From an uncultured Latescibacterota bacterium (GTDB lineage Bacteria > Latescibacterota > UBA2968 > UBA8231): a stretch of 64,000 nt of DNA. Below are positions 1 to 64,000 of the stretch, in pieces. A model generated the notes under the pieces. The model worked only from the letters and a program-made list of their open reading frames with translations, was not told where the DNA came from and made no database searches. A program made the translations under genes and the position numbers. Numbering within the stretch: position 1 is the first letter of the stretch; the number at the start of each line of letters is the position of its first letter. The stretch lies in assembly GCA_951813615.1 (NCBI GenBank), contig OX638377.1, forward strand, positions 4,762,505-4,826,504. The letters run 5' to 3'.

Positions 1-248
1 GCACGAGCTATGTTCCGCGCTTGCGTATAGGTCACCGTGCCCTGCTTGACCAGCACGGCCGCGGGATTCGCAACACCTGGAACCTTGCCCCGTGCAATGC
101 GGTCGCGCATCTGCTGCACGCAGGCTTCGTACTGATCCTTGGGAACTTCAAGGACCTGCCCTAGATAGCGGTAATTCCCAGTTCTCGAATCGAACGCTGT
201 ATGAACCGTTGCGGATGCGTTCTGGCAATAGTTCGATTGAACGCGCAA
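1..248 (-). pseudogene. Fragment of a conserved hypothetical protein, runs off the window edge; 5' part appears truncated or frameshifted
   Basis: Manual translation from TTG at 248: LRVQSNYCQNASATVHTAFDSRTGNYRYLGQVLEVPKDQYEACVQQMRDRIARGKVPGVANPAAVLVKQGTVTYTQARNIAR, open to position 1. An in-frame TGA lies just upstream. Absent from the ORF track because there is no stop in the window. Confidence 0.4.
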
Positions 249-353
249 GTCCTCAACTCTCGCTCACCGGACCGGAAATGTGTTTGTTGCGCTGAAATTG
301 TACCCTAGCCATTTCCTCAAGTCTCTCCTTACGGCAACCTACGGCCAAGCCCA

Positions 354-1820
354 CTAACCGCTGGCGAGCGCCTGCTCTAGCTGCTGGCAAAACGTCTCGA
401 TGACCTTGAGGCGGGCGAAGCGTTTGTCATTGCCCTCCACCAAGGTCCAAGGAGCAGCGGGCGTGTGGGTGCGCGCTACCATGTCGTCAACCGCGACCTC
501 GTACTCGTCCCATTTCTCTCGGTTGCGCCAGTCTTCGTCGGTGATCTTCCAGCGCTTGTGCGGAGTCACCTGCCGCGCCTTGAAGCGCCGCAGTTGCTCA
601 TCTTTGTCTATGTGAATCCAGTATTTGGCCACCACCGCGCCGTGGTCTGTTAGCTGTTCCTCAAAATCGTTGATTTCGCCGTACGCTCGCTGCCAAGCTG
701 CTTCGTCGGCAAAGCCTTCGACGCGCTCGACCAGCACTCGGCCATACCAACTGCGGTCGAAAATCACCATCCGACCTGCGCGCGGCAGGGGACGCCAAAA
801 GCGCCAAAGGTAGTGTTGGGCGTGTTCCTCTTCCGTGGGAGCAGCGATTTGGGTGATCTGATAGATACTGGGGTCGAGGGCGGCAGTCAGGCGCTGGATG
901 ATCCCGCCCTTGCCCGCGGCATCGGCCCCCTCGAAAACCAAGACGGTCGAAACGCCCTTGCGGCGCGCCTGCTGCGTTAAGCGATAGAGTCGGCCTTGGT
1001 ATCGCTCAAGCAGGGCTTGGTACTCCTTCTTGGACACCCGCTGTTCCATGTCCAACTGGGTCAGCACGTTGGGTGCGGACAGCCAGTCTGATTCGACGAG
1101 CTTGGGACGGCTCTTTTTTTTGTCTAGGCGCTGACGGATGGCGTCGCGCGCGGCGTGGCCCACCGCCAATGTGCAGTGAGGGTCGCTGCCGTCGACAACC
1201 TGCCAACGAGCGCCTCGATTATCGGTCTTTTGCAGTAAGCGGTCGGCAGCTCGTTTGAACTCGTCGTAGTGCTCCAAGCCTTCTCTCGCATCCGAGTTCA
1301 CCCGCCAGCGGGTCAGCGGGTTCTGCTCCAAATTCGCAATGCGTTGCTGCCGCGCGTCTTGGTCCAAGTGAATCCACAACTTGATCAGCAGCGCACCATC
1401 AACGACGAGCGCGTTTTCAAAGGCCGCGATGCGGTCGGCAGCACGGTCAAAGGCCGCCTCATCGCTGCGCCCATGAGCCAAGTCGCGCAGCGGGCGATCG
1501 TACCAGCCGCTCAAGTATATGCCGATGGTTCCCTTCGGCGGTAGGGAGAGCCAATAGCGCCAGTACTCTGGGCGCTCGCGCTCCTCTGCGGACGGCGGCT
1601 CAAAGGCGCAAACCGCAATGCCGCGCGCGTCCATCCACTGCCTGAGCGCGTTGCTCGCCTCGCTCGTACCAGCGCCGGCGAAGCCCCCCAAGACGACGAG
1701 AGTTGGAAATCGAGCTTGCTGCAACCGCTCTTGAGCCGCGATCAGTTCCGTGCGCAGCTCGGATTCGAGCTTCTTGTATCGGCCGTTCGGAACGCCGCGC
1801 TCCTTCTCGTTGGTTGCCAT
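354..1820 (-). CDS. pap: Polyphosphate:AMP phosphotransferase (two-domain class II PPK2)
   Basis: Two PPK2 domains. The C-domain has EGADAAGKGG, FDRSWYGRVLVERVEG and KRWKITDEDWRNREKW. Start moved to ATG 1820 (MATNEK) behind GGAGAGG. Confidence 0.9.
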   Translation of the reverse strand: MATNEKERGVPNGRYKKLESELRTELIAAQERLQQARFPTLVVLGGFAGAGTSEASNALRQWMDARGIAVCAFEPPSAEERERPEYWRYWLSLPPKGTIGIYLSGWYDRPLRDLAHGRSDEAAFDRAADRIAAFENALVVDGALLIKLWIHLDQDARQQRIANLEQNPLTRWRVNSDAREGLEHYDEFKRAADRLLQKTDNRGARWQVVDGSDPHCTLAVGHAARDAIRQRLDKKKSRPKLVESDWLSAPNVLTQLDMEQRVSKKEYQALLERYQGRLYRLTQQARRKGVSTVLVFEGADAAGKGGIIQRLTAALDPSIYQITQIAAPTEEEHAQHYLWRFWRPLPRAGRMVIFDRSWYGRVLVERVEGFADEAAWQRAYGEINDFEEQLTDHGAVVAKYWIHIDKDEQLRRFKARQVTPHKRWKITDEDWRNREKWDEYEVAVDDMVARTHTPAAPWTLVEGNDKRFARLKVIETFCQQLEQALASG

Positions 1821-1964
1821 TAATCGCCTCTCCGCATTGCTAAAAAATAAGAAAAAAATCGTTTTTTCGCCTCTTGTGTATAGCCCACAACTTGCAGTGC
1901 GCCGATTGCCGACTACAGGGCAAAACCGTACCTTTTTGCACTCTTTGGCAAAGGAGCCTTTGGC

Positions 1965-3212
1965 ATGGAAGTACTCGGTGGGCCGCTTTTTGGCGTTGCC
2001 GGAGCAGGAGAATCGCACGGGCCGGCAATTGTCACCACGGTCTTCGGCTGTCCTCCCGGTCTGTGGGTGGAGCGCGCCCAGATCCAGCACTATCTCGACC
2101 GCCGCCGCCCCGGCAGCAACAAGCTGGGCACCCCCCGGCGGGAAGACGACCAAGTCGCCCTGCTGTCCGGCCTCTACTCAGAGGATCACGACCAACTCCT
2201 ATCCGGTCCGGCGCTGCACTTGCACCTAGACGAAGATGCGACGCCGATGCACACCTATGAAGCCGGCTTCACTACGGGTGAGCCAATCGCCGCGGCCGTG
2301 CTCTCAGCCGCCAAGCGCTCGGGCGATTACAAGCAGTTCGCCGGGCCGCAGGGCCACGTCCGGCCCGGGCATACCGACTTAGTCAAGCACTACAAATCGC
2401 GGGGGTTTGTCGATGTGCGCGGCGGCGGGCGTTCCAGCTACCGCTCGACCATCTCCGATGTCATCGGCGGCACCATTGCCCGCCTCTATCTAGCCGAGCA
2501 CTTCGGCACCGCCATTTTCTCTTCGATCTGCCAAGTCGGGCCGCTGGAGACGGGCACTTCCCTAGCGGCACGAGTCGCCAAACTAACCGAAGCCGAGGGG
2601 CAGCCTCTGTCGCCCGCAACGTGTGCCGCCCTTGAAAGCGAGTTGGAACGCGGGCCGCTCCGCGCGGTGGATGCGGATTTCGCTCATCAAGCCGCCGAAC
2701 TAATTGCCAAAACCCGCAAAGAGCAGGACTCCATCGGCGCGGCGCTCGAAGTAGTGGCCGTCAACGTGCCTCCCCTCGTCGGTGAACCGCTGTACCAAAG
2801 CCTGAAGTTGCGCCTGATGGGTAGCCTCGGCGGTCTGCACGCTGTGCAAGCCTGCGAAATAGGCACGGGCAGCGCTTCGTCTGCGCGCCGAGGCAGCGAG
2901 CACAACGACCCCATCCGCACTAGCGGATACCAGAGCAACAGCCACGGCGGCTTGCTCGGCGGCGTGACCACGGGTATGCCGCTCGTATGCCGCTTGAGTT
3001 TCAAGCCCACGGCCACCATCGCCCAGCCCCAAGATTCCGTGCGCAAAGATCTAGAAGAAATTGAGTTTCAACTCGCCAAGGGCCGCCACGACCCCTGCGT
3101 AGGCGTGCGCGCTGGCGCAACCCTAGAGTCGCGGCTGGCCATCGAACTGATGAACGCCGTGCTCATGCACCAAGCGCGCTGCATGGATGCGGAAAATTTC
3201 AAGCTTTTCTAA
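1965..3212 (+). CDS. aroC: Chorismate synthase
   Basis: GESHG, RPGH, RGGGRSS, GGLLGGVTTG, FKPTATI and GRHDPC motifs. Confidence 0.92.
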   Translation: MEVLGGPLFGVAGAGESHGPAIVTTVFGCPPGLWVERAQIQHYLDRRRPGSNKLGTPRREDDQVALLSGLYSEDHDQLLSGPALHLHLDEDATPMHTYEAGFTTGEPIAAAVLSAAKRSGDYKQFAGPQGHVRPGHTDLVKHYKSRGFVDVRGGGRSSYRSTISDVIGGTIARLYLAEHFGTAIFSSICQVGPLETGTSLAARVAKLTEAEGQPLSPATCAALESELERGPLRAVDADFAHQAAELIAKTRKEQDSIGAALEVVAVNVPPLVGEPLYQSLKLRLMGSLGGLHAVQACEIGTGSASSARRGSEHNDPIRTSGYQSNSHGGLLGGVTTGMPLVCRLSFKPTATIAQPQDSVRKDLEEIEFQLAKGRHDPCVGVRAGATLESRLAIELMNAVLMHQARCMDAENFKLF

Positions 3213-3215
3213 CGC

Positions 3216-4262
3216 TCACAGCGCGGGCATCTCCACGCCCAACTCCGCCGCCACTTTGCCGATTTCATCCCAAGTGGGTTGCGGTAAATCAATGCCTTCG
3301 GCCAGCAGCCGCGCCCTAGTCTGCTGTTCGAGATCGCCGGGTGCATAGACTTTTTCAAACCCGGGCAAGGGCCGAGCCGAGCACACCCATTGGGCCATCG
3401 CTTCGACTTCGCGCTCGTACGAGTCCAAGTCGATAAAGTCCTCGATATTGATCGCTAGGACCATGATCCCGTTGCCGCCGCTGCCGCCTTCTTTAGTGCA
3501 GCCAGCATGTGAGAGCGGCCCCACCAACATTTCCACCATCATCGCCAGTCCGCTGCCCTTGTGGCCAAACTGCATGCCGCCCAACGGCAAGACGCCGGTG
3601 CCCTCGGCGTCGTCTAAATAGCGCTGGGCGTCGGTGACGGGCTGGCCTTCCTGATCTATAACCCACCCCTCGGGCATAGGCTCCTGGCGAATGTTTTTCT
3701 GCACGATTTTGCCACCGGCCACGACGGTCATGGTCATATCGAGCATGAACGGCGGACCATTCTGGCGCGGGGCGGAAAAGGCGATCGGCTCGGGACGCAG
3801 GCGGCGGTCGGCCGAGCCGAAGGGCGCGAGGAAGAGACCACCGCCATTGAGCCAAACCATGCCGATCATGCCCTTCTCGGCGATCCGCGGCGGATAGTCG
3901 CCGAGACGGCAGATATGGGTGATGTGGTTGAGACCGACAAAGCCGAAGGTGGAGTTTTGGGCTTTTTCAACGGCAATGTCGAGGGCGCGATTGACGGCGA
4001 CGATGCCGTTGGCCCCCTTGCCATTGATGACCCTGAGCACGGGGGTGTCGCGCACGACTTCGGTCTCTTCCCAGCGGACGTAGTTATTCTGCATGCCACG
4101 GGCGTAGCCGGAGACTAGCCAAGTGCCGTGCGAGTCGTGGCCGTGCAGGTGGCTTTCGACGACGTGGTCGGCGACGATAAGGGCGTCATCTGCGGGAATA
4201 CCAGTAGCGGCAAAAATGCGATAACAGAGGTCTTTGAGGATGTCGTGTTGGACTACGGGCAT
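3216..4262 (-). CDS. Ldh_2 family (malate/L-lactate/ureidoglycolate-type) oxidoreductase
   Basis: GHDSHG, LDMTMT, GVLPLGG...GHKGSGL and VYAPGD motifs. Confidence 0.85.
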   Translation of the reverse strand: MPVVQHDILKDLCYRIFAATGIPADDALIVADHVVESHLHGHDSHGTWLVSGYARGMQNNYVRWEETEVVRDTPVLRVINGKGANGIVAVNRALDIAVEKAQNSTFGFVGLNHITHICRLGDYPPRIAEKGMIGMVWLNGGGLFLAPFGSADRRLRPEPIAFSAPRQNGPPFMLDMTMTVVAGGKIVQKNIRQEPMPEGWVIDQEGQPVTDAQRYLDDAEGTGVLPLGGMQFGHKGSGLAMMVEMLVGPLSHAGCTKEGGSGGNGIMVLAINIEDFIDLDSYEREVEAMAQWVCSARPLPGFEKVYAPGDLEQQTRARLLAEGIDLPQPTWDEIGKVAAELGVEMPAL

Positions 4263-4289
4263 GAAAAGTCCTTTAGATGGGTGTGCTTC

Positions 4290-5372
<1,083 letters not shown>

Positions 5373-5393
5373 CTTCCGTAGATACTCCTTTTG

Positions 5394-5440
5394 CTAGGGT
5401 TTAACTAGGGTTTAATAGCAGGTAAAAACTTAGGTAAAAA
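5394..5440. repeat. Short direct repeats upstream of carA (CTAGGGTTTAA x2; AGGTAAAAA x2)
   Basis: Perfect 11-bp tandem at 5394-5404/5405-5415; AGGTAAAAA at 5420 and 5432. Confidence 0.75.
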
Positions 5441-5461
5441 AAAGCGCCCTGAACAGGCGGC

Positions 5462-6511
5462 TCATTCCGGTGCCGAATCGGTCAGGTCTTGGCGCTCCTG
5501 CCGCGCTCGTTCCTGCATATCGACGGCCGGATCGAATTCGCCGACGATTTCCTGGCCGACAATTTCTTCAATCACGTCCTCTAGGGTAACAATGCCGGCG
5601 AAGCCACCGTATTCATCGACGACGGCAAAAAGGTGCTCGCGCCGCTGGATGAATTCTTCGAGCAGGCGGCTGGCCCGCGCCGACTCGGGCACCGAATGGA
5701 TGGAGCGGCTCACCTCAGAGAGTTTAGCTTGGTCGCGGCCATCGGCCAAGGCGCTGAACGCATCGCGCCGCAGCACCAAGCCGACGATGTTTTCCCGCTC
5801 TCCCTGATAGAGGGGCACCCGGCTGTGGTCCCAGCCACCGGACTGCTCGCGGGCCTCAGCCAAGGTCAAGTCTCGGTCGAGGCAGTGGACCACTGTGCGC
5901 GGGGTCATAATATCGCGCGCCCGCAACTCGTCGAGCTTGAGGATGTTTTGGATGACGCGCTCTTGGTCGTGGGAGATGGTGCCGGAGTGACGGCTCATCC
6001 GCGCGATAATCTCAATCTCTTCCGGCACGACCTCCGGCACGTCGGGTGCCCCAGCGGTGATGAACTGAACGATGAATTTGTTGAGCCAGATAAAGGGCGC
6101 GAACAGCCATACCAGCCATTGGATCGGGCGAGCTATAAACCGGGCGAGAACGCGGGCATGCACCACCCCCACCGTCTTGGGAAGAATCTCCGTAAAGATG
6201 AGTACCGCCAGCGAGAAGGCGATGATAAAGTACGTCTCCCAAGTCCGCGGAAATACTCCGACAAAGGCGGCACCGGCGATGGCAGCACCACCAGTATGGG
6301 CCAAGGTATTGAGCGTGAGGATGGCTGAGATAGGACGCTGGATATCCGCATGCAAGCTCTTGAGGATCTTACCCGAAGTGCGCCCTTGGTCGGCCAGCAT
6401 TTCGATCTGACTGGCGGGCAGCGAGTAGAGCGCAGCTTCCAAGAGCGAACAAACACAAGATACAACGAGGACGACGCTGACGGATAGGATTAGCTCAAAT
6501 TCAGGAGTCAT
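5462..6511 (-). CDS. CNNM/CBS-domain (HlyC/CorC family) membrane protein
   Basis: CSLLEAAL, EILPKT, DIMTPR, HSRVP and VVDEYGG...TLEDVIEEIVG motifs. Confidence 0.9.
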   Translation of the reverse strand: MTPEFELILSVSVVLVVSCVCSLLEAALYSLPASQIEMLADQGRTSGKILKSLHADIQRPISAILTLNTLAHTGGAAIAGAAFVGVFPRTWETYFIIAFSLAVLIFTEILPKTVGVVHARVLARFIARPIQWLVWLFAPFIWLNKFIVQFITAGAPDVPEVVPEEIEIIARMSRHSGTISHDQERVIQNILKLDELRARDIMTPRTVVHCLDRDLTLAEAREQSGGWDHSRVPLYQGERENIVGLVLRRDAFSALADGRDQAKLSEVSRSIHSVPESARASRLLEEFIQRREHLFAVVDEYGGFAGIVTLEDVIEEIVGQEIVGEFDPAVDMQERARQERQDLTDSAPE

Positions 6512-6528
6512 AGACGCGAGGACAATTT

Positions 6529-6564
6529 AAAAAAGAGAGGGACTCCCCACCGGGAATCCCTCTC
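6529..6564 (-). terminator. Intrinsic terminator after the SWIB gene
   Basis: GAGAGGGA...TCCCTCTC stem followed by a T-run on the minus strand. Confidence 0.7.
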
Positions 6565-6600
6565 AATATACTGGACCATAACGTCTTGATCCAGGAGTAG

Positions 6601-7194
6601 CTATTCTACGTGCTGATTGACCTGTTTGGTCAAGTCAAACATGCTCACTTTTTTCTTGCCGCCTAAGACAGCTCGAAGCTTATCGTCGGCATTGATCATG
6701 CGCTTGTTTTTTTGGTCTTGCAGACCATTCTTCTTGATGTACGCCCAAACCTTTTTGGTGATCTGAGTACGCGGCAAGGGCTTGTTACCGACGATGGCCC
6801 CTAAGGCGGCGTCGGGCTGCAAGGGCCTCATAAAGGCGGGATTAGGCTTGCGTTTCGCCTTCTTTTTAGCAGTGGGCTTTTTCTTAGCAGCCTTCTTCTT
6901 AGCGGCGGCTTTCTTCTTAGGAGCAGCCTTCTTCTTAGCGGCGGCTTTCTTCTTAGGAGCAGCCTTCTTCTTAGCGGCGGCTTTCTTCTTAGGAGCAGCC
7001 TTCTTAGCGGCGGCTTTCTTCTTAGGAGCAGCCTTCTTAGCGGCAGCCTTTTTCTTAGGAGCAGCCTTCTTAGCGGCGGCTTTCTTCTTAGGAGCAGCCT
7101 TCTTAGCGGCAGCCTTTTTCTTAGGAGCAGCCTTCTTAGCGGCAGCCTTTTTCTTAGGAGCAGCCTTCTTGGCAGCAGCCTTCTTCTTAGCCAT
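6601..7194 (-). CDS. Histone H1-like Lys/Ala repeat protein fused to a SWIB/MDM2 domain
   Basis: About 100 aa of KKKAAAKKAAP repeats, then a SWIB domain (PRTQITKKVWAYIKKNGLQD...INADDKL...VSMF). Confidence 0.9.
   Translation of the reverse strand: MAKKKAAAKKAAPKKKAAAKKAAPKKKAAAKKAAPKKKAAAKKAAPKKKAAAKKAAPKKKAAAKKAAPKKKAAAKKKAAPKKKAAAKKKAAPKKKAAAKKKAAKKKPTAKKKAKRKPNPAFMRPLQPDAALGAIVGNKPLPRTQITKKVWAYIKKNGLQDQKNKRMINADDKLRAVLGGKKKVSMFDLTKQVNQHVE
6886..7188 (-). repeat. Coding tandem repeat of 33/36-bp units
   Basis: 6x KKKAAAKKAAP, 2x KKKAAAKKKAAP and one partial unit; near-identical at DNA level. Confidence 0.95.
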
Positions 7195-7337
7195 GCGAAA
7201 TTCTCCTTTGGTTAGGTTAGGAATAAAAGCCGCGGAAAGGGTTTGAAAATCTGAGGATTCGGCTTATCGGCCTCTCCCACCTCGTAAAATTTAAGGCCGA
7301 TCTACCCGTTTTGTGAAGCTACACACCTTATCTTTCC

Positions 7338-7365
7338 AATATAGTACGAGGGCCGTATAAGTCAA
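7338..7365 (-). promoter_or_regulatory. Sigma70-like promoter for the SWIB gene
   Basis: TTGACT-16nt-TATATT on the minus strand. Confidence 0.55.
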
Positions 7366-7487
7366 GCAAAAATGTAGCTTTTTCATAGGAGAAACGCTCT
7401 CATTAGGGGCGTTTGACATAATCTGCTAAAACGGCCATTTTAATTTTGCACTTGGGATTTGTCGTATTTCATCGGGTCTAAAAATTG

Positions 7488-8294
7488 ATGATCGAAAAAA
7501 TCAAATTGGGATTTGTGGGCACCGGCAACATGGGACGGGCGCTGATTGAAGGTTTAGTCGGCCAGTTTCCTGCGGGTCAGATAACCGCGACCGACATTCG
7601 GCCAGAAGCACTCGAAGGCTTGTCGGCATTGGGCGTTCACACCAGCACCGACACTGTAGATGCAGTCCGCGGTCAGGACTTGGTCGTGTTGGTACTCAAG
7701 CCGCAAGTGGCCGCTCCAGTATTGGAGAAACTAGCCGCGCATTTTAACACCCAGCAGGTCGTCGTCTCGCTCATGGCCGGCGTATCGACCGCCCAGCTCG
7801 AAGAGCTACTGCCCGCGCAAATGCCCGTGGTGCGCGTCATGCCACAGACGCTGGTGAGAGTCAGGGGTGCGGCGTGCGCCCTCTGCGCTGGTCGCGCAAC
7901 CAGCACAGAACAGGTGGCGCTAGTGCGCGCTCTTTTCGACTTGGTCGGCACGATGGTCGAAGTCACCGAAAGTCTCATGGACGCCGTTACAGGGCTCTCC
8001 GGCAGTGGCCCGGCTTGGGCGTACACCGTCGTCGAGGCTCTAACCGATGGCGGCGTGCGCGCCGGTCTGCCGCGCGAAACCGCATTAACACTCGCCGCGC
8101 AAACCCTGCTCGGTGCCGCGCGTCTCGTACTCGAAAGCGGCGAGCATCCGGCCGTGCTTAGAGACCAAGTTACTTCGCCGGGTGGGACTACGTCCGCCGG
8201 ATTGCACAAACTAGAAGAAAAGGGCCTGCGCGACGCGCTAATCAGCGCCGTGCTAGCTGCGGCCGAGCGCTCCGCCGAGCTGGGGCAATCGTGA
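7488..8294 (+). CDS. proC: Pyrroline-5-carboxylate reductase
   Basis: GFVGTGNMG, VVRVMP, TGLSGSGPA, VTSPGGTT. Confidence 0.95.
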   Translation: MIEKIKLGFVGTGNMGRALIEGLVGQFPAGQITATDIRPEALEGLSALGVHTSTDTVDAVRGQDLVVLVLKPQVAAPVLEKLAAHFNTQQVVVSLMAGVSTAQLEELLPAQMPVVRVMPQTLVRVRGAACALCAGRATSTEQVALVRALFDLVGTMVEVTESLMDAVTGLSGSGPAWAYTVVEALTDGGVRAGLPRETALTLAAQTLLGAARLVLESGEHPAVLRDQVTSPGGTTSAGLHKLEEKGLRDALISAVLAAAERSAELGQS

Positions 8295-8893
8295 TCGCAG
8301 TCATCGACTACGGCATGGGCAATCTGCGCAGCGTGCAGAAAGCCTTCGAATTCCTTGGCTATGAAGCCGAGATCGTCGAAGACCCCGAGCGCCTAAGCGC
8401 AGCCACGCATATCGTATTGCCCGGCGACGCGGCCTTTGGCGATGCCATGCACAACTTGCAGGTCGCCGGGTGGGACGCGGCCATCGCCGAGGGACTCGCA
8501 GCCAACAAGCCCTTCTTGGGCATCTGCGTGGGGCTACAGCTCATGTTCGAGGAAAGTGAAGAAATGGGGCAGCATCGCGGCCTCGGAATCCTGCCGGGCA
8601 AATGCGTGCGGTTTCCTCCTACCGAGCGAGTGCCGCACATCGGCTGGAACCAAATCGCCATCAAGCGCAAGGTCTCGCTTTTAGAGGGCGTACCCGAAGG
8701 AAGTTTTTTTTATTTTGTCCATTCGTATTACGTGGCAAACGACAACAAAGACGATTGCGTTGCCACGACCGACTACGGGATTGACTACACCTCAGTCGCC
8801 GGGAGCGACCGCGTCTTTGGTGTGCAATTCCATCCAGAAAAGAGCCAAGTCCACGGCTTGCGTCTTCTCGACAATTTCGCGCGCCTGCGCTGA
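8291..8893 (+). CDS. hisH: Imidazole glycerol phosphate synthase, glutaminase subunit
   Basis: IDYGMGNLRSV, GICVGLQ, PHIGWN, YFVHSY, QFHPEKS. Confidence 0.96.
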   Translation: MIAVIDYGMGNLRSVQKAFEFLGYEAEIVEDPERLSAATHIVLPGDAAFGDAMHNLQVAGWDAAIAEGLAANKPFLGICVGLQLMFEESEEMGQHRGLGILPGKCVRFPPTERVPHIGWNQIAIKRKVSLLEGVPEGSFFYFVHSYYVANDNKDDCVATTDYGIDYTSVAGSDRVFGVQFHPEKSQVHGLRLLDNFARLR

Positions 8894-8899
8894 AGAAAT

Positions 8900-9673
8900 A
8901 TGCTTGCCAAGCGAATCATTCCCTGTCTAGATGTAAAAAATGGCCGCAACGTGCGCGGGGTGCGCTTCTCGGCCGACCGCGACGCCGGCGACCCCGTTGA
9001 ACTCGCCGAGCGCTACGACGCCGAAGGCGCAGACGAGCTGGTCTTCTACGACATCACGGCTTCAGCCGATGGCCGCGCTATCGTCATGGACCTCGTGCGC
9101 CAAGTCTCCGAGCGGGTCTTCATTCCCCTGATGGTCGGCGGCGGTATCCGCACCTTCGCGGACGTGCGCCACATTCTCAAGACCGGTGCCGACAAGGTGT
9201 CGATCAACTCGGCTCATGTGTATTCGCCGGAAATCATCAACCAAAGCGCGGAGAGCTTCGGCTCGCAGTGCATTGTCGCGGCTATCGACGCGCTCAGGCG
9301 TCCGACTGCGCCCGGCGAGCCACCGTCGTGGGAGCTGTACATCAACGGCGGGCGCAAGGCCACCGGCATCGATGCCCTAGAGTGGGTGGAGGCCCTCGTC
9401 GATCGCGGGGCGGGCGAGTTGGTGCTCAACAGCATCGACGCCGATGGAACGCGCGCCGGGTACGACCTCGAACTAAACCAAGCCGTGGCGCGCATTGTGG
9501 ATGTGCCCATCGTCGCCTCGGGTGGCGCTGGCAACCTCGACCACATCCACGAGGTGCTGACCGAAGGCGAGGCCAGCGCCGCGCTGGCGGCCTCCATCTT
9601 CCACTACCAGCACTACTCGATTCCCGAAGTCAAGAGCTTCCTGCGCCAGCGCGGGGTGATGGTGCGCCAGTGA
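8900..9673 (+). CDS. hisF: Imidazole glycerol phosphate synthase, cyclase subunit
   Basis: [44 protein letters not shown]. Confidence 0.97.
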
Positions 9674-10815
9674 CCGAGGTAAGCGAAGTACCGCGACAGG
9701 CCCTGATGGGTCAGGTGCAGCGACTGGTGGTCAAGATCGGCAGCAGCGCCCTGACCACCCAGAGCCACGCGCTCGACGATGCGGTCGTCACCCAACTCGT
9801 CGAAGATGTAGTCGAATTGCGCTCACAGGGACTGGAGGTAGCGGTCGTCACCTCGGGGGCGGTGGCGGCAGGCATGGGCCAGTTGGAACTGGACAAACGC
9901 CCGGACAACATCGCCCAACTACAAGCCCTCGCAGCTATCGGCCAAGTGCTCTTGATGGATGTCTACAAGGACAAGTTCCGCGGCCGAGGCGTGCCCATCG
10001 GCCAAGTGCTCTTAACGGCCGAGGACATCCTCGGCGACCGCCATCGCTACGTAAATCTCGAAAACACCTTCCGCAACCTCTTCGCCTATGGAGCCGTGCC
10101 CCTAATCAACGAAAACGACAGCGTCGCCGTTGCCGAACTCCGACGCCAACTCGGGGAAAACGACATGCTCGCTGCTTATGTGACGAATCTGATCCGGGCG
10201 GATATGCTGGTCATTTTCTCGGATGTCGAGGGGCTCTACCACGCCTTCGGCCCGCGCGGTCCCGCAGGCAAGCTAGTGAGCCAAGTAACCCAAGATAGCT
10301 CCGATCTAGAGGGGATGATCGGCCGCTCGCTCGACGGGCGCGGCAGCGGCGGTATGGCGACTAAGCTGCGAGCTGCGCGGCTCTTGATGGCCTGCGGTGA
10401 AATGGCGGTCATTGCGCACGGGCGCAAACACCGATTGCGCCATATCCTCGCCGGCTGCGAGCAGGGGACGCTCTTTCTGCCGACCGGCCGCAAGCTCAAT
10501 AGCCGGCATCGCTGGATCGGCTTCGCCAGCCAGTGTCGCGGCAGCGCCGTGATCGACCGCGGAGCCCAACGCGCCATCGCCGAGCAGGACAAGAGCCTGC
10601 TCCCGGTGGGGGTCGTCTCCTGCGAGGGCGAGTTTGCCGCAGGCGACGTGGTACAGGTGATCGGCGAGAACGGCGAGAAATTAGGGCGGGGGTTGTCTCG
10701 CTATTCGGCCTCTGAGCTGCGCCGCATACTAGGCATGAACTCGCCCGAAGTCACCAGCGCGCTGGGCCGCCCTGCCCGCGAAGTCATTCACCGCGACGAC
10801 CTCGTCTTATTCTAA
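9670..10815 (+). CDS. proB: Glutamate 5-kinase with PUA domain
   Basis: [47 protein letters not shown] start overlaps the hisF stop (GTGA). Confidence 0.95.
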
Positions 10816-10822
10816 AATCGCC

Positions 10823-11104
10823 GTGACTAAAACGACCAAGATCTTGCTGATCGCCTTCCTCGCTCTGGTGGCTTACGTGGCCTTTGGCAACAGGCTGTTC
10901 TACAAGGTGTGGCAGGAGGAGAAGACCCTAACCGAGTTGGAAACGCAGCGAGAGCGACTAGAGGCCGAAACCGACAGCTTGCGCCAAGTGCTAAAACGAC
11001 TCGAAGGCGACATCGATTTTATCGAAAAAGTCGCGCGCGAAGATCTTGGCTTGGTCAAACCGGGCGAGGTGGTCATTCCCCTGCCAGCGGAAGAGGGCGA
11101 CTGA
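10823..11104 (+). CDS. ftsB: Septum formation initiator (FtsB/DivIC family)
   Basis: N-terminal TM helix, coiled coil, IEKVAREDLGLVKPGE. Confidence 0.85.
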   Translation: MTKTTKILLIAFLALVAYVAFGNRLFYKVWQEEKTLTELETQRERLEAETDSLRQVLKRLEGDIDFIEKVAREDLGLVKPGEVVIPLPAEEGD

Positions 11105-11108
11105 CGCC

Positions 11109-11894
11109 GTGCCGCGCACTATCGTCAAAACGCGCGCCATCGTGCTGCGCACCATGCGCATGGGCGAGACCAGCAGCCTAGTGACGTTGTACGCTCAGGA
11201 GTGTGGCAAACTCAAGGCCATGGCCCGGGGTGCTCGCAAGCCCAAGAGTCGGTTCGGCGCCGCGCTCGGCCTGATGACCGAAATCCAAGCCGTCTGCTAC
11301 GTCAAAGAAACTCGCGAACTGCAAACCATGAGCGAATGCACGCTGCTCAAACCAGCGCCCGACTTATCGCAAAGCCTAGAGCGACTTTCCTTTGGCAGCG
11401 CCGCCTGCGAGTTAGTTGACCGCCTGACGATCGAGGGCGAAGGCAACCCCCGGCTTTACCAGTGCCTATCTGGGGTGTTGCATGGGCTTGCTGAAGTAGA
11501 GCCTGAACAAGTCGAATCGCTGTTCTGGTATTTCCAGCTACGCGCCGCTGCGGCCCTCGGCTACCGCCCACAGTTGAGCCAGTGCATTACCTGCCAACGC
11601 GAACTAGAATTGGCCGGCCCCTCGTCGTGGTTCAGCGCGGCCCTCGGCGGCGGCCTGTGCGCCGCCTGCGGCCCCGGAAACGGAGTGCGCTTAGCCCAGC
11701 CCAGCTTGCGCTTTCTCGCCGCCCTTCAGGGTCTTAGGACCTACAGCAAGGAGGCCCTCCCCCAAGCCCCTGCCCAGCGCGGCGAGATCCGCATGGCTTT
11801 GCGCAGCTTTCTAGAATACCACGGAGGCGAACACAGCCGGCTCAAATCGCTCGACTTTCTCGATGGCCTCAACAAGGCCGCCTTACCCGCCTAA
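11109..11894 (+). CDS. recO: DNA repair protein RecO
   Basis: AIVLRT..GETS, GKLKAMARGARKPKSRF, GYRPQLSQCITC...CAAC zinc finger. GTG start at 11109. Confidence 0.93.
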   Translation: MPRTIVKTRAIVLRTMRMGETSSLVTLYAQECGKLKAMARGARKPKSRFGAALGLMTEIQAVCYVKETRELQTMSECTLLKPAPDLSQSLERLSFGSAACELVDRLTIEGEGNPRLYQCLSGVLHGLAEVEPEQVESLFWYFQLRAAAALGYRPQLSQCITCQRELELAGPSSWFSAALGGGLCAACGPGNGVRLAQPSLRFLAALQGLRTYSKEALPQAPAQRGEIRMALRSFLEYHGGEHSRLKSLDFLDGLNKAALPA

Positions 11895-11910
11895 CCTACT
11901 GGAGATTTTC

Positions 11911-13284
11911 ATGTCCGACGATGCAATGGAAAAACTAGTATCCCTGTGCAAACGCAAAGGCTTCATCTTCCAAAGTTCGGAAATCTACGGCGGCCTCAAC
12001 GGCTGCTGGGATTACGGCCCTTTGGGCGTCGAGCTGTTGCGCAACATCAAAGAGGTCTGGTGGAAGGCCATGACCTATCGAGAGGACGTGGAGGGCATCG
12101 ACGCCAGCATCCTCATGAATCAGCGGGTGTGGGAGGCATCGGGTCACGTCGATAGCTTTACCGACCCCATGGTCGAAGATCGCAAGACCAACGAGCGCTT
12201 TCGGCTCGACCAACTCCTCGAAGAAAACGGCATCGACGTAGCGGGCCTGAGCGCCGAAGAAATGGGCACGCTGCTGCGCGAGCGCGACATCAAAAGCCCC
12301 AAGGGCAACGAACTGAGCGATCCGCGACAATTCAACCTAATGTTCAAGACCTTCGTCGGCCCGCTCGAAGACGATAGTGCACGGGTCTTTCTCCGCCCGG
12401 AGACGGCGCAGGGTATTTTTGTCAACTACCTCAACGTGCAGGCGGCGACGCGCCAGAAACTGCCCTTTGGCATCGCCCAGATCGGCAAGGCATTCCGCAA
12501 CGAGATCAACACCAAAAACTTCCTCTTCCGCACGCGGGAATTCGAGCAGATGGAGATGCAGTACTTCGTCGCGCCGGGCACCCAAGACGAGTGGTTCGAC
12601 TATTGGCGAGCAGAGCGCTGGAAGTGGTTCGCGCAAATCGGCCTGCCCGAGCGCAAGCTGAGCTGGCACGAACACCAAGGCGACGAGTTGGCCCACTATG
12701 CCCGCGCCGCCTTCGACGTCCAGTACGAGTTTCCCTTTGGCCCGGGCGAAATTGAGGGCATCCACAATCGCGGCGACTACGACCTGTCGCAGCACGAGGC
12801 GTTTGCGGGCAAACAACTCAAGTACTTCGACGAAGAGCAGCGCACCAAGTTCGTGCCCTACGTAGTAGAAACCTCAATCGGGGCCAGCCGCACGCTAATG
12901 GCCTGCTTAGTCCAGGCCTACCACGAAGAAGAGGTCAAAGGCGAGACGCGGGTAGTAATGCGCTTTCACCCGCGCATCGCGCCGATCAAAGCGGCGGTAT
13001 TGCCTCTCGTCAAGCGCGACGGCATGCCGGCCATCGCCCGGCAAATCGCCGAGGACCTCCGGCCTTACATGCGGGTCCTTTACGACGAAGGCGGCGCGAT
13101 CGGGCGGCGCTACCGGCGCATGGACGAGGTGGGGACGCCGTTTTGCCTAACAGTCGATTCGGATACCTTAGAGGACCAGACGGTCACTGTGCGCGCTCGC
13201 GACACCATGGCCCAGGAGCGAGTGCCCATCGCAGAGCTACACGCCCACCTTGAAAGCCGCATAGACGCTTGGCAAATCCCTTGA
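11911..13284 (+). CDS. glyQS: Glycine--tRNA ligase (alpha2 homodimeric type)
   Basis: SSEIYGG, DYGPLG, LRPETAQGIF, GKAFRNEI, FRTREFEQME, IGRRYRRMDEVGTPF. ATG 11911 follows GGAG. Confidence 0.96.
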   Translation: MSDDAMEKLVSLCKRKGFIFQSSEIYGGLNGCWDYGPLGVELLRNIKEVWWKAMTYREDVEGIDASILMNQRVWEASGHVDSFTDPMVEDRKTNERFRLDQLLEENGIDVAGLSAEEMGTLLRERDIKSPKGNELSDPRQFNLMFKTFVGPLEDDSARVFLRPETAQGIFVNYLNVQAATRQKLPFGIAQIGKAFRNEINTKNFLFRTREFEQMEMQYFVAPGTQDEWFDYWRAERWKWFAQIGLPERKLSWHEHQGDELAHYARAAFDVQYEFPFGPGEIEGIHNRGDYDLSQHEAFAGKQLKYFDEEQRTKFVPYVVETSIGASRTLMACLVQAYHEEEVKGETRVVMRFHPRIAPIKAAVLPLVKRDGMPAIARQIAEDLRPYMRVLYDEGGAIGRRYRRMDEVGTPFCLTVDSDTLEDQTVTVRARDTMAQERVPIAELHAHLESRIDAWQIP

Positions 13285-13310
13285 CCCGATAGTATAAATC
13301 CTGATATTAT
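13281..13310 (+). promoter_or_regulatory. Sigma70-like promoter for tRNA-Leu/tig
   Basis: TTGACC-18nt-TATTAT with extended -10 TG. Confidence 0.55.
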
Positions 13311-13361
13311 CCTTCGCGCTTAGGATGTAATTCTCCCATTTGCAGATCTTCGCCCGGTATA

Positions 13362-13448
13362 GCGAAAGTGGCGGAACTGGTAGACGCGCTAGATTTAGGA
13401 TCTAGTGCCCGAAAGGGCATGGGGGTTCGAGTCCCCCCTTTCGCACCA
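13362..13448 (+). tRNA. tRNA-Leu (anticodon TAG)
   Basis: Acceptor GCGAAAG/CTTTCGC+ACCA, D-loop CTGGTAGAC, anticodon arm CTAGA-TTTAGGA-TCTAG, long variable arm TGCCCGAAAGGGCA, T-arm GGGGG-TTCGAGT-CCCCC. Confidence 0.97.
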
Positions 13449-13512
13449 TGTAATAAACGAGCGCACTGCCTGCGGTCCGGTGGTGCGACCTAACCTTGTA
13501 GAGTTGCGTTTC

Positions 13513-14757
13513 GTGAAAACACAAATCACAGAGAAGGGCCAATGGGCACGCGAGCTAGCCGTTGAAGTGGAGGCCGCACGCATCGACGAGGCCGTCAATA
13601 AGGCCCTGCGCCGCTACCAAAAACGGCTGGAGATCCCAGGCTTCCGCAAGGGCAAAGTACCGCTCAGGATCGTCGAATCACGCTTCGGCAGTTCCATCCG
13701 CGGCGAAGTCCTCGGCGATCTCATCCCCTCGCTGCTAGAAGAAGCCGCACGCGAGGCCGGCCTGCGACCGGCTGCACCGCCCAAAATCTCCCAACTCGAC
13801 CACGAGCCGGGGGGTAGCCTAACGTTCACTGCGGAGCTCGACATCTGGCCTGAGATCACAGCCGAGCACTACGAAAATCTCGCCGCCACCCGCATGGTTC
13901 ATGAGGTGGCCGACGAGGAAATCGGCGAGCATTTAGAGGAGTTGCGCCGCCGCCATGCCACCGAACAAGTCGTCGAGCGGCCGCTGGCCAACGGCGACGT
14001 GCTCGTCGCGGATTTGCAGCGCCTCGACGACAGCGGCTTGCCCGTCATCGGCGATAAGTACGAGAAGCGCCACATCCTCATCGGCGACGAGAACGCCCTC
14101 AGTCCCGAGTTTGAAGAGGCACTCGTCGGCATCAGCGCTGGCGACGAGCGCCAAGTCCGCTTCGCCTACCGCGAGGACCTGCCCAACGAACAGCTCGCCG
14201 GCCAGACCGCGCATTTCGCCGTGTCAGCCCACGAGGTGCGCGAACGCACCCTGCCTGAGCTCGACGACGAATTCGCCAAAGACCTCGGCGAACAGTTCCA
14301 GACCCTCGACGACTTGCGCCAACACCTCAGCGGACAGATCCAAGAGCGCTGGGAATACATGGCCCAGCAGCGCCTGCGCAGCGAGCTAATCAGTCAGCTC
14401 ATCGAAAAAAACGACTTCGAACTGCCCGAGAGCATGGTCGAAAACTACCTCCATTCGCTCGAACGAGAACACGCCAATCACGACCACGACCACGACCATG
14501 ATCACGACCACAGCCACAGCGACGAAGAGCGCACCCAAGCCACGCGCCAACTCAAGAGCTATCTACTGCTCGAAAGCGTGCGCCAACAAGCCGGGGTCGA
14601 AGTGACAGACGAGGAGTTCACCCAATTCGCCGCCGAGCGTGCCGGCATCCAACCCTCTGACTTGCAGAACGTGGAGGGATTGCGGCGAGAGCTAGAAGAT
14701 CAAAAGGTCTTTGAGCTACTCCTCGCCAAAGCCAAAATTAAAGAGGAAAAGGTATAA
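13513..14757 (+). CDS. tig: Trigger factor
   Basis: [10 protein letters not shown] ribosome-binding motif, FKBP-like middle domain, [10 protein letters not shown], position before clpP. GTG 13513 chosen because the ORF-track start lies inside the tRNA. Confidence 0.93.
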
Positions 14758-14759
14758 TC

Positions 14760-15368
14760 ATGTCGCTGATTCCAATGGTCATCGAACAGACGGGCCGGGG
14801 CGAGCGCTCATACGACATCTACTCGCGGCTGCTCAAAGACCGCATCATCTTCGTGGGCACTCCGATCAACGACGCGATTGCCAACCTCATCATCGCCCAG
14901 ATGCTCTTCCTCGCTTCTGAAGATCCCAAAAAGGACATTGCGCTCTATCTCAATACCCCCGGCGGGCTAGTCTCGGCGGGCATGGCCATCTACGACACCA
15001 TGCAATACGTGGCCTCCGACATCTCCACGATCTGCATCGGCCAAGCATCTAGCATGGGAGCCGTGTTATTGGCCGGTGGCACCAAGGGCAAGCGCCAAGC
15101 CCTGCCCAACGCCCGCGTCTTGCTGCACCAGCCCATGGGCGGGATCGGCGGCCAAGCGGCCGACATGGAGATCCACGCCCGCGAAATCATCGCCATGCGC
15201 CAGCAGATCAACGAGGTCCTCGTCGAGTGTACCGAGCAGCCGCTAGAGCGCATTGAACTCGACACCGAGCGCGACTTCTTTATGTCAGCCGCTGCCGCCG
15301 TCGAATACGGCATCATCGACGAGATCATCGCTCCCTCTCGCGTCGAGGTAGCCACCTCCTCTATATAG
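14760..15368 (+). CDS. clpP: ATP-dependent Clp protease proteolytic subunit
   Basis: [44 protein letters not shown]. Confidence 0.97.
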
Positions 15369-15377
15369 GAGCCCATT

Positions 15378-16628
15378 TTGCGTCGTCGGCCTCCCAAAAG
15401 CGATCCGCGCTGCTCGTTCTGCGGGCGCAGTGACAACCAAGTTGACAAGATCCTAACCGGCCCCCAGGTCTACATCTGCAACGAGTGCGTCAAGCTGTGC
15501 AACGACGTACTGACCGAAGAGCGGCAAAAGACCCTTCCCTGGGAGACCGAGGAAATGCCCAAGCCGACCCAGATCAAGGATTTCCTCGACGAATACGTGA
15601 TTGCTCAAGAGCGGGCCAAGAAAATCCTCTCGGTCGCCGTGTACAACCACTACAAGCGCATTCGCACCAAGGTTGACCTAGACGAGGTGGAGCTCGAAAA
15701 AAGCAACGTAATGCTCATCGGCCCCACTGGCACTGGCAAGACCGAGCTAGCCAAAACGCTCGCCAAATTCCTCCAAGTTCCCTTCTCCATTGCCGACGCC
15801 ACCATTCTCACCGAAGCAGGCTACGTGGGCGAGGACGTGGAAAACATCCTCGTCGGCCTTTTGCAAGCGGCCGATTACGACGTGCCCCGCGCCGAAAAGG
15901 GCATCCTCTATCTCGACGAGGTTGACAAAATAGCCCGCAAGAGTGCCACGCCTTCGGTGGGCCGCGACGTGTCGGGCGAGGGTGTGCAGCAAGCACTGCT
16001 CAAAATTTTGGAGGGCACCACCGCCAACATCCCGCCCAAGGGAGGCCGCAAGCACCCTGAGCAGCCGATGATCCAGATGGATACCCGCAACATCCTTTTC
16101 GTCTGCGGCGGGGCCTTTGAGGGGCTAGACAAGGTCATCAGCCAACGGGTCGGCAAACGCACCATGGGCTTTGGGGCCGACGGCGACGACGAGCACGACT
16201 CCGACACTCCAGAGGTATTGCCGCTGGTGCAGCCCGAAGATCTGCTCGCCTACGGCATGATTCCCGAATTTGTTGGCCGCGTACCGGTCATCACCACTAT
16301 GGACCCGCTCGTCGAGAACGACTTGTTCCGCATCCTCACCGAGCCGCACGACGCCATCATCAAGCAGTCGCAGCGGCTCTTCGCCATGGACGGGGTCGAG
16401 GTCGAGTTCACCGAGGAAGCCCTGCGCAAGATAGTAGCCCTGACCGTTCACAAGGGGACTGGGGCCCGCGGCTTGCGCTCCGTTCTAGAGCAGGCCATGA
16501 TGGACATCATGTTCGATATTCCCTCGCAGGAGGGCGTGACGCGCCTGCAAGTTACGGGCGAGATGATCGAGCGCGGGATCGAACAGTACAGCAGCGAAGA
16601 CGAAGAGATACAGCGCAAACGCGCCTGA
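15378..16628 (+). CDS. clpX: Clp protease ATP-binding subunit ClpX
   Basis: CSFC..ICNECV zinc finger, [36 protein letters not shown]. Confidence 0.97.
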
Positions 16629-16641
16629 TCTCCCAGCTCCG

Positions 16642-17238
16642 GTGATGCGCTTTTCGTCTGTCGAATTCAAAATTGGTGCCGTCCGCACGGCCGATTTGCC
16701 CAAGGACGGCTTGCCCGAAATCGCCTTAGTGGGCCGCTCCAACGTCGGCAAGTCCTCGCTGATCAACAGGTTGGTGCGGCGTAAGAAGCTAGCGCGCACC
16801 AGCACCGTACCCGGCAAGACTCAGCAGTTAAACTACTATCTGGCCAACGAACAGTTCTACTTGGTCGATCTGCCTGGCTATGGGTACGTGCGCGGCGGCG
16901 TGGGCTTGCGCTTACAGCTCGGCCAACTCATCCGCAGCTACATGGCCAACCGCGAGCCACTGTGCGCAGTGTTGCAACTCGTCGATGCCCGGCGCGGCCC
17001 CACCGACTTGGACCAACAAATGATCAACCATTTGCGCGAACTCGATAAGCCCTTCCTGTTGGTCTTTACCAAGGCGGACAAACTGTCGCGCAATAAGCTG
17101 CAACACCTGTTCGACCAGCTCGATACTCAAGGGTCGCTCGCCGGCCTTTCCTTTGTGCCCTTCTCCGCGGTCGATGGCCGCGGGCAGGACGACATTACAG
17201 GGTGGATCGCCGAGGCGCTAGTCGGCAACGCAACCTAA
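16642..17238 (+). CDS. engB: GTP-binding protein EngB/YihA/YsxC
   Basis: GRSNVGKSSLIN, PGKTQ, DLPGYG, TKADK. Confidence 0.95.
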   Translation: MMRFSSVEFKIGAVRTADLPKDGLPEIALVGRSNVGKSSLINRLVRRKKLARTSTVPGKTQQLNYYLANEQFYLVDLPGYGYVRGGVGLRLQLGQLIRSYMANREPLCAVLQLVDARRGPTDLDQQMINHLRELDKPFLLVFTKADKLSRNKLQHLFDQLDTQGSLAGLSFVPFSAVDGRGQDDITGWIAEALVGNAT

Positions 17239-17247
17239 AGAGGACCT

Positions 17248-18828
17248 TTGAAAGTACTGATCAGCGACAAGATGGACCCCCGTTGCGTCGAGATTCTTGA
17301 AGCCAATGACGGGATCGCAGTGGACGTGCGCAGTGGACTGTCGCCGAGTGCGCTCTTAGACTGCATCGGCGACTACGAGGGACTCATCGTGCGCAGCGCA
17401 ACCACGGTGACGGCCGAGGTGCTCGCCGCGGCACCGCGCCTCCGGGTCATTGGCCGCGCCGGCACGGGCTTCGACAACATCGACGTAGAGGCGGCAACGC
17501 GCCACGGCGTCATCGTCATGAATACCCCGGGCGGCAATTCCCTATCGACCGCCGAGCACACCTTCGCGCTCATAGCCTCCCTCGCGCGACACATCCCACA
17601 GGCGACGGTCACGCTTAAAGAGGGGCTGTGGGAGCGGAGCCAATTCGTCGGCGTCGAGCTAGCCGGCAAGACCCTCGCCGTGATCGGCTTGGGCCGAGTG
17701 GGGAGGGAGGTGGCCGCGCGCGCCGCGGCCTTTCGCATGAAGGTCCTCGGCTACGATCCCTACATCGGTCAAGAGATGGCCCTCTCCTACGGCGCACACC
17801 TAACATCCCTCGACGAAATCTACGCTACCGCAGACTTCATCACGGTCCACACCCATCTTAGCGACCAGACCCGGCACCTGATTTCCGACGCCGAGATCGC
17901 TCAGTGCAAAGACGGGGTCTATCTAATCAACTGCGCCCGTGGCGGCATCATTGACGAGGAAGCCCTCCTACGCGGCTTGACCTCGGGCAAGGTCGCCGGT
18001 GCCGCCTTAGACGTCTTCGAGGAGGAGCCGCCGACCCTCGTGGACCTCTTGGTTGACGACCGCGTAATCTGCACGCCGCACTTGGCGGCCTCCACCAAGG
18101 AAGCCCAAGCCAACGTCGCCTTGCAGGTGGCCGAGCAGGTCGGCGACGTGCTGATGGGCCGCGTCATTCGCAACGCGGTCAACGCCCCTTCGGTCGATCC
18201 CGAAATCCACGGCAAACTCCAGCCTTACCTCGTGCTGGCCGAGCGGCTAGGTCGCCTACAAGCCCAACTCGGCGAGGGACAGCTAGAGCGCATCACCATC
18301 GAATACCAAGGCGACATCACCGCCTACCCGACCTCGCCGCTGACCTCGGCCGTGCTCAAGGGCATTATGGAAACCGTCTCGGACGCCGCGGTCAACGTGG
18401 TCAATGCGCTGCTTTTCGCGCAGGAGCGCGGCGTGCAAGTCGATGAGCGGATCAGCAGCGAGCACGAGGACTACGCCAGCCTCATCACCGTGGTATATCA
18501 CACCAACAAGGGGCAGCGCCTGCTCGCGGGCACGATCTTCGGCAAGAGCGACCCGCGCCTCGTGCACCTCGACGAGTACATTTTCGACGCCGTCCCAGAG
18601 GGACACATGCTCTTTTACATTAACGACGATGTCCCGGGCATCATCGGCCAAATCGGCACGGTCATGGGCAGCCACGCCGTCAACATCGCCCAAATGTCGT
18701 GCGGCCGTCGCCAAATGGGCGGCCAAGCTCTAACCATCCTCAACGTCGATGACCCGATTACTACCGACGTGGTTGACGATATTCTCTCCCGGGAGTACAT
18801 CTCCTGGGCCAAACAAGTCAGTCTTTAA
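17248..18828 (+). CDS. serA: D-3-phosphoglycerate dehydrogenase (with ASB and ACT domains)
   Basis: GRAGTGFDNID, GLGRVG, INCARGG, TPHLAAST, C-terminal NDDVPGIIG. Confidence 0.95.
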   Translation: MKVLISDKMDPRCVEILEANDGIAVDVRSGLSPSALLDCIGDYEGLIVRSATTVTAEVLAAAPRLRVIGRAGTGFDNIDVEAATRHGVIVMNTPGGNSLSTAEHTFALIASLARHIPQATVTLKEGLWERSQFVGVELAGKTLAVIGLGRVGREVAARAAAFRMKVLGYDPYIGQEMALSYGAHLTSLDEIYATADFITVHTHLSDQTRHLISDAEIAQCKDGVYLINCARGGIIDEEALLRGLTSGKVAGAALDVFEEEPPTLVDLLVDDRVICTPHLAASTKEAQANVALQVAEQVGDVLMGRVIRNAVNAPSVDPEIHGKLQPYLVLAERLGRLQAQLGEGQLERITIEYQGDITAYPTSPLTSAVLKGIMETVSDAAVNVVNALLFAQERGVQVDERISSEHEDYASLITVVYHTNKGQRLLAGTIFGKSDPRLVHLDEYIFDAVPEGHMLFYINDDVPGIIGQIGTVMGSHAVNIAQMSCGRRQMGGQALTILNVDDPITTDVVDDILSREYISWAKQVSL

Positions 18829-18843
18829 GCACGGGAGTACACA

Positions 18844-20124
18844 ATGCCCGCAAACATAGTATTAGGAGCGCAGTGGGGCGACGAGGGCAAGGCCAAAGTC
18901 GTCGATTACCTCACGTCCGCCGCCGATGTGGTGGTGCGCTATCAAGGAGGGGCCAACGCCGGCCACACAGTCGTCACCGGCGACACGGAGTTCATTTTCC
19001 ACGCCATTCCCTCGGGTATCATGCACGAGGGTAAAATCTGCGTGGTGGGCAACGGGGTGGTCGTAGATCCAGCCGTCATGCTCGATGAGATCGCCGAGTT
19101 GGAGGCCAAGGGCTTTTCCGTAGCCAACCGCTTCTTCCTCAGCCAAGTTGCCCACGTCGTAATGCCCTACCACAAGGTCTTGGAAAAGGCCGGAGAAGAG
19201 AGCGAGACCAGCGTCGCCATCGGCACGACCGGCCGCGGCATCGGCCCGGCGTATCGCGACAAAGTCGAGCGCAGCCACGGCGTGCGTGTCATGGATTTGC
19301 TGGACCCAGCGCGTTTGCGCGACAAGCTCCGAGCCAGCATCAGCGCCAAAAACGAAATCCTGACCAAGGTCTTCGGCCAAGAGCCGCTAGAGGCCGGCCC
19401 CATTATAGACGCGTACATCGGCTACGGCCAGCGGCTTGCCCCATACGTCGCCGACACTTCGGCTTTGCTCAACCAAGCCCTCGACCAAGGCAAAACGGTC
19501 CTCTGTGAAGGGGCACAAGGAACCTTGCTCGACATCGACCACGGCACCTATCCCTACGTCACCTCCTCGAACACCACGGCGGGCGGAGCCTGCACCGGTG
19601 CCGGCATCGGCCCGACGCGGATCGCCGAGGTCGTCGGCGTGACCAAAGCGTACACCACGCGCGTGGGCAACGGGCCTTTTCCCACTGAGTTACTCGGGGA
19701 AGAAGGCGAGCGTTTGCGCGCCTTGGGCCGCGAGTTCGGAGCCACTACCGGCCGGCCGCGACGCTGCGGCTGGTTCGACGCCGCCATCTTGCGGGTCTCG
19801 ACCCGCATCAACGGCCTGACCAGCATCGCCCTGACCCGGCTCGACATACTCGACCAATGCGAGCACCTCAAGCTGGGCATTGGCTACCGCTGCGGCGACC
19901 AAGTGCTGGAGGAATTTCCCGCCGACCCGCAGGTTCTCGAACAATGCGAGCCGATTTACGAAGAAATGGCCGGCTGGTGTGCGCCAACCACCCACGTGCG
20001 CCGCTTCGACGACCTACCGCCACAGGCGCAGGCTTACGTGAAGCGGATTGCCGAACTGAGCCGTGCGCCGGTTTCCCTGATTTCCGTAGGGCCGGAGCGC
20101 GACGCCACCATCCCCCTCGCCTGA
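18844..20124 (+). CDS. purA: Adenylosuccinate synthetase
   Basis: GAQWGDEGKAK, GGANAGHT, EGAQG, HGTYPYVTSS, GATTGRPRRCGW. Confidence 0.97.
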   Translation: MPANIVLGAQWGDEGKAKVVDYLTSAADVVVRYQGGANAGHTVVTGDTEFIFHAIPSGIMHEGKICVVGNGVVVDPAVMLDEIAELEAKGFSVANRFFLSQVAHVVMPYHKVLEKAGEESETSVAIGTTGRGIGPAYRDKVERSHGVRVMDLLDPARLRDKLRASISAKNEILTKVFGQEPLEAGPIIDAYIGYGQRLAPYVADTSALLNQALDQGKTVLCEGAQGTLLDIDHGTYPYVTSSNTTAGGACTGAGIGPTRIAEVVGVTKAYTTRVGNGPFPTELLGEEGERLRALGREFGATTGRPRRCGWFDAAILRVSTRINGLTSIALTRLDILDQCEHLKLGIGYRCGDQVLEEFPADPQVLEQCEPIYEEMAGWCAPTTHVRRFDDLPPQAQAYVKRIAELSRAPVSLISVGPERDATIPLA

Positions 20125-20127
20125 GCC

Positions 20128-21039
20128 ATGCTACTCAACCCTGCACCCGCCGAGTCCAAAGCGCACGCCTTACGCCGCCTGATGGCCGAGAAAACCCTGA
20201 CCTTGCCCGGGGCCTTCAACGCGCCCGTGGCCATGCTGGCCGAGCGCACCGGGTTTGAGGCCGTGTACATCTCCGGGGCCGGGCTGGCCAACGGCACGAC
20301 CGGCTACCCGGACGTCGGCCTGTTGGGCATGGACGAAATGGCGCGTCAAGCCGGCTACATTGCCAACGCAGTGCAAGTGCCCTGCATTTGCGATGCGGAC
20401 ACCGGGTTTGGCGAGGTCTGGCAGGTGATGCGCACGGTGCGCGCGTACGAGCGCGAGGGCTTGGCCGGGTTGCACTTAGAGGACCAAGTCATGCCCAAAC
20501 GCTGCGGGCACCTCGACGGCAAGGCCCTAATTGGGATCGAGGAGATGGAGCGCAAGATCGCCGCAGCCTGTGCGGCACGGCAAGACCCGGACTTTGTCAT
20601 CATCGCTCGCTGCGACGCCCGCGCCGTCGAGGGCTTTGAACAGAGCGTCGAGCGTGGCCAACGCTACTTGGCAGCCGGCGCCGACGCGATCTTTCCCGAA
20701 GCCATGCAAAGCGCCGGGGAATTCGCCCGCTACGCCGAGCAAGTCAAAGGTCCGCTCCTCGCCAACATGACCGAATTCGGCAAATCGCCGTACCTGTCGG
20801 TCGCGGAGTTCGCCGCCATGGGATACCGCCTCGTGATTTTCCCCATGAGCGCGTTCCGCACCATGATGAAGGCCGTCGAAGGGCTGTTCCGCGAACTCAA
20901 AGAAAAGGGCACCCTCAAGGACGCCCTCGGACAAATGCAGACGCGAGACGAACTCTACGAACTACTCGGCTACGACGAGTACACCAAACTAGATGCAGCG
21001 TTGGCCGACCGCTTTCCTGCGAACGGAGAAAATCGCTGA
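20128..21039 (+). CDS. prpB: 2-methylisocitrate lyase
   Basis: DADTGFG, EDQVMPKRCGH, LANMTEFGKSP. Confidence 0.9.
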   Translation: MLLNPAPAESKAHALRRLMAEKTLTLPGAFNAPVAMLAERTGFEAVYISGAGLANGTTGYPDVGLLGMDEMARQAGYIANAVQVPCICDADTGFGEVWQVMRTVRAYEREGLAGLHLEDQVMPKRCGHLDGKALIGIEEMERKIAAACAARQDPDFVIIARCDARAVEGFEQSVERGQRYLAAGADAIFPEAMQSAGEFARYAEQVKGPLLANMTEFGKSPYLSVAEFAAMGYRLVIFPMSAFRTMMKAVEGLFRELKEKGTLKDALGQMQTRDELYELLGYDEYTKLDAALADRFPANGENR

Positions 21040-21060
21040 ATTACTATCTGACCTTACGCA

Positions 21061-21089
21061 GTAGGGGCGACTCTGAGAGTCGCCCCTAC
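21061..21089. repeat. GTAG-type REP-like palindrome
   Basis: GTAGGGGCGACTC-TGA-GAGTCGCCCCTAC, a perfect 13-bp stem between prpB and prpC. Confidence 0.75.
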
Positions 21090-21138
21090 TATATCAAATT
21101 CGCCCACGACCAACACTTTCCATAGAGAGATCTACACA

Positions 21139-22269
21139 ATGACCGACAAATCCTACAGCCCCGGCCTCGAAGGCGTCATCGCCGGCGAGTCCGCCCTTTC
21201 GCGCATTGATATCGATATCAACCGCCTGATCCTGCACGGCTACGACCTAGTCGAACTGACCGAAAATGCCAGCTACGAAGAGGTCGCCTACTTGCTGCTC
21301 TACGGCGAGTTGCCAACAGCCGCTGAGTTGGCGGCATTCAACCAACAACTGCGCTCCCAGCGCGACCTGCCCGGCCCAGTGGTTGACCTGTTGCGCTCCG
21401 CGCCGGCGGACGCCCACCCCATGGACCTGTTGCGCACGGCGGTATCGTCCCTGGCGTTTTTCGACGCCGAGACCCCTGACAACAGCCACGATGCCAATGT
21501 GCGCAAATCCGTGCGCTTGCTGGCCAAAATTCCCACCGCACTCGCCTATGGCTATCGCTTCTCCCAAGGGCTAGAGCCGGTAGCTCCCGACGCCGAGCTA
21601 GACCACGCGGCCAATTTGCTCTTCATGCTGCGCGGCGAAAAGCCGCCCGCGTACGAAGTAGAGGCCATGAACACGTCGCTGATCCTCTACGCCGAGCACG
21701 GGTACAACGCCTCCACGTTTACCGCGCGGGTCGTAGCCTCCACCCTCGCCGACCTGTACGCGGCCATAACCGCGGCCATCGGCGCTCTGCACGGCCCCTT
21801 GCACGGGGGTGCTAACGAGGCAGCCATGCACATGCTCTTGGAGGTAGATTCGCCCGCAGCGGCCGAGCAATGGGTCCTCGACGCGCTGGCGCAAAAGAAG
21901 AAGATCATGGGTTTTGGGCATCGGGAATACAAAAGCGGCGACTCGCGGGTGCCGACGATGAAGAAGGTTGGCCGCCAGATCGCCGCGGCCATCGGCGACA
22001 CCAAGTGGCCCGACCTAGCCGATGTGGTCGAAGCGACGATGATGCGCGAAAAAGGCATCTTTCCCAACGTCGATTTCCCCTGCGCGTACACCTACTACAT
22101 GATGGGCATCCCGATCCCGCTCTACACCCCCATCTTCGTGGCCAGCCGCGTGGTGGGCTGGGCGGCGCACGTGATCGAACAGCACGACGCCAACCGGCTC
22201 ATCCGCCCCAACCACATCTACACTGGGCCAGACCACCGCGCATTTGTCGCGTTAAGCGAGCGGGGCTGA
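21139..22269 (+). CDS. prpC: 2-methylcitrate synthase / short-type citrate synthase
   Basis: GLEGVIA, YAEHGYNASTF, GPLHGGANE, MGFGHR, PNVDF; adjacent to prpB. Confidence 0.85.
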   Translation: MTDKSYSPGLEGVIAGESALSRIDIDINRLILHGYDLVELTENASYEEVAYLLLYGELPTAAELAAFNQQLRSQRDLPGPVVDLLRSAPADAHPMDLLRTAVSSLAFFDAETPDNSHDANVRKSVRLLAKIPTALAYGYRFSQGLEPVAPDAELDHAANLLFMLRGEKPPAYEVEAMNTSLILYAEHGYNASTFTARVVASTLADLYAAITAAIGALHGPLHGGANEAAMHMLLEVDSPAAAEQWVLDALAQKKKIMGFGHREYKSGDSRVPTMKKVGRQIAAAIGDTKWPDLADVVEATMMREKGIFPNVDFPCAYTYYMMGIPIPLYTPIFVASRVVGWAAHVIEQHDANRLIRPNHIYTGPDHRAFVALSERG

Positions 22270-22271
22270 CC

Positions 22272-22796
22272 TCAGGCGCACTCGGCCAACAACCAAGGCC
22301 GCACATCGAGCAAGAACCGCTGCACTGCATCGCCTTGACAGTCGGGATACGTCCACTCCAGAGGCCGATAGCGTCCCCGCTGATAGAGCAGGGTCACCTC
22401 GGCGTAGAGCTGCGGCGCAATGCAGATGCGGTGGCCAGCATATTTAGTCGTAGCCAACACCAAGCTCTCGATCGATAGCAATCCCGGGTCGATATTGGCG
22501 CGGCGGCACCCTTCTCGGCTCATCGCCCGTTCCAATTCCATAGTCTGCGCCTTGATGGCCGCTAGCTCAGCCGGGTCAATCCGCTCGGCAAAGCACAAGA
22601 GCTGTTTGCGCAGCCCCGCACCCATTTCCGATTCGTAGTACGCGGTAAAATCAAAATCATAGGTCGCACTTGTTGCGCGCAGGGGGCCAAAGCATTCGGC
22701 GAGGCGTTCTTTAGCGTCGACAAGCGTCTCTGCGGAGTCAGCCAATACTGCACAGACTAAGGCGACGGGCGTGGAGGGCTGGAGATCGATGGGCAT
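22272..22796 (-). CDS. DUF4416-family protein
   Basis: FDFTAYYESEMG, RRANIDPG, LATTK, HRI and WTYPD motifs. Confidence 0.8.
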   Translation of the reverse strand: MPIDLQPSTPVALVCAVLADSAETLVDAKERLAECFGPLRATSATYDFDFTAYYESEMGAGLRKQLLCFAERIDPAELAAIKAQTMELERAMSREGCRRANIDPGLLSIESLVLATTKYAGHRICIAPQLYAEVTLLYQRGRYRPLEWTYPDCQGDAVQRFLLDVRPWLLAECA

Positions 22797-22898
22797 CTTG
22801 CAACAAAAGGCAAGAGAACTAATCGCGTCAATTTCTGCGGCGGGATTCGTTTGCTATTTTATCGCCGCGACTCCCACTCTCATTCAGGAAAGGCCACT

Positions 22899-23957
22899 AT
22901 GCGCATAGAAGACCTCGACACGCCCGCCCTCCTCGTCGATCTCGACGGCTTGGACGACAACCTCGACCGCTACCAACGCTACTTTGACGAGCACGGCATT
23001 GGCTTGCGGCCCCACATCAAGACCCACAAGTGCGTGGCCATCGCCCATATGCAGATGCGTCGTGGGGCGATCGGCATCACCTGTCAGAAGCTCGGGGAGG
23101 CCGAGGTCATGGCGGAGGGTGGAGTCGATCACGACATCCTGATTCCCTATAACATCATCGGCGCGCAAAAGCTGGCGCGGCTGGTCGCGCTAGCGCGGGA
23201 CACTCGGCTGACCGTGGCGGCCGATTCCGAATACACCGTGCAAGGGCTGGCCGAGGCTGCCTCGGAAGCGGATGTCACCGTGGGCGTGGTCGTCGAACTC
23301 GATCGCGGCCGCACGGGCGTAGGCTCGCCCGCAGCGGCTGCAGCTCTAGGCGAAAAAATCGACCAAGCCCCCAACATCGAACTCCGGGGCATCATGTCCA
23401 TGCCGGCGACGCCAGACATGCGGCCGCTAATCCAAGAGACGCTCGCGCATTTCTACCGCAAGGGCCTGCCGCATCCCATCGTCAGCGGCGGTAGCACGCC
23501 GGGCGCATTTATGGCGCACGAGATCCCCGAACTGACCGAGTACCGAGCCGGCGAGTACCCAGTCGGCGGCGTCGGCCATCTCCGCCGGGGCACCCACAGC
23601 GTCGACCAGTGCGCTGGCCGGGTGCTGATGACCGTAGTCAGCCGACCGACCGTGAATCGCGCCATCCTCGACGGGGGCAGCAAATCGCTCAGCGCCGCGG
23701 TCCTCCGTCAGGAGGACGGCTCTTCCGTCATGGGCTACATCGTCGAGTACCCCCAAGCCGTCTTCTCCGGGGCCTCGGAAGAACACGGACAGGTCGATCT
23801 GTCGGCCTGCGACGACAAGCCCCAAATCGGCGAACAGGTGCAGGTCTTGCCGGTTCATCCCTGCCCCTGTTTCAACGAACACGACCAAATCTTTGCCGTG
23901 CGCGGCGGCCGCGTGGAAGCCGCCTGGCCGGTTGACGCCCGCGGGCAGATACGCTGA
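22899..23957 (+). CDS. PLP-dependent D-threonine aldolase/D-serine dehydratase family (alanine racemase fold)
   Basis: LDTPALLVD, LRPHIKTHK (PLP Lys), SGGSTP, LDGGSKSL, SEEHG, PVHPC. Confidence 0.85.
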   Translation: MRIEDLDTPALLVDLDGLDDNLDRYQRYFDEHGIGLRPHIKTHKCVAIAHMQMRRGAIGITCQKLGEAEVMAEGGVDHDILIPYNIIGAQKLARLVALARDTRLTVAADSEYTVQGLAEAASEADVTVGVVVELDRGRTGVGSPAAAAALGEKIDQAPNIELRGIMSMPATPDMRPLIQETLAHFYRKGLPHPIVSGGSTPGAFMAHEIPELTEYRAGEYPVGGVGHLRRGTHSVDQCAGRVLMTVVSRPTVNRAILDGGSKSLSAAVLRQEDGSSVMGYIVEYPQAVFSGASEEHGQVDLSACDDKPQIGEQVQVLPVHPCPCFNEHDQIFAVRGGRVEAAWPVDARGQIR

Positions 23958-23969
23958 AAGGAGCGAATT

Positions 23970-24671
23970 GTGGATTTTGCCGAATTGAGCGAAAAACTAA
24001 AGGTAGCTAGCACGGCGACCTTGACGTCCGTGCTCCGCAACAAGGGACTGCACAACACCTTTATGCACCAAGTCGCGCCCCTCGTGCCCGACATGAAAAT
24101 GGTCGGCCGGGCCTTTACCTTGCGCTATATCCCCGCACGCGAAGACCTCGACGAGGTCCCACTCGACAACCTGAAAGACGTGCAGCGGATCGGCATTGAG
24201 CAGGTAACCGCAGGCGACGTGTTCGTCATTGATGCACGCGGCGACACCCGCGCCGGGACTATGGGATCCATCCTAGCGGCGCGGCTGCAAGTGCGGGGCT
24301 GCACAGGAATCGTCACCGATGGGGCCTACCGCGACTCGCCGACCATTGTCGCATCGGGATTGCCCGCCTACGCCGCAGCCATGAACGCCCACACCAACAA
24401 GACCATCCACCATCCCAGCGAAATCCAAGTGCCCATCGCCTGCGGCGGCGTGGCGGTATTCCCCGGCGATATCCTCGTCGGCGACGGGGAAGGGGTCGTG
24501 GTCATACCTGAGCTACTGGCCGAGGAGGTCGCCATCGAGGCCGAGGAGATGGAGCAAAAAGAGCGCTTCATCACCGAGAAAATCCGCGCCGGAGCCAGTA
24601 TCGTCGGCACCTATCCTCTCGACGAGCAGACCTTGGCCGAGTATCAAGCCTGGAAAGCAAAGCAATCGTAG
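23970..24671 (+). CDS. RraA-like / HMG aldolase family protein
   Basis: VGRAFTLRYIPAREDL, GIVTDGAYRD, GGVAVFPGDILVGDGEGVVVIP. Confidence 0.85.
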   Translation: MDFAELSEKLKVASTATLTSVLRNKGLHNTFMHQVAPLVPDMKMVGRAFTLRYIPAREDLDEVPLDNLKDVQRIGIEQVTAGDVFVIDARGDTRAGTMGSILAARLQVRGCTGIVTDGAYRDSPTIVASGLPAYAAAMNAHTNKTIHHPSEIQVPIACGGVAVFPGDILVGDGEGVVVIPELLAEEVAIEAEEMEQKERFITEKIRAGASIVGTYPLDEQTLAEYQAWKAKQS

Positions 24672-24712
24672 GATCATCGCGATCGATTCGTCGCTCTGTT
24701 GAGCAACCTTGC

Positions 24713-24740
24713 GTAGGGGCACCTCTTGTGGGTGCCCTTC
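24713..24740. repeat. GTAG-type REP-like palindrome
   Basis: GTAGGGGCACCTCTTGTGGGTGCCCTTC between convergent genes. Confidence 0.7.
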
Positions 24741-24763
24741 GTACGTTTCCCCTTGTGGCCGCT

Positions 24764-26104
24764 TTAGCCCAAACGACGGCGCAAGCGGCGCGCGAGACCG
24801 CCAACCACAGCGGGAGCAGTGGCAGCGATGTTGCTCAACTCGTCGGGGTCCTGCTCAAGATCGTAGAGTTCGTCGCAGTCGTTGTAATTCTGGATGTATT
24901 TGTGCGTACCCGTGCGAATGCAGCGGAAGTTGCGCAGGGCGGCGACAGTCGCTTGGCGATGGGTGTCGGTCTGGCCAGCGAGGATCGGTTGCAGCGAGCG
25001 GGCGTCGATGTCTTGCTGCGGCGAGAGTTGGGCAAAATCGCATATAGTGGCATTGAGGTCGATGAGTTCGCACAGCGCATCACAGACGCGGCCTCCGGCG
25101 ATATGCGGCCCGGCGATGATCAGCGGTACGCGCAGGCTGGCCTCGTACGCGGCGCTCTTGGTGTACAGCCCGTGGTCGCCGAGCAGTTCGCCGTGGTCGG
25201 AGGAGAAGATGATATAGGTGTTGTCGAGCTGGCCGCGTTTTTCGAGCGCGTCGAGGATCTGGCCGATCTGGTCGTCGATGAGTTCGGTGGCGGCGCAGTA
25301 TTGGCGGCGGGTTTGGGCGATTTGGTCAGGCGTGAATTCTGCGGCGCGTTTTTTGATCCACTCGGGTTTGCCAGCGAGAGAGTCGCTGATAGCCGGGGGC
25401 ATTGCCGCGTCGCGGTAGCGGTCGCCATATTCGGTCGGCGGGTCGAAAGGGTCGTGCGGGCCGACGAAGCTGACGAAGTAGTGCCAAGGGAAATCGTCGG
25501 GCACATTGGCGATCCACTCGGCGGCGCGACGGCCGATATAGGCGTCCTCAAAGTCCGCGCTGTCCAGCGGCGAGTCGCGGCAGTCGGTAATCCAACCAGC
25601 GGCGGCACGCTGTCGATAGTCTTGGTGAAACGTCGCCAATTGCCCTTTGTCGGCCAGGTAGTGCGTATAGGGGCCAATCGGCGTGGGCGAGGAGCCGGCG
25701 TGCATTTTGCCCTCGCATTCCTCCGGATCGGTGAAGCCCCAGCTATAGGCATAGGGCCGGTCGCCGTAGCGGCCATTGTAGCCATCGGATTTGCGCAGGT
25801 CGAGCTTGCCGACGCAGCCGACGCGGTAGCCGGCGTCGCGCAGCCGCTGATAGTAGGTAGTGGTGCCCGAGGGCAATCGCCCCGAATTGTCCAAGCAGCC
25901 GAGACGGCTTGGTTGCAGGCCAGAGGCCAAGCCGATCCGCGCTGGCGCGCAGACGGGTGCGTTGGTGGTGCATTGGGTGAAGCGCACGCCAGCGGCGGCG
26001 AGGCGGTCGAGGTTAGGCGTTCGCAGGAAGTCGGCACCGGCTGCGCCGAGATAGTCGTGGCGGTGCTGATCATCCATGATGAAGAGGATATTGGGACGAG
26101 GCAT
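24764..26104 (-). CDS. Sulfatase (Cys-type, formylglycine-dependent)
   Basis: PNILFIMDDQHR, TPNLDRLA, CAPAR (CxPxR), SDHGELLGDHG, ELYDLEQDPDE. Confidence 0.92.
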   Translation of the reverse strand: MPRPNILFIMDDQHRHDYLGAAGADFLRTPNLDRLAAAGVRFTQCTTNAPVCAPARIGLASGLQPSRLGCLDNSGRLPSGTTTYYQRLRDAGYRVGCVGKLDLRKSDGYNGRYGDRPYAYSWGFTDPEECEGKMHAGSSPTPIGPYTHYLADKGQLATFHQDYRQRAAAGWITDCRDSPLDSADFEDAYIGRRAAEWIANVPDDFPWHYFVSFVGPHDPFDPPTEYGDRYRDAAMPPAISDSLAGKPEWIKKRAAEFTPDQIAQTRRQYCAATELIDDQIGQILDALEKRGQLDNTYIIFSSDHGELLGDHGLYTKSAAYEASLRVPLIIAGPHIAGGRVCDALCELIDLNATICDFAQLSPQQDIDARSLQPILAGQTDTHRQATVAALRNFRCIRTGTHKYIQNYNDCDELYDLEQDPDELSNIAATAPAVVGGLARRLRRRLG

Positions 26105-26217
26105 GAAAGGTTCCTTGGCGTTTTAGGTAGCTTGAACGAGCGCGGGGTGTGTGATATGTTGGACAACTTAATTCAGTCAATCTACCCAGTCGCCAATCTC
26201 GCTTCAAGCAGGCCGCT

Positions 26218-27210
26218 ATGAATACTAACGACCCAATCCCATTTACAGCATTCGCCCGCTTCGAGCGGCTCACCGCCGAGAAGCCACTGCTGTACTGCGA
26301 GCCACCCGCGTGGGCGGCTGCCAGTCACGCCATCGTCGTTGACGACACTGTGCATTATCTGTGGGCCAAAAAGGGAGGGGACGCTAGCTGGGTACACATG
26401 CACAGCTCCGCGCCAGTCGCCGATCCTACGGCAGTGACGCACGACCAGCGCAATCCCATACTCCTGCCTTCCGCCAACGGTTTCGACAATCACGGCGTAG
26501 AATACCCATTCCCGTTCTGGAATCCCGCCGACCAGCGCTACTACGCCTATTATCTCGGCACCCAAGGCAAGGACAAGCCCCGCCGCAAACAGACCGGTCT
26601 GCTGGTCAGCGACGGCGATTTCGGGGCGTGGACGCGGATTGGCAATGAACCGGTAGTTGCCGTCGGCGGCGCGCACGAACAACACGGCTCTTCCCATCCA
26701 TCCGTGGCCGTGTCGGGCGATGTCATTCACATGGTCTATACCGGCGAGTCGCCAGCGCCTCCAGCACGGCGCGATATTCTCTACAACGTGCCGACCATCT
26801 GTCACGCCACCGCACCAACCAGCGACCCGGCGAAAGTCACCAAAAACCCCGCCAATCCCGTATTCAGCGGATCGGGGCAGGCGTGGGACCGCTATGGCGT
26901 GCGCGAAGCCGAAATCCTCAAAGGACCGAGCTACTTCCACCTGTTCTACGGCGGCTACGACGGCGAGGTCTGGACCATTGGGCACGTCCGCACGCGCGAT
27001 TTCCGCACCTTCGAACCCAACCCACACAACCCAATCTTCACACCCGCGACCGATGCCGATGCTTGGGATTGCGATGGCCTCCTGACCCCACAAGTGTTCG
27101 CAATAAATGGGACCTATTACATGATCTATGCCGGTCTCAAGGGATCGGGATGGAATCGCGTGTCAGCAGTCGGGACGGGTTTAGCTGTAGCCAAGCCAAA
27201 GAGCGAATAG
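26218..27210 (+). CDS. Five-bladed beta-propeller glycoside hydrolase-like protein
   Basis: Repeated NPIL/EPVV/NPVF/NPIF blade motifs with WD..G and YYMIYAG. Confidence 0.65.
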   Translation: MNTNDPIPFTAFARFERLTAEKPLLYCEPPAWAAASHAIVVDDTVHYLWAKKGGDASWVHMHSSAPVADPTAVTHDQRNPILLPSANGFDNHGVEYPFPFWNPADQRYYAYYLGTQGKDKPRRKQTGLLVSDGDFGAWTRIGNEPVVAVGGAHEQHGSSHPSVAVSGDVIHMVYTGESPAPPARRDILYNVPTICHATAPTSDPAKVTKNPANPVFSGSGQAWDRYGVREAEILKGPSYFHLFYGGYDGEVWTIGHVRTRDFRTFEPNPHNPIFTPATDADAWDCDGLLTPQVFAINGTYYMIYAGLKGSGWNRVSAVGTGLAVAKPKSE

Positions 27211-27217
27211 AATCACG

Positions 27218-27253
27218 GATTGAGGCGTCGAGGATTTCCCCGACGCCTCGATC
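27218..27253. terminator. GC-rich hairpin after the propeller gene
   Basis: GATTGAGGCGTCG...CGACGCCTCGATC inverted repeat; no strong U-tract. Confidence 0.45.
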
Positions 27254-27336
27254 GGCAGTTACATTTACAGGCACTTCTTGGTGTTTCAAGGCGCACGATT
27301 TGGCACCAGGGCCCCACTAACGCAGACGGAGCAATT

Positions 27337-28179
27337 ATGGCCAGTCAGCAACAGATCGACCAGTACCGCAATCAGGGTTATTTCATTGCCGACGACGCAG
27401 TGGAGCTAGAGATGCTAGAGGAACTGACGACGGCGGCGCACGAGGTGATGGCCAAGGTGCGCTCTGGAGAGGTCATCGATGACGCAGCGGGGGTGCGCAC
27501 CGATGGGCCGGATGCAACAGATGCAGACCCCCATTTTATCTGCGGGCTAATGGCACCGGAATTTGATGCGCCAGTGTTTGCCGAGTATTTGGGTTCGGCA
27601 CCCATCGCCCGCTATCTGCGGCCATTTATCGGCGAGGAATTGCGCTTGGGATGGGTACATCTTTGCGCTGTTGGGGACGACTATGAAATCGGTTGGCACC
27701 GAGATACCGGCGGCAATGAACGAGATGGTAGCTACGAGGTAGAGATGGAGATTCTGAGACGCCATCGCAAGCACTTCGTCAAATGGCATCTGGCCCTAGC
27801 CGACGATCCCTGTCTATGGATCGTTCCCGGCAGCCAGCGACGCTACCGCACGGAGCGCGAGCGCGAGTGCCTGCTCAACGACCGGCAAGGAGAGATCCCG
27901 GGTGCCTTGCAGATTTCCTTGCAGCGGGGACAGACAGTATTTTGGAATAGCAATACCATTCACCGGGGTCTGAAGCCGGAGGGGCTTAAGGAGCGTTGGA
28001 CCTTGATGGGTGCCCTGATTGACCATCGCTCGGAGTACGACGACAAGGGCGAAAAGGGCGATCATCAGTGGCTGCTGGCCGACAATATCCGCGACAATCT
28101 GCCGGAGCGCACCCGTCGCTACTACGACAATTGGCACTCGCTAGCGGTATCTCGCATGACCGGTGGTAGTGACCTATGA
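27337..28179 (+). CDS. Phytanoyl-CoA dioxygenase family Fe(II)/2-oxoglutarate oxygenase
   Basis: YRNQGYFI, WHRD (HxD), LWIVPGS, distal IHRG. ATG 27337 follows GGAG. Confidence 0.8.
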   Translation: MASQQQIDQYRNQGYFIADDAVELEMLEELTTAAHEVMAKVRSGEVIDDAAGVRTDGPDATDADPHFICGLMAPEFDAPVFAEYLGSAPIARYLRPFIGEELRLGWVHLCAVGDDYEIGWHRDTGGNERDGSYEVEMEILRRHRKHFVKWHLALADDPCLWIVPGSQRRYRTERERECLLNDRQGEIPGALQISLQRGQTVFWNSNTIHRGLKPEGLKERWTLMGALIDHRSEYDDKGEKGDHQWLLADNIRDNLPERTRRYYDNWHSLAVSRMTGGSDL

Positions 28180-28239
28180 GCTTGTCGACGGCGCGGGCCG
28201 CTCGGGGGTTGCGGCGGCACCTATCCGCCCAACGAGCCC

Positions 28240-29631
28240 TCACTCACGCTCATCGGCCCGCTCAATAACCCGCATACTCTTCCAGCGACCCGTGCGAAAG
28301 CGCAAGTAGAACGCCACGCCCAAGACGCATACATAGGCACAGATAAAGCACCATATCAGGTACAGCCCCCCATCGAAATAGGTTAGGACGACGAAAGACG
28401 GCACAACCATGATTGCCCAAGCCAGCGAGATCGACATCCACATGACGAAGCGAGTGTCGCCCGCGCCCTTCAGGGTCGCCGTGAAAACCATATAGGCGGC
28501 ATCGGAGACGCCGTATAGAGCTACAAAGCGCAGCAAGACCACGGCGATCTGATGCGCAGCCGCAAAGTTGGCGTCCCTGTCTGCACCAAAGGGCGCAAGG
28601 AAAAACTCCGGCACCACGACGTAGCCCAAGGACATCGTCCCCATATACAGCATGGCCAAATGCAAACCCGACCAAGTGCAGTACTCGGCGGCTTCGGGCT
28701 GATCGCGTCCCAAGCGCTGGCCGACCATTGTCGAGACGGCAATGCCGCAACCAATGAGCGGCATAAAGGCGAGACTGTTGATGTGAAAGGCCAAATTCGT
28801 CGCCGCCAGCGGGATCGGCCCCAAGCGGCCCACGATGAACAAAAAGAAGGTAAAGGCCATGATGTCGAGCATGAAGTTGACGCCGTTGGGGCCGCCAAAG
28901 CGCAACAGACGCCGCAGTAGCTTGAGATCGGGCTTCCAGCCGCGCAAAGTGGCGTACTCGCGGCGATAGCGCGGCCCCAAAAACAGCACCGCAAAACACA
29001 GGGCCGAGACCACCAAGCCGATATTGGTGGCCCACGCCGCCCCGACGATCCCCAACTCAGGCAGCCCCCAGTGCCCGAATATCAAGGCGTAGTCGCAGAT
29101 GATGTTGACGCTGATGGCCACGACGTTGACCGCCAGCACCACCCACGTCTGGCCCCGCCCACTGAAAAAGCACGAGAAAGCCGTGGACAAGACCTGCGGC
29201 CCAGTGCCGTAGCAAAGGATGCGAAAGTACTGAGTTTCAGCGGCGCGGATGTCCGGATCGTGGCCGATGAACGCGAACAGTTCGCCAGCAAAGGCGGCCG
29301 GCAGCAAGGCCAACAGGCCACTGAACAAGGCCACGTACGCCCCTTGCCACACGGCCGGCCCCACCCGCGTCGGCCGCCGCGCCCCCATGTATTGGGCGAC
29401 AAACGTGTTGGCGTATTGGGCCGTGCCCATGAAGAGGCTGATGAAGGTGAAGTTGGCCATGCCCGCCGGCAGCGCGGCCGCCAACGCCTCGGTGGAATAC
29501 CAAGAGAGAAAGACCCGATCGACAAAGTGCTGGATGCTCCAGCTAGCCGTGCTCAGAATCAACGGCAGAGCAAGCCCCAAAAACTCCCGGTACCCGCCTG
29601 CGGCCCCCCACCTCCTCGCGATGCGACCCAC
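28240..29631 (-). CDS. MATE family efflux transporter
   Basis: LALPLIL..VDRVFL, FGHWGLPELGIVGAAWAT, VGQRLG, LKGAGDT. Start uncertain; GTG 29631 used. Confidence 0.88.
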   Translation of the reverse strand: MGRIARRWGAAGGYREFLGLALPLILSTASWSIQHFVDRVFLSWYSTEALAAALPAGMANFTFISLFMGTAQYANTFVAQYMGARRPTRVGPAVWQGAYVALFSGLLALLPAAFAGELFAFIGHDPDIRAAETQYFRILCYGTGPQVLSTAFSCFFSGRGQTWVVLAVNVVAISVNIICDYALIFGHWGLPELGIVGAAWATNIGLVVSALCFAVLFLGPRYRREYATLRGWKPDLKLLRRLLRFGGPNGVNFMLDIMAFTFFLFIVGRLGPIPLAATNLAFHINSLAFMPLIGCGIAVSTMVGQRLGRDQPEAAEYCTWSGLHLAMLYMGTMSLGYVVVPEFFLAPFGADRDANFAAAHQIAVVLLRFVALYGVSDAAYMVFTATLKGAGDTRFVMWMSISLAWAIMVVPSFVVLTYFDGGLYLIWCFICAYVCVLGVAFYLRFRTGRWKSMRVIERADERE

Positions 29632-29633
29632 GC

Positions 29634-30653
29634 TCAGCTCGCCATAAATTCGGCCACCGCAATCAATTCGCCGCCGCGCCGCGCCGACTCCCACCCCGCC
29701 AGTACCGGGGCCAGCGAATAGAGGCCGTCGGCATAGTCGTTGAGTAGCAGGGCGCGGTTGCCGGTGCGCACGGCCTCAATGAAGATGCGATCTTGCTCAA
29801 ACCACGGGTCGAACTCCTCCGGCGCGTACACTACCTCGCCATTGACCTCGATCCGGTCGTACATCCACAGCGCCAAGTATCCCTCTTCGTAAAAAACAGT
29901 GAAGCGCGGCTCGTCGCCCGGAGCGGTGGGCGTGGTGGCGAGAAACGTCGAGGTCATGGTCGCCCCGTTTGCCAACAAAAAGTTAAACGAACACGACAGC
30001 GGCGCGTTGTACCGAGCGGGATGATGGTAAAACGCTTGCGCTTGAGTAATGTCGAGGCCGCTCATAAAGCGCGCATAGTCAACGGCGTGTACCCCCCAGT
30101 CGAAGGCCGAGCCGCCGCTCTTGTCCATCTGATAGTCCCAATTATCCGGGTCGGGAACCTCGGCTTCGAGCAGCGGCAGGCCAGCCGTGCTCTGGAAGCG
30201 GATGTGGGTGACGGCCTTATCCGCGAGCAGGCGGCGGGCCTCCTGAAAGAGTGGGCGGTAGCGCTCGCGGAAACAGACCGTTGAAATCACACCGCCTTCG
30301 GCGACCGCATCGGCAATGCACCGCGCAACAGCCATGGTGGTCGCTTGCGGCTTCTCACTGAAGAGATGAATCCCTCGCGCTGCGGCCGTGGCTTCCACAT
30401 CCGTGCGCACAAAGGCCGGCACCACCGAATATAGTGCGTCCAGCCGCTCCTCTGCGAGCATTTGATGCGGGTCCGCATAGGTGCGGGCGATGGAGTACTT
30501 TTGCGCGGTGGTGGCGAGGTTGTCCGGATTGGGATCACTCGCGGCGACCAGCTCGACGTCGTCTAGCTTGCTCAGGTTGGGCAGGTGCGTTTGGTTGGCA
30601 AAACGACCGGTGCCATAGATGCCGACGCGCACCGGGCGATTGTCTGCGGGCAT
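29634..30653 (-). CDS. Gfo/Idh/MocA family oxidoreductase
   Basis: VGIYGTG, SEKP, GGSAFDWGVHAVD. Confidence 0.87.
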   Translation of the reverse strand: MPADNRPVRVGIYGTGRFANQTHLPNLSKLDDVELVAASDPNPDNLATTAQKYSIARTYADPHQMLAEERLDALYSVVPAFVRTDVEATAAARGIHLFSEKPQATTMAVARCIADAVAEGGVISTVCFRERYRPLFQEARRLLADKAVTHIRFQSTAGLPLLEAEVPDPDNWDYQMDKSGGSAFDWGVHAVDYARFMSGLDITQAQAFYHHPARYNAPLSCSFNFLLANGATMTSTFLATTPTAPGDEPRFTVFYEEGYLALWMYDRIEVNGEVVYAPEEFDPWFEQDRIFIEAVRTGNRALLLNDYADGLYSLAPVLAGWESARRGGELIAVAEFMAS

Positions 30654-30896
30654 GAATGAATCCTTTGTTGATAGCTTTTATACAGCGGGGTGAAATGGGC
30701 AAGAAAAGGAAAAAGGAACTCATGCGCCAGACCGCTTTGTGACGAGTAGCGGGGCAATCTGAGGCGTCTGTCCTACGCTCGCCGCTGAATCGGGCAAACA
30801 CAGAATATTTCAGCCCCGTGGTACCAATTGCAACTGTTCACACGAGTAAGTACCTTCGCGTCAGATAACGGCCATTAACCACCGAAAGACACACCT

Positions 30897-31367
30897 ATGA
30901 TTCCGCGAAAGGCTGTCCGCGCAGTCATTATGACGCCAGACCATCGAGTGCTGATGATGAAGGTAGAGACTGCCACGGGAATTCATGTTTGGATCGCTCC
31001 CGGCGGAGGCTTGGAACCCGGTGAGTCTGAGGAAGAGGGACTGCGGCGAGAAGTCGCTGAAGAGACTGGCGCTATAAACTTCCGTCTGGGACCACCCTTG
31101 TGGAATAGAAAACACGAATTCTCTTGGGACGGTCGGACCTATAGTCAAAACGAAATCTATTATCTCGTACAAGCAGACTACTTTGATCCAATAATAGACG
31201 TAGAGGCTTCTCCTGATGAGGCATCGGCATTTCGCGGGTTCCATTGGTGGTCAATCGACGCCATTGCTAAGTCCGTAGAAAAATTCGCTCCTCGCAACCT
31301 TCATTGTCTGCTTGAGAGCATATCCAAGAACGGGCCGCCAGATAAGCCTATTCCCGTAGGTGCATGA
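30897..31367 (+). CDS. NUDIX hydrolase
   Basis: Nudix box PGGGLEPGESEEEGLRREVAEETG. Confidence 0.92.
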   Translation: MIPRKAVRAVIMTPDHRVLMMKVETATGIHVWIAPGGGLEPGESEEEGLRREVAEETGAINFRLGPPLWNRKHEFSWDGRTYSQNEIYYLVQADYFDPIIDVEASPDEASAFRGFHWWSIDAIAKSVEKFAPRNLHCLLESISKNGPPDKPIPVGA

Positions 31368-31431
31368 TCGTTAGGCAGCGCCTTAGCCGAAGACCTTGGT
31401 GAACGCAGAACTCAGATTAGGAAAGAGACCC

Positions 31432-32094
31432 ATGCCATTCAAGATCGCCGACGATCCACAAACCGATTATCGAGAGCTCGTAAGAACCGCCTATAACCGG
31501 TGTGCGACGAATTACGCGGGGCAAAGACGTACCACGTCCGAGGCGGAGCTCAACTTGATAACCGAGCGTCTGGCACCTGATTCAAAAGTCCTCGACGTTG
31601 GATGTGGCGCTGGTATCCCAGTCGCCCAACATCTTGCAGGGACGTTCAGCCTCACCGGAATCGACATCTCCTCAAACATGATAGCTCTAGCGAAGGAAAA
31701 CGTCCCCACGGCCAAATTCGTCATCGCCGACGTAATGGAGACCGAATTCCCCGCAGGTAGCTTCGATGCAATTGTCAGTTTTTACGCCATCTTCCACATC
31801 CCAAGACAGGAGCATCTAAATCTCTTTCGTCGATTTGCACAGTGGCTTCGGCCCGGTGGCCTACTTCTGTTTACGATTGCTAGGAAAGACGACGGGCCTG
31901 GATATACTGAAGATGACTTCTTCGGCGAAACCATGTACTGGAGCAACTTCGGCCCCTCAACCTACGAGAAGTTTCTCACCGAGACTGGGTTTCAGATTGA
32001 ACGGGAAGGTATCGTAGGAGGAGGATTTGGAGGTATTGATGCACCGGAGGAGGTTCACCCATTTTTCTTCGCCGTCAAAAGAGAGAGCTTGTAG
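31432..32094 (+). CDS. Class I SAM-dependent methyltransferase
   Basis: VLDVGCGAG, GIDIS, SFDAIVS, LRPGG. Confidence 0.9.
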   Translation: MPFKIADDPQTDYRELVRTAYNRCATNYAGQRRTTSEAELNLITERLAPDSKVLDVGCGAGIPVAQHLAGTFSLTGIDISSNMIALAKENVPTAKFVIADVMETEFPAGSFDAIVSFYAIFHIPRQEHLNLFRRFAQWLRPGGLLLFTIARKDDGPGYTEDDFFGETMYWSNFGPSTYEKFLTETGFQIEREGIVGGGFGGIDAPEEVHPFFFAVKRESL

Positions 32095-32167
32095 ACTAGC
32101 AAGCGTTGTGAATTGAACACATTCGCCACAATCGGCGTACTCATTTATCTGGAAAGGTAGGCTACCA

Positions 32168-32566
32168 ATGCCGCTAACAGGTCGATGTCTTTGCGGGGCG
32201 GTCAGCTATACAAGCAACGCGGAGCCCCAATCTGTGACCTATTGCCACTGTGACGACTGCCGTAGGGTCACGGGCAGTGCTTTCAACGTTGGAGTCGGCG
32301 TACCAGCGTCCACATTTCAACTGAGCGGTAAAACCAAGGGATACGAATCTACGAACGACGAAGGCCATACAAAGATTCGCGAATTCTGCCCAGAATGTGG
32401 TTCACAATTGTTCACACGTTACCCGGACCTGGTGTTTATCAAGGCGGGCACCCTAGATCATTCCGAAGATCTGCGACCCACCCGAGAAATTTGGACTGAA
32501 ATGGCAGTCCCATGGTCCAAGATTCCTGACGGCCTAGATAAATTTCCCCGATCTTCGACAACTTAA
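32168..32566 (+). CDS. GFA/CENP-V family zinc-binding protein
   Basis: GRCLCGAV, CHCDDCR, FCPECGS. Confidence 0.92.
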   Translation: MPLTGRCLCGAVSYTSNAEPQSVTYCHCDDCRRVTGSAFNVGVGVPASTFQLSGKTKGYESTNDEGHTKIREFCPECGSQLFTRYPDLVFIKAGTLDHSEDLRPTREIWTEMAVPWSKIPDGLDKFPRSSTT

Positions 32567-32578
32567 CTGGGAAATCTA

Positions 32579-32998
32579 ATGCCAAACTGCGACTACAGTC
32601 TTACGTGGTATCACGGCTCTCAGCAAGAGTTGACGAAACTTCAGGTCGGTAGTTCGATCACACAGAATAGGAATGTGGCGAAAGCGTTCTCACATAGACC
32701 ATCACTTGTTTCTATGTCTGACGAAGGTGAGTCTCTATCTGACAAACTCAGGATTAAGCACAACGGTATGACGCCCGGTTATCTCTATGTCGTCTCCGAT
32801 GACATCGGTCCCGACGATGTGTATCCCCATCCCCACCCGGCAAATGCCGATCGCTGGGAGTGGCTGACTAACCGGGAATTGAAACTAAAACTCATCGAAC
32901 AGACTATCGCAACGGACGAAGAACGTCTGACAGACGAAGAAATCGCAGAGATAAAGCAGAAACAGAAGGAAAGAGGCGAGGAGTCATTCGCGGGGTGA
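32579..32998 (+). CDS. Hypothetical protein, possible ADP-ribosyltransferase fold
   Basis: WYHGS, GYLYVV and WEWL..REL pattern, reminiscent of H-Y-E/Arr-like ARTs. Confidence 0.55.
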   Translation: MPNCDYSLTWYHGSQQELTKLQVGSSITQNRNVAKAFSHRPSLVSMSDEGESLSDKLRIKHNGMTPGYLYVVSDDIGPDDVYPHPHPANADRWEWLTNRELKLKLIEQTIATDEERLTDEEIAEIKQKQKERGEESFAG

Positions 32999-33037
32999 TC
33001 CTACCAAAAGAAAAAAATAAATATAATGAGTGAACGT

Positions 33038-33074
33038 AAAACAGGGCCTCAAACCGAAGTTTGAGGCCCTGTTT
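33038..33074 (-). terminator. Intrinsic (probably bidirectional) terminator
   Basis: AAACAGGGCCTCAAAC-TTCG-GTTTGAGGCCCTGTTTT on the minus strand; cUUCGg loop. Confidence 0.85.
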
Positions 33075-33098
33075 CCCTAGCGCGTAGTACAGTAGTTG

Positions 33099-36000
33099 CT
33101 ACTTGAGCAGCAGCATCTTCTTGACTTCGCGGAACTCGCTACCCGCTTGCAGGCGGTAGAAATATATCCCCGACGACAAGCTGTGCCCACTGTCGTTGGT
33201 CGCCTCCCATTCCACCGCGTAGCGACCGGCGCTCTGATGCTCGGCAACCAGCGTCCGCACCGGCTGACCAACCACATTATACACGGTCAGTTCCACATCC
33301 GCCGCCTGCGGCAACGCATACTGGATCGTCGTCGCCGGGTTGAACGGGTTCGGGAAGTTGTCCGCCAGCGCAAAGGTGGCCGGCAGCGTCTGCAACGACA
33401 GCGACGCGCTCGCGCCGTTGGCGTCCGTAACCGCGTACGTATATGCGGTTTCGGCTGCCGCCTGCGGCGTACCCGCAATGGTCCGCGTGGCTGCGTCAAA
33501 CGCGAGGCCCGCCGGCAAGGCTGGCGACAGGCTATACGTCAGCGGGGCAGTGCCGCCCGATGCCTCCGGCAGCACAATGCCTTCCACGCGCTGGCCAACG
33601 ACGAATTCGCGAATTTCAACCAAGTCGTGCGAAGCCGTCGGCACGATCTTACCAGAAGGGAAAAGATTGAAGAAATCGTCAAAACTTATCCCCTGATTGA
33701 CCGTGATGGTGAAGGTCAACGCAGCGGCGTTCCCAGCGCTGTCGATCACCGTGTAGATGATGATCTGCGCGTCAGTCACTTCCGAAGGGGTGCCCGAAAC
33801 CGTCCGCGTGGCCGCGTCAAACGCCAAGCCGGCCGGCAGAGCCGAAAGGCTGTACCGCAGCGGAGCAGTGCCGCCCGAGGCCTCCGGCAGCACGAGAGGG
33901 GTAATCGGCGTGTTAGCAGTGTACGTTTGATTTGGGACTGCGATGCCGTCGGCGAAAGCGAGGGCCGAATCATCCGGCTCCGGCATCTCCGGCGTCTCTG
34001 CTTCGTCGCTCAGCGTGATCTCTGCTTCGCTCCCCGTCAATCCGTTAATCACACCGATCAGCTTGATGGTCTCGTTGCCCTCCGCTAGATCGTCGTCAAT
34101 TGCGTGGATCGAGAACTGCGTGGTCCCCTCTCTCGCGCCGGCTAGAATCGTAATCAGCGGATTGAATATCGCGGAGTAATCTACATCGCGCGTCGCTGTT
34201 GACGCATCACCAATGGCCACGATCACGGTTGCATTCTCTGTCAAGGTATCCCCGTTCAGCGTGGCGGTCACCGTAACGTCGGTTTGACCGCTTCCCTCGA
34301 CTATCGAGTCCGGAGCCACCGATAGCGTGATGGAGGTACTCGGCGTTTCGTCATCGACGATTTTGATGTCCCTCATTAGCGTCGCACCAGAGGCGAACGT
34401 AGCCCGCACGCCGATCGCTCTCAGGCCGTCCTCCTCAGTGTTGTTAATCGGGGTGAGCGTGAGGGTCGCCCTCCCAGTGGTAGTACCGACCGGAATGGTG
34501 ACGACCGCCCCCAAGGAGGCAATGTAGTCCACATCGCGCACGGCCGCCGTGCCTTCGCTTGGAGCTTCAAGCGTGAACGTCACGGTCTCGGCTACGACTC
34601 TGGCCGCCGGCAAGGTCACGGTCAACGAAACTGACGTCGTCCCAGCGTCCTCGCGAATTTCCGCCGGCGTCACCTCTAGCTGCACTTCCGCCTCTGGTTC
34701 CGGAGGCGTCACCTCACCATCACCCTCATCGACCGTAATGGTGAAGAGGGCCAACACAGTGACTTGCCTATCGTTGTCGACCACCGTGTAGATGATGAGG
34801 ATCTCGCCGTCGGTCGCCGCGGTAGGCGTGCCCGAAATCGTCCGCGTGGCCGCGTCAAACGACAAGCCCGCCGGCAGGCTCGAGACGCTGTACGTCAGCG
34901 GAGCAGCGCCGCCCGTTGCCTCCGGCAGCACCAAATCGGCAATCGCCGTGCCAACCGTGTACTCTTGGGCGGCGACCTCACCGGTAGTCGGGGTCGTCGG
35001 ATCCGTCGGCGTTGTTGGCTGCGTACCGTCGTCTGCATCTTTCAGCGTTATCGTCGCTCCGACTACATCCAGCACTTCTTCGACGTCGTCTTCATCTATA
35101 CCTGTGGGTTTACTCGCACTAGTCACGCCGATCTTCTCGGCCCCTTCCTCCTCGGCATCGGAGACGGGGGTGAGGGTGAACGTCACCGTCCCTGATACCG
35201 CGCCGCCCGGAATCACCAAGGTGCTCGGGAGGGATGCGTAGTCTATATCGCGCGTCGCAGCCACGTCAGGCGCCACCTCCGCTGTGCCATCGCCATCAAG
35301 ATCGTTACTAAAGGTCAAGGGCACGTACACGTTATCTTTGAACACCTTCCCGTTCAAGGTGCCGGTCACCGTGACCTCGATCTCACCATCACTCTCACTT
35401 ATCTCGTCCGGACTCACCTCTAGCGTGATCGAATCACTAATCGTGTCATCGTCGGTAATCAGGATGCCTGCATCGAGGGTTCTGCCTGCAACGTGCGCAA
35501 ACACCCTGAAAGCCCGGAGCCCATCTTCTCTGTTGTTGTTAATGGGAGTGACGGTCATCGTCGTCGTCCCTACGGTATCGCCCCTCGGGATGACGACAGG
35601 CCGCGCACTCACCTCGTAATCTATCCCGCGGTCCGCATCATCCGCATCAGCGAAACGGTCGTCGTCTGCCGCTAGTGCTCTTACGTCACTGTCGTCGTCC
35701 GCAAAAGTGAACAGCACCGTCTCGTCCGTCGTCAAAGCGTTCTGCAAGGAAACTTCCAGCGTGATCTCCTTCGCCCCAGCGTCCTCGCGGACCGAGGAAG
35801 GCATCGCTATGAGCCCCTTTATCGCCCTCTCAGGACCACCCGTTATCTGGATTCTACTCGGATTAACAGGTATGGGATCGACAGAGGGGGTTTGGGCCGT
35901 ACTCGTGGCGGAACCAGGTTCAAACAGGATATAGCCGGCTCCTTCGTTCTGGGGGGTGATGGTAATCGTCGTCGTCCCCGACACTTGGCGCCGTCGAATG

Positions 36001-37166
36001 GTTATCGATCCCAGTTCCCCCCTAGTAACATAATCTACATCGCGCATCGCTTTACCCGGAGCCGTCGTATTATTAATAAGCACGGGTAAGGTCACATGTT
36101 CTTCTAGCGTCTTTCCATTCAGGGTGGCGGTCACTTCAATCTCGGTTGTAGCATCGGTCTTAGCTAGAGTGGCATCCGAAAACGAGAGATTGATTGCCGT
36201 GCTCGCCTTGTCGGCGTCAACCAGCCGAATATCGGTTGACCCGCCAGTCTCGCCGGGGGTCCTGATCGTGACCAGCAGATCGTCGTCGGGGATTGTAGCG
36301 TGATTAGTATTGCGAATGGGGGTGAATCTGATCGTCCCCGTCGCCTCTTTCTCACCCTCCTCAATCGTGATCGGGAAAAATTCCATGCGGAAGCGACTAT
36401 TGTGCCCCGTCTGATTGGAGCCGAACCACAAGTTCACAGACTCGTCCTGTGTCACCTCCGTATCATCGCCAACTTTGACGTTCACCTCGATCTCGGTCGC
36501 ACGAGTAACGTCCTCGCGCACACTACTGGGATTCACCGACAGAATATAGTCCGGCTCTACCGCTATCTGCTTGGCGAAATACTCAATTTCATTATTACCA
36601 GTATCATCCGCATCAGCGACCGTCACAGCTATCTTTACCCAATAGAATCCCGCTTCCGTGCTCGGGCTCAAGGTCGAGTTCAGAAGATCAACAATATAGG
36701 TGGCTTTGCGGGTAGATGCAGTTATCGTCTCGGGAGCATCGAGAGTAGGGACAGGGCTCAACAAGCTTGTCGCGCCACCACCAGCACCTTGATCAATGAC
36801 AGCAGGAGTCTCCCCTTTATGAAACGTCAACGCGTATTCTGTGGCTTCCGCCCCATTTCCCATAGGAACCGCATCACTCATGGGCATGCCGAAATTCTTT
36901 GAATAAGATGTGCTCCAACTCACGAAAATCGAATCGGCTGTACCGACGGCTGGCTCGCCTCCAGCCGCTACTTCTCGCGTATCAAGTGCATAAGTTACCT
37001 GCAAATAGGGCTCAGTGGCATGCGTATGCGCTCCACTGTTATGGCCTGTCGGCAGAGGGTTTGCTGTATCAGCCACAGCCTCCCCGCTCCACCCCAGCAC
37101 CAAACCAACAGTCAGCAGCCAAGGCACATAGGCCAGCCGCCTCATTAACAACTTCGTGTGTGTCAT
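33099..37166 (-). CDS. Large exported multi-domain protein: signal peptide, Calx-beta-like repeats, three putative Ig (He_PIG-like) repeats, C-terminal FlgD-Ig/T9SS-type-A-like domain
   Basis: Signal peptide ending AVA, repeated V.P.S..E...ATRDVDY units, 3x LPEA.GG.APL.YS...LPAGL.FDAATRT..GTP, C-terminal NFPNPFNP...YFYRL...KKMLLLK. Confidence 0.85.
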   Translation of the reverse strand: MTHTKLLMRRLAYVPWLLTVGLVLGWSGEAVADTANPLPTGHNSGAHTHATEPYLQVTYALDTREVAAGGEPAVGTADSIFVSWSTSYSKNFGMPMSDAVPMGNGAEATEYALTFHKGETPAVIDQGAGGGATSLLSPVPTLDAPETITASTRKATYIVDLLNSTLSPSTEAGFYWVKIAVTVADADDTGNNEIEYFAKQIAVEPDYILSVNPSSVREDVTRATEIEVNVKVGDDTEVTQDESVNLWFGSNQTGHNSRFRMEFFPITIEEGEKEATGTIRFTPIRNTNHATIPDDDLLVTIRTPGETGGSTDIRLVDADKASTAINLSFSDATLAKTDATTEIEVTATLNGKTLEEHVTLPVLINNTTAPGKAMRDVDYVTRGELGSITIRRRQVSGTTTITITPQNEGAGYILFEPGSATSTAQTPSVDPIPVNPSRIQITGGPERAIKGLIAMPSSVREDAGAKEITLEVSLQNALTTDETVLFTFADDDSDVRALAADDDRFADADDADRGIDYEVSARPVVIPRGDTVGTTTMTVTPINNNREDGLRAFRVFAHVAGRTLDAGILITDDDTISDSITLEVSPDEISESDGEIEVTVTGTLNGKVFKDNVYVPLTFSNDLDGDGTAEVAPDVAATRDIDYASLPSTLVIPGGAVSGTVTFTLTPVSDAEEEGAEKIGVTSASKPTGIDEDDVEEVLDVVGATITLKDADDGTQPTTPTDPTTPTTGEVAAQEYTVGTAIADLVLPEATGGAAPLTYSVSSLPAGLSFDAATRTISGTPTAATDGEILIIYTVVDNDRQVTVLALFTITVDEGDGEVTPPEPEAEVQLEVTPAEIREDAGTTSVSLTVTLPAARVVAETVTFTLEAPSEGTAAVRDVDYIASLGAVVTIPVGTTTGRATLTLTPINNTEEDGLRAIGVRATFASGATLMRDIKIVDDETPSTSITLSVAPDSIVEGSGQTDVTVTATLNGDTLTENATVIVAIGDASTATRDVDYSAIFNPLITILAGAREGTTQFSIHAIDDDLAEGNETIKLIGVINGLTGSEAEITLSDEAETPEMPEPDDSALAFADGIAVPNQTYTANTPITPLVLPEASGGTAPLRYSLSALPAGLAFDAATRTVSGTPSEVTDAQIIIYTVIDSAGNAAALTFTITVNQGISFDDFFNLFPSGKIVPTASHDLVEIREFVVGQRVEGIVLPEASGGTAPLTYSLSPALPAGLAFDAATRTIAGTPQAAAETAYTYAVTDANGASASLSLQTLPATFALADNFPNPFNPATTIQYALPQAADVELTVYNVVGQPVRTLVAEHQSAGRYAVEWEATNDSGHSLSSGIYFYRLQAGSEFREVKKMLLLK

Positions 37167-37194
37167 TACTCTACCTCCCCAGGTTATGAGTAAT
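37165..37194 (-). promoter_or_regulatory. Leader hairpin covering the SD and start codon
   Basis: ATTACTC-ATA-ACCT-GGGG-AGGT-A-GAGTAAT(G); second copy at 37441-37470. Confidence 0.6.
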
Positions 37195-37215
37195 TACAGA
37201 TGATTTAAGATGTGA

Positions 37216-37252
37216 GAGCTAGGGCCCCGCCTCGAATTGGAGACCCTAGCTC
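37216..37252 (-). terminator. 3' hairpin of the remnant gene (same family as the 33038 hairpin)
   Basis: GAGCTAGGG...CCCTAGCTC stem; lacks a U-tract. Confidence 0.55.
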
Positions 37253-37268
37253 GCGAACTCGCTGCGTG

Positions 37269-37368
37269 CTTACTTGAGCAGCAGCATCTTCTTGGTTTCG
37301 AGAAACTCACCGCCTGCCTCCAAGCGGTAGAAATACATCCCCGAAGACAAACTGTGACCGCTGTCGTT
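37269..37368. repeat. 100-bp direct repeat, copy 1 (copy 2 at 38381-38480)
   Basis: CTTACTTGAGCAGCAGCATC...GACCGCTGTCGTT; one mismatch by manual alignment. Confidence 0.9.
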
Positions 37369-37442
37369 GGCCGCGTACTGACCGACGATATTATGGACAG
37401 TCAACTTCACGTCCGTCGCATCAATAACTCTGTGTGTAGCAT
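37270..37442 (-). pseudogene. Collapsed chimeric remnant of an exported-protein gene
   Basis: Starts MLHTELLMRR (cf. MTHTKLLMRR at 37166), then jumps out of frame into DVKLTVHNIVGQYAANDSGHSLSSGMYFYRLEAGGEFLETKKMLLLK*. Confidence 0.88.
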
Positions 37443-37496
37443 TACTCTACCTCCCCAAGTTAAGAGTAATTCTATAGGTTAGTTCAAATATAGCTA

Positions 37497-37563
37497 ACAG
37501 GGCCTCAAATTTCAATCAGAGGCCCTATCTTTACAAACGCGCTGTGCAGCGAGTGCTACTCGA
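37497..37563 (-). terminator. 3' hairpin and orphan 3' UTR homologous to that of the 33099 gene
   Basis: ACAGGGCCTCAAA...GAGGCCCT...CGCG...TGCTACTCGA aligns with 33041-33106. Confidence 0.6.
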
Positions 37564-37569
37564 CGAGGA

Positions 37570-38004
37570 TCACAATGCCTCAATTCGATATACGTGCCGC
37601 TGGCCAATAAGTGACACAACGCTTGTTGGGCGATCGACAATTACTGCAAATAGCTCCAGAATATCCCGCCCCAAAACACTCATATCAAGTGCCTCAAACT
37701 GAGTGAAGGCAGCATACTCGCCGCGAAATGCAACGGTCCTGCCCCCATCTCGCTTAAGGCGAATCTGCGTCGCGACCGTCACAGACTCTGCAATTCCCCC
37801 GACACCGCCGATATTCATCTGAGTTGGAGCTTGCGGAAAGCCGAGGATCTCAAAGATAGCTGCGCTGAAAACGGTGCGGTCCGCACCTGTATCCACCAAA
37901 AACGGAGCAGGTTCCCATACCCCGCTGGCGGCCTGGATCGCACCGCGGATCACAGGGCGCACTATGCCGTCGTCATATGCGTACCATTCGCCATCGATGC
38001 GCAT
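37570..38004 (-). CDS. Retropepsin-like (clan AA) aspartyl protease
   Basis: FLVDTGADRT catalytic motif, GGVGG flap, VLGRDIL. Confidence 0.87.
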   Translation of the reverse strand: MRIDGEWYAYDDGIVRPVIRGAIQAASGVWEPAPFLVDTGADRTVFSAAIFEILGFPQAPTQMNIGGVGGIAESVTVATQIRLKRDGGRTVAFRGEYAAFTQFEALDMSVLGRDILELFAVIVDRPTSVVSLIGQRHVYRIEAL

Positions 38005-38290
38005 AAATGCGCGCTACCTTGTCTTTTGGTATATACTGGACGAAACGGCCTTTATCCTCAGGGTGCACGGCTGTCGCCAGTGCAAGAGCTTCCTTAGCTG
38101 TAGCAGCTTCAAAGAGTTCCTCGCCGGCAATACATATACACCGGCCTCGATACTTAGCATAAATCTCTGAAGCATGGACCTGTAGCCAAGCTGCATTGCG
38201 GTCGAATTGCTCGCGCTGCGCCTTGGCTTCCGCAAGTTGGGTCGAATCCGTTATCTCCTCAATGACGATCGGAGGAAACTGTTCGCTCAT
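37973..38290 (-). CDS. Small DUF5678-like protein
   Basis: N..WL....EIY.KYRGRCICIAGEELF pattern. ATG 38290 follows GAAGGAG. Overlaps the protease gene by 32 nt. Confidence 0.65.
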   Translation of the reverse strand: MSEQFPPIVIEEITDSTQLAEAKAQREQFDRNAAWLQVHASEIYAKYRGRCICIAGEELFEAATAKEALALATAVHPEDKGRFVQYIPKDKVARIYAHRWRMVRI

Positions 38291-38381
38291 GGTCTCGGTC
38301 TCCTTCGGAAAGGAAAGCCCCGGCCAGCACGCCAGCCGGGGCAAAAGAAAAAACCCAACCTTTCAACAGGTCAGTGACCAC

Positions 38382-40838
38382 TTACTTGAGCAGCAGCATC
38401 TTCTTGGTTTCGAGAAACTCACCGCCTGCCTCCAAGCGGTAAAAATACATCCCCGAAGACAAACTGTGACCGCTGTCGTTCGTCGCCTCCCATTCCACGA
38501 CGTAGCGACCCGCGCTCTGATGCTCGGCAACCAGCGTCCGAACTTCCTGACCAACCACATTATACACGGTCAGTTCCACGTCCGCCGCCTGCGGCAGTGA
38601 ATACTTGATCGTCGTCGCCGGGTTGAACGGGTTCGGATAGTTGTTGGCCAACGCGAACACTTCCGGACGCGTCTGCAACTGCACCGGCGCCGGCAACGCC
38701 AGACGGTTGAAGCCGAACTCGCTGTCATACGTCTGGTTGTCGGTGATCTCAATGACCGTATTCTCGATCTCCGTCTTGGCGCGGAAGACCAAGCTCAGCG
38801 CCACCTCGCCCTCGGAGATCACATCCCCGTGAGCGACCAGCGCCAACACGCCGCCTTCGTCGCTCAGCACCTGCGGCGCGGCCAATTCGCTGCCACCCAG
38901 CGGCTGATCGGTCAGCACCTCGACGAACTCCAGCTTGTCGGCCTCATACTGCACCTGCAAGCCGTAGCCCTTGATCGCGGCGAAATCCGCCAAGCTCACG
39001 TCGAGGACAAAGTCCTCACCCACGATCGGCATGGCCGTCCGCGCGTCCAGATACATCCGCGCACCATCGTTGAGGCCGGCGAACATGGGCACGCGCTTGC
39101 CCGCGGCCGCCGTGCTGCGACCGAAGTTGTCGGCAAAGACGAAGAAATCCTCAAAGTCGATCATCGCATTGGGTGCCAAGTCAAACGCAGGATCAAACCC
39201 AGTGTCTTCCGCCGTCAGACCGAAGAGATCAGCGAGAATGAAGAAGTCGTCGAAGCCCACGTGATTATCGGCACCGAACAGACCGAAGATCGCGAGACCT
39301 TCGCTATCGACCACTATATTGCGCACGGCCATCGCCGTATGCTCGATCTCGGAACCAGTCTCGTTGTCCAAGTCGAAGGGCCGCACCTGATAGGTGTAGC
39401 GCACGCCATGGAGCGCCGTCTCATCGACAAAGGCCGTAACGCCTGCATCGACCTGCCCGACTAGGACGAACTCGTCTTCGCCCGCGGCGCGGCGATAGAT
39501 GTTGTAGCCATGGACGCCGACAACCGGCTCAGTCGCAGCCGGGCCGACAGCTCCAGCAACAGCGCCCTGCAAGAGCTGGTCAGACGGCGAGCGCGTCCAC
39601 GTCAGGGCGATGCGGCTGCCCTCGTCGTTGGGCGCATCCAAGACGCTGAACGACGGCACAGCGTCCGGCGCGATGTCGTCAATAGCGCGCACCAGATTTT
39701 CCGTGACGGTGATCTCCGACTGCTGCAGCACGCCTTCGACGCCCTTCAGCTTCGGAGCCACGCCTTGAGCGTAAGCGAGTGCTTCCGGCAGCAGCGTGGC
39801 GATCACCGGTGCATCACCGGCTTGCGCCGCTTCCATGCTGGCCATCAGCGTCTCGGCCATCTGCTCATAGGGCTGGTTCAGGTTTTCAGCACTGACGAAC
39901 GCGGCCTTAGCGGTAACAATGAGCGTGGTTCGACCGTCGCGCTCGGCGGCAATGCCCCAGCGGGTGGCGACATTGTCGAGCGTAGCGACGATGGTGCGGC
40001 CAAGCTGCACGCCCGGCACGGCATCTACCTCGGCCCAAGGAATCATTTCATTGTTCAGCGAGGGTATTTCGCGGAAGATGCGATAGCCGTCCAGCGTATC
40101 GTGGTCTTCCGACAAGGGCCAAGTCAGCATCAAAAAGCCGCCTTGGTCACCACTGCCGTCGGCACCCTTGTAATCTTGGGCCAACAGAATGTTGGGAGCA
40201 TCCAACGGAGGCGGCACCACCTCGATGGTGAACGGTAGCATTGAAGCACTCGCGCCATTAACGTCCATAACTGTGATCGTGACTATGGCCGTACCTACCT
40301 CGGAGGGCGTACCCGAAATTGTCCGCGTGGCCTCGTCATACGATACGCCAGCGGGAAGCCCTGACACGCTGAGTGTATACGGCGGAGTCCCCCCAAATTG
40401 CTGCAACGTAGAGTCGTCCGGCAGCAACAGCGGCTCAATCGCCGCGCCTAGCTCATACGTCCCTTCGGCCATCGGAGCATCTGAATCATCGGACGACTCC
40501 ATCACCTCGATGGTGAACGGTGGCAGTGGAGCACTCGCGCCATTAGCGTCCGTAACCACGATCGTGACTGTGGTCGTACCTACCTCGGAGGGCGTACCCG
40601 AAATTGTCCGCGTGGCCTCGTCATACAATACGCCAGCGGGAAGCCCTGACACGCTGAGTGTATATGGCGGGGTCCCCCCTCCCAACTCCTGCAACGTGGC
40701 GTCGTCCGGCAGCGGCAGCGGCTCAATCGCCGCGCCGGCCTCATACGTCAGTTCATTGGCCAAGGCGGTATGGGCGGGCAAGAAACCGCTTACTCCCAAA
40801 AGAGCCAGAAAAACGACAAACAACGATGTTTGCTTCAT
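38382..40838 (-). CDS. Exported modular protein: two putative Ig repeats, FN3-like, dockerin/EF-hand-like, cohesin-like and C-terminal FlgD-Ig/T9SS-like domains
   Basis: Signal peptide ending ALA, duplicated GLPAGV.YDEATRTISGTP unit, GYNIYRR..YTYQVR, VGFDDFFILADLFG/IDFEDFFVFADNFG, GYGLQVQYEADKLEFV, NYPNPFNP...KKMLLLK. Confidence 0.85.
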   Translation of the reverse strand: MKQTSLFVVFLALLGVSGFLPAHTALANELTYEAGAAIEPLPLPDDATLQELGGGTPPYTLSVSGLPAGVLYDEATRTISGTPSEVGTTTVTIVVTDANGASAPLPPFTIEVMESSDDSDAPMAEGTYELGAAIEPLLLPDDSTLQQFGGTPPYTLSVSGLPAGVSYDEATRTISGTPSEVGTAIVTITVMDVNGASASMLPFTIEVVPPPLDAPNILLAQDYKGADGSGDQGGFLMLTWPLSEDHDTLDGYRIFREIPSLNNEMIPWAEVDAVPGVQLGRTIVATLDNVATRWGIAAERDGRTTLIVTAKAAFVSAENLNQPYEQMAETLMASMEAAQAGDAPVIATLLPEALAYAQGVAPKLKGVEGVLQQSEITVTENLVRAIDDIAPDAVPSFSVLDAPNDEGSRIALTWTRSPSDQLLQGAVAGAVGPAATEPVVGVHGYNIYRRAAGEDEFVLVGQVDAGVTAFVDETALHGVRYTYQVRPFDLDNETGSEIEHTAMAVRNIVVDSEGLAIFGLFGADNHVGFDDFFILADLFGLTAEDTGFDPAFDLAPNAMIDFEDFFVFADNFGRSTAAAGKRVPMFAGLNDGARMYLDARTAMPIVGEDFVLDVSLADFAAIKGYGLQVQYEADKLEFVEVLTDQPLGGSELAAPQVLSDEGGVLALVAHGDVISEGEVALSLVFRAKTEIENTVIEITDNQTYDSEFGFNRLALPAPVQLQTRPEVFALANNYPNPFNPATTIKYSLPQAADVELTVYNVVGQEVRTLVAEHQSAGRYVVEWEATNDSGHSLSSGMYFYRLEAGGEFLETKKMLLLK
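40218..40749 (-). repeat. Intragenic duplication of the Ig unit (period 285 bp)
   Basis: Near-identical DNA at 40218-40461 and 40503-40749. Confidence 0.85.
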
Positions 40839-40993
40839 GATTCTCTCCTTAATTAATGAATGTAGCAGGCGCTTGCTCGACGAAGAGCGCCCGCAAGCGG
40901 CTGGCTCTTGACGACTGCCCTAGGATAAGTTCCTTATATACTTATTTAACAAAGATAATAATCACAAGTACTTTTTCGCAATCTGGCAATCGT

Positions 40994-41839
40994 ATGATTA
41001 TCGACGTCCACAGCCACACTTGGCAATATCCCGAGCATTTCACCGACCAATTTTGCCAACAAGCAACCCAGGTGGCCAAAGCCAACGAGGCCCTCGATTT
41101 AACCGTAACCTACGCGGCCTATCGCACGGGCGCACAAGCCTGCGGCAAGACCATCGTCTTCGGCGGCAAGGCCCGGCGTTCCGGCATCTGGGTCGACGAC
41201 CGCTACGTCGCCGATTACGTAGCCGCGCACCCAGAAGCACTCATCGGCTTCCTCTCGCTCGACCCCACCCAAGACGGCTGGGAGCAGGAAATGGCCTACG
41301 GGCACCAAGAGCTCGGCCTCAAGGGCATCAAGCTGCTCTCCATGTACGCCGGCTTCTATCCGCACGACCAAAGCCTCGACCCGCTGTGGCGCTACGCCGC
41401 CGAGCACAGCCTGCCCGTGCTGTTGCACACCGGCACCACCTTCGTTTCCCAAGCCCCGCTCGACTGCACCTTGCCGCGCCATCTCGACCCGGTGGCCATC
41501 CGCTTCCCAGCGGTCAAAATCATCATGGCCCACCTAGCGCATCCCTACGAGGGCGAGTGCGTAGCCGTCATCCGCAAACACCCCAACGTGTACGCCGACG
41601 TCAGCGCCCTGCACTACCGGCCTTTCCAGCTCTACCACAGCCTGATGCTGGTGCAGGAATACGGCGTCTGGCACAAATTGCTCTTTGGCAGCGACTATCC
41701 CTTTACGACGATCGACGCCTCCATTGAAGGTCTGCACGGCTTGAACAAAATGCTCGACGGCACGGCCCTGCCGCGCTTGGACGAGCGCGAGATCGACGCC
41801 TTAATCCACCGCGACAGCCTCGACATTTTAGGGCTTTAA
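40994..41839 (+). CDS. Amidohydrolase_2 family protein
   Basis: IIDVHSH, LHTG, IMAH, NVYADVSA, LLFGSDYP. Confidence 0.88.
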   Translation: MIIDVHSHTWQYPEHFTDQFCQQATQVAKANEALDLTVTYAAYRTGAQACGKTIVFGGKARRSGIWVDDRYVADYVAAHPEALIGFLSLDPTQDGWEQEMAYGHQELGLKGIKLLSMYAGFYPHDQSLDPLWRYAAEHSLPVLLHTGTTFVSQAPLDCTLPRHLDPVAIRFPAVKIIMAHLAHPYEGECVAVIRKHPNVYADVSALHYRPFQLYHSLMLVQEYGVWHKLLFGSDYPFTTIDASIEGLHGLNKMLDGTALPRLDEREIDALIHRDSLDILGL

Positions 41840-41923
41840 GAAAAACTTGCGTCAGATCGCCTTTTCTCTTACATCCTATTTTATCTTCCCACGCACCCCG
41901 CCTCTTCCCAAAGGAGTCTCTCT

Positions 41924-43960
41924 ATGAAGCATTTACTCTTTAGTGCCTTGTCCCTCGTCCTCGTCGCGGCACCCGTGCTGGCTGATGACGAAGCGGATGA
42001 AGCCGATATCTATGAAATGGGCGAGATGATCATCACCGGCTCCAAGCTGCCGCAGACGCCGGGGAATGTGACCCAGAAAATCTCCATTATCACCGCCGAC
42101 GAGCTGGGCTCCTTAGTCCTCGGCAACGGCAACCTAGCGGAGATTCTCTCCTACAGCCCGGGCAACTTCGCCAACGTCCTCTCCCGCAACGACGCCAACT
42201 GGGGGTCGTCCGGCGGCTTGGCGCACACCTACAAAGGGTACATGCTCGACGGCCTGCCAATCGACTCCTTCGTCGATCTCCAAAGCCTCGATTCGTGGGC
42301 CTTCCAGCGGGTCGAAGACCAGCGCGGCTCGGCCTCGGTGCTCTATCCGACCTATCTGGCCATGGACTTCGCCGGCAATCAGTCGCCGCTGGCGGGGACG
42401 GCCAACTTCATCCTCAAGGAGCGCGTCGAAAGCACTCGCACCAGTGCCTCGGCGTATTACGGCTCCTACAACACCCTCGGCGGGCGCTTCTTCCACCAGC
42501 GCGCCGCCGGCAATCTGCACCTCTTCTTCGGCGGGCACCACGAGGACTCGGACTACACCTACTACGGAACCTTTGACGACGACGGCAACAGGAACTCCTG
42601 GCTGAATATGGATGACGACCCCGAGTACGAGAAAACCAAGATGTACATGCGGGGAACCTACTTCCTCGACGACAGCGGCCAGCGGGCCTCCCTCTACGCC
42701 CACCGCACTTGGCACACCGGCGATGCCGGCCGCATCAATCGAGACTTCGGCCACACCTACACCACCCTAAACGCCGGGTACACGAACCCGATCTCCGACA
42801 AGGCCACCCTCCAAGCCAAGGTCGGCTACCGCGACTACGTGCGCCGCTGGGAGGAGGATGGCATCTGGGAGGATCCCCAAAGCCGCCAACTGCGCTCGGA
42901 GGACGGGGTGGACCAGTCCGTCATGCCGGCTGATCTCTCCCTCTCCATCATAACCCGAGAAGCAGACGTACTCACCGTGGGTGCCGATTATCAACTCGCC
43001 TCGTACGCGACCTCGCGCGAGATCGGCGAGATAAGTCCCGGCAACGACGCCACCGCCACCGCCGTGGGATTCTACGCCCAAGAAGAGTTCCGCTTGGATG
43101 CACTCATCCTGCGGGCCGGGGCGCGCTACAACATCATATCGCACGACATCGACCTGTTGCAGGGTGCTCCCCCGAACGAGACCAGCAATTCTTGGAACAA
43201 GGTCCTCTACAGCGCCGGGGCGCGCTACAACCAGAGCGATGACCTCTCAGTGTTCGCCAACATCGGCACCAGCTTCAAGGCACCCTCCCTCAAATCGGTG
43301 GGCGGCACCGTTCCCCCGGACGGCAAGGGCGGCCATCTCCCGAATCCAGATATCAAGCCGGAGTCGGGGACCAGCATCGACGCGGGGGCGAACTTCCGTC
43401 CGACGGAAGGAGTGCAAATCGGCCTGCGCGGCTTCAACATCATTATCGACGACCAGATCGTGCAGCGGGTGGTGCCCGTGGAAGAAGACGATCCGGCGCA
43501 GTCGCAGGATATCAACGCCGGCAACACCGCGACCACCGGCGTGGAGCTAGAGGTCTCCCACCGCCTCGACGAGACCGTGGAGTGGTTCGCCAACTACACC
43601 TACACCAACGCCGAGGTGAAGGAGCACCTTGATGAGAACCAAGTCGGTGCCAAGATCAACTTCGTACCGGAAAGCGCCATTGGTGCCGGGGTTCACCTCA
43701 CCTTCTCGCAGGGCTTGCGGGCGACGGTCACCGTGCAGTCCTACAGCGGCATTTACCAAGACATCAACAAGGACGCCGAACCCCTCGACGGGTACATGCT
43801 GGTGAACGCTCGCCTTGAGCAGCGCGTCCGCACCCAAGACGGGTACGACCTGAGTCTCTATCTCGAACCGTACAACATCACCAACCAGGCCTTTGAGATG
43901 CCTTGGGGGTTTGCGGATCCGGGCTTCTCGGTCAACGGCGGCCTGATGGTCTCGTTCTAG
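41924..43960 (+). CDS. TonB-dependent outer-membrane receptor
   Basis: Signal peptide, IITGSK TonB-box/plug, RGSASVLY, NPDIKPE, INAG...GVELE, C-terminal Phe. Confidence 0.9.
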   Translation: MKHLLFSALSLVLVAAPVLADDEADEADIYEMGEMIITGSKLPQTPGNVTQKISIITADELGSLVLGNGNLAEILSYSPGNFANVLSRNDANWGSSGGLAHTYKGYMLDGLPIDSFVDLQSLDSWAFQRVEDQRGSASVLYPTYLAMDFAGNQSPLAGTANFILKERVESTRTSASAYYGSYNTLGGRFFHQRAAGNLHLFFGGHHEDSDYTYYGTFDDDGNRNSWLNMDDDPEYEKTKMYMRGTYFLDDSGQRASLYAHRTWHTGDAGRINRDFGHTYTTLNAGYTNPISDKATLQAKVGYRDYVRRWEEDGIWEDPQSRQLRSEDGVDQSVMPADLSLSIITREADVLTVGADYQLASYATSREIGEISPGNDATATAVGFYAQEEFRLDALILRAGARYNIISHDIDLLQGAPPNETSNSWNKVLYSAGARYNQSDDLSVFANIGTSFKAPSLKSVGGTVPPDGKGGHLPNPDIKPESGTSIDAGANFRPTEGVQIGLRGFNIIIDDQIVQRVVPVEEDDPAQSQDINAGNTATTGVELEVSHRLDETVEWFANYTYTNAEVKEHLDENQVGAKINFVPESAIGAGVHLTFSQGLRATVTVQSYSGIYQDINKDAEPLDGYMLVNARLEQRVRTQDGYDLSLYLEPYNITNQAFEMPWGFADPGFSVNGGLMVSF

Positions 43961-43973
43961 CGCCGCGACCACC

Positions 43974-44035
43974 GTAGGGGTAATCCTTATGATTGTCCTA
44001 AAAAAAGCAAGGGTGCCCACGAGGGATGCCCCTAC
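43974..44035. repeat. REPIN-like inverted doublet of GTAG-type REPs
   Basis: GTAGGGGTAATCCTTATGATTGTCCT plus an inverted copy reading GTAGGGGCATCCCTCGTGGGCACCCT on the minus strand. Confidence 0.72.
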
Positions 44036-44058
44036 GATACGGCCTCAACTAATGATTA

Positions 44059-44187
44059 ACGTGAGTTCGGTATAAGGAAGGGCAAAAGCTCGATAGCTAT
44101 TTTTTAGGGAGTGCCTTATCTTCACAATCGTGTGTAATTAAGCAGATCACGCCTCCAGTTAGAAGGTCGCTTAACCCGAACTCACGT
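44059..44187. mobile_element. 129-bp MITE / non-autonomous IS derivative with 8-bp target-site duplication
   Basis: TIRs ACGTGAGTTCGGTATAAG and CTTAACCCGAACTCACGT (16/18 match); AATGATTA at 44051-44058 and 44188-44195. Confidence 0.85.
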
Positions 44188-44188
44188 A

Positions 44189-45211
44189 ATGATTACATCC
44201 CTCTCCCTTCTTCTCGCTCTCCTGCTCACCGACACTCCGGCGCTCGCAGAAGGCGTGGCGGTCACCGATTTCCGCGGTCGTCGCATCGAACTGGACAAGC
44301 CGGCCGAGCGCATCGTCTGCCTGCTCGAAAGTGCCCTCACCGGCCTGTACATGCTCGGGGCTGAGTCGCGTCTCGTCGGCATTTCGACCAATATCTACCA
44401 AGAAAGCGTCTATGCGTACTACGCGGCGATGGACGAACGCATCCGCGAGCGCACCCTGGCGACACCGGGAAACTGGGACTTCGTCAACATCGAGAGCGTG
44501 GTGGCCCTGCAGCCGGACCTAGTCATTATTCGGACGGCTCAGGAGGAGTCGATCGCCGCGCTCGAAGAGAAGGGAATCCCGGTCTTCGGAGTCTATATCG
44601 AGCGCTTCGCAGACATTCACCGCGAGATCACCGCCCTCGGTGAGCTGACCGACACCCAAGAACGAGCGGCCGAACTCCTCGCCATTGCCCAAGAGGAGTT
44701 GGACGCGGTGCAGCGCAAGACCGCCCTCGGCGCAGGAGAAGCCAAGCCGCGCGTGTACTTCATGTGGGACCAAGGACCGCTGGAGACGGCCGGCCGCAAC
44801 AGCACTGCGCAGGAATTGATTGATCTGGCCGGAGGAACCAACGTGGCGGGTGGCAGCGAACTCGAGCACCTCGTCGTCAATCTCGAAAACGTCCTCGTCT
44901 GGAACCCAGAGCTAATCGTCATGTGGTGCAACGACCGGCTCGATGCCGAGGACATCGGCGAGTTGTCCGGCTGGCGCTCGCTTGCAGCCGTGCGCAACGG
45001 GCGGGTGCGCGAACTGCCCGACCCCTTCTCGTGCGACTTCTGGACCCTCAAATACATCTTCACCGTCGATCTCGTCGCCCGCTGGTGCCATCCAGATCGC
45101 TTTTCCGCAAGCGACCTAGAAGAGCTGCGGGCCAACCTGCTGAACAAGCTATACGGGGGACGGCTCGGAGAGCTACCGTCTATCTCATACGGGACGGGGG
45201 ACGGCCCGTGA
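44189..45211 (+). CDS. ABC transporter substrate-binding protein (Fe-siderophore/cobalamin class)
   Basis: VTDFRGRRI..PAERIV, NIESVVALQPDLVI, LAGGTNV, WNPELI, AVRNGRV. Confidence 0.9.
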   Translation: MITSLSLLLALLLTDTPALAEGVAVTDFRGRRIELDKPAERIVCLLESALTGLYMLGAESRLVGISTNIYQESVYAYYAAMDERIRERTLATPGNWDFVNIESVVALQPDLVIIRTAQEESIAALEEKGIPVFGVYIERFADIHREITALGELTDTQERAAELLAIAQEELDAVQRKTALGAGEAKPRVYFMWDQGPLETAGRNSTAQELIDLAGGTNVAGGSELEHLVVNLENVLVWNPELIVMWCNDRLDAEDIGELSGWRSLAAVRNGRVRELPDPFSCDFWTLKYIFTVDLVARWCHPDRFSASDLEELRANLLNKLYGGRLGELPSISYGTGDGP

Positions 45212-46215
45212 ATAGCGTTTTCCTCCGCCGGCTTATTTACATCCTGCCACTGCCGGTTCTCTTTGGCTCCCTGCTGCTCGGCCCTTCGGCCAGCGCCGAG
45301 GCGGGAAAGATTCTCTCCTGGCTCTACGGCTTACTCTTTCGCGAGGCAGCCGCCGGGAGCGAAGAGGCGCTGGTGGGGACAATCGTGTGGGAGGTGCGGA
45401 TGCCGCGCATCCTCCTCACCTTTCTGGTGGGAGGAGCCTTGGCCGCATCCGGCAATGCCTTGCAGGCGATGTTTCGCAATCCCCTCGTGGCCCCCTACAT
45501 CCTCGGGCTTTCCTCCGGTGCCGCCTTTGGCGCAGCTTTAGCCCTAGTTCTGCCGTTCCTACCAGTCCAGCCGACGGCCTTTGGCTTTGGCCTGTTCGCC
45601 GTGGGCTTGGCTTACTTTTTAGCCCGCACCCGCAAGACCGTGTCGGTCGTCTCCCTCATTCTCTCGGGAGTGATCGTCACTGGGATTTTCACCGCTCTGC
45701 TGACCATCGTCCAGTTCCTCTCCGACCCGTACAAGTTGCAAACCATTGTCCATTGGACTATGGGCAACCTGCACAATTCGAGCTGGGCCAAGCTGCGCTC
45801 CGCAGCCCCGGGGGTGGGCATCGGCGTGATCTGGCTCTTTCTCTTTCGCTGGCGCATGAACGTGCTGGCCCAAGGCGACGACGAAGCGCGCGCGGTTGGC
45901 CTAAACCCAGAGCGGGAGCGGGTGCTAATCCTCATTCCAGCGACCTTAGCCGCTTCGGCGGCGATTGCCGTAGCCGGCGTCATCAGCATGATTGGCCTCG
46001 CCGTGCCGCACATGGTGCGCATGATGCTAGGCCCGGACAACCGCCACACCCTGCCGGCCTCCTTTACCTTTGGCGGAGCCTTTCTGCTGCTGGTCGATAC
46101 CTGCTCGCGCACGTTGGCCTCCTTTGAAATCCCGGTCGGGGTCTTCACCACCCTGCTCGGTGGGCCGTTCTTCATCTTCCTCCTCAAAAAGGCGCGGATC
46201 GGATGGGAGACCTAA
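45208..46215 (+). CDS. FecCD/BtuC family ABC permease
   Basis: RMPRI, FRNPLV.P.ILGLSSGA, GL.VPH, EIPVG..T.LLGGPFF. GTG start overlaps the upstream stop. Confidence 0.92.
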   Translation: MNSVFLRRLIYILPLPVLFGSLLLGPSASAEAGKILSWLYGLLFREAAAGSEEALVGTIVWEVRMPRILLTFLVGGALAASGNALQAMFRNPLVAPYILGLSSGAAFGAALALVLPFLPVQPTAFGFGLFAVGLAYFLARTRKTVSVVSLILSGVIVTGIFTALLTIVQFLSDPYKLQTIVHWTMGNLHNSSWAKLRSAAPGVGIGVIWLFLFRWRMNVLAQGDDEARAVGLNPERERVLILIPATLAASAAIAVAGVISMIGLAVPHMVRMMLGPDNRHTLPASFTFGGAFLLLVDTCSRTLASFEIPVGVFTTLLGGPFFIFLLKKARIGWET

Positions 46216-46976
46216 CACCGGTCATCCAAGTAGAGAATCTCTCCTTTGCCTACGAAGAGCGGCCGATCCTCAACGACATCTCGCTGGAGATCCCGGCGGG
46301 ACAGTTCACCGTCCTGCTCGGCAAGAACGGCAGCGGTAAATCGACGCTCATGCGCATTCTCGGCGGTTTCCTCGACTTCAAAAGCGGCAAAGTGCATATC
46401 ATGGGGGAAGAGATCCGCTCCTTCTCGTCCCGGCAGCGGGCCCGCATCCTCGGCTTCTTGCCCCAGCACCACCGTCCAGTTTTTCCCTTTTCCGTGCAGG
46501 ACGTGGTCCTAACCGGCCGCGCCAGCTATGTCTCCTATATCCCCAAGCAGGAGGACCTAGCGGTCTGCATCACAGCGCTGGAACGGGTCGGCATTGTCCA
46601 TCTGAAGGAGCGTCCCTATACCGATCTGTCGGGGGGGGAGCAACAACTCGTCCACATCGCTCGGGTTCTGGCCCAGCAGCCCCGTCTCATCCTCCTCGAC
46701 GAACCGAGTTCGCACCTCGACTTCCTCAACCAAGCGCACCTGCTGCGCCTGATCCGCGAGTTGGTCGATGCCGACCTCACCGTCCTCGCCATCTTGCACG
46801 ACCCCAACAGCGCCTTCCTCTATGGAGATCACTTCATTTTCCTCAAGGATGGTGCCGTGGAGCGGCTGTCAGCGGCCGAGCGGCCGTGGGACCGCGACTT
46901 TCTGGAGCGGATCTACGACACTAAAATGGATTCGATTCCCTACGGCGACCGCGCCTTCGTGGTGCCGAAGAGGTGA
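46203..46976 (+). CDS. ABC transporter ATP-binding protein (FecE/BtuD-like)
   Basis: GKNGSGKST, LSGGEQQ, LLDEP, LHD. Confidence 0.93.
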   Translation: MGDLTPVIQVENLSFAYEERPILNDISLEIPAGQFTVLLGKNGSGKSTLMRILGGFLDFKSGKVHIMGEEIRSFSSRQRARILGFLPQHHRPVFPFSVQDVVLTGRASYVSYIPKQEDLAVCITALERVGIVHLKERPYTDLSGGEQQLVHIARVLAQQPRLILLDEPSSHLDFLNQAHLLRLIRELVDADLTVLAILHDPNSAFLYGDHFIFLKDGAVERLSAAERPWDRDFLERIYDTKMDSIPYGDRAFVVPKR

Positions 46977-46982
46977 GCGGGC

Positions 46983-48059
46983 TCAGCCGCTGTGCAGGAC
47001 TATCTCGCGGTCGGCGCCGCGCAACGGCAGTTCGACCCAGCCACCGCCAGCGCGGTGGGAGGCGTGAAAGGCAATGAGCGCCTCTAGCGTGCGCACGGCT
47101 TCCCTCGCATCGTAGGAGAAGGGGCCCTCCCCCTCGAGCCAATTGACAATCTCGACTACGGCGCGATCCATGCCGCTGTCCGGGGAGTCGTCGGGCAGGA
47201 ACTCGCGGTCGTCGCCGCGCACGATCTCAATGTCGCGGTTGCGGCAGATGGCGTAGCCCTCGGTGCCGTGGAAGCGATGGCGCGGTGGTGCGGTGCCGTA
47301 GTCGGCCGCGTCAACCGTGCAGATCAAATCGCCCTGCGGCGCGCCATCGACCGCGGGTAAGTCGCGTCCGAGGCGCAGCAGGCCCCAGCCGCCGGGATCG
47401 GTGAAGGCACCGCCACGGCAGTCGGGTTTCCCCGACAGGTCGAGGGTGCCGGATACCGCGGTCACCGGCAGGCCGGTGGCCATCTGCACGGCGTCGATCA
47501 TGTGCGTGCCGACGTTGCCGAGGCGGCCAGAGGTCCACTGGAGCGAGGCCGAGGTCAGCGTGCCGAGGGCACCAGCGGCGATGCGGTCGCGCAGCGCCCG
47601 ATAGCCGGGGTGGAAACGCAGGTTGTGGTTGATGACCAGCAGGGCACCGGCCTTGTTGCAGGTGGAGAGCATGCCCTCGGCCTCGGCGACCGTCGCCGCA
47701 ATGGGCTTTTCGCAGTAGATGGCGCGGGCACCGGCTTCTATGGCCGCTTGGGTAATCTCGGCGTGGACGGGGGTGTACGTGGCGATCGAGACGATGTCCA
47801 AGGGCGCGGCTGCGCGGAACATCTCGCGCCAGTCGGCAAATGTGGGCACGCCGTAGCGCGCGTGGAAGCGCTCGCGCCGCCCGTCGTCGCGGCTGCTGCC
47901 GGCGACTAAATCGACCCGGTCGTGGTTGCGCAGTGCCCCCACGTGCGTGCCGTCGAGGTCCTCGACGAGCTGGCCGAGGGCGTCGCCCGAGACCTGATCT
48001 GCACCTCCGATGAAGCCCAATCCTACGATTGCTGCACGGTATTTCGTTTCTCCTGCCAT
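46983..48059 (-). CDS. Gfo/Idh/MocA family oxidoreductase
   Basis: AIVGLGFIG, CEKPIA, GTHMID. ATG 48059 follows GGAGG. Confidence 0.87.
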   Translation of the reverse strand: MAGETKYRAAIVGLGFIGGADQVSGDALGQLVEDLDGTHVGALRNHDRVDLVAGSSRDDGRRERFHARYGVPTFADWREMFRAAAPLDIVSIATYTPVHAEITQAAIEAGARAIYCEKPIAATVAEAEGMLSTCNKAGALLVINHNLRFHPGYRALRDRIAAGALGTLTSASLQWTSGRLGNVGTHMIDAVQMATGLPVTAVSGTLDLSGKPDCRGGAFTDPGGWGLLRLGRDLPAVDGAPQGDLICTVDAADYGTAPPRHRFHGTEGYAICRNRDIEIVRGDDREFLPDDSPDSGMDRAVVEIVNWLEGEGPFSYDAREAVRTLEALIAFHASHRAGGGWVELPLRGADREIVLHSG

Positions 48060-48072
48060 GGTATTCCTCCTA

Positions 48073-49221
48073 TCAGACTTTGAGGCCGAGCACGCGCGCG
48101 CAGGTCCCACCCATAATCGCCGCCAGATCCTCGGCCGAGAGGAACTCGCAGTAGTCCTCAATCCAGCGGCGCGACTGGCGATAGGTGCAAAACCGGTTCT
48201 GGAAGGGCATATCCGTGCCCCACAGCAGCCGCTCGGCACCAATGCGCTCGACCATCTGCTCAAGCGTCGGCCACAGTTCGCGGTACGGGTAGTCGAACAA
48301 GTCGCCGAGGCGCACCGGGAAGCAGACTTCTAAGCTCAGATTCGGATTGTCGAAGGGAGCCCATATCTCGTCGGGCAGTTCAATTCGACTCGGAAAACCG
48401 GCGGGATCGTCGTCGAGGAAGAGACGCCACGGGAAGCCGTGCGTGAGGCTGCACAACACGTCCGGGTAACGCTCCATCCAGCGCACCAAGATGTCGAGCT
48501 CGGCCAAGTAACCGCGACGACGGCTCTCCACCGTCTGCAACACCGACGCTTCGCCCGGCCCGGTGCCGAGCGTAAAGAACACGGGCACGCCGAGCGTGGC
48601 CACGGCCTCCCAGAACGGACGCAGGTGCTCCCCGTCCCACGGATCGGAGCGATAGTAGTAGGCGTGAGGCGGGTTGAACTTGATCGCGTGCAGACCGTGC
48701 TGCTCGACGGCGGCGACCGTCTCGGCGATGACGGCATCAAGTTCACCGGCCAAGCGCCACTCATCAACCGGAGCCATCGAATAAATGCGCGCTGGATCGA
48801 CGGCGACCGACTCCGCCTGGAAGACTGGATCACGGCCCAGCATGGCATCGACGTGCAACAGGACTTTATCGACGCCAGCATAGTCCATCTCGGCCAGCAA
48901 GTTGTGAGGCGTGTACTCCAAGTGGGGCAAGTTGGGCGGATAGAACTGCTTGGTGAAATCCTCGCCGTCAATCGTCCACACCACCCGTCCCTTGTCGTGG
49001 TCAACACGAAAGTTGACGTCGGGCAGGTTGTCGAAATCCATGGCCCCACCGGGAGCGGCCAGCACATCGGAAGAGGCCGGTGCGCGGTCGCGGATGCGCC
49101 AAGCGGGCTGGTGATGGGAGGCCTGACCGCCCTGGACCCAGCGGAGGTGATCAGCAGCCGTAGGGTGCCCGGCAGGAGAGTCGGCGGGAGGGAAGCAGTA
49201 GGCATGAGAATCGATGATCAT
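48073..49221 (-). CDS. Amidohydrolase family protein
   Basis: IIDSHA, THG, LLWGTDMP. Confidence 0.8.
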   Translation of the reverse strand: MIIDSHAYCFPPADSPAGHPTAADHLRWVQGGQASHHQPAWRIRDRAPASSDVLAAPGGAMDFDNLPDVNFRVDHDKGRVVWTIDGEDFTKQFYPPNLPHLEYTPHNLLAEMDYAGVDKVLLHVDAMLGRDPVFQAESVAVDPARIYSMAPVDEWRLAGELDAVIAETVAAVEQHGLHAIKFNPPHAYYYRSDPWDGEHLRPFWEAVATLGVPVFFTLGTGPGEASVLQTVESRRRGYLAELDILVRWMERYPDVLCSLTHGFPWRLFLDDDPAGFPSRIELPDEIWAPFDNPNLSLEVCFPVRLGDLFDYPYRELWPTLEQMVERIGAERLLWGTDMPFQNRFCTYRQSRRWIEDYCEFLSAEDLAAIMGGTCARVLGLKV

Positions 49222-49667
49222 GGGCAGTACCTTAGTAATCGCGTCAGGAAAGTCGAAGGAAGAGTATATCTCTTTGAGAAGGATGTCAACGAAAGGAGCT
49301 CTAGCGCACCGACTTCAAGGATCTAGCACAGCTTGACCCACCATTAGAAACACTGTTTATTCGGTCCTATCTACTGTCGCCTCCAACCTTGCGCAACCGG
49401 CTCCCATCACCCCAAGACATGCTCTGCGCCGAAATGAAAGCCATTGACCGATACCATAAATGGGTCAGGGTATCGAGTATATATCGGCCAATGTCCGGAC
49501 TTGATTGCGGAGATCCACGGTGACGATCCACTGCAAGTTAGGAGGGATTGTGTGAAGTCATAGCAGACGTTATTGCGTCTCAGGGGCGTCCACTTCCATA
49601 ACTCCGAGTACGACCTGTACAGAGTGCCGAAGGAGTGACCTCTGGGCCATTACCGTGGAGAAAAACC

Positions 49668-50858
49668 ATGTTCATAGAACGAGCAATGGCGCGAATACTG
49701 CTAGCACTAGTAGCGATGGCGATTGCAGCCTCGGCTTGGGGGGATGAGATCGGCGGGTCGGGACGGCTACCCGTCGGGACGGTAGCTGTTGAAGACGGAG
49801 AAACGGATGCCCTCACCGATATGCTGCGCTCTGAAGAGCTGAGCTTAGGTCTGATCGTAGGGGCGTTGGCGCTGGCCCTTTTCCTCGGCGCGGCGCACGG
49901 CCTAGAGCCGGGGCACGGCAAAACCATCGTCGCCGCCTATCTCGTCGGCGCGCGCGGCACCGTGGGCAATGCCCTTTTCCTCGGCGGGGTAGTCGCCCTC
50001 ACGCATACTTCTAGCGTCATTTTGTTGGGTCTAGTAGCACTCTTTGCCTCCCAGTACATCCTGCCGGAACAGATCTTCCCTTGGCTCGGTACGGCGTCCG
50101 GTTTCCTGATCATGGGGCTAGGCACATGGCTTTTGGTCAATCACCTTAGAGGTCGCATCCCTGGTCACAGCCACTCTCATGGGGGACAGCTCCACGGACA
50201 CAGCCATGAAGAAGAGCATCTCCACGAGCACGTCCACAGCCACGCCCATGGAGAGTATCTCCACGGACACAGCCATGAAGAAGAGTTTCTCCACCAGCAC
50301 GTCTATAGCTACTCCCTTGAGGAGCATCTTCACGAACACGGCCATGAAGAAGAGCATCTCCATGAGCACGTCCACAGCCACGCCCATGGGGAACATCATC
50401 ACGAACCCAGCCATACCCGCGAAGAGGAATATCACCACGGACATGGCCATAGCCATGAAGAAGGGCACCACGGCCACCACGATCACCCTCATGGGGAACA
50501 TCATCACGGCCACGGTCATACCCATGAAATACCCGACAAAGTGACCCTCGGCAGTTTGCTAACGCTGGGGATTTCCGGCGGTATCGTGCCTTGTACGGGA
50601 GCCTTGGTGATCCTGTTGCTGGCGGTGGCCTTGCATCGCGTCGCCTTTGGTTTGCTGCTTTTGGTGGCCTTCAGCGTCGGACTGGCGGCAGTCCTCATCG
50701 CCATCGGCGTGCTCATCGTCAAGGCGCGACCGCTCGTGGAGCGCTTCTCGGGCGATGGCCGCTGGATTCAGCGGCTGCCCATTGCCAGTGCAGCAGTCAT
50801 CATCGTCGTCGGCTTCGTCATAACGCTCAGAACGCTAATGCACTCGGGGATTATGTAG
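49668..50858 (+). CDS. RcnA/NiCoT-like nickel/cobalt transporter with a long His-rich loop
   Basis: HGLEPGHGKT, THTSSV, His-rich linker, GISGGIVPC, FSVGLA. Confidence 0.88.
   Translation: MFIERAMARILLALVAMAIAASAWGDEIGGSGRLPVGTVAVEDGETDALTDMLRSEELSLGLIVGALALALFLGAAHGLEPGHGKTIVAAYLVGARGTVGNALFLGGVVALTHTSSVILLGLVALFASQYILPEQIFPWLGTASGFLIMGLGTWLLVNHLRGRIPGHSHSHGGQLHGHSHEEEHLHEHVHSHAHGEYLHGHSHEEEFLHQHVYSYSLEEHLHEHGHEEEHLHEHVHSHAHGEHHHEPSHTREEEYHHGHGHSHEEGHHGHHDHPHGEHHHGHGHTHEIPDKVTLGSLLTLGISGGIVPCTGALVILLLAVALHRVAFGLLLLVAFSVGLAAVLIAIGVLIVKARPLVERFSGDGRWIQRLPIASAAVIIVVGFVITLRTLMHSGIM
50190..50400 (+). repeat. Three 69-bp coding repeats within the His-rich loop
   Basis: CT(C/T)CACG(G/A)ACAC(A/G)GCCATGAAGAAGAG at 50190, 50259 and 50328. 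Confidence 0.85.
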
Positions 50859-50938
50859 GGGAGCGCCCATTGCATTGGGCACTGATCCCCGCTCAAGGTC
50901 GCCAGCGGCAAATGGCGCCCAATCCCAGTCACTCATAC

Positions 50939-50978
50939 AAAAAAGAAGGGGAACCTCGCAAGGAGGTCCCCCTTTTTT
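50939..50978. terminator. Bidirectional intrinsic terminator
   Basis: A-run, AAGGGGAACCTC/GAGGTCCCCCTT stem and T-run between convergent genes. Confidence 0.8.
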
Positions 50979-50996
50979 CGTACAACCTGCCGCCGC

Positions 50997-52490
50997 TCAG
51001 GGTAACTGCGTGCTGCCCATCAGATAGCGGTCCACCTCGCGGGCGGCACCCCTGCCCTCGTTGATCGCCCACACGACCAAGCTCTGGCCGCGCCGCATGT
51101 CGCCAGCGGCGAAGACTCCTTCGACGCTAGTGGCGTATTTCTCGTGCTCAGCACGGGCGTTGGAGCGCTCATCGCGCTCGACGCCTAGCTGTTCGATCAT
51201 CGCGTCCTCTGGCCCGCGAAACCCCATCGCCAACAGCACCAAGTCGGCCGGCCAAACCTTCTCGGTGCCCTCGATCGGCACGGGCGTGAAGCGGCCGTTT
51301 TCATCCTTATCCCATTCGATATTGACCGTGTGCAGCTCCTTGACGCGGCCCTCGTCGTTGCCGACGAACCGCTGGGTCATAATCAGATACGTGCGCGGAT
51401 CGTCGCCAAAGCGGGCTTTGGCTTCCTCTTGACCGTAGTCGAGCTTATAGACGTTGGGCCACTGCGGCCAGGGGTTGTCGGGCGCGCGCTCGTCCGGCGG
51501 CCGCGGCATGATCTCAAATTGCGAGAGTGTCTTGCATCCGTGGCGCATCGACGTGCCGACGCAGTCAGTGCCGGTGTCGCCGCCGCCGATGACGATCACG
51601 TGCTTGTCCTTGGCCGAGATGTAGTTGCCGTCCGCGTGATTGGAGTCGAGCAGGCTCTTGGTATTGGCGTGCAAAAAGTCCATCGCAAAGTAGATGCCCT
51701 GCAGATCCCGCCCTTCAATCGGCAGATCGTTGGGCTTGGTGGCCCCGCCGCAGAGAACCAGCGCGTCGTTTTCTTCCACTAGCTGCGTCGCCGGGAGATC
51801 CGCGCCGATCTCGGTGCGGGTGACGAACTTGACACCCTCCGCCTCCATCAGATCGACCCGACGCTGCACCACTTTTTTCTTGTCGAGCTTCATGTTAGGT
51901 ATTCCGTACATCAGCAGGCCGCCAATGCGATCGGCCCGCTCGTACACGGACACCCAGTGGCCAGCGCGATTGAGCTGGGCGGCACAGGCCAAACCCGCAG
52001 GACCGGAGCCGACGACGGCGACCTTCTTGCCGGTGCGCTTGTCGGGCGGCTCGGGCACAATCCAGCCCATCTCAAAGCCCTTATCGACAATCGCGCACTC
52101 GACGCTCTTGATCGTCACCGGCGGGGCGTTGATCCCCACCACGCAGGCCCCCTCGCAGGGCGCTGGGCAGACCCGGCCAGTAAACTCCGGGAAATTGTTG
52201 GTCTTGTGCAGCCGCTCCAGCGCTTCCTGCCACAATCCGCGATAAACTAAGTCGTTCCATTCGGGGATTAGGTTGTTGATCGGGCAGCCAGAGCCTTTGT
52301 CGCCCTGACTGACGATGTCGCCCAAGTGGCAGAAGGGGATGCCGCAGTCCATGCAGCGCGCACCCTGATCGCGCAGGCGCTCGTCGGGAAAGTGCTCGTG
52401 GAACTCGTCCCAGTCCGCGACGCGCTCTAACGGGTCGCGGTCTTGCGGCAACTCGCGTGCAAACTCGATGAATCCGGTGGGTTTACCCAT
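50997..52490 (-). CDS. gltD: Glutamate synthase small subunit
   Basis: [56 protein letters not shown]. Confidence 0.97.
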
Positions 52491-52504
52491 TGATTTTTTT
52501 CCTA

Positions 52505-55500
52505 TTAGGACGCTTCGGCCATGGCCTCGCGGAAGGCGACTAGCGCGGCCTCGTCGCCGGTCAGTCCGCGTTCCTCGACGCGCTTGAAGGCGTTGAGCAT
52601 CTTGCGGTAATCGCGCGGCATGACCTTGACGAACTGGGGCAGCACCGCGTCCCATTGGTCCAAGACCCGCTGGCCAAGTGCGCTATTGGTGTGCTGCACG
52701 TGGCGCTCGATCATGGACCGCAACTCGGCGATGTCCTCGGCGTCCTCTACCGGCCCCATATCGGCCATCTCGTCGTTGAAGCGGATCGCAAAGTCGCCCC
52801 CTTCGTCGAGCACGTAGGCAATGCCGCCCGACATCCCAGCGCCAAAATTGCGCCCGGTGAGGCCCAGCACCACGACCCGCCCACCGGTCATGTACTCGCA
52901 GCCGTGGTCGCCGACGCCCTCTACTACGGCGCGGACGCCGCTGTTGCGCACGCAAAAGCGCTCACCAGCAATACCGTGGATATATGCCTCGCCGGAGGTA
53001 GCGCCATAGAAGGCGACGTTGCCGCAAATGATGTTCTCCCACGGCACGAAGGTTGATCCTTTAGGCGGATAGAGCACCAGCTTGGCTCCCGAAAGCCCCT
53101 TGCCGAAGTAGTCGTTGGCATCGCCTTCGACTTCCATAGTCAGACCCTTCGGAGTGAAGGCGGCAAAGCTCTGGCCAGCGGCACCCGTGAACTTGAGATG
53201 AATGGTGTCCTCGGGTAGCCCCTCGGGACCGTAGCGCCGCGTCACTTCGCTGCCAAGGATCGTGCCTACGACTCGGTTGGTATTCTCGATCGGCAATTCC
53301 GCCACGACCGACTCGCCGTTTTCAAGAGCCGGTTTGCACAACTCCAGCAAGGTGGTATTATCGAGCGCCTCGTCCAGCCCGTGATCCTGCGGGATCTGGC
53401 AGTAGCGCCCGACTTGAGGGCCGACCTCGGGCTGATGCAAGATCTGCGTCAAGTCGATGCCGGCTGTCTTCCACAACGCAATGGCCTTCTTGGGCTCGAG
53501 CTGGTCGGTGCGGCCAATCATCTCATTGACCGTGCGGAAGCCGAGCGCGGCCATGATTTCGCGCATGTCCTCGGCGACAAAGCGCAGGAAGTTGACCACG
53601 TGATCGGGGGTCCCCACGAATTTGTCGCGCAGCTCCGGGTTTTGGGTTGCCACGCCCACTGGGCAGGTGTCGAGATGGCAGACCCGCATCATAATGCAAC
53701 CCATCGCCACCAGCGCCGTGGTCGCGAAACCGAATTCCTCCGCGCCCAACAACGCAGCGACGACCACGTCGCGGCCGGTCTTGAGCTGGCCGTCGGTCTC
53801 GACGACGATGCGGCTGCGCAGATCGTTGAGCACCAGCGTCTGATGCGTCTCGGCCAGCCCCAGTTCCCAGGGCAGACCAGCGTGCTTAATCGAGGTCTGC
53901 GGCGAGGCCCCGGTGCCGCCGTCGTGGCCCGAAATCAGCACCACATCCGCGTGGCCCTTGGCTACCCCCGCGGCGACTGTGCCGACCCCGAACTCGGAGA
54001 CCAGCTTGACGTTGATCCGCGCATCGACATTTGAATTTTTGAGATCGTGGATTAGCTGTGCCAAATCTTCAATCGAGTAGATGTCGTGGTGCGGCGGCGG
54101 CGAGATCAGTTCGACGCCTGGGGTCGAGTGGCGCACCTTGGCGATCCAGGGATAGACCTTGGGGCCGGGCAACTCGCCGCCCTCGCCCGGCTTGGCGCCC
54201 TGAGCCATCTTGATTTGCAGTTCTTTGGCCTGAGTCAGGTAGTGACTCGTCACACCGAAGCGCCCGGAGGCCACCTGCTTAATGGCACTGTTTTTGGAGT
54301 CGCCGTTGGGCTCGATCACGTAGCGGGCCGGGTCTTCGCCGCCTTCGCCGGTATTGCTCTTGCCGCCGAGGCGGTTCATGGCGATGGCCAAATCTTCGTG
54401 TGCCTCTTTGCTAATCGAGCCGTAGGACATCGCCCCGCTCTTGAAGCGCCGGGTGATCTCCTCGACCGGCTCGACTTCCTCGATGGGTACCGACTCGACT
54501 TCGCCTTTGAACTCCAACAGGCTCCGCAAGGTCGCCAAGCGCTCGGACTGGTCGTTGATCAACTCGGCGTACTGCTTGTACACCGCGTAGTCATTGGCGC
54601 GCGACGCCCGCTGCAGCAGGTGGATCGTCTTGGGATTGAAGAGGTGATGCTCGCCGCCCTTGCGCCATTGGTAGTGCCCGCCCACGTCGAGGGTGCGGCC
54701 GTTGGTCGGGATCTGGGGGAAGGCCGCTTCGTGGCGCGCCAGAGCCTCGCGGGCAATGTCCTCAATACCCATGCCCTTCACCTGGGTCGTGGTCCAAGTA
54801 AAGTACTGATCAACCACTTCTTGGTTCAGCCCCACGGTCTCGAAAATCTGCGCCCCCCGATACGACTTGATCGTCGAAATGCCCATCTTGGCCATCACCT
54901 TGACCGTCCCCTTGATCGCCGCGTAGATGTAGCGCTCCTCGGCCTCCGCGTAGGTATAGTCCTCAAGCATGTTTTCGTGGATCATGTCGTTGAGGCTCTC
55001 AAACGCCATGTAGGGGTTGATCGCCTGCGCGCCGTAGCCCAACAGCAGACAGAAGTGATGTACCTCGCGCGGCTCGCCCGACTCGAGCGCCAAGCCGACG
55101 CGAGTGCGGGTCTCCAGCCGCACCAAGTGATGATGTACCCCGGACACGGCTAACAGCGCCGGGATCGGCACGTTGTCGGCATCTGCTTCCCGGTCTGAGA
55201 GGATGATTAGGTTACACCCCTCGGCGATGGCCGCATCGACTTGGGCGCAAAGCGCGTCCATAGCCTTGGCGAGACCGGCCTCGCCATCCTCGCGCTTGAA
55301 CAGGATCGGAATCGTCTCCGCCTTGTGGCCAAAGAGATCGACCTGCCGCAGCTTTTCCAACTCGTCGTTTTTGAGAATGGGCCGCTGCAAGGTGATCTGG
55401 CGGCAACTCGCCGGCTCGGGCACCAGCAAATTGCGCTCGGGGCCGATCTTGGTCTCGGCCGAGGTAATCAATTCCTCGCGCAGCGGATCAAGCGGGGGAT

Positions 55501-57091
55501 TGGTAACCTGGGCGAAGTGCTGCTTGAAGTAGTTGTAGAGAAGCTGCGGCCGCTCCGATAGCGCCGCCAGCGCCGCATCGTTGCCCATAGAGCCGACCGG
55601 ATCCTTGAGCACCTGGACCATCGGCTTGAGGAAGACGCGCAGGTCCTCAAAAGTATAGCCAAAAGCCTGCTGCCAGTGGAGCACCTCCTCGTGGCTTTCC
55701 AACAGGGGCGCGCCCTGGACTTCGGGCAGGTCTTCGAGTGCGACTAGGTTGGCGTCGAGCCAAGTCTTATAGGGATGCTCGGTGGCTATCTGGTGCTTGA
55801 TCTCCTCATCGCTGATGATCCGGCCCTTCTCCGTATCGATCAAAAGCATCCGGCCCGGTTGCAGCCGGCCTTTGAAGACGACGTCTTCCGGCGGAATACT
55901 CAGCACGCCCGTTTCCGAGGACAGCACCAAAATATCGTCTTTGGCAATGTAGTAGCGCGAGGGCCTGAAGCCGTTGCGGTCGAGCATGCCACCGACGACG
56001 GTGCCGTCGGTAAAGGCCACCGAAGCCGGCCCGTCCCACGGCTCCATCAGACAGCTATGGTACTCGTAAAAGGCCCGCTTCTCATCGCTCATGGTCTCGT
56101 GGTTTTCCCACGGCTCGGGAATCATCATCATCACCGCGTGCGCCAACGAGCGCCCCCCCAAGGTCAGCAGTTCGAGCGCATTGTCGAACTTGGCCGAATC
56201 AGAGCCGTCTTCGTGGATGATGGGGAAGAGCTTGTCGATGTCATCGCCAAAGTACTCGGACGCCAGCATTCCCTCGCGCGCGTGCATCCAGTTGCCGTTG
56301 CCGCGCACGGTGTTTATCTCGCCGTTGTGGATGATGTAGCGGTAGGGATGCGCCCGCTCCCAGCTTGGGAAGGTGTTGGTGCTAAAGCGCGAATGCACCA
56401 ACGCAATGGCCGCCTCGAAGCGCTCGTCGGTCAAGTCGGGAAAATAGTCCACGACTTGGTCGGAGATCAGCATGCCCTTGTAGACGATGGTTCGCGAAGA
56501 GAGGCTAGCCGGATAGAAGAAGTCTCCACCGGCGACTTCGCCGCTGTAGCGAATCGCGTTTTCAGCGCGCTTACAGATAACGTAGAGTTTGCGCTCAAAG
56601 GCCAGCGCATCGTCGCCTTGCACCTCGCCGCGACCGATGAAGACCTGACGCTGGAACGGCTCGCGCAGCTTGGCGGTGTGGCCCAAGGCGGCGTTGTGGG
56701 TGGGCACGTCTCGCCAGCCGAGGATGTGCTGGCCTTCTTCCTCGACGATGCGGGCGAAGTGGTCCTCGCAGGCTTGACGCGAGGCGGGATCGGGCGGCAA
56801 AAACAACATGCCCACTCCGTACTCACCCGGCGCAGGCAACGCAAAATCGCAGATGGCGCTAAAGAACTTGTGGGGCAACTGCACCAACATGCCGGCACCA
56901 TCGCCCGTATTGGCCTCGCAACCGCAGGCACCTCGGTGCTTGAGATGCTCCAAGACCTCTATCGCCTGGCGCACCACTTTGTGCGACTTGTGGCCCTTGA
57001 TGTTGACTACAAAGCCAATCCCGCAGGCGTCGCTTTCGCGGGCTGGGTCGTAAAGACCCTGCTTTTGTGGGTATCCGGGAATACGAGTCAT
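52505..57091 (-). CDS. gltB: Glutamate synthase large subunit
   Basis: [60 protein letters not shown]. Confidence 0.98.
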
Positions 57092-57307
57092 TTTAATTTT
57101 CCTTGCTCAAGGTCCTATCGAGGTAACAGCAGAGCATAAGAGATACCTAGGTCGCGCCGACCAAAGGGACGACCTCGCACTCACGCTCGGAAGTTGCCAT
57201 CGGTTACTGCAGAAACGCCGCGCGCGCCGGTAGTAGAAAATACGCGCCCAGGCTAATGGACAGGACCGCCGTCTCGGTCTGTTCTGCCAAATTGTATAAG
57301 AGGGCTT

Positions 57308-57335
57308 AATATATGAAGTACCGCTACGTTGTCAA
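57308..57335 (-). promoter_or_regulatory. Sigma70-like promoter for gltBD
   Basis: TTGACA-16nt-TATATT on the minus strand, about 215 nt upstream of the ATG. Confidence 0.55.
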
Positions 57336-57442
57336 ACACCCTTACGCCACTTTCCACAACTTTCTTCAAACATCCCTTGACAGCACTATTGCATATGGCC
57401 TAAATTGCGCTAACTTTCACTTCAAACCGGATAATTCAGGCC

Positions 57443-58018
57443 ATGAGATGTTTTGACGAACAAGAGCGGCAGATCGTCCGCACCCTCATCCGCAACCCCC
57501 GCTGCTCGGACAACCGCATCAGCACCTTGACCGGCGTGCCGGTGCGCACCGTCAGCCGCAAGCGCGCCCGCCTCGAACAGGAAGACATCCTCTTCTACTA
57601 CGCGGCGGTCGATATGCAGGCCCAGGGCACGGGCCGCTTCGCGACCCAGCACATGCTCACCATCAAGTTCAAATTGGGCATCACCCGCAGCCAGATTGTG
57701 CAGGAAATCCGCTCCGAACCCAATGTCGCCAACGTCTTTAGCGAGCTAATTCGCGACAGCTATATCGCCGAAGTAGATGGCCACATCGCGCTGGTGATGG
57801 TCGTCGAAGGCGAGTCCGACAGCGACGTGGCCGAAAGTGTCCAAGGCAAGATCATTCCCTCGCTGCAAAAAAACCACGGCGAGGACTCGATCCAAGAGAT
57901 GCAAACCATCCGCCTGTTGGACCCCATCAGGCGGCTGCACAACTATTTGCCCATGGTAAATACGCAGGCGGGTTTCATCGTCGAATCTTGGCCCGACGAC
58001 GCTATTTTCGTCGAGTAA
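57443..58018 (+). CDS. Lrp/AsnC-like winged-helix transcriptional regulator
   Basis: N-terminal DEQERQIV..L..NPR.S...IS...GV...TV.RK..RLE pattern; divergent from gltB. Confidence 0.72.
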   Translation: MRCFDEQERQIVRTLIRNPRCSDNRISTLTGVPVRTVSRKRARLEQEDILFYYAAVDMQAQGTGRFATQHMLTIKFKLGITRSQIVQEIRSEPNVANVFSELIRDSYIAEVDGHIALVMVVEGESDSDVAESVQGKIIPSLQKNHGEDSIQEMQTIRLLDPIRRLHNYLPMVNTQAGFIVESWPDDAIFVE

Positions 58019-58024
58019 AGGCCC

Positions 58025-59398
58025 CTAGCCACTCTCCTTCACCGCGGCCACCAAATCCAACACCGCCTCTTTGGCGCTGCCGAAAAACATCAGCGCATTT
58101 TCCGCGGCAAAAAGCGGATTGGGCAGCCCGGCAAACCCCGGGCTCAGACTCCGCTTAATCACCACCACCGTGCGTGCATTATCCACGTCGAGGATGGGCA
58201 TACCGGCAATCGGCCCGGAATCCGCGTCGCGGGCGAGGGGGTTGACCACGTCGTTGGCACCGATGATCAACGCCACATCGGTCTGCTGGAAGGTCGGGTT
58301 GATTCGATCCATCTCCACTAACTTGTCGTAGGGCACTTCGGCCTCGGCCAATAGCACGTTCATGTGGCCCGGCATCCGACCCGCCACTGGGTGAATCGCG
58401 TACTCGACCTCGACGCCGCGCTCTTCGAGCAAATTGGCCAAGTCTCGCACGGCGTGTTGTGCTTGGGCCACGGCCATGCCATAGCCGGGGACTACCACCA
58501 CGCGCCGGGCCGTGTCAAACAGCAGCGCGACTTCCTCGGCCGAGGTTGACTTGATCTTGCCGGCATAGACCTCGTCGTCGCTGGTTCCGCTTGCGACCTC
58601 GGCACCGACGCCGCCGAAGAATACATTGCCCAGCGAGCGGTTCATGGCTCGGCACATGATTTGCGTCAAAATCAGCCCCGAAGCCCCCACCAGTGACCCC
58701 GCGACAATCAGCACGTTGTTGTCGAGCACAAAGCCGGTAGCCGCGGCCGCCAGACCCGAACAAGAATTGAGCAAGGCAATCACCACCGGCATATCGGCTC
58801 CGCCTATGGGCAATACGAGCAACAAGCCCAACAGCGAGGCCACGCCGACCATGGCCCAGAAGGCATCCGGCTCGCCCAGCACCAGCCAAGCACCCAAGCC
58901 CACACTGCCGAGAACCAGCACCCCGTTGCAAAACTGCTGGCCGGGAAACCGCACCAAGCCCTTGAGCACTTCCATCAGCTTGAGGAAGGCCACGATGCTA
59001 CCCCAGAAAGTAACCGCGCCGATAATTCCAGAGGCAGCCGTAGCAGCCGTGAATTGGTAGGAAGGAGCCTGCGCCTCAATCAACGCCGCGCCAGCCACCA
59101 GCGCGGAGGCACCACCGCCCAAGCCGTTAAAAACCGCCACCAACTCGGGCATAGAGGTCAGGGGAATTTTTACCGCCAGGACCATGCCGACCAGCGCACC
59201 GACGACTACGCCGAGCAAAATGTATTCGCCGGAGAGAATCCGCTGATCCACCAAGGTGGCGACGATGGCCAACAACATCCCCAAGGCACCCAGCAAGTTG
59301 CCGCGCACGGCCGTGCGCGGGTGCGTCAGCCCCTTGAGGCCGAGAATGAAGAGGACCGAGGCGACTAGGTAGGCGAAGTTAATCAGGGTCGCGCTCAT
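58025..59398 (-). CDS. pntB: NAD(P) transhydrogenase beta subunit
   Basis: IGGADMPVVI, VPGYGMAVAQAQH, HPVAGRMPGHMNVLLAEA, GANDVVNP. Confidence 0.97.
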   Translation of the reverse strand: MSATLINFAYLVASVLFILGLKGLTHPRTAVRGNLLGALGMLLAIVATLVDQRILSGEYILLGVVVGALVGMVLAVKIPLTSMPELVAVFNGLGGGASALVAGAALIEAQAPSYQFTAATAASGIIGAVTFWGSIVAFLKLMEVLKGLVRFPGQQFCNGVLVLGSVGLGAWLVLGEPDAFWAMVGVASLLGLLLVLPIGGADMPVVIALLNSCSGLAAAATGFVLDNNVLIVAGSLVGASGLILTQIMCRAMNRSLGNVFFGGVGAEVASGTSDDEVYAGKIKSTSAEEVALLFDTARRVVVVPGYGMAVAQAQHAVRDLANLLEERGVEVEYAIHPVAGRMPGHMNVLLAEAEVPYDKLVEMDRINPTFQQTDVALIIGANDVVNPLARDADSGPIAGMPILDVDNARTVVVIKRSLSPGFAGLPNPLFAAENALMFFGSAKEAVLDLVAAVKESG

Positions 59399-59401
59399 GC
59401 G

Positions 59402-59683
59402 CTAGTCGCGCCTCCTAAACATCCCCAACATGCGGTGCGTCACCATGAACCCACCCACCACGTTAATCGTAGCGAAGATGACGGCCGCCAACCCCAAATA
59501 AGTCGCCAAGGCCGAGTGCTCGGAACCAGCCGAGAGCAGCGCACCGATCAGGGTAATGCCGGAGATGGCGTTGGACCCGGACATCAGCGGCGTGTGCAGG
59601 GTCGGTGGGATCTTGGTGATGATTTCAAAGCCGACGAAGACGGCGAGAGCAAACACCGTCAGCGCGGCTACTAGGACATCCAC
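59402..59683 (-). CDS. pntAB: NAD(P) transhydrogenase alpha subunit, membrane part
   Basis: PPTLHTPLMSGSNAISG, NVVGGF.VT.RML. Confidence 0.95.
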   Translation of the reverse strand: MDVLVAALTVFALAVFVGFEIITKIPPTLHTPLMSGSNAISGITLIGALLSAGSEHSALATYLGLAAVIFATINVVGGFMVTHRMLGMFRRRD

Positions 59684-60831
59684 TATGAGCTTCCTTTGCG
59701 AATGCGCGGATGGACGATCTCGCCGTCGCGCAACACCAAGGTCTCGCGCGTGATTTCGTCCTCCATGTCGAATTGCAACTCCCCCTCGCCCGCCAAGTGA
59801 CGAAAGAAGGTTGCGATATTGTGCGAGTACATTTGGCTGGCGTGGTGTGGCACGGTCGCCGGTAGATTGAGTGGCCCCATGATCTGTACTCCGCCCTCTA
59901 CGACCGTCTCCCCAGGGCGCGTCAGTTCGCAGTTGCCGCCGCGCTCAGCGGCCAAATCGACGATGACCGACCCCGGCCCCATGCTCTGCACGGCCTCAGC
60001 CGTAATCAACAGAGGGGCTGGTTGCCCCGGTATGGCGGCCGTGGTGATGACCACGTCGCTCTGGCCGGCGACCTTGGCCAGCTCCTCGCGCTGGCGGCGG
60101 TAAAACACCTCGTCTTGCGCCCGCGCGTACCCACCCGCGTCCTCGGAATCGCCGGCGTCAATATCCAACTCCACGAACTCGGCCCCGAGGCTCTCGACCT
60201 GTTCTTTGACCGCTGGCCGCACATCGTACGCCCGGATAACCGCTCCTAGGCGGCGGGCCGTGGCAATGGCCTGGAGACCGGCGACCCCTGCGCCGACGAC
60301 CAGCACCCGAGACGGGGTCAACGTGCCGGCGGCTGTCATCAAGAGAGGAAACATGCGCGGCAGGGCTTCAGCGGCCAAAAGCACCGCTTTATAGCCGGCG
60401 ATCGTAGCCATAGAAGAGAGCACATCCATGCTCTGGGCGCGGGTAATGCGCGGCATCAGTTCCATGGCGAATAGGGTCGCTCCGGCATCGGCCAGCGCCG
60501 ACAACTCCGGGCCAGCGGTCAGCGGGTCCGAAGCTCCGATGAGAACTTGCCCAGAGCGGATCCGAGCCAAGTCGACGCGACCGGCCTCTGGATTCGCGCC
60601 GAGCGTGCGCACCTGGAACACCACGTCGGCGCGGCCGAACACCTCGTCGCGGTCCGCGGCGACCTCAGCACCGCGATCAACATAGACCGCATCGGCATAG
60701 CCGGCTGCGTCACCCGCGCCCGGCTCTATTAGGATGTTCGCATTGCAAGCCGATAACCCGGACACAGCCTCCGGGACCAAGGCGACCCGATGCTCACCAG
60801 CGAAGGTCTCTCGTGCGATACCAACGATCAT
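59683..60831 (-). CDS. pntAA: NAD(P) transhydrogenase alpha subunit, NAD-binding part
   Basis: EHRVALVP, PRITRAQSMDVLSS, GAGVAGLQA, DLAAERGGNC. Confidence 0.96.
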   Translation of the reverse strand: MIVGIARETFAGEHRVALVPEAVSGLSACNANILIEPGAGDAAGYADAVYVDRGAEVAADRDEVFGRADVVFQVRTLGANPEAGRVDLARIRSGQVLIGASDPLTAGPELSALADAGATLFAMELMPRITRAQSMDVLSSMATIAGYKAVLLAAEALPRMFPLLMTAAGTLTPSRVLVVGAGVAGLQAIATARRLGAVIRAYDVRPAVKEQVESLGAEFVELDIDAGDSEDAGGYARAQDEVFYRRQREELAKVAGQSDVVITTAAIPGQPAPLLITAEAVQSMGPGSVIVDLAAERGGNCELTRPGETVVEGGVQIMGPLNLPATVPHHASQMYSHNIATFFRHLAGEGELQFDMEDEITRETLVLRDGEIVHPRIRKGSS

Positions 60832-60834
60832 TTA

Positions 60835-61125
60835 TCAGTGGTGGGACACCAGTTTGTCGTGGTGTTTTCTGAGCTGGCTCTCGATCTTGGATTCGGCTTC
60901 GGCGAGGGCCTTGTAGAGATTGTCTGCCGCCCCCGTGGCTGCAAACGTGCGCTGCGGCACCTTGACGATGATTTCCACTTTATCGTCGTGTTTTTCCTTG
61001 TCGAGGATGACTTCGCAATCCACGATGCGGTCGAAGTAGTGTTCGAGCTTAGTACAAGAATCTGCAATGTGTGCTTTGGTTTCTTCCGAGATTTTGCCGT
61101 GGCGCATACTTATTCTGGGCTGCAT
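60835..61125 (-). CDS. hpf: Ribosome hibernation factor (short HPF/RaiA)
   Basis: RH..ISE......KLEHYFDRI, LYKAL..A..K.E.QLRKHHDK. Confidence 0.87.
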   Translation of the reverse strand: MQPRISMRHGKISEETKAHIADSCTKLEHYFDRIVDCEVILDKEKHDDKVEIIVKVPQRTFAATGAADNLYKALAEAESKIESQLRKHHDKLVSHH

Positions 61126-61171
61126 CTCCTAATCCTTTCTCTTTAGACAAAATTTAATCGCTGGCCCGCAC

Positions 61172-62455
61172 TTAGGGCCGCTCTGCGAGCGGCTGATAAG
61201 TCCGCTGCACCGAGCCGGTGTAAATCTGGCGTGGACGGCTGATTTTGGTGGCCTTGCTCTCCTCGTACCAATGCGCGATCCAGCCCGGCATGCGGCCAAT
61301 GGCGAAGATCACGGTGAACATCTCCTTGGGAATACCGAGGGCGCGGAGAATGACGCCACTGTAGAAATCCACGTTGGGATAGAGCTTGCGTTGAATGAAG
61401 TACTCATCCTCCAGCGCTACGGCCTCCAGCTCTTTTGCGATGTCGAGCAGGGGGTCGTTGATGTGGAGCTTGGCCAACACTTTCTCGCAACTCTTTTTAA
61501 TGATCTTGGCGCGCGGGTCAAAGTTTTTGTACACCCGATGCCCGAACCCCATCAAGCGGATCCCAGCCTTCTTGTCCTTGACCTGCGCGACGTAATCGCC
61601 GACCGAGACATTTTCGGCGCGGATTGTCTCCAGCATGTTCACCACCGCCACATTCGCCCCGCCGTGCAGCGGCCCCCATAGAGCGGAGACGCCCGCCGCC
61701 ACCGAGGCGAAGAGATTGGCTTCGCTGCTGCCGACCATCCGCACCGTGGAGGTGCTGCAATTTTGCTCGTGGTCGGCGTGGAGGAGGAAAATCAGATCCA
61801 GCGCATCGACCAGCGCCGGGTCCGCATCAAACTCGTTGTACGGCTGGCTGAACATCATGTGCAGGAAATTTTCTGCGTACCGCTTCCTCGGGTGCGGGTA
61901 CTCGATGTGGTGGCCCAGTTGCTGGCGATGGGAATAGGCGGCAATGGTGCGGACCTTGGACATGATGCGCGCGGCCGCTTCGGTGAAGGTCTCCTCGTCT
62001 TGAATCTCCAACAACTCGGGATAATAGCAACTCAAGGCGTTGAGCACCGAGGACAACACGGCCATCGGCGGCGAGTTGGGCGGGAAAAGACTGAAGTGTT
62101 GCTTTAACTCCTCGCGCAGCATCTGGTGCTTGGTCAGCAGCGCACTGAACTCGTCTAGTTGCTCGGCATTGGGCAACTCGCCCCAAATCAGCAAATAGGC
62201 GACCTCGATGAAGCGGCTGTACTCGGCCAAATCCTCGATCGCGTAGCCCCGGTAGCGCAGAATGCCCGCATCGCCGTCGATAAAGGTGATATCGCTCTGG
62301 CAAGAGCCCGTATTGCCGTAGCCGGGATCTAGGGCGATATACCCAGTCTCGGCGCGCAATTTGGCAATGTCGAGCGCCTTTTCGCCCTCGCTGCCGACGA
62401 CAACAGGCAATTCGACGATCTGGTCTCCGGCCTGCAAGCGGGCAGTTTCCGCCAT
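61172..62455 (-). CDS. gltA: Citrate synthase (hexameric type)
   Basis: DPGYGNTGSC.S.ITFIDG, HADHEQNCSTSTVR, WGPLHGGAN, GFGHRVYK, YPNVDFYSG. ATG 62455 follows AAGGAG. Confidence 0.96.
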   Translation of the reverse strand: MAETARLQAGDQIVELPVVVGSEGEKALDIAKLRAETGYIALDPGYGNTGSCQSDITFIDGDAGILRYRGYAIEDLAEYSRFIEVAYLLIWGELPNAEQLDEFSALLTKHQMLREELKQHFSLFPPNSPPMAVLSSVLNALSCYYPELLEIQDEETFTEAAARIMSKVRTIAAYSHRQQLGHHIEYPHPRKRYAENFLHMMFSQPYNEFDADPALVDALDLIFLLHADHEQNCSTSTVRMVGSSEANLFASVAAGVSALWGPLHGGANVAVVNMLETIRAENVSVGDYVAQVKDKKAGIRLMGFGHRVYKNFDPRAKIIKKSCEKVLAKLHINDPLLDIAKELEAVALEDEYFIQRKLYPNVDFYSGVILRALGIPKEMFTVIFAIGRMPGWIAHWYEESKATKISRPRQIYTGSVQRTYQPLAERP

Positions 62456-62532
62456 GTCTTGTTCTCCTTGATGCAACTCGATCGCCGAGGACGAAAAGAC
62501 GCCCCAAGCGATGGGTGTGCCGTTTTTATCAG

Positions 62533-62561
62533 ATAGTAGGCTCTAAAATTTGCACTGTCAA
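62533..62561 (-). promoter_or_regulatory. Sigma70-like promoter for gltA-hpf-pnt
   Basis: TTGACA-17nt-TACTAT on the minus strand. Confidence 0.6.
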
Positions 62562-62625
62562 TTGTCGCCGATGCTTGCTACGGGTGCCTGATACCCGGGA
62601 AAATGGGGTGGCGACCAATCGCTGT

Positions 62626-64000
62626 CTACTGGCGTGGAATCACCGGCAAAAGTACGTGCGACGGATGCGCTCTGGAGTGTTGCACCGTCTGTTGCGCGCT
62701 GCGCATCTCCGTGTCCGTGCCGAGGTCATTGCCGGTGTTGTGGTTTCTGTCGAAGCGCGGGAAGTTGGATGAGGACACTTCGATCCTGATCCTGTGTCCC
62801 TTCTGGAAGACATTGCCGGTGACGGCGAGATCGATCTCGTACTGATACGTTTGATCGGGCTGCAGCAACTTGGGTGCGGTGAAGCCCTCGCGGTAGCGCG
62901 CCCGGACGATGCCATCGCAGAGATTCTTGGCGTACCCGCTTGTTGACACGTCCACCAGCTTGGCGGTCCAGTCGGTATCCAGCCCGTCTGTAGCCGCGTA
63001 TAAAACGGCCTTGATCGGCCCCGTCACCTCGAGATCGGCTGCCAAAGGCTCGCTGGTGTAGCAGAGCACATCGCCCCTCATCTCCACATCGCGCTGGTCG
63101 TACGGCCCCCAAGGGACAATGTCGGGCGAGCAACAGTTGTTGCCGCCTGCGGTCTGCACGGGAAAATCGGGGTCATACACAAAGTGATCCGCCGGCTCGT
63201 CGCTCGGCTCCTCCGGCGATAAGCTACCGTCGCCCAACAGCGAGTTGGCATTGCCAGCAGAGTGCAGATACCACTTTTGCCAGTCGGTCCTAGCCAGCGG
63301 CCATTCGCGCTCGTCTCTCCATTCATTAATGCCCATTATGAAGAGCCGCAGCGGAGCCTCGCCGACGATGCCGTTGTCAATGCCCCTCAGCCAGTAGTCA
63401 AACCAACGCAACTCCAAGTCCTCCAAGTCGTACAGCGAGTTCGCGCCGAAATCGATGTCACCCGTCTTGGTAGAAACACTGAGCGCGTGCGGCCAGGGAC
63501 CGACGATGAGCTGACTCTGCCTGGCTTCGGGCGTCCGCCCGTGCAGCCTTAGACCGTTGAAGTTGATAAAGGTGTTGTGGGAATAGAGGTCGTACCAGCC
63601 TCCCATTATCAGGGCGGGGGCCGCGATTTCGCCCCACTTGTTTTCGACGTTGACCTCGTCCCAGTAGGCATTGTATTCGGTGTGCGTCACCCAATCCCGC
63701 CAGAACTGTAGGGTTCGGCCCGCTTGTTGATCCATGTCGATGAGTGGGATCGAGCGAAAGGCCTCCGTCCAGTTGTGGTACTCGATGCTTTGGGCGGTGC
63801 GGCCATTGGTCCGCATCCCCCACGTGAGGGCGACGTTGAGTTGGAACGCCCCGCCGGGGTGAATTAGGCCCGAGTACAGATCGCCGCACATGACCCTCGG
63901 TGCTATGCACGTCAGGTGCTGGCTGCGGTGCGGCGCGCTCTGCCACTGCACCCATCCGAGGTAGGAGCCTCCGGCCATGCCGATCTTGCCGTCGCTCCAC
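62626..64000 (-). CDS. CocE/NonD family serine hydrolase (5' truncated by the window)
   Basis: GGSYLG nucleophile elbow, GGWYD, GPWPH, DTDWTAKLVDV, SSSNFPRFDRN. Confidence 0.92.
   Translation of the reverse strand, partial: WSDGKIGMAGGSYLGWVQWQSAPHRSQHLTCIAPRVMCGDLYSGLIHPGGAFQLNVALTWGMRTNGRTAQSIEYHNWTEAFRSIPLIDMDQQAGRTLQFWRDWVTHTEYNAYWDEVNVENKWGEIAAPALIMGGWYDLYSHNTFINFNGLRLHGRTPEARQSQLIVGPWPHALSVSTKTGDIDFGANSLYDLEDLELRWFDYWLRGIDNGIVGEAPLRLFIMGINEWRDEREWPLARTDWQKWYLHSAGNANSLLGDGSLSPEEPSDEPADHFVYDPDFPVQTAGGNNCCSPDIVPWGPYDQRDVEMRGDVLCYTSEPLAADLEVTGPIKAVLYAATDGLDTDWTAKLVDVSTSGYAKNLCDGIVRARYREGFTAPKLLQPDQTYQYEIDLAVTGNVFQKGHRIRIEVSSSNFPRFDRNHNTGNDLGTDTEMRSAQQTVQHSRAHPSHVLLPVIPRQ

Follow-up and report, generated by a model that had tools for sequence, protein, structure and literature searches.

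We find that genes A and B and the remnant R, which lie together in a 64,000-nucleotide stretch (the window) of a 6.27-Mb Candidatus Latescibacterota genome, very probably are what survives as one half of a tandem array of paralogs that encode large surface proteins, cargo of the type IX secretion system (T9SS); function and occasional gene conversion, not a dedicated shuffling device, would keep the ends of these genes similar. All three are on the minus strand in the ORF listing of the window, and each is closed by the same type A T9SS sorting domain (CTD). Gene A (38382-40838, read from 40838 to 38382) encodes 818 residues comprising a putative Sec-type signal peptide, two He_PIG Ig-like domains (Pfam, 82 bits), a middle part, a weak cohesin-like stretch and the CTD, which occupies the last 88 codons (38385-38648, minus strand). 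Gene B (33099-37166, read from 37166 to 33099) encodes 1,355 residues with the family signal peptide, β-sandwich repeats, one of which scores above the Calx-beta cut-off, three He_PIG domains and the CTD at the end of the gene (33102-33365, minus strand). In both N termini a basic stretch is followed by a hydrophobic core and an A-x-A-like end, and both are putative Sec signal peptides as judged from sequence. The preliminary description of this DNA had assigned different bodies to the two genes, which is not wholly the case; He_PIG Ig-like repeats occur in both.

BLASTN against the whole genome recovers further copies of the tail and leader, and defines a tail family of seven members, A, B, R, C, D, E and F, the only tails that are alike at the nucleotide level. 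Residues 1143 through 1920 of paralog C share 73% amino acid identity with A. The signal peptide is common to B, C, D, E, F and R, and alignment shows the 3′ untranslated region (3′UTR) with its hairpin in B, C, D, E and R and, at a displaced site, in A; all intact members carry their own leader and their own terminator. The units of the array share one plan: a short leader with a ribosome-binding site (RBS), a putative Sec signal peptide, a variable body of Ig-like (He_PIG) and Calx-beta-like repeats, a type A CTD of ∼88 residues, a conserved 3′UTR and a terminator hairpin. Such units would have been duplicated prior to the radiation of the genus; the bodies would then have diverged under weak constraint, with positions A, B, D and E fixed.

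The tandem, co-oriented arrangement with a common tail is borne out by repeat analysis, by BLASTN and, for A and B, by the TIGR04183 model discussed below. The tails of B and A form a direct repeat of 300 nt (33100-33399 and 38383-38682; 85% identical), and a second tail repeat of 106 nt is present in three copies (82, 100 and 97%). BLASTN aligns the A and B tails at 88% identity over 254 nt (E = 1e-71) and R with the A tail at 99% over 99 nt. The leader reported to be common to R and B, the first two units described, is likewise recovered as a repeat of 59 nt at 83% identity (37137-37195 and 37413-37471) with a core of 32 nt at 94%. In gene B it lies at 37167-37200 on the minus strand (AATTACTCATAACCTGGGGAGGTAGAGTA before the ATG), and it is shared with R and partly with paralog C.

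Three mutually homologous hairpins, each preceded by a homologous 3′UTR stretch, accompany these units on the minus strand. Hairpin 1 (33039-33074, within the family 3′UTR segment 33035-33098) has a perfect 16-bp stem (-30.3 kcal/mol, z = -6.5) followed by UUUU, is 92% identical to the hairpin after paralog D and is likely the terminator of B. Hairpin 2 with the family 3′UTR of unit R (37215-37254; -24.5 kcal/mol, z = -4.5) is without a U-tract, and hairpin 3 (37496-37529; -20.0 kcal/mol, z = -3.2) belongs to a family 3′UTR stretch at 37496-37560. As had been described, only the last hairpin in transcription order, hairpin 1, carries a U run (UUUUAC); a terminator scan requiring 5 T in 8 positions selects none of the three. 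No known RNA family accounts for the 3′UTR and hairpin; the sole match in an Rfam scan of 32900-41000 at E ≤ 1 is a chance-level match to isrL (17.3 bits; gathering score, 35). At the outer edge of 33035-33098 the homology with the arrays of the relatives stops, which marks an inversion breakpoint; BLAST with hairpin 1 found no palindromic hairpin copy at the second inversion breakpoint.

Two features between A and R had been overlooked in the preliminary description. Directly past the A stop codon, at the 5′ edge of an inserted two-gene segment, lie two terminator-like hairpins (38317-38374, minus strand; fold energy, -31.4 kcal/mol), of which 38374-38355 is followed by GTTTTTTCTT and 38342-38317 by TTTCC. 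The segment itself holds two small minus-strand genes. The first, p105 (37973-38290), encodes 105 residues from an ATG at 38290 behind GGAG, or 123 if a TTG at 38344 is used; its only Pfam match, to DUF7921, is subthreshold (21.8 bits; cut-off, 27). The second (37570-38004), which overlaps p105 by 32 nt, encodes a retropepsin-like aspartic protease of 144 residues with a DTGA motif (RVP, 26.9 bits, cut-off 20.7; Asp_protease_2, 26.6 bits, cut-off 24.3). PADLOC and PHROGs searches with p105, the protease and the ORF at 32579-32998 gave weak matches only, namely PDC-M08B (E = 9e-5, PADLOC, to the protease) and phrog_29594 (E = 3e-4). Since tblastn found no further copies of p105, the protease or ORF139 in the genome, the p105/protease module is not a multicopy mobile element here.

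The content of the A-B spacer varies among 12 genomes. In four of them (G004, G007, G013 and G018) the family 3′UTR and hairpin lie directly past the A stop codon, a comparison by which hairpin 3 and its 3′UTR are identified as the original 3′ end and terminator of unit A, pushed downstream by the two inserted genes. The spacer is a variable slot, which in the present genome holds the unrelated p105/protease module between the A stop codon and the original A terminator. In G013 the p105/retropepsin pair is framed precisely by the ATG of a family leader on one side and a family 3′UTR with hairpin on the other.

Remnant R (37270-37476, minus strand; ORF from 37442 to 37270) has an RBS (GGGGAGG) ahead of an ATG at 37442, 10 codons of the family signal peptide, a TGA and a decayed CTD with an internal deletion; it has a leader and a tail and no variable segment or passenger. 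Orthologous remnants with an identical junction are found in G010 and G013, and R is therefore old, its junction being common to G000, G010 and G013. We propose that R is a dead family member whose body was lost by a deletion; its signal-peptide and CTD codons share a short GCGxCGG match, and the junction falls within it. The last ∼100 nt of R are near-identical to the A tail, differing from A tails at 1 to 3 of 102 nt and from its own ortholog in G010 at 13. This pattern identifies the R tail as overwritten by the A tail in this lineage, an event that would have come after the loss of the R body. In three other genomes (G002, G011 and G012) an R-type leader and N terminus are joined to a B body.

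The reading of the tail as a T9SS-type export signal is confirmed by profile searches. The TIGR04183 cut-off of 23 bits is exceeded by A (37.4 bits) and B (32.2 bits); R scores 18.7 bits, as expected for a decayed copy. With the Pfam Por_Secre_tail model (cut-off, 27 bits), A reaches 29.5 bits and B, at 25.8 bits, falls just short. Genome-wide, 142 CTD matches have E ≤ 0.01, of which 112 are above the cut-off as counted from the match listing. Of the T9SS components searched for, PorU (NF033707, 630 bits; cut-off, 420) and SprA (TIGR04189, 606.6 bits summed; cut-off, 200) are present, and a PorV-like gene adjoins PorU but, with 149.7 bits, does not reach its cut-off of 250. Nothing exceeded a cut-off for PorK/L/M/N (GldK-N): TIGR03513, TIGR03517, TIGR03523 and PF12081 had no match in the genome, and the best TIGR03525 match (81.7 bits; cut-off, 350) covers the C-terminal half only; these models are built mainly on Bacteroidota, and three of them were also silent in control genomes, so that the negative searches do not argue for absence. 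By analogy with Bacteroidota biology, the CTD would steer the Sec-exported proteins through SprA, and PorU would cut off the CTD and anchor the protein by its new C terminus. This would place the conserved C-terminal part near the cell and leave the fast-evolving N-terminal part exposed. In the literature searched, no paper pairs Latescibacterota with “T9SS” or “type IX secretion”.

To place the locus among its relatives, we compared 11 of 18 genomes of the same genus. The locus is not invariant, and yet the gene order TonB receptor, A, B, D (followed in some by E) is found in all 11. The bodies are positional orthologs in 32 of the 35 array genes, which indicates that passengers are not being swapped; B itself has positional orthologs in 11 of 11 relatives at 47 to 69% amino acid identity. 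The tails behave differently from the bodies. A tree of 41 tails, based on a short alignment of 267 nt and with 12 of its 38 inner branches weak, contains starred within-genome clades (A/B/D of G005; B/D and x/A of G004). Approximately unbiased (AU) tests, with groups set by gene position and run after the tree had been viewed, reject a single clade for the B tails (p = 0.0019), the A tails (p = 0.0057) and the D tails (p = 0.026). The nearest neighbor of a tail is its positional ortholog in 20 cases, a same-genome paralog in 7 and another tail in 10, with 4 ties.

Between paralogs, dS in the tail is lower than in the 300 codons upstream (B-D, 0.09 versus 0.84; B-E, 0.39 versus 0.77; D-F, 0.68 versus 1.06). 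Such comparisons are informative only for pairs at 45 to 58% identity, body dS being unreliable at 25 to 30% amino acid identity. A and C, paralogous over their whole length, have similar values (tail, 0.35; body, 0.28). Between orthologs, tail dS approximates body dS, so the tail is under no special synonymous constraint. Across the 3′ end of B (-180 to +53), the ortholog is more distant than the D gene found in one genome with B, and over +1 to +53 of the 3′UTR the identity is 94% for B-D versus 76% in the ortholog comparison. The conflict of tail tree and gene position, the low paralog tail dS, the conversion of R and the fusions of R leaders to B together indicate that the ends of the array recombine. 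At the protein level the CTD is highly conserved in all 41 tails, with dN/dS of ∼0.1 to 0.16 versus 0.36 to 0.64 in the B body. Across eight paralogs of G004, identity rises from N to C terminus from 44 to 69% up to 97% as dN/dS falls from 0.7 to 0.08; the N-terminal 700 residues have a dN/dS of ∼0.7. The likeness of the ends has two sources: strong purifying selection on the export signal, which these ratios display, and episodic gene conversion with unequal homologous recombination between the repeated ends, for which the support is statistical.

The preliminary description had gone further, proposing a dedicated surface-protein shuffling locus in which leader and tail serve as arms to swap, delete or add passengers as in cassette systems. 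Its recombining ends stand, and the variable A-B spacer, the G013 gene pair framed by family leader and 3′UTR like a replaced passenger, the body-less remnant R and a joint skipping R in public run X16 could all be taken in its favor. Swapped passengers do not stand, given the positional bodies in all but three array genes, and we consider such a locus improbable. The X16 joint has short sides and may stem from a related organism; R is old and empty; there are no silent cassettes with variable content, each intact member having its own leader and terminator; and paralog tail dS of 0.3 to 0.5, as large as dS between species, means that exchange is rare on an evolutionary scale. The window holds no recombinase or invertase, in agreement with the earlier observation: a Pfam scan of all 54 of 54 chosen ORFs found no integrase or transposase, only RecO. 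A constant C terminus does not call for such a device because export-signal function suffices to explain it (dN/dS ∼0.1 versus 0.4 to 0.6 in the B body). A related idea, doubtful in our judgment, is that the leader-to-terminator frames are reusable expression slots, with conserved ends driving the diversification of host-facing tips and a symbiont population reassorting or replacing their content, including the capture of foreign genes, of which G013 would be an example. A host or phage partner could then exert diversifying selection on the fast-evolving N-terminal repeat tips; a candidate partner would be the adhesion system, based on Calx-beta, of a sponge host (PMC5400394). The idea of a sponge partner is weakened because Calx-beta is above the cut-off in only two of six family proteins scanned and because the habitat is only hinted at, by run X2, labeled as a sponge metagenome, which contains 23% of the words sampled. 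Small word shares in runs labeled as sponge or marine metagenomes are not counted as evidence of habitat.

Three further accounts would dispense with recombination, with old duplications or with the repeats themselves. If the tails were alike solely through protein-level purifying selection on the T9SS signal, with bodies diverging freely after old duplications, then the low tail dN/dS, the conserved CTD and the 20 of 41 tails nearest to their positional orthologs would follow; the paralog tail dS far under that of adjacent coding sequence, the near-identity of the noncoding 3′UTR and hairpin of B and D, the AU rejections and the nonfunctional R tail that resembles A tails more than its own ortholog would not, and we hold this account to be extremely improbable. 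It is very improbable that whole genes were instead duplicated recently, so that the tails reveal how young the copies really are, and that positive selection then made the bodies diverge extremely fast. The raised dN/dS of the B body and of the N-terminal 700 residues in G004, and the similar tail and body dS of A and C, are in its favor, but body dS between paralogs is also high wherever the alignment is usable (0.77 to 1.06), and the orthologous bodies at positions A, B and D in 11 of 11 relatives place the duplications before the genus. Misassembly is a negligible possibility as the origin of the repeats in tail, leader and hairpin. The repeats do interrupt short-read contigs, and the tails collect an excess of summed depth; nevertheless the same architecture, with R and its identical junction, is present in the independently assembled G010 and G013, a 969-nt contig of run X17 spans 37442-38410 with 0 differences, and the copies differ by 1 to 18% and so are not collapsed duplicates. 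The public-run evidence consists of contigs from four runs, in which rare junctions are invisible and most joints are short-sided and possibly from related organisms.

A tandem array of T9SS cargo genes with recombining ends and positionally stable bodies thus remains our preferred reading, and the homogenization of its ends is ordinary evolution of a tandem surface-protein family, not the work of a special device. The locus documents, cleanly and in quantitative terms, how T9SS cargo genes outside Bacteroidota evolve as mosaics: the export and expression modules (signal peptide, CTD, 3′UTR and terminator) are homogenized among paralogs, and the presumably exposed bodies diverge without leaving their places on the chromosome. 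The 142 CTD matches, PorU and SprA reveal a heavy investment of this uncultured Latescibacterota lineage in surface proteins with a CTD tag, and in such genomes constant C-terminal tails are to be expected without a cassette mechanism. Repeated gene ends also seed structural change, as in the remnant, the leader fusions, the variable spacer slot and the inversion breakpoint at the edge of the family terminator. Were the expression-slot idea true, it would constitute a new route to surface variation in symbionts.

Cassette-based antigenic variation is known from pilE/pilS, vlsE and msp2. These systems share with the array conserved flanks around a variable segment and exchange by gene conversion; in contrast to them, the array has neither a single expression site nor silent donor cassettes, its promoter-proximal fragment R is empty, and its bodies hold their positions. 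In Rhs/CDI orphan-module arrays, a main gene is followed by polymorphic toxin tips and their cognate immunity genes. The tandem arrangement and the truncated remnants with a common constant junction region are alike, and the opposite polarity noted in the preliminary description is correct, but the analogy is descriptive: R is dead and not a displaceable tip, and A, B, p105 and the protease matched no toxin or immunity families. Closer are the T9SS type A CTD cargo proteins (TIGR04183/PF18962) RgpA, Kgp and HagA of Porphyromonas gingivalis, in which, as in A and B, a Sec leader (putative in A and B) precedes a modular body of adhesin type and a conserved C-terminal sorting domain of ∼80 residues, and which like the array genes are paralogs with common end and adhesin modules subject to domain rearrangement and recombination. 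The array differs from them in belonging to Latescibacterota, in having He_PIG/Calx-beta-like bodies instead of gingipain adhesin domains, in being a conserved tandem array, and in a homogenized tract that takes in the 3′UTR and terminator. The streptococcal emm/mrp/enn genes are tandem genes for wall-anchored surface proteins in which signal peptide and anchor are conserved and the exposed N terminus varies. They use LPXTG and sortase A where the array would use a T9SS CTD and PorU, and the array is without signs of immune selection or of chimeric genes between positions. Both consist of co-oriented tandem paralogs in which the 5′ secretion module and the 3′ anchoring module are constant and the distal part varies; in both, neighboring paralogs exchange sequence, and both display an N-to-C gradient of conservation, seen here in the eight G004 paralogs.

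Every feature of the A-R-B locus lies on the minus strand in the ORF map of the window. Gene A (40838 to 38382; 818 aa) is first in transcription order and is followed by two terminator-like hairpins (38374 through 38317), a small gene (p105; 38290 to 37973), and an overlapping gene for a retropepsin-like aspartic protease (38004 to 37570). A family 3′UTR stretch with hairpin 3 (37529 through 37496) comes next, then the remnant R (ATG at 37442, end at 37270), which comprises a leader, ten codons, a TGA, and a decayed C-terminal sorting domain (CTD). Hairpin 2 (about 37254 through 37215), the leader of B, gene B (37166 to 33099; 1355 aa), and hairpin 1 (33074 through 33039), followed by UUUU, complete the locus. 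An amidohydrolase gene (40856 through 41839) sits between A and a TonB-dependent receptor gene.

The repeats reported in the preliminary description are genuine. The tails of A and B, i.e., their CTD-encoding ends, form a 300-nt repeat (85% in the window repeat comparison), a 106-nt tail repeat has three copies in the window, and BLASTN returns the tail repeats with E values of 1e-48 to 1e-71. The leader repeat, of which the leader of B is part, spans 59 nt at 83%; its 32-nt core reaches 94%. Hairpins 1, 2, and 3 have folding energies of −30.3, −24.5, and −20.0 kcal/mol (z-scores −6.5, −4.5, and −3.2). As also reported, the window holds no recombinase; a Pfam scan of 54 window ORFs detected no recombinase, integrase, or transposase, and RecO was the sole recombination protein.

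Both A and B contain He_PIG Ig-like domains (Pfam; 82 and 88 bits) and have a T9SS type A sorting domain at the C terminus (TIGR04183; 37.4 and 32.2 bits, cut-off 23); B has one Calx-beta domain above cut-off. Residues about 520 through 700 of A (38900 through 39300) include paired D/F-rich repeats (VGFDDFF..., IDFEDFF...) and, after them, a stretch weakly similar to cohesin (PF00963, 18.5 bits, below cut-off); together these may resemble a dockerin/cohesin-type pair. The source genome (G000), assembled as a single 6.27 Mb contig with 59% GC, has 142 TIGR04183 matches at E ≤ 0.01, 112 of them above cut-off by our count. The secretion machinery to which the preliminary description had linked the tails is represented by PorU (630 bits), SprA (606 bits), and a PorV-like gene adjoining PorU (149.7 bits, below cut-off). 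The PorK/L/M/N (GldK/L/M/N) models gave nothing above cut-off in G000; given the origins of the models and the silent controls, absence cannot be concluded, and either these models miss motor-ring proteins that have diverged too far or the system is unlike that of Bacteroidota.

BLASTN against the whole of G000 finds nucleotide-level tail similarity in only seven tails: those of A, B, and R and of four paralogs elsewhere, C, D, E, and F, which also have the leader. D and E lie at 6.185 to 6.192 Mb and F at 2.717 Mb; C (1920 aa; 6265288 through 6265692 joined to 1 through 5358) reads in frame over the contig ends, which supports a closed circular chromosome. The signal peptide and ribosome-site leader are common to B, C, D, E, F, and R; the signal peptide of A is unlike theirs. 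Homology extends beyond the stop codon through the 3′UTR and hairpin in B, C, D, E, and R, and the same element occurs 3′ of the protease gene. In four same-genus relatives (G004, G007, G013, and G018) it directly follows the stop codon of A; hairpin 3 is thus A’s own terminator, pushed away by the two-gene insert. The bodies between leader and tail are far less alike: B shares 37% amino acid identity with D and 42% with F, and A and B can be aligned only across the He_PIG repeats. The last 786 residues of C match A at 73% identity.

A DNA search gave matches in 30 of 31 genomes (G000 included), among them all 18 of the same genus. The array was fetched from 11 of these 18, chosen for hits covering the locus on long contigs. 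Variation between related genomes, as the shuffling reading of the preliminary description would have it, is seen in the A-B spacer and the amidohydrolase gene (present in G000 and 6 of the 11; missing in G009 through G013). All 11 have the array in the order TonB-dependent receptor (opposite strand), A, B, and D, in some cases followed by E. That reading also held that leader and tail act as recombination arms through which passengers are swapped. For 32 of the 35 array genes in these relatives, the best G000 body match is the gene at the same position, and passengers are thus not exchanged between positions. The three other genes are an additional D-like gene in G001 and, in G004, a C-like long form at position A and a short frame of 217 codons. 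G000 differs from G010, and from the B-D adjacency of all 11 relatives, by the inversion of a segment of ~1.39 Mb, and its array ends after B; because of this inversion, D-E lie 1.39 Mb from A-R-B on the other strand. One breakpoint coincides with the outer edge of hairpin 1, within the B-D spacer (window 33035 through 33040; G000 4795539 through 4795544) and the other at G000 about 6184054 through 6185044; no repeat common to both was found.

The ends of the family do recombine, episodically, and in this respect the earlier proposal stands. In a maximum likelihood tree built on a 267-nt alignment of 41 tails (without the R copies), grouping is not by position, and within-genome clades unite A, B, and D of G005 (99/98), B and D of G004 (96/95), and x and A of G004 (100/97). 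AU tests, with groups set by gene position but after the tree had been inspected, rejected monophyly of the B tails (p = 0.0019), of the A tails (p = 0.0057), and of the D tails (p = 0.026). By plain distance, the nearest tail is the positional ortholog for 20 of the 41, a same-genome paralog for 7, and a tail at another position in another genome for 10, with 4 ties (the value for A of G002 is invalid owing to an indel). Among paralogs with a usable upstream alignment, dS is markedly lower in the tail than in the 300 upstream codons (B-D, 0.09 vs. 0.84; B-E, 0.39 vs. 0.77; B-F, 0.73 vs. 0.95; D-F, 0.68 vs. 1.06); A and C, paralogous over their whole length, show no drop (0.35 vs. 0.28). Tail dS about equals body dS in orthologs, so synonymous sites in the tails are not specially constrained. 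Between positions −180 and +53 relative to the stop codon, the G000 copy of B is nearer to D of G000 than to its G010 ortholog, and the noncoding part past the stop is 94% identical to D vs. 76% to that ortholog. Selection also contributes to tail likeness: dN/dS is about 0.1 to 0.16 in tails and 0.36 to 0.64 in the B body.

R has an identical junction in G000, G010, and G013 and is therefore inherited. The junction, from signal-peptide codon 10 to the CTD, falls within a short GCGxCGG match, and R carries a second, internal deletion. The last 102 nt of R in G000 differ by 3 nt from the G000 A tail, 1 nt from the G010 A tail, and 13 nt from R of G010, indicating that in the lineage of G000 the A tail overwrote the R tail. 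G002, G011, and G012 have a leader and N terminus of the R type (MLHRKLL...) directly 3′ of hairpin 3 that run into the B body; such a fusion is expected from recombination between the two leaders, in which the tail of R and hairpin 2 are lost.

The spacer between A and B is anywhere from 49 to 1817 nt long, with contents that vary among genomes. In G000 it holds p105 and the protease gene (37570 through 38290), a single-copy pair with a 32-nt overlap that looks like a self-contained two-gene module. The protease has a DTGA motif and matches Pfam RVP (26.9 bits) and Asp_protease_2 (26.6 bits), both above cut-off; a PADLOC search with the pair gives a weak match, to the candidate defence protein PDC-M08B (E 9e-5). 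Of 12 genomes, 3 (G000, G010, and G013) have the pair intact; in G012 it has decayed to a deletion fusion, and in G011 and G001 to fragments. Other spacers (L009, L010, L015, and L016) encode a 75- to 79-aa coiled-coil ORF with a C-terminal membrane segment (G001, G002, and G011), a 73-aa ORF (G009), and a 304-aa ORF (G011; L016, 5486 through 6400) with a weak match to the Rpn family of recombination-promoting nucleases (18.2 bits, cut-off 52). Between A and B, G013 (L018, oriented about 4983 through 6224) has three successive leader-to-hairpin frames. In the first of them, the start codon of p105 is the ATG that belongs to a third family leader, and past the protease gene come the final bases of a family tail, then the 3′UTR and a hairpin. 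Three public sequencing runs under one organism label contain 64 to 77% of sampled words; they are kept as contigs, in which rare junctions are invisible. A 969-nt contig of run X17 spans 37442 through 38410 with 0 differences, a contig of run X16 lacks 221 nt of the protease gene (37648 through 37868), which breaks the frame, and an X16 joint with short sides skips R. These contigs confirm that the assembly is correct and show that the insert is decaying.

The polarity originally proposed, a constant C terminus and a variable N terminus, is real at family scale. G004 (4.2 Mb) has eight full-length C-type paralogs of about 1880 to 1945 codons (L037 through L043, L019), seven of them dispersed, with variable N termini and nearly identical C-terminal halves. 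Their mean pairwise identity is 44 to 69% over the first 700 alignment columns and reaches 97% at the C terminus; in the same direction, dN/dS drops from about 0.7 to 0.08, and dS goes down from about 0.5 to 0.25. The polarity is mainly a selection gradient, which would suit a protein anchored by its C-terminal end, as judged from Bacteroidota T9SS biology.

The A-R-B locus is real and neatly structured, and export and expression function, together with ordinary concerted evolution of tandem paralogs, account for its constant ends without the passenger exchange of the shuffling reading. A search of one literature library for Latescibacter* together with T9SS or type IX secretion found no paper. 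Tandem families of anchored proteins, such as the emm-like genes, behave similarly. The locus differs from cassette variation systems and from Rhs/CDI arrays in lacking the defining features of either. Among described cases, the closest is the Porphyromonas gingivalis family RgpA/Kgp/HagA, which combines a leader, modular adhesin domains, and a conserved CTD with recombination between paralogs (PMC5266723).
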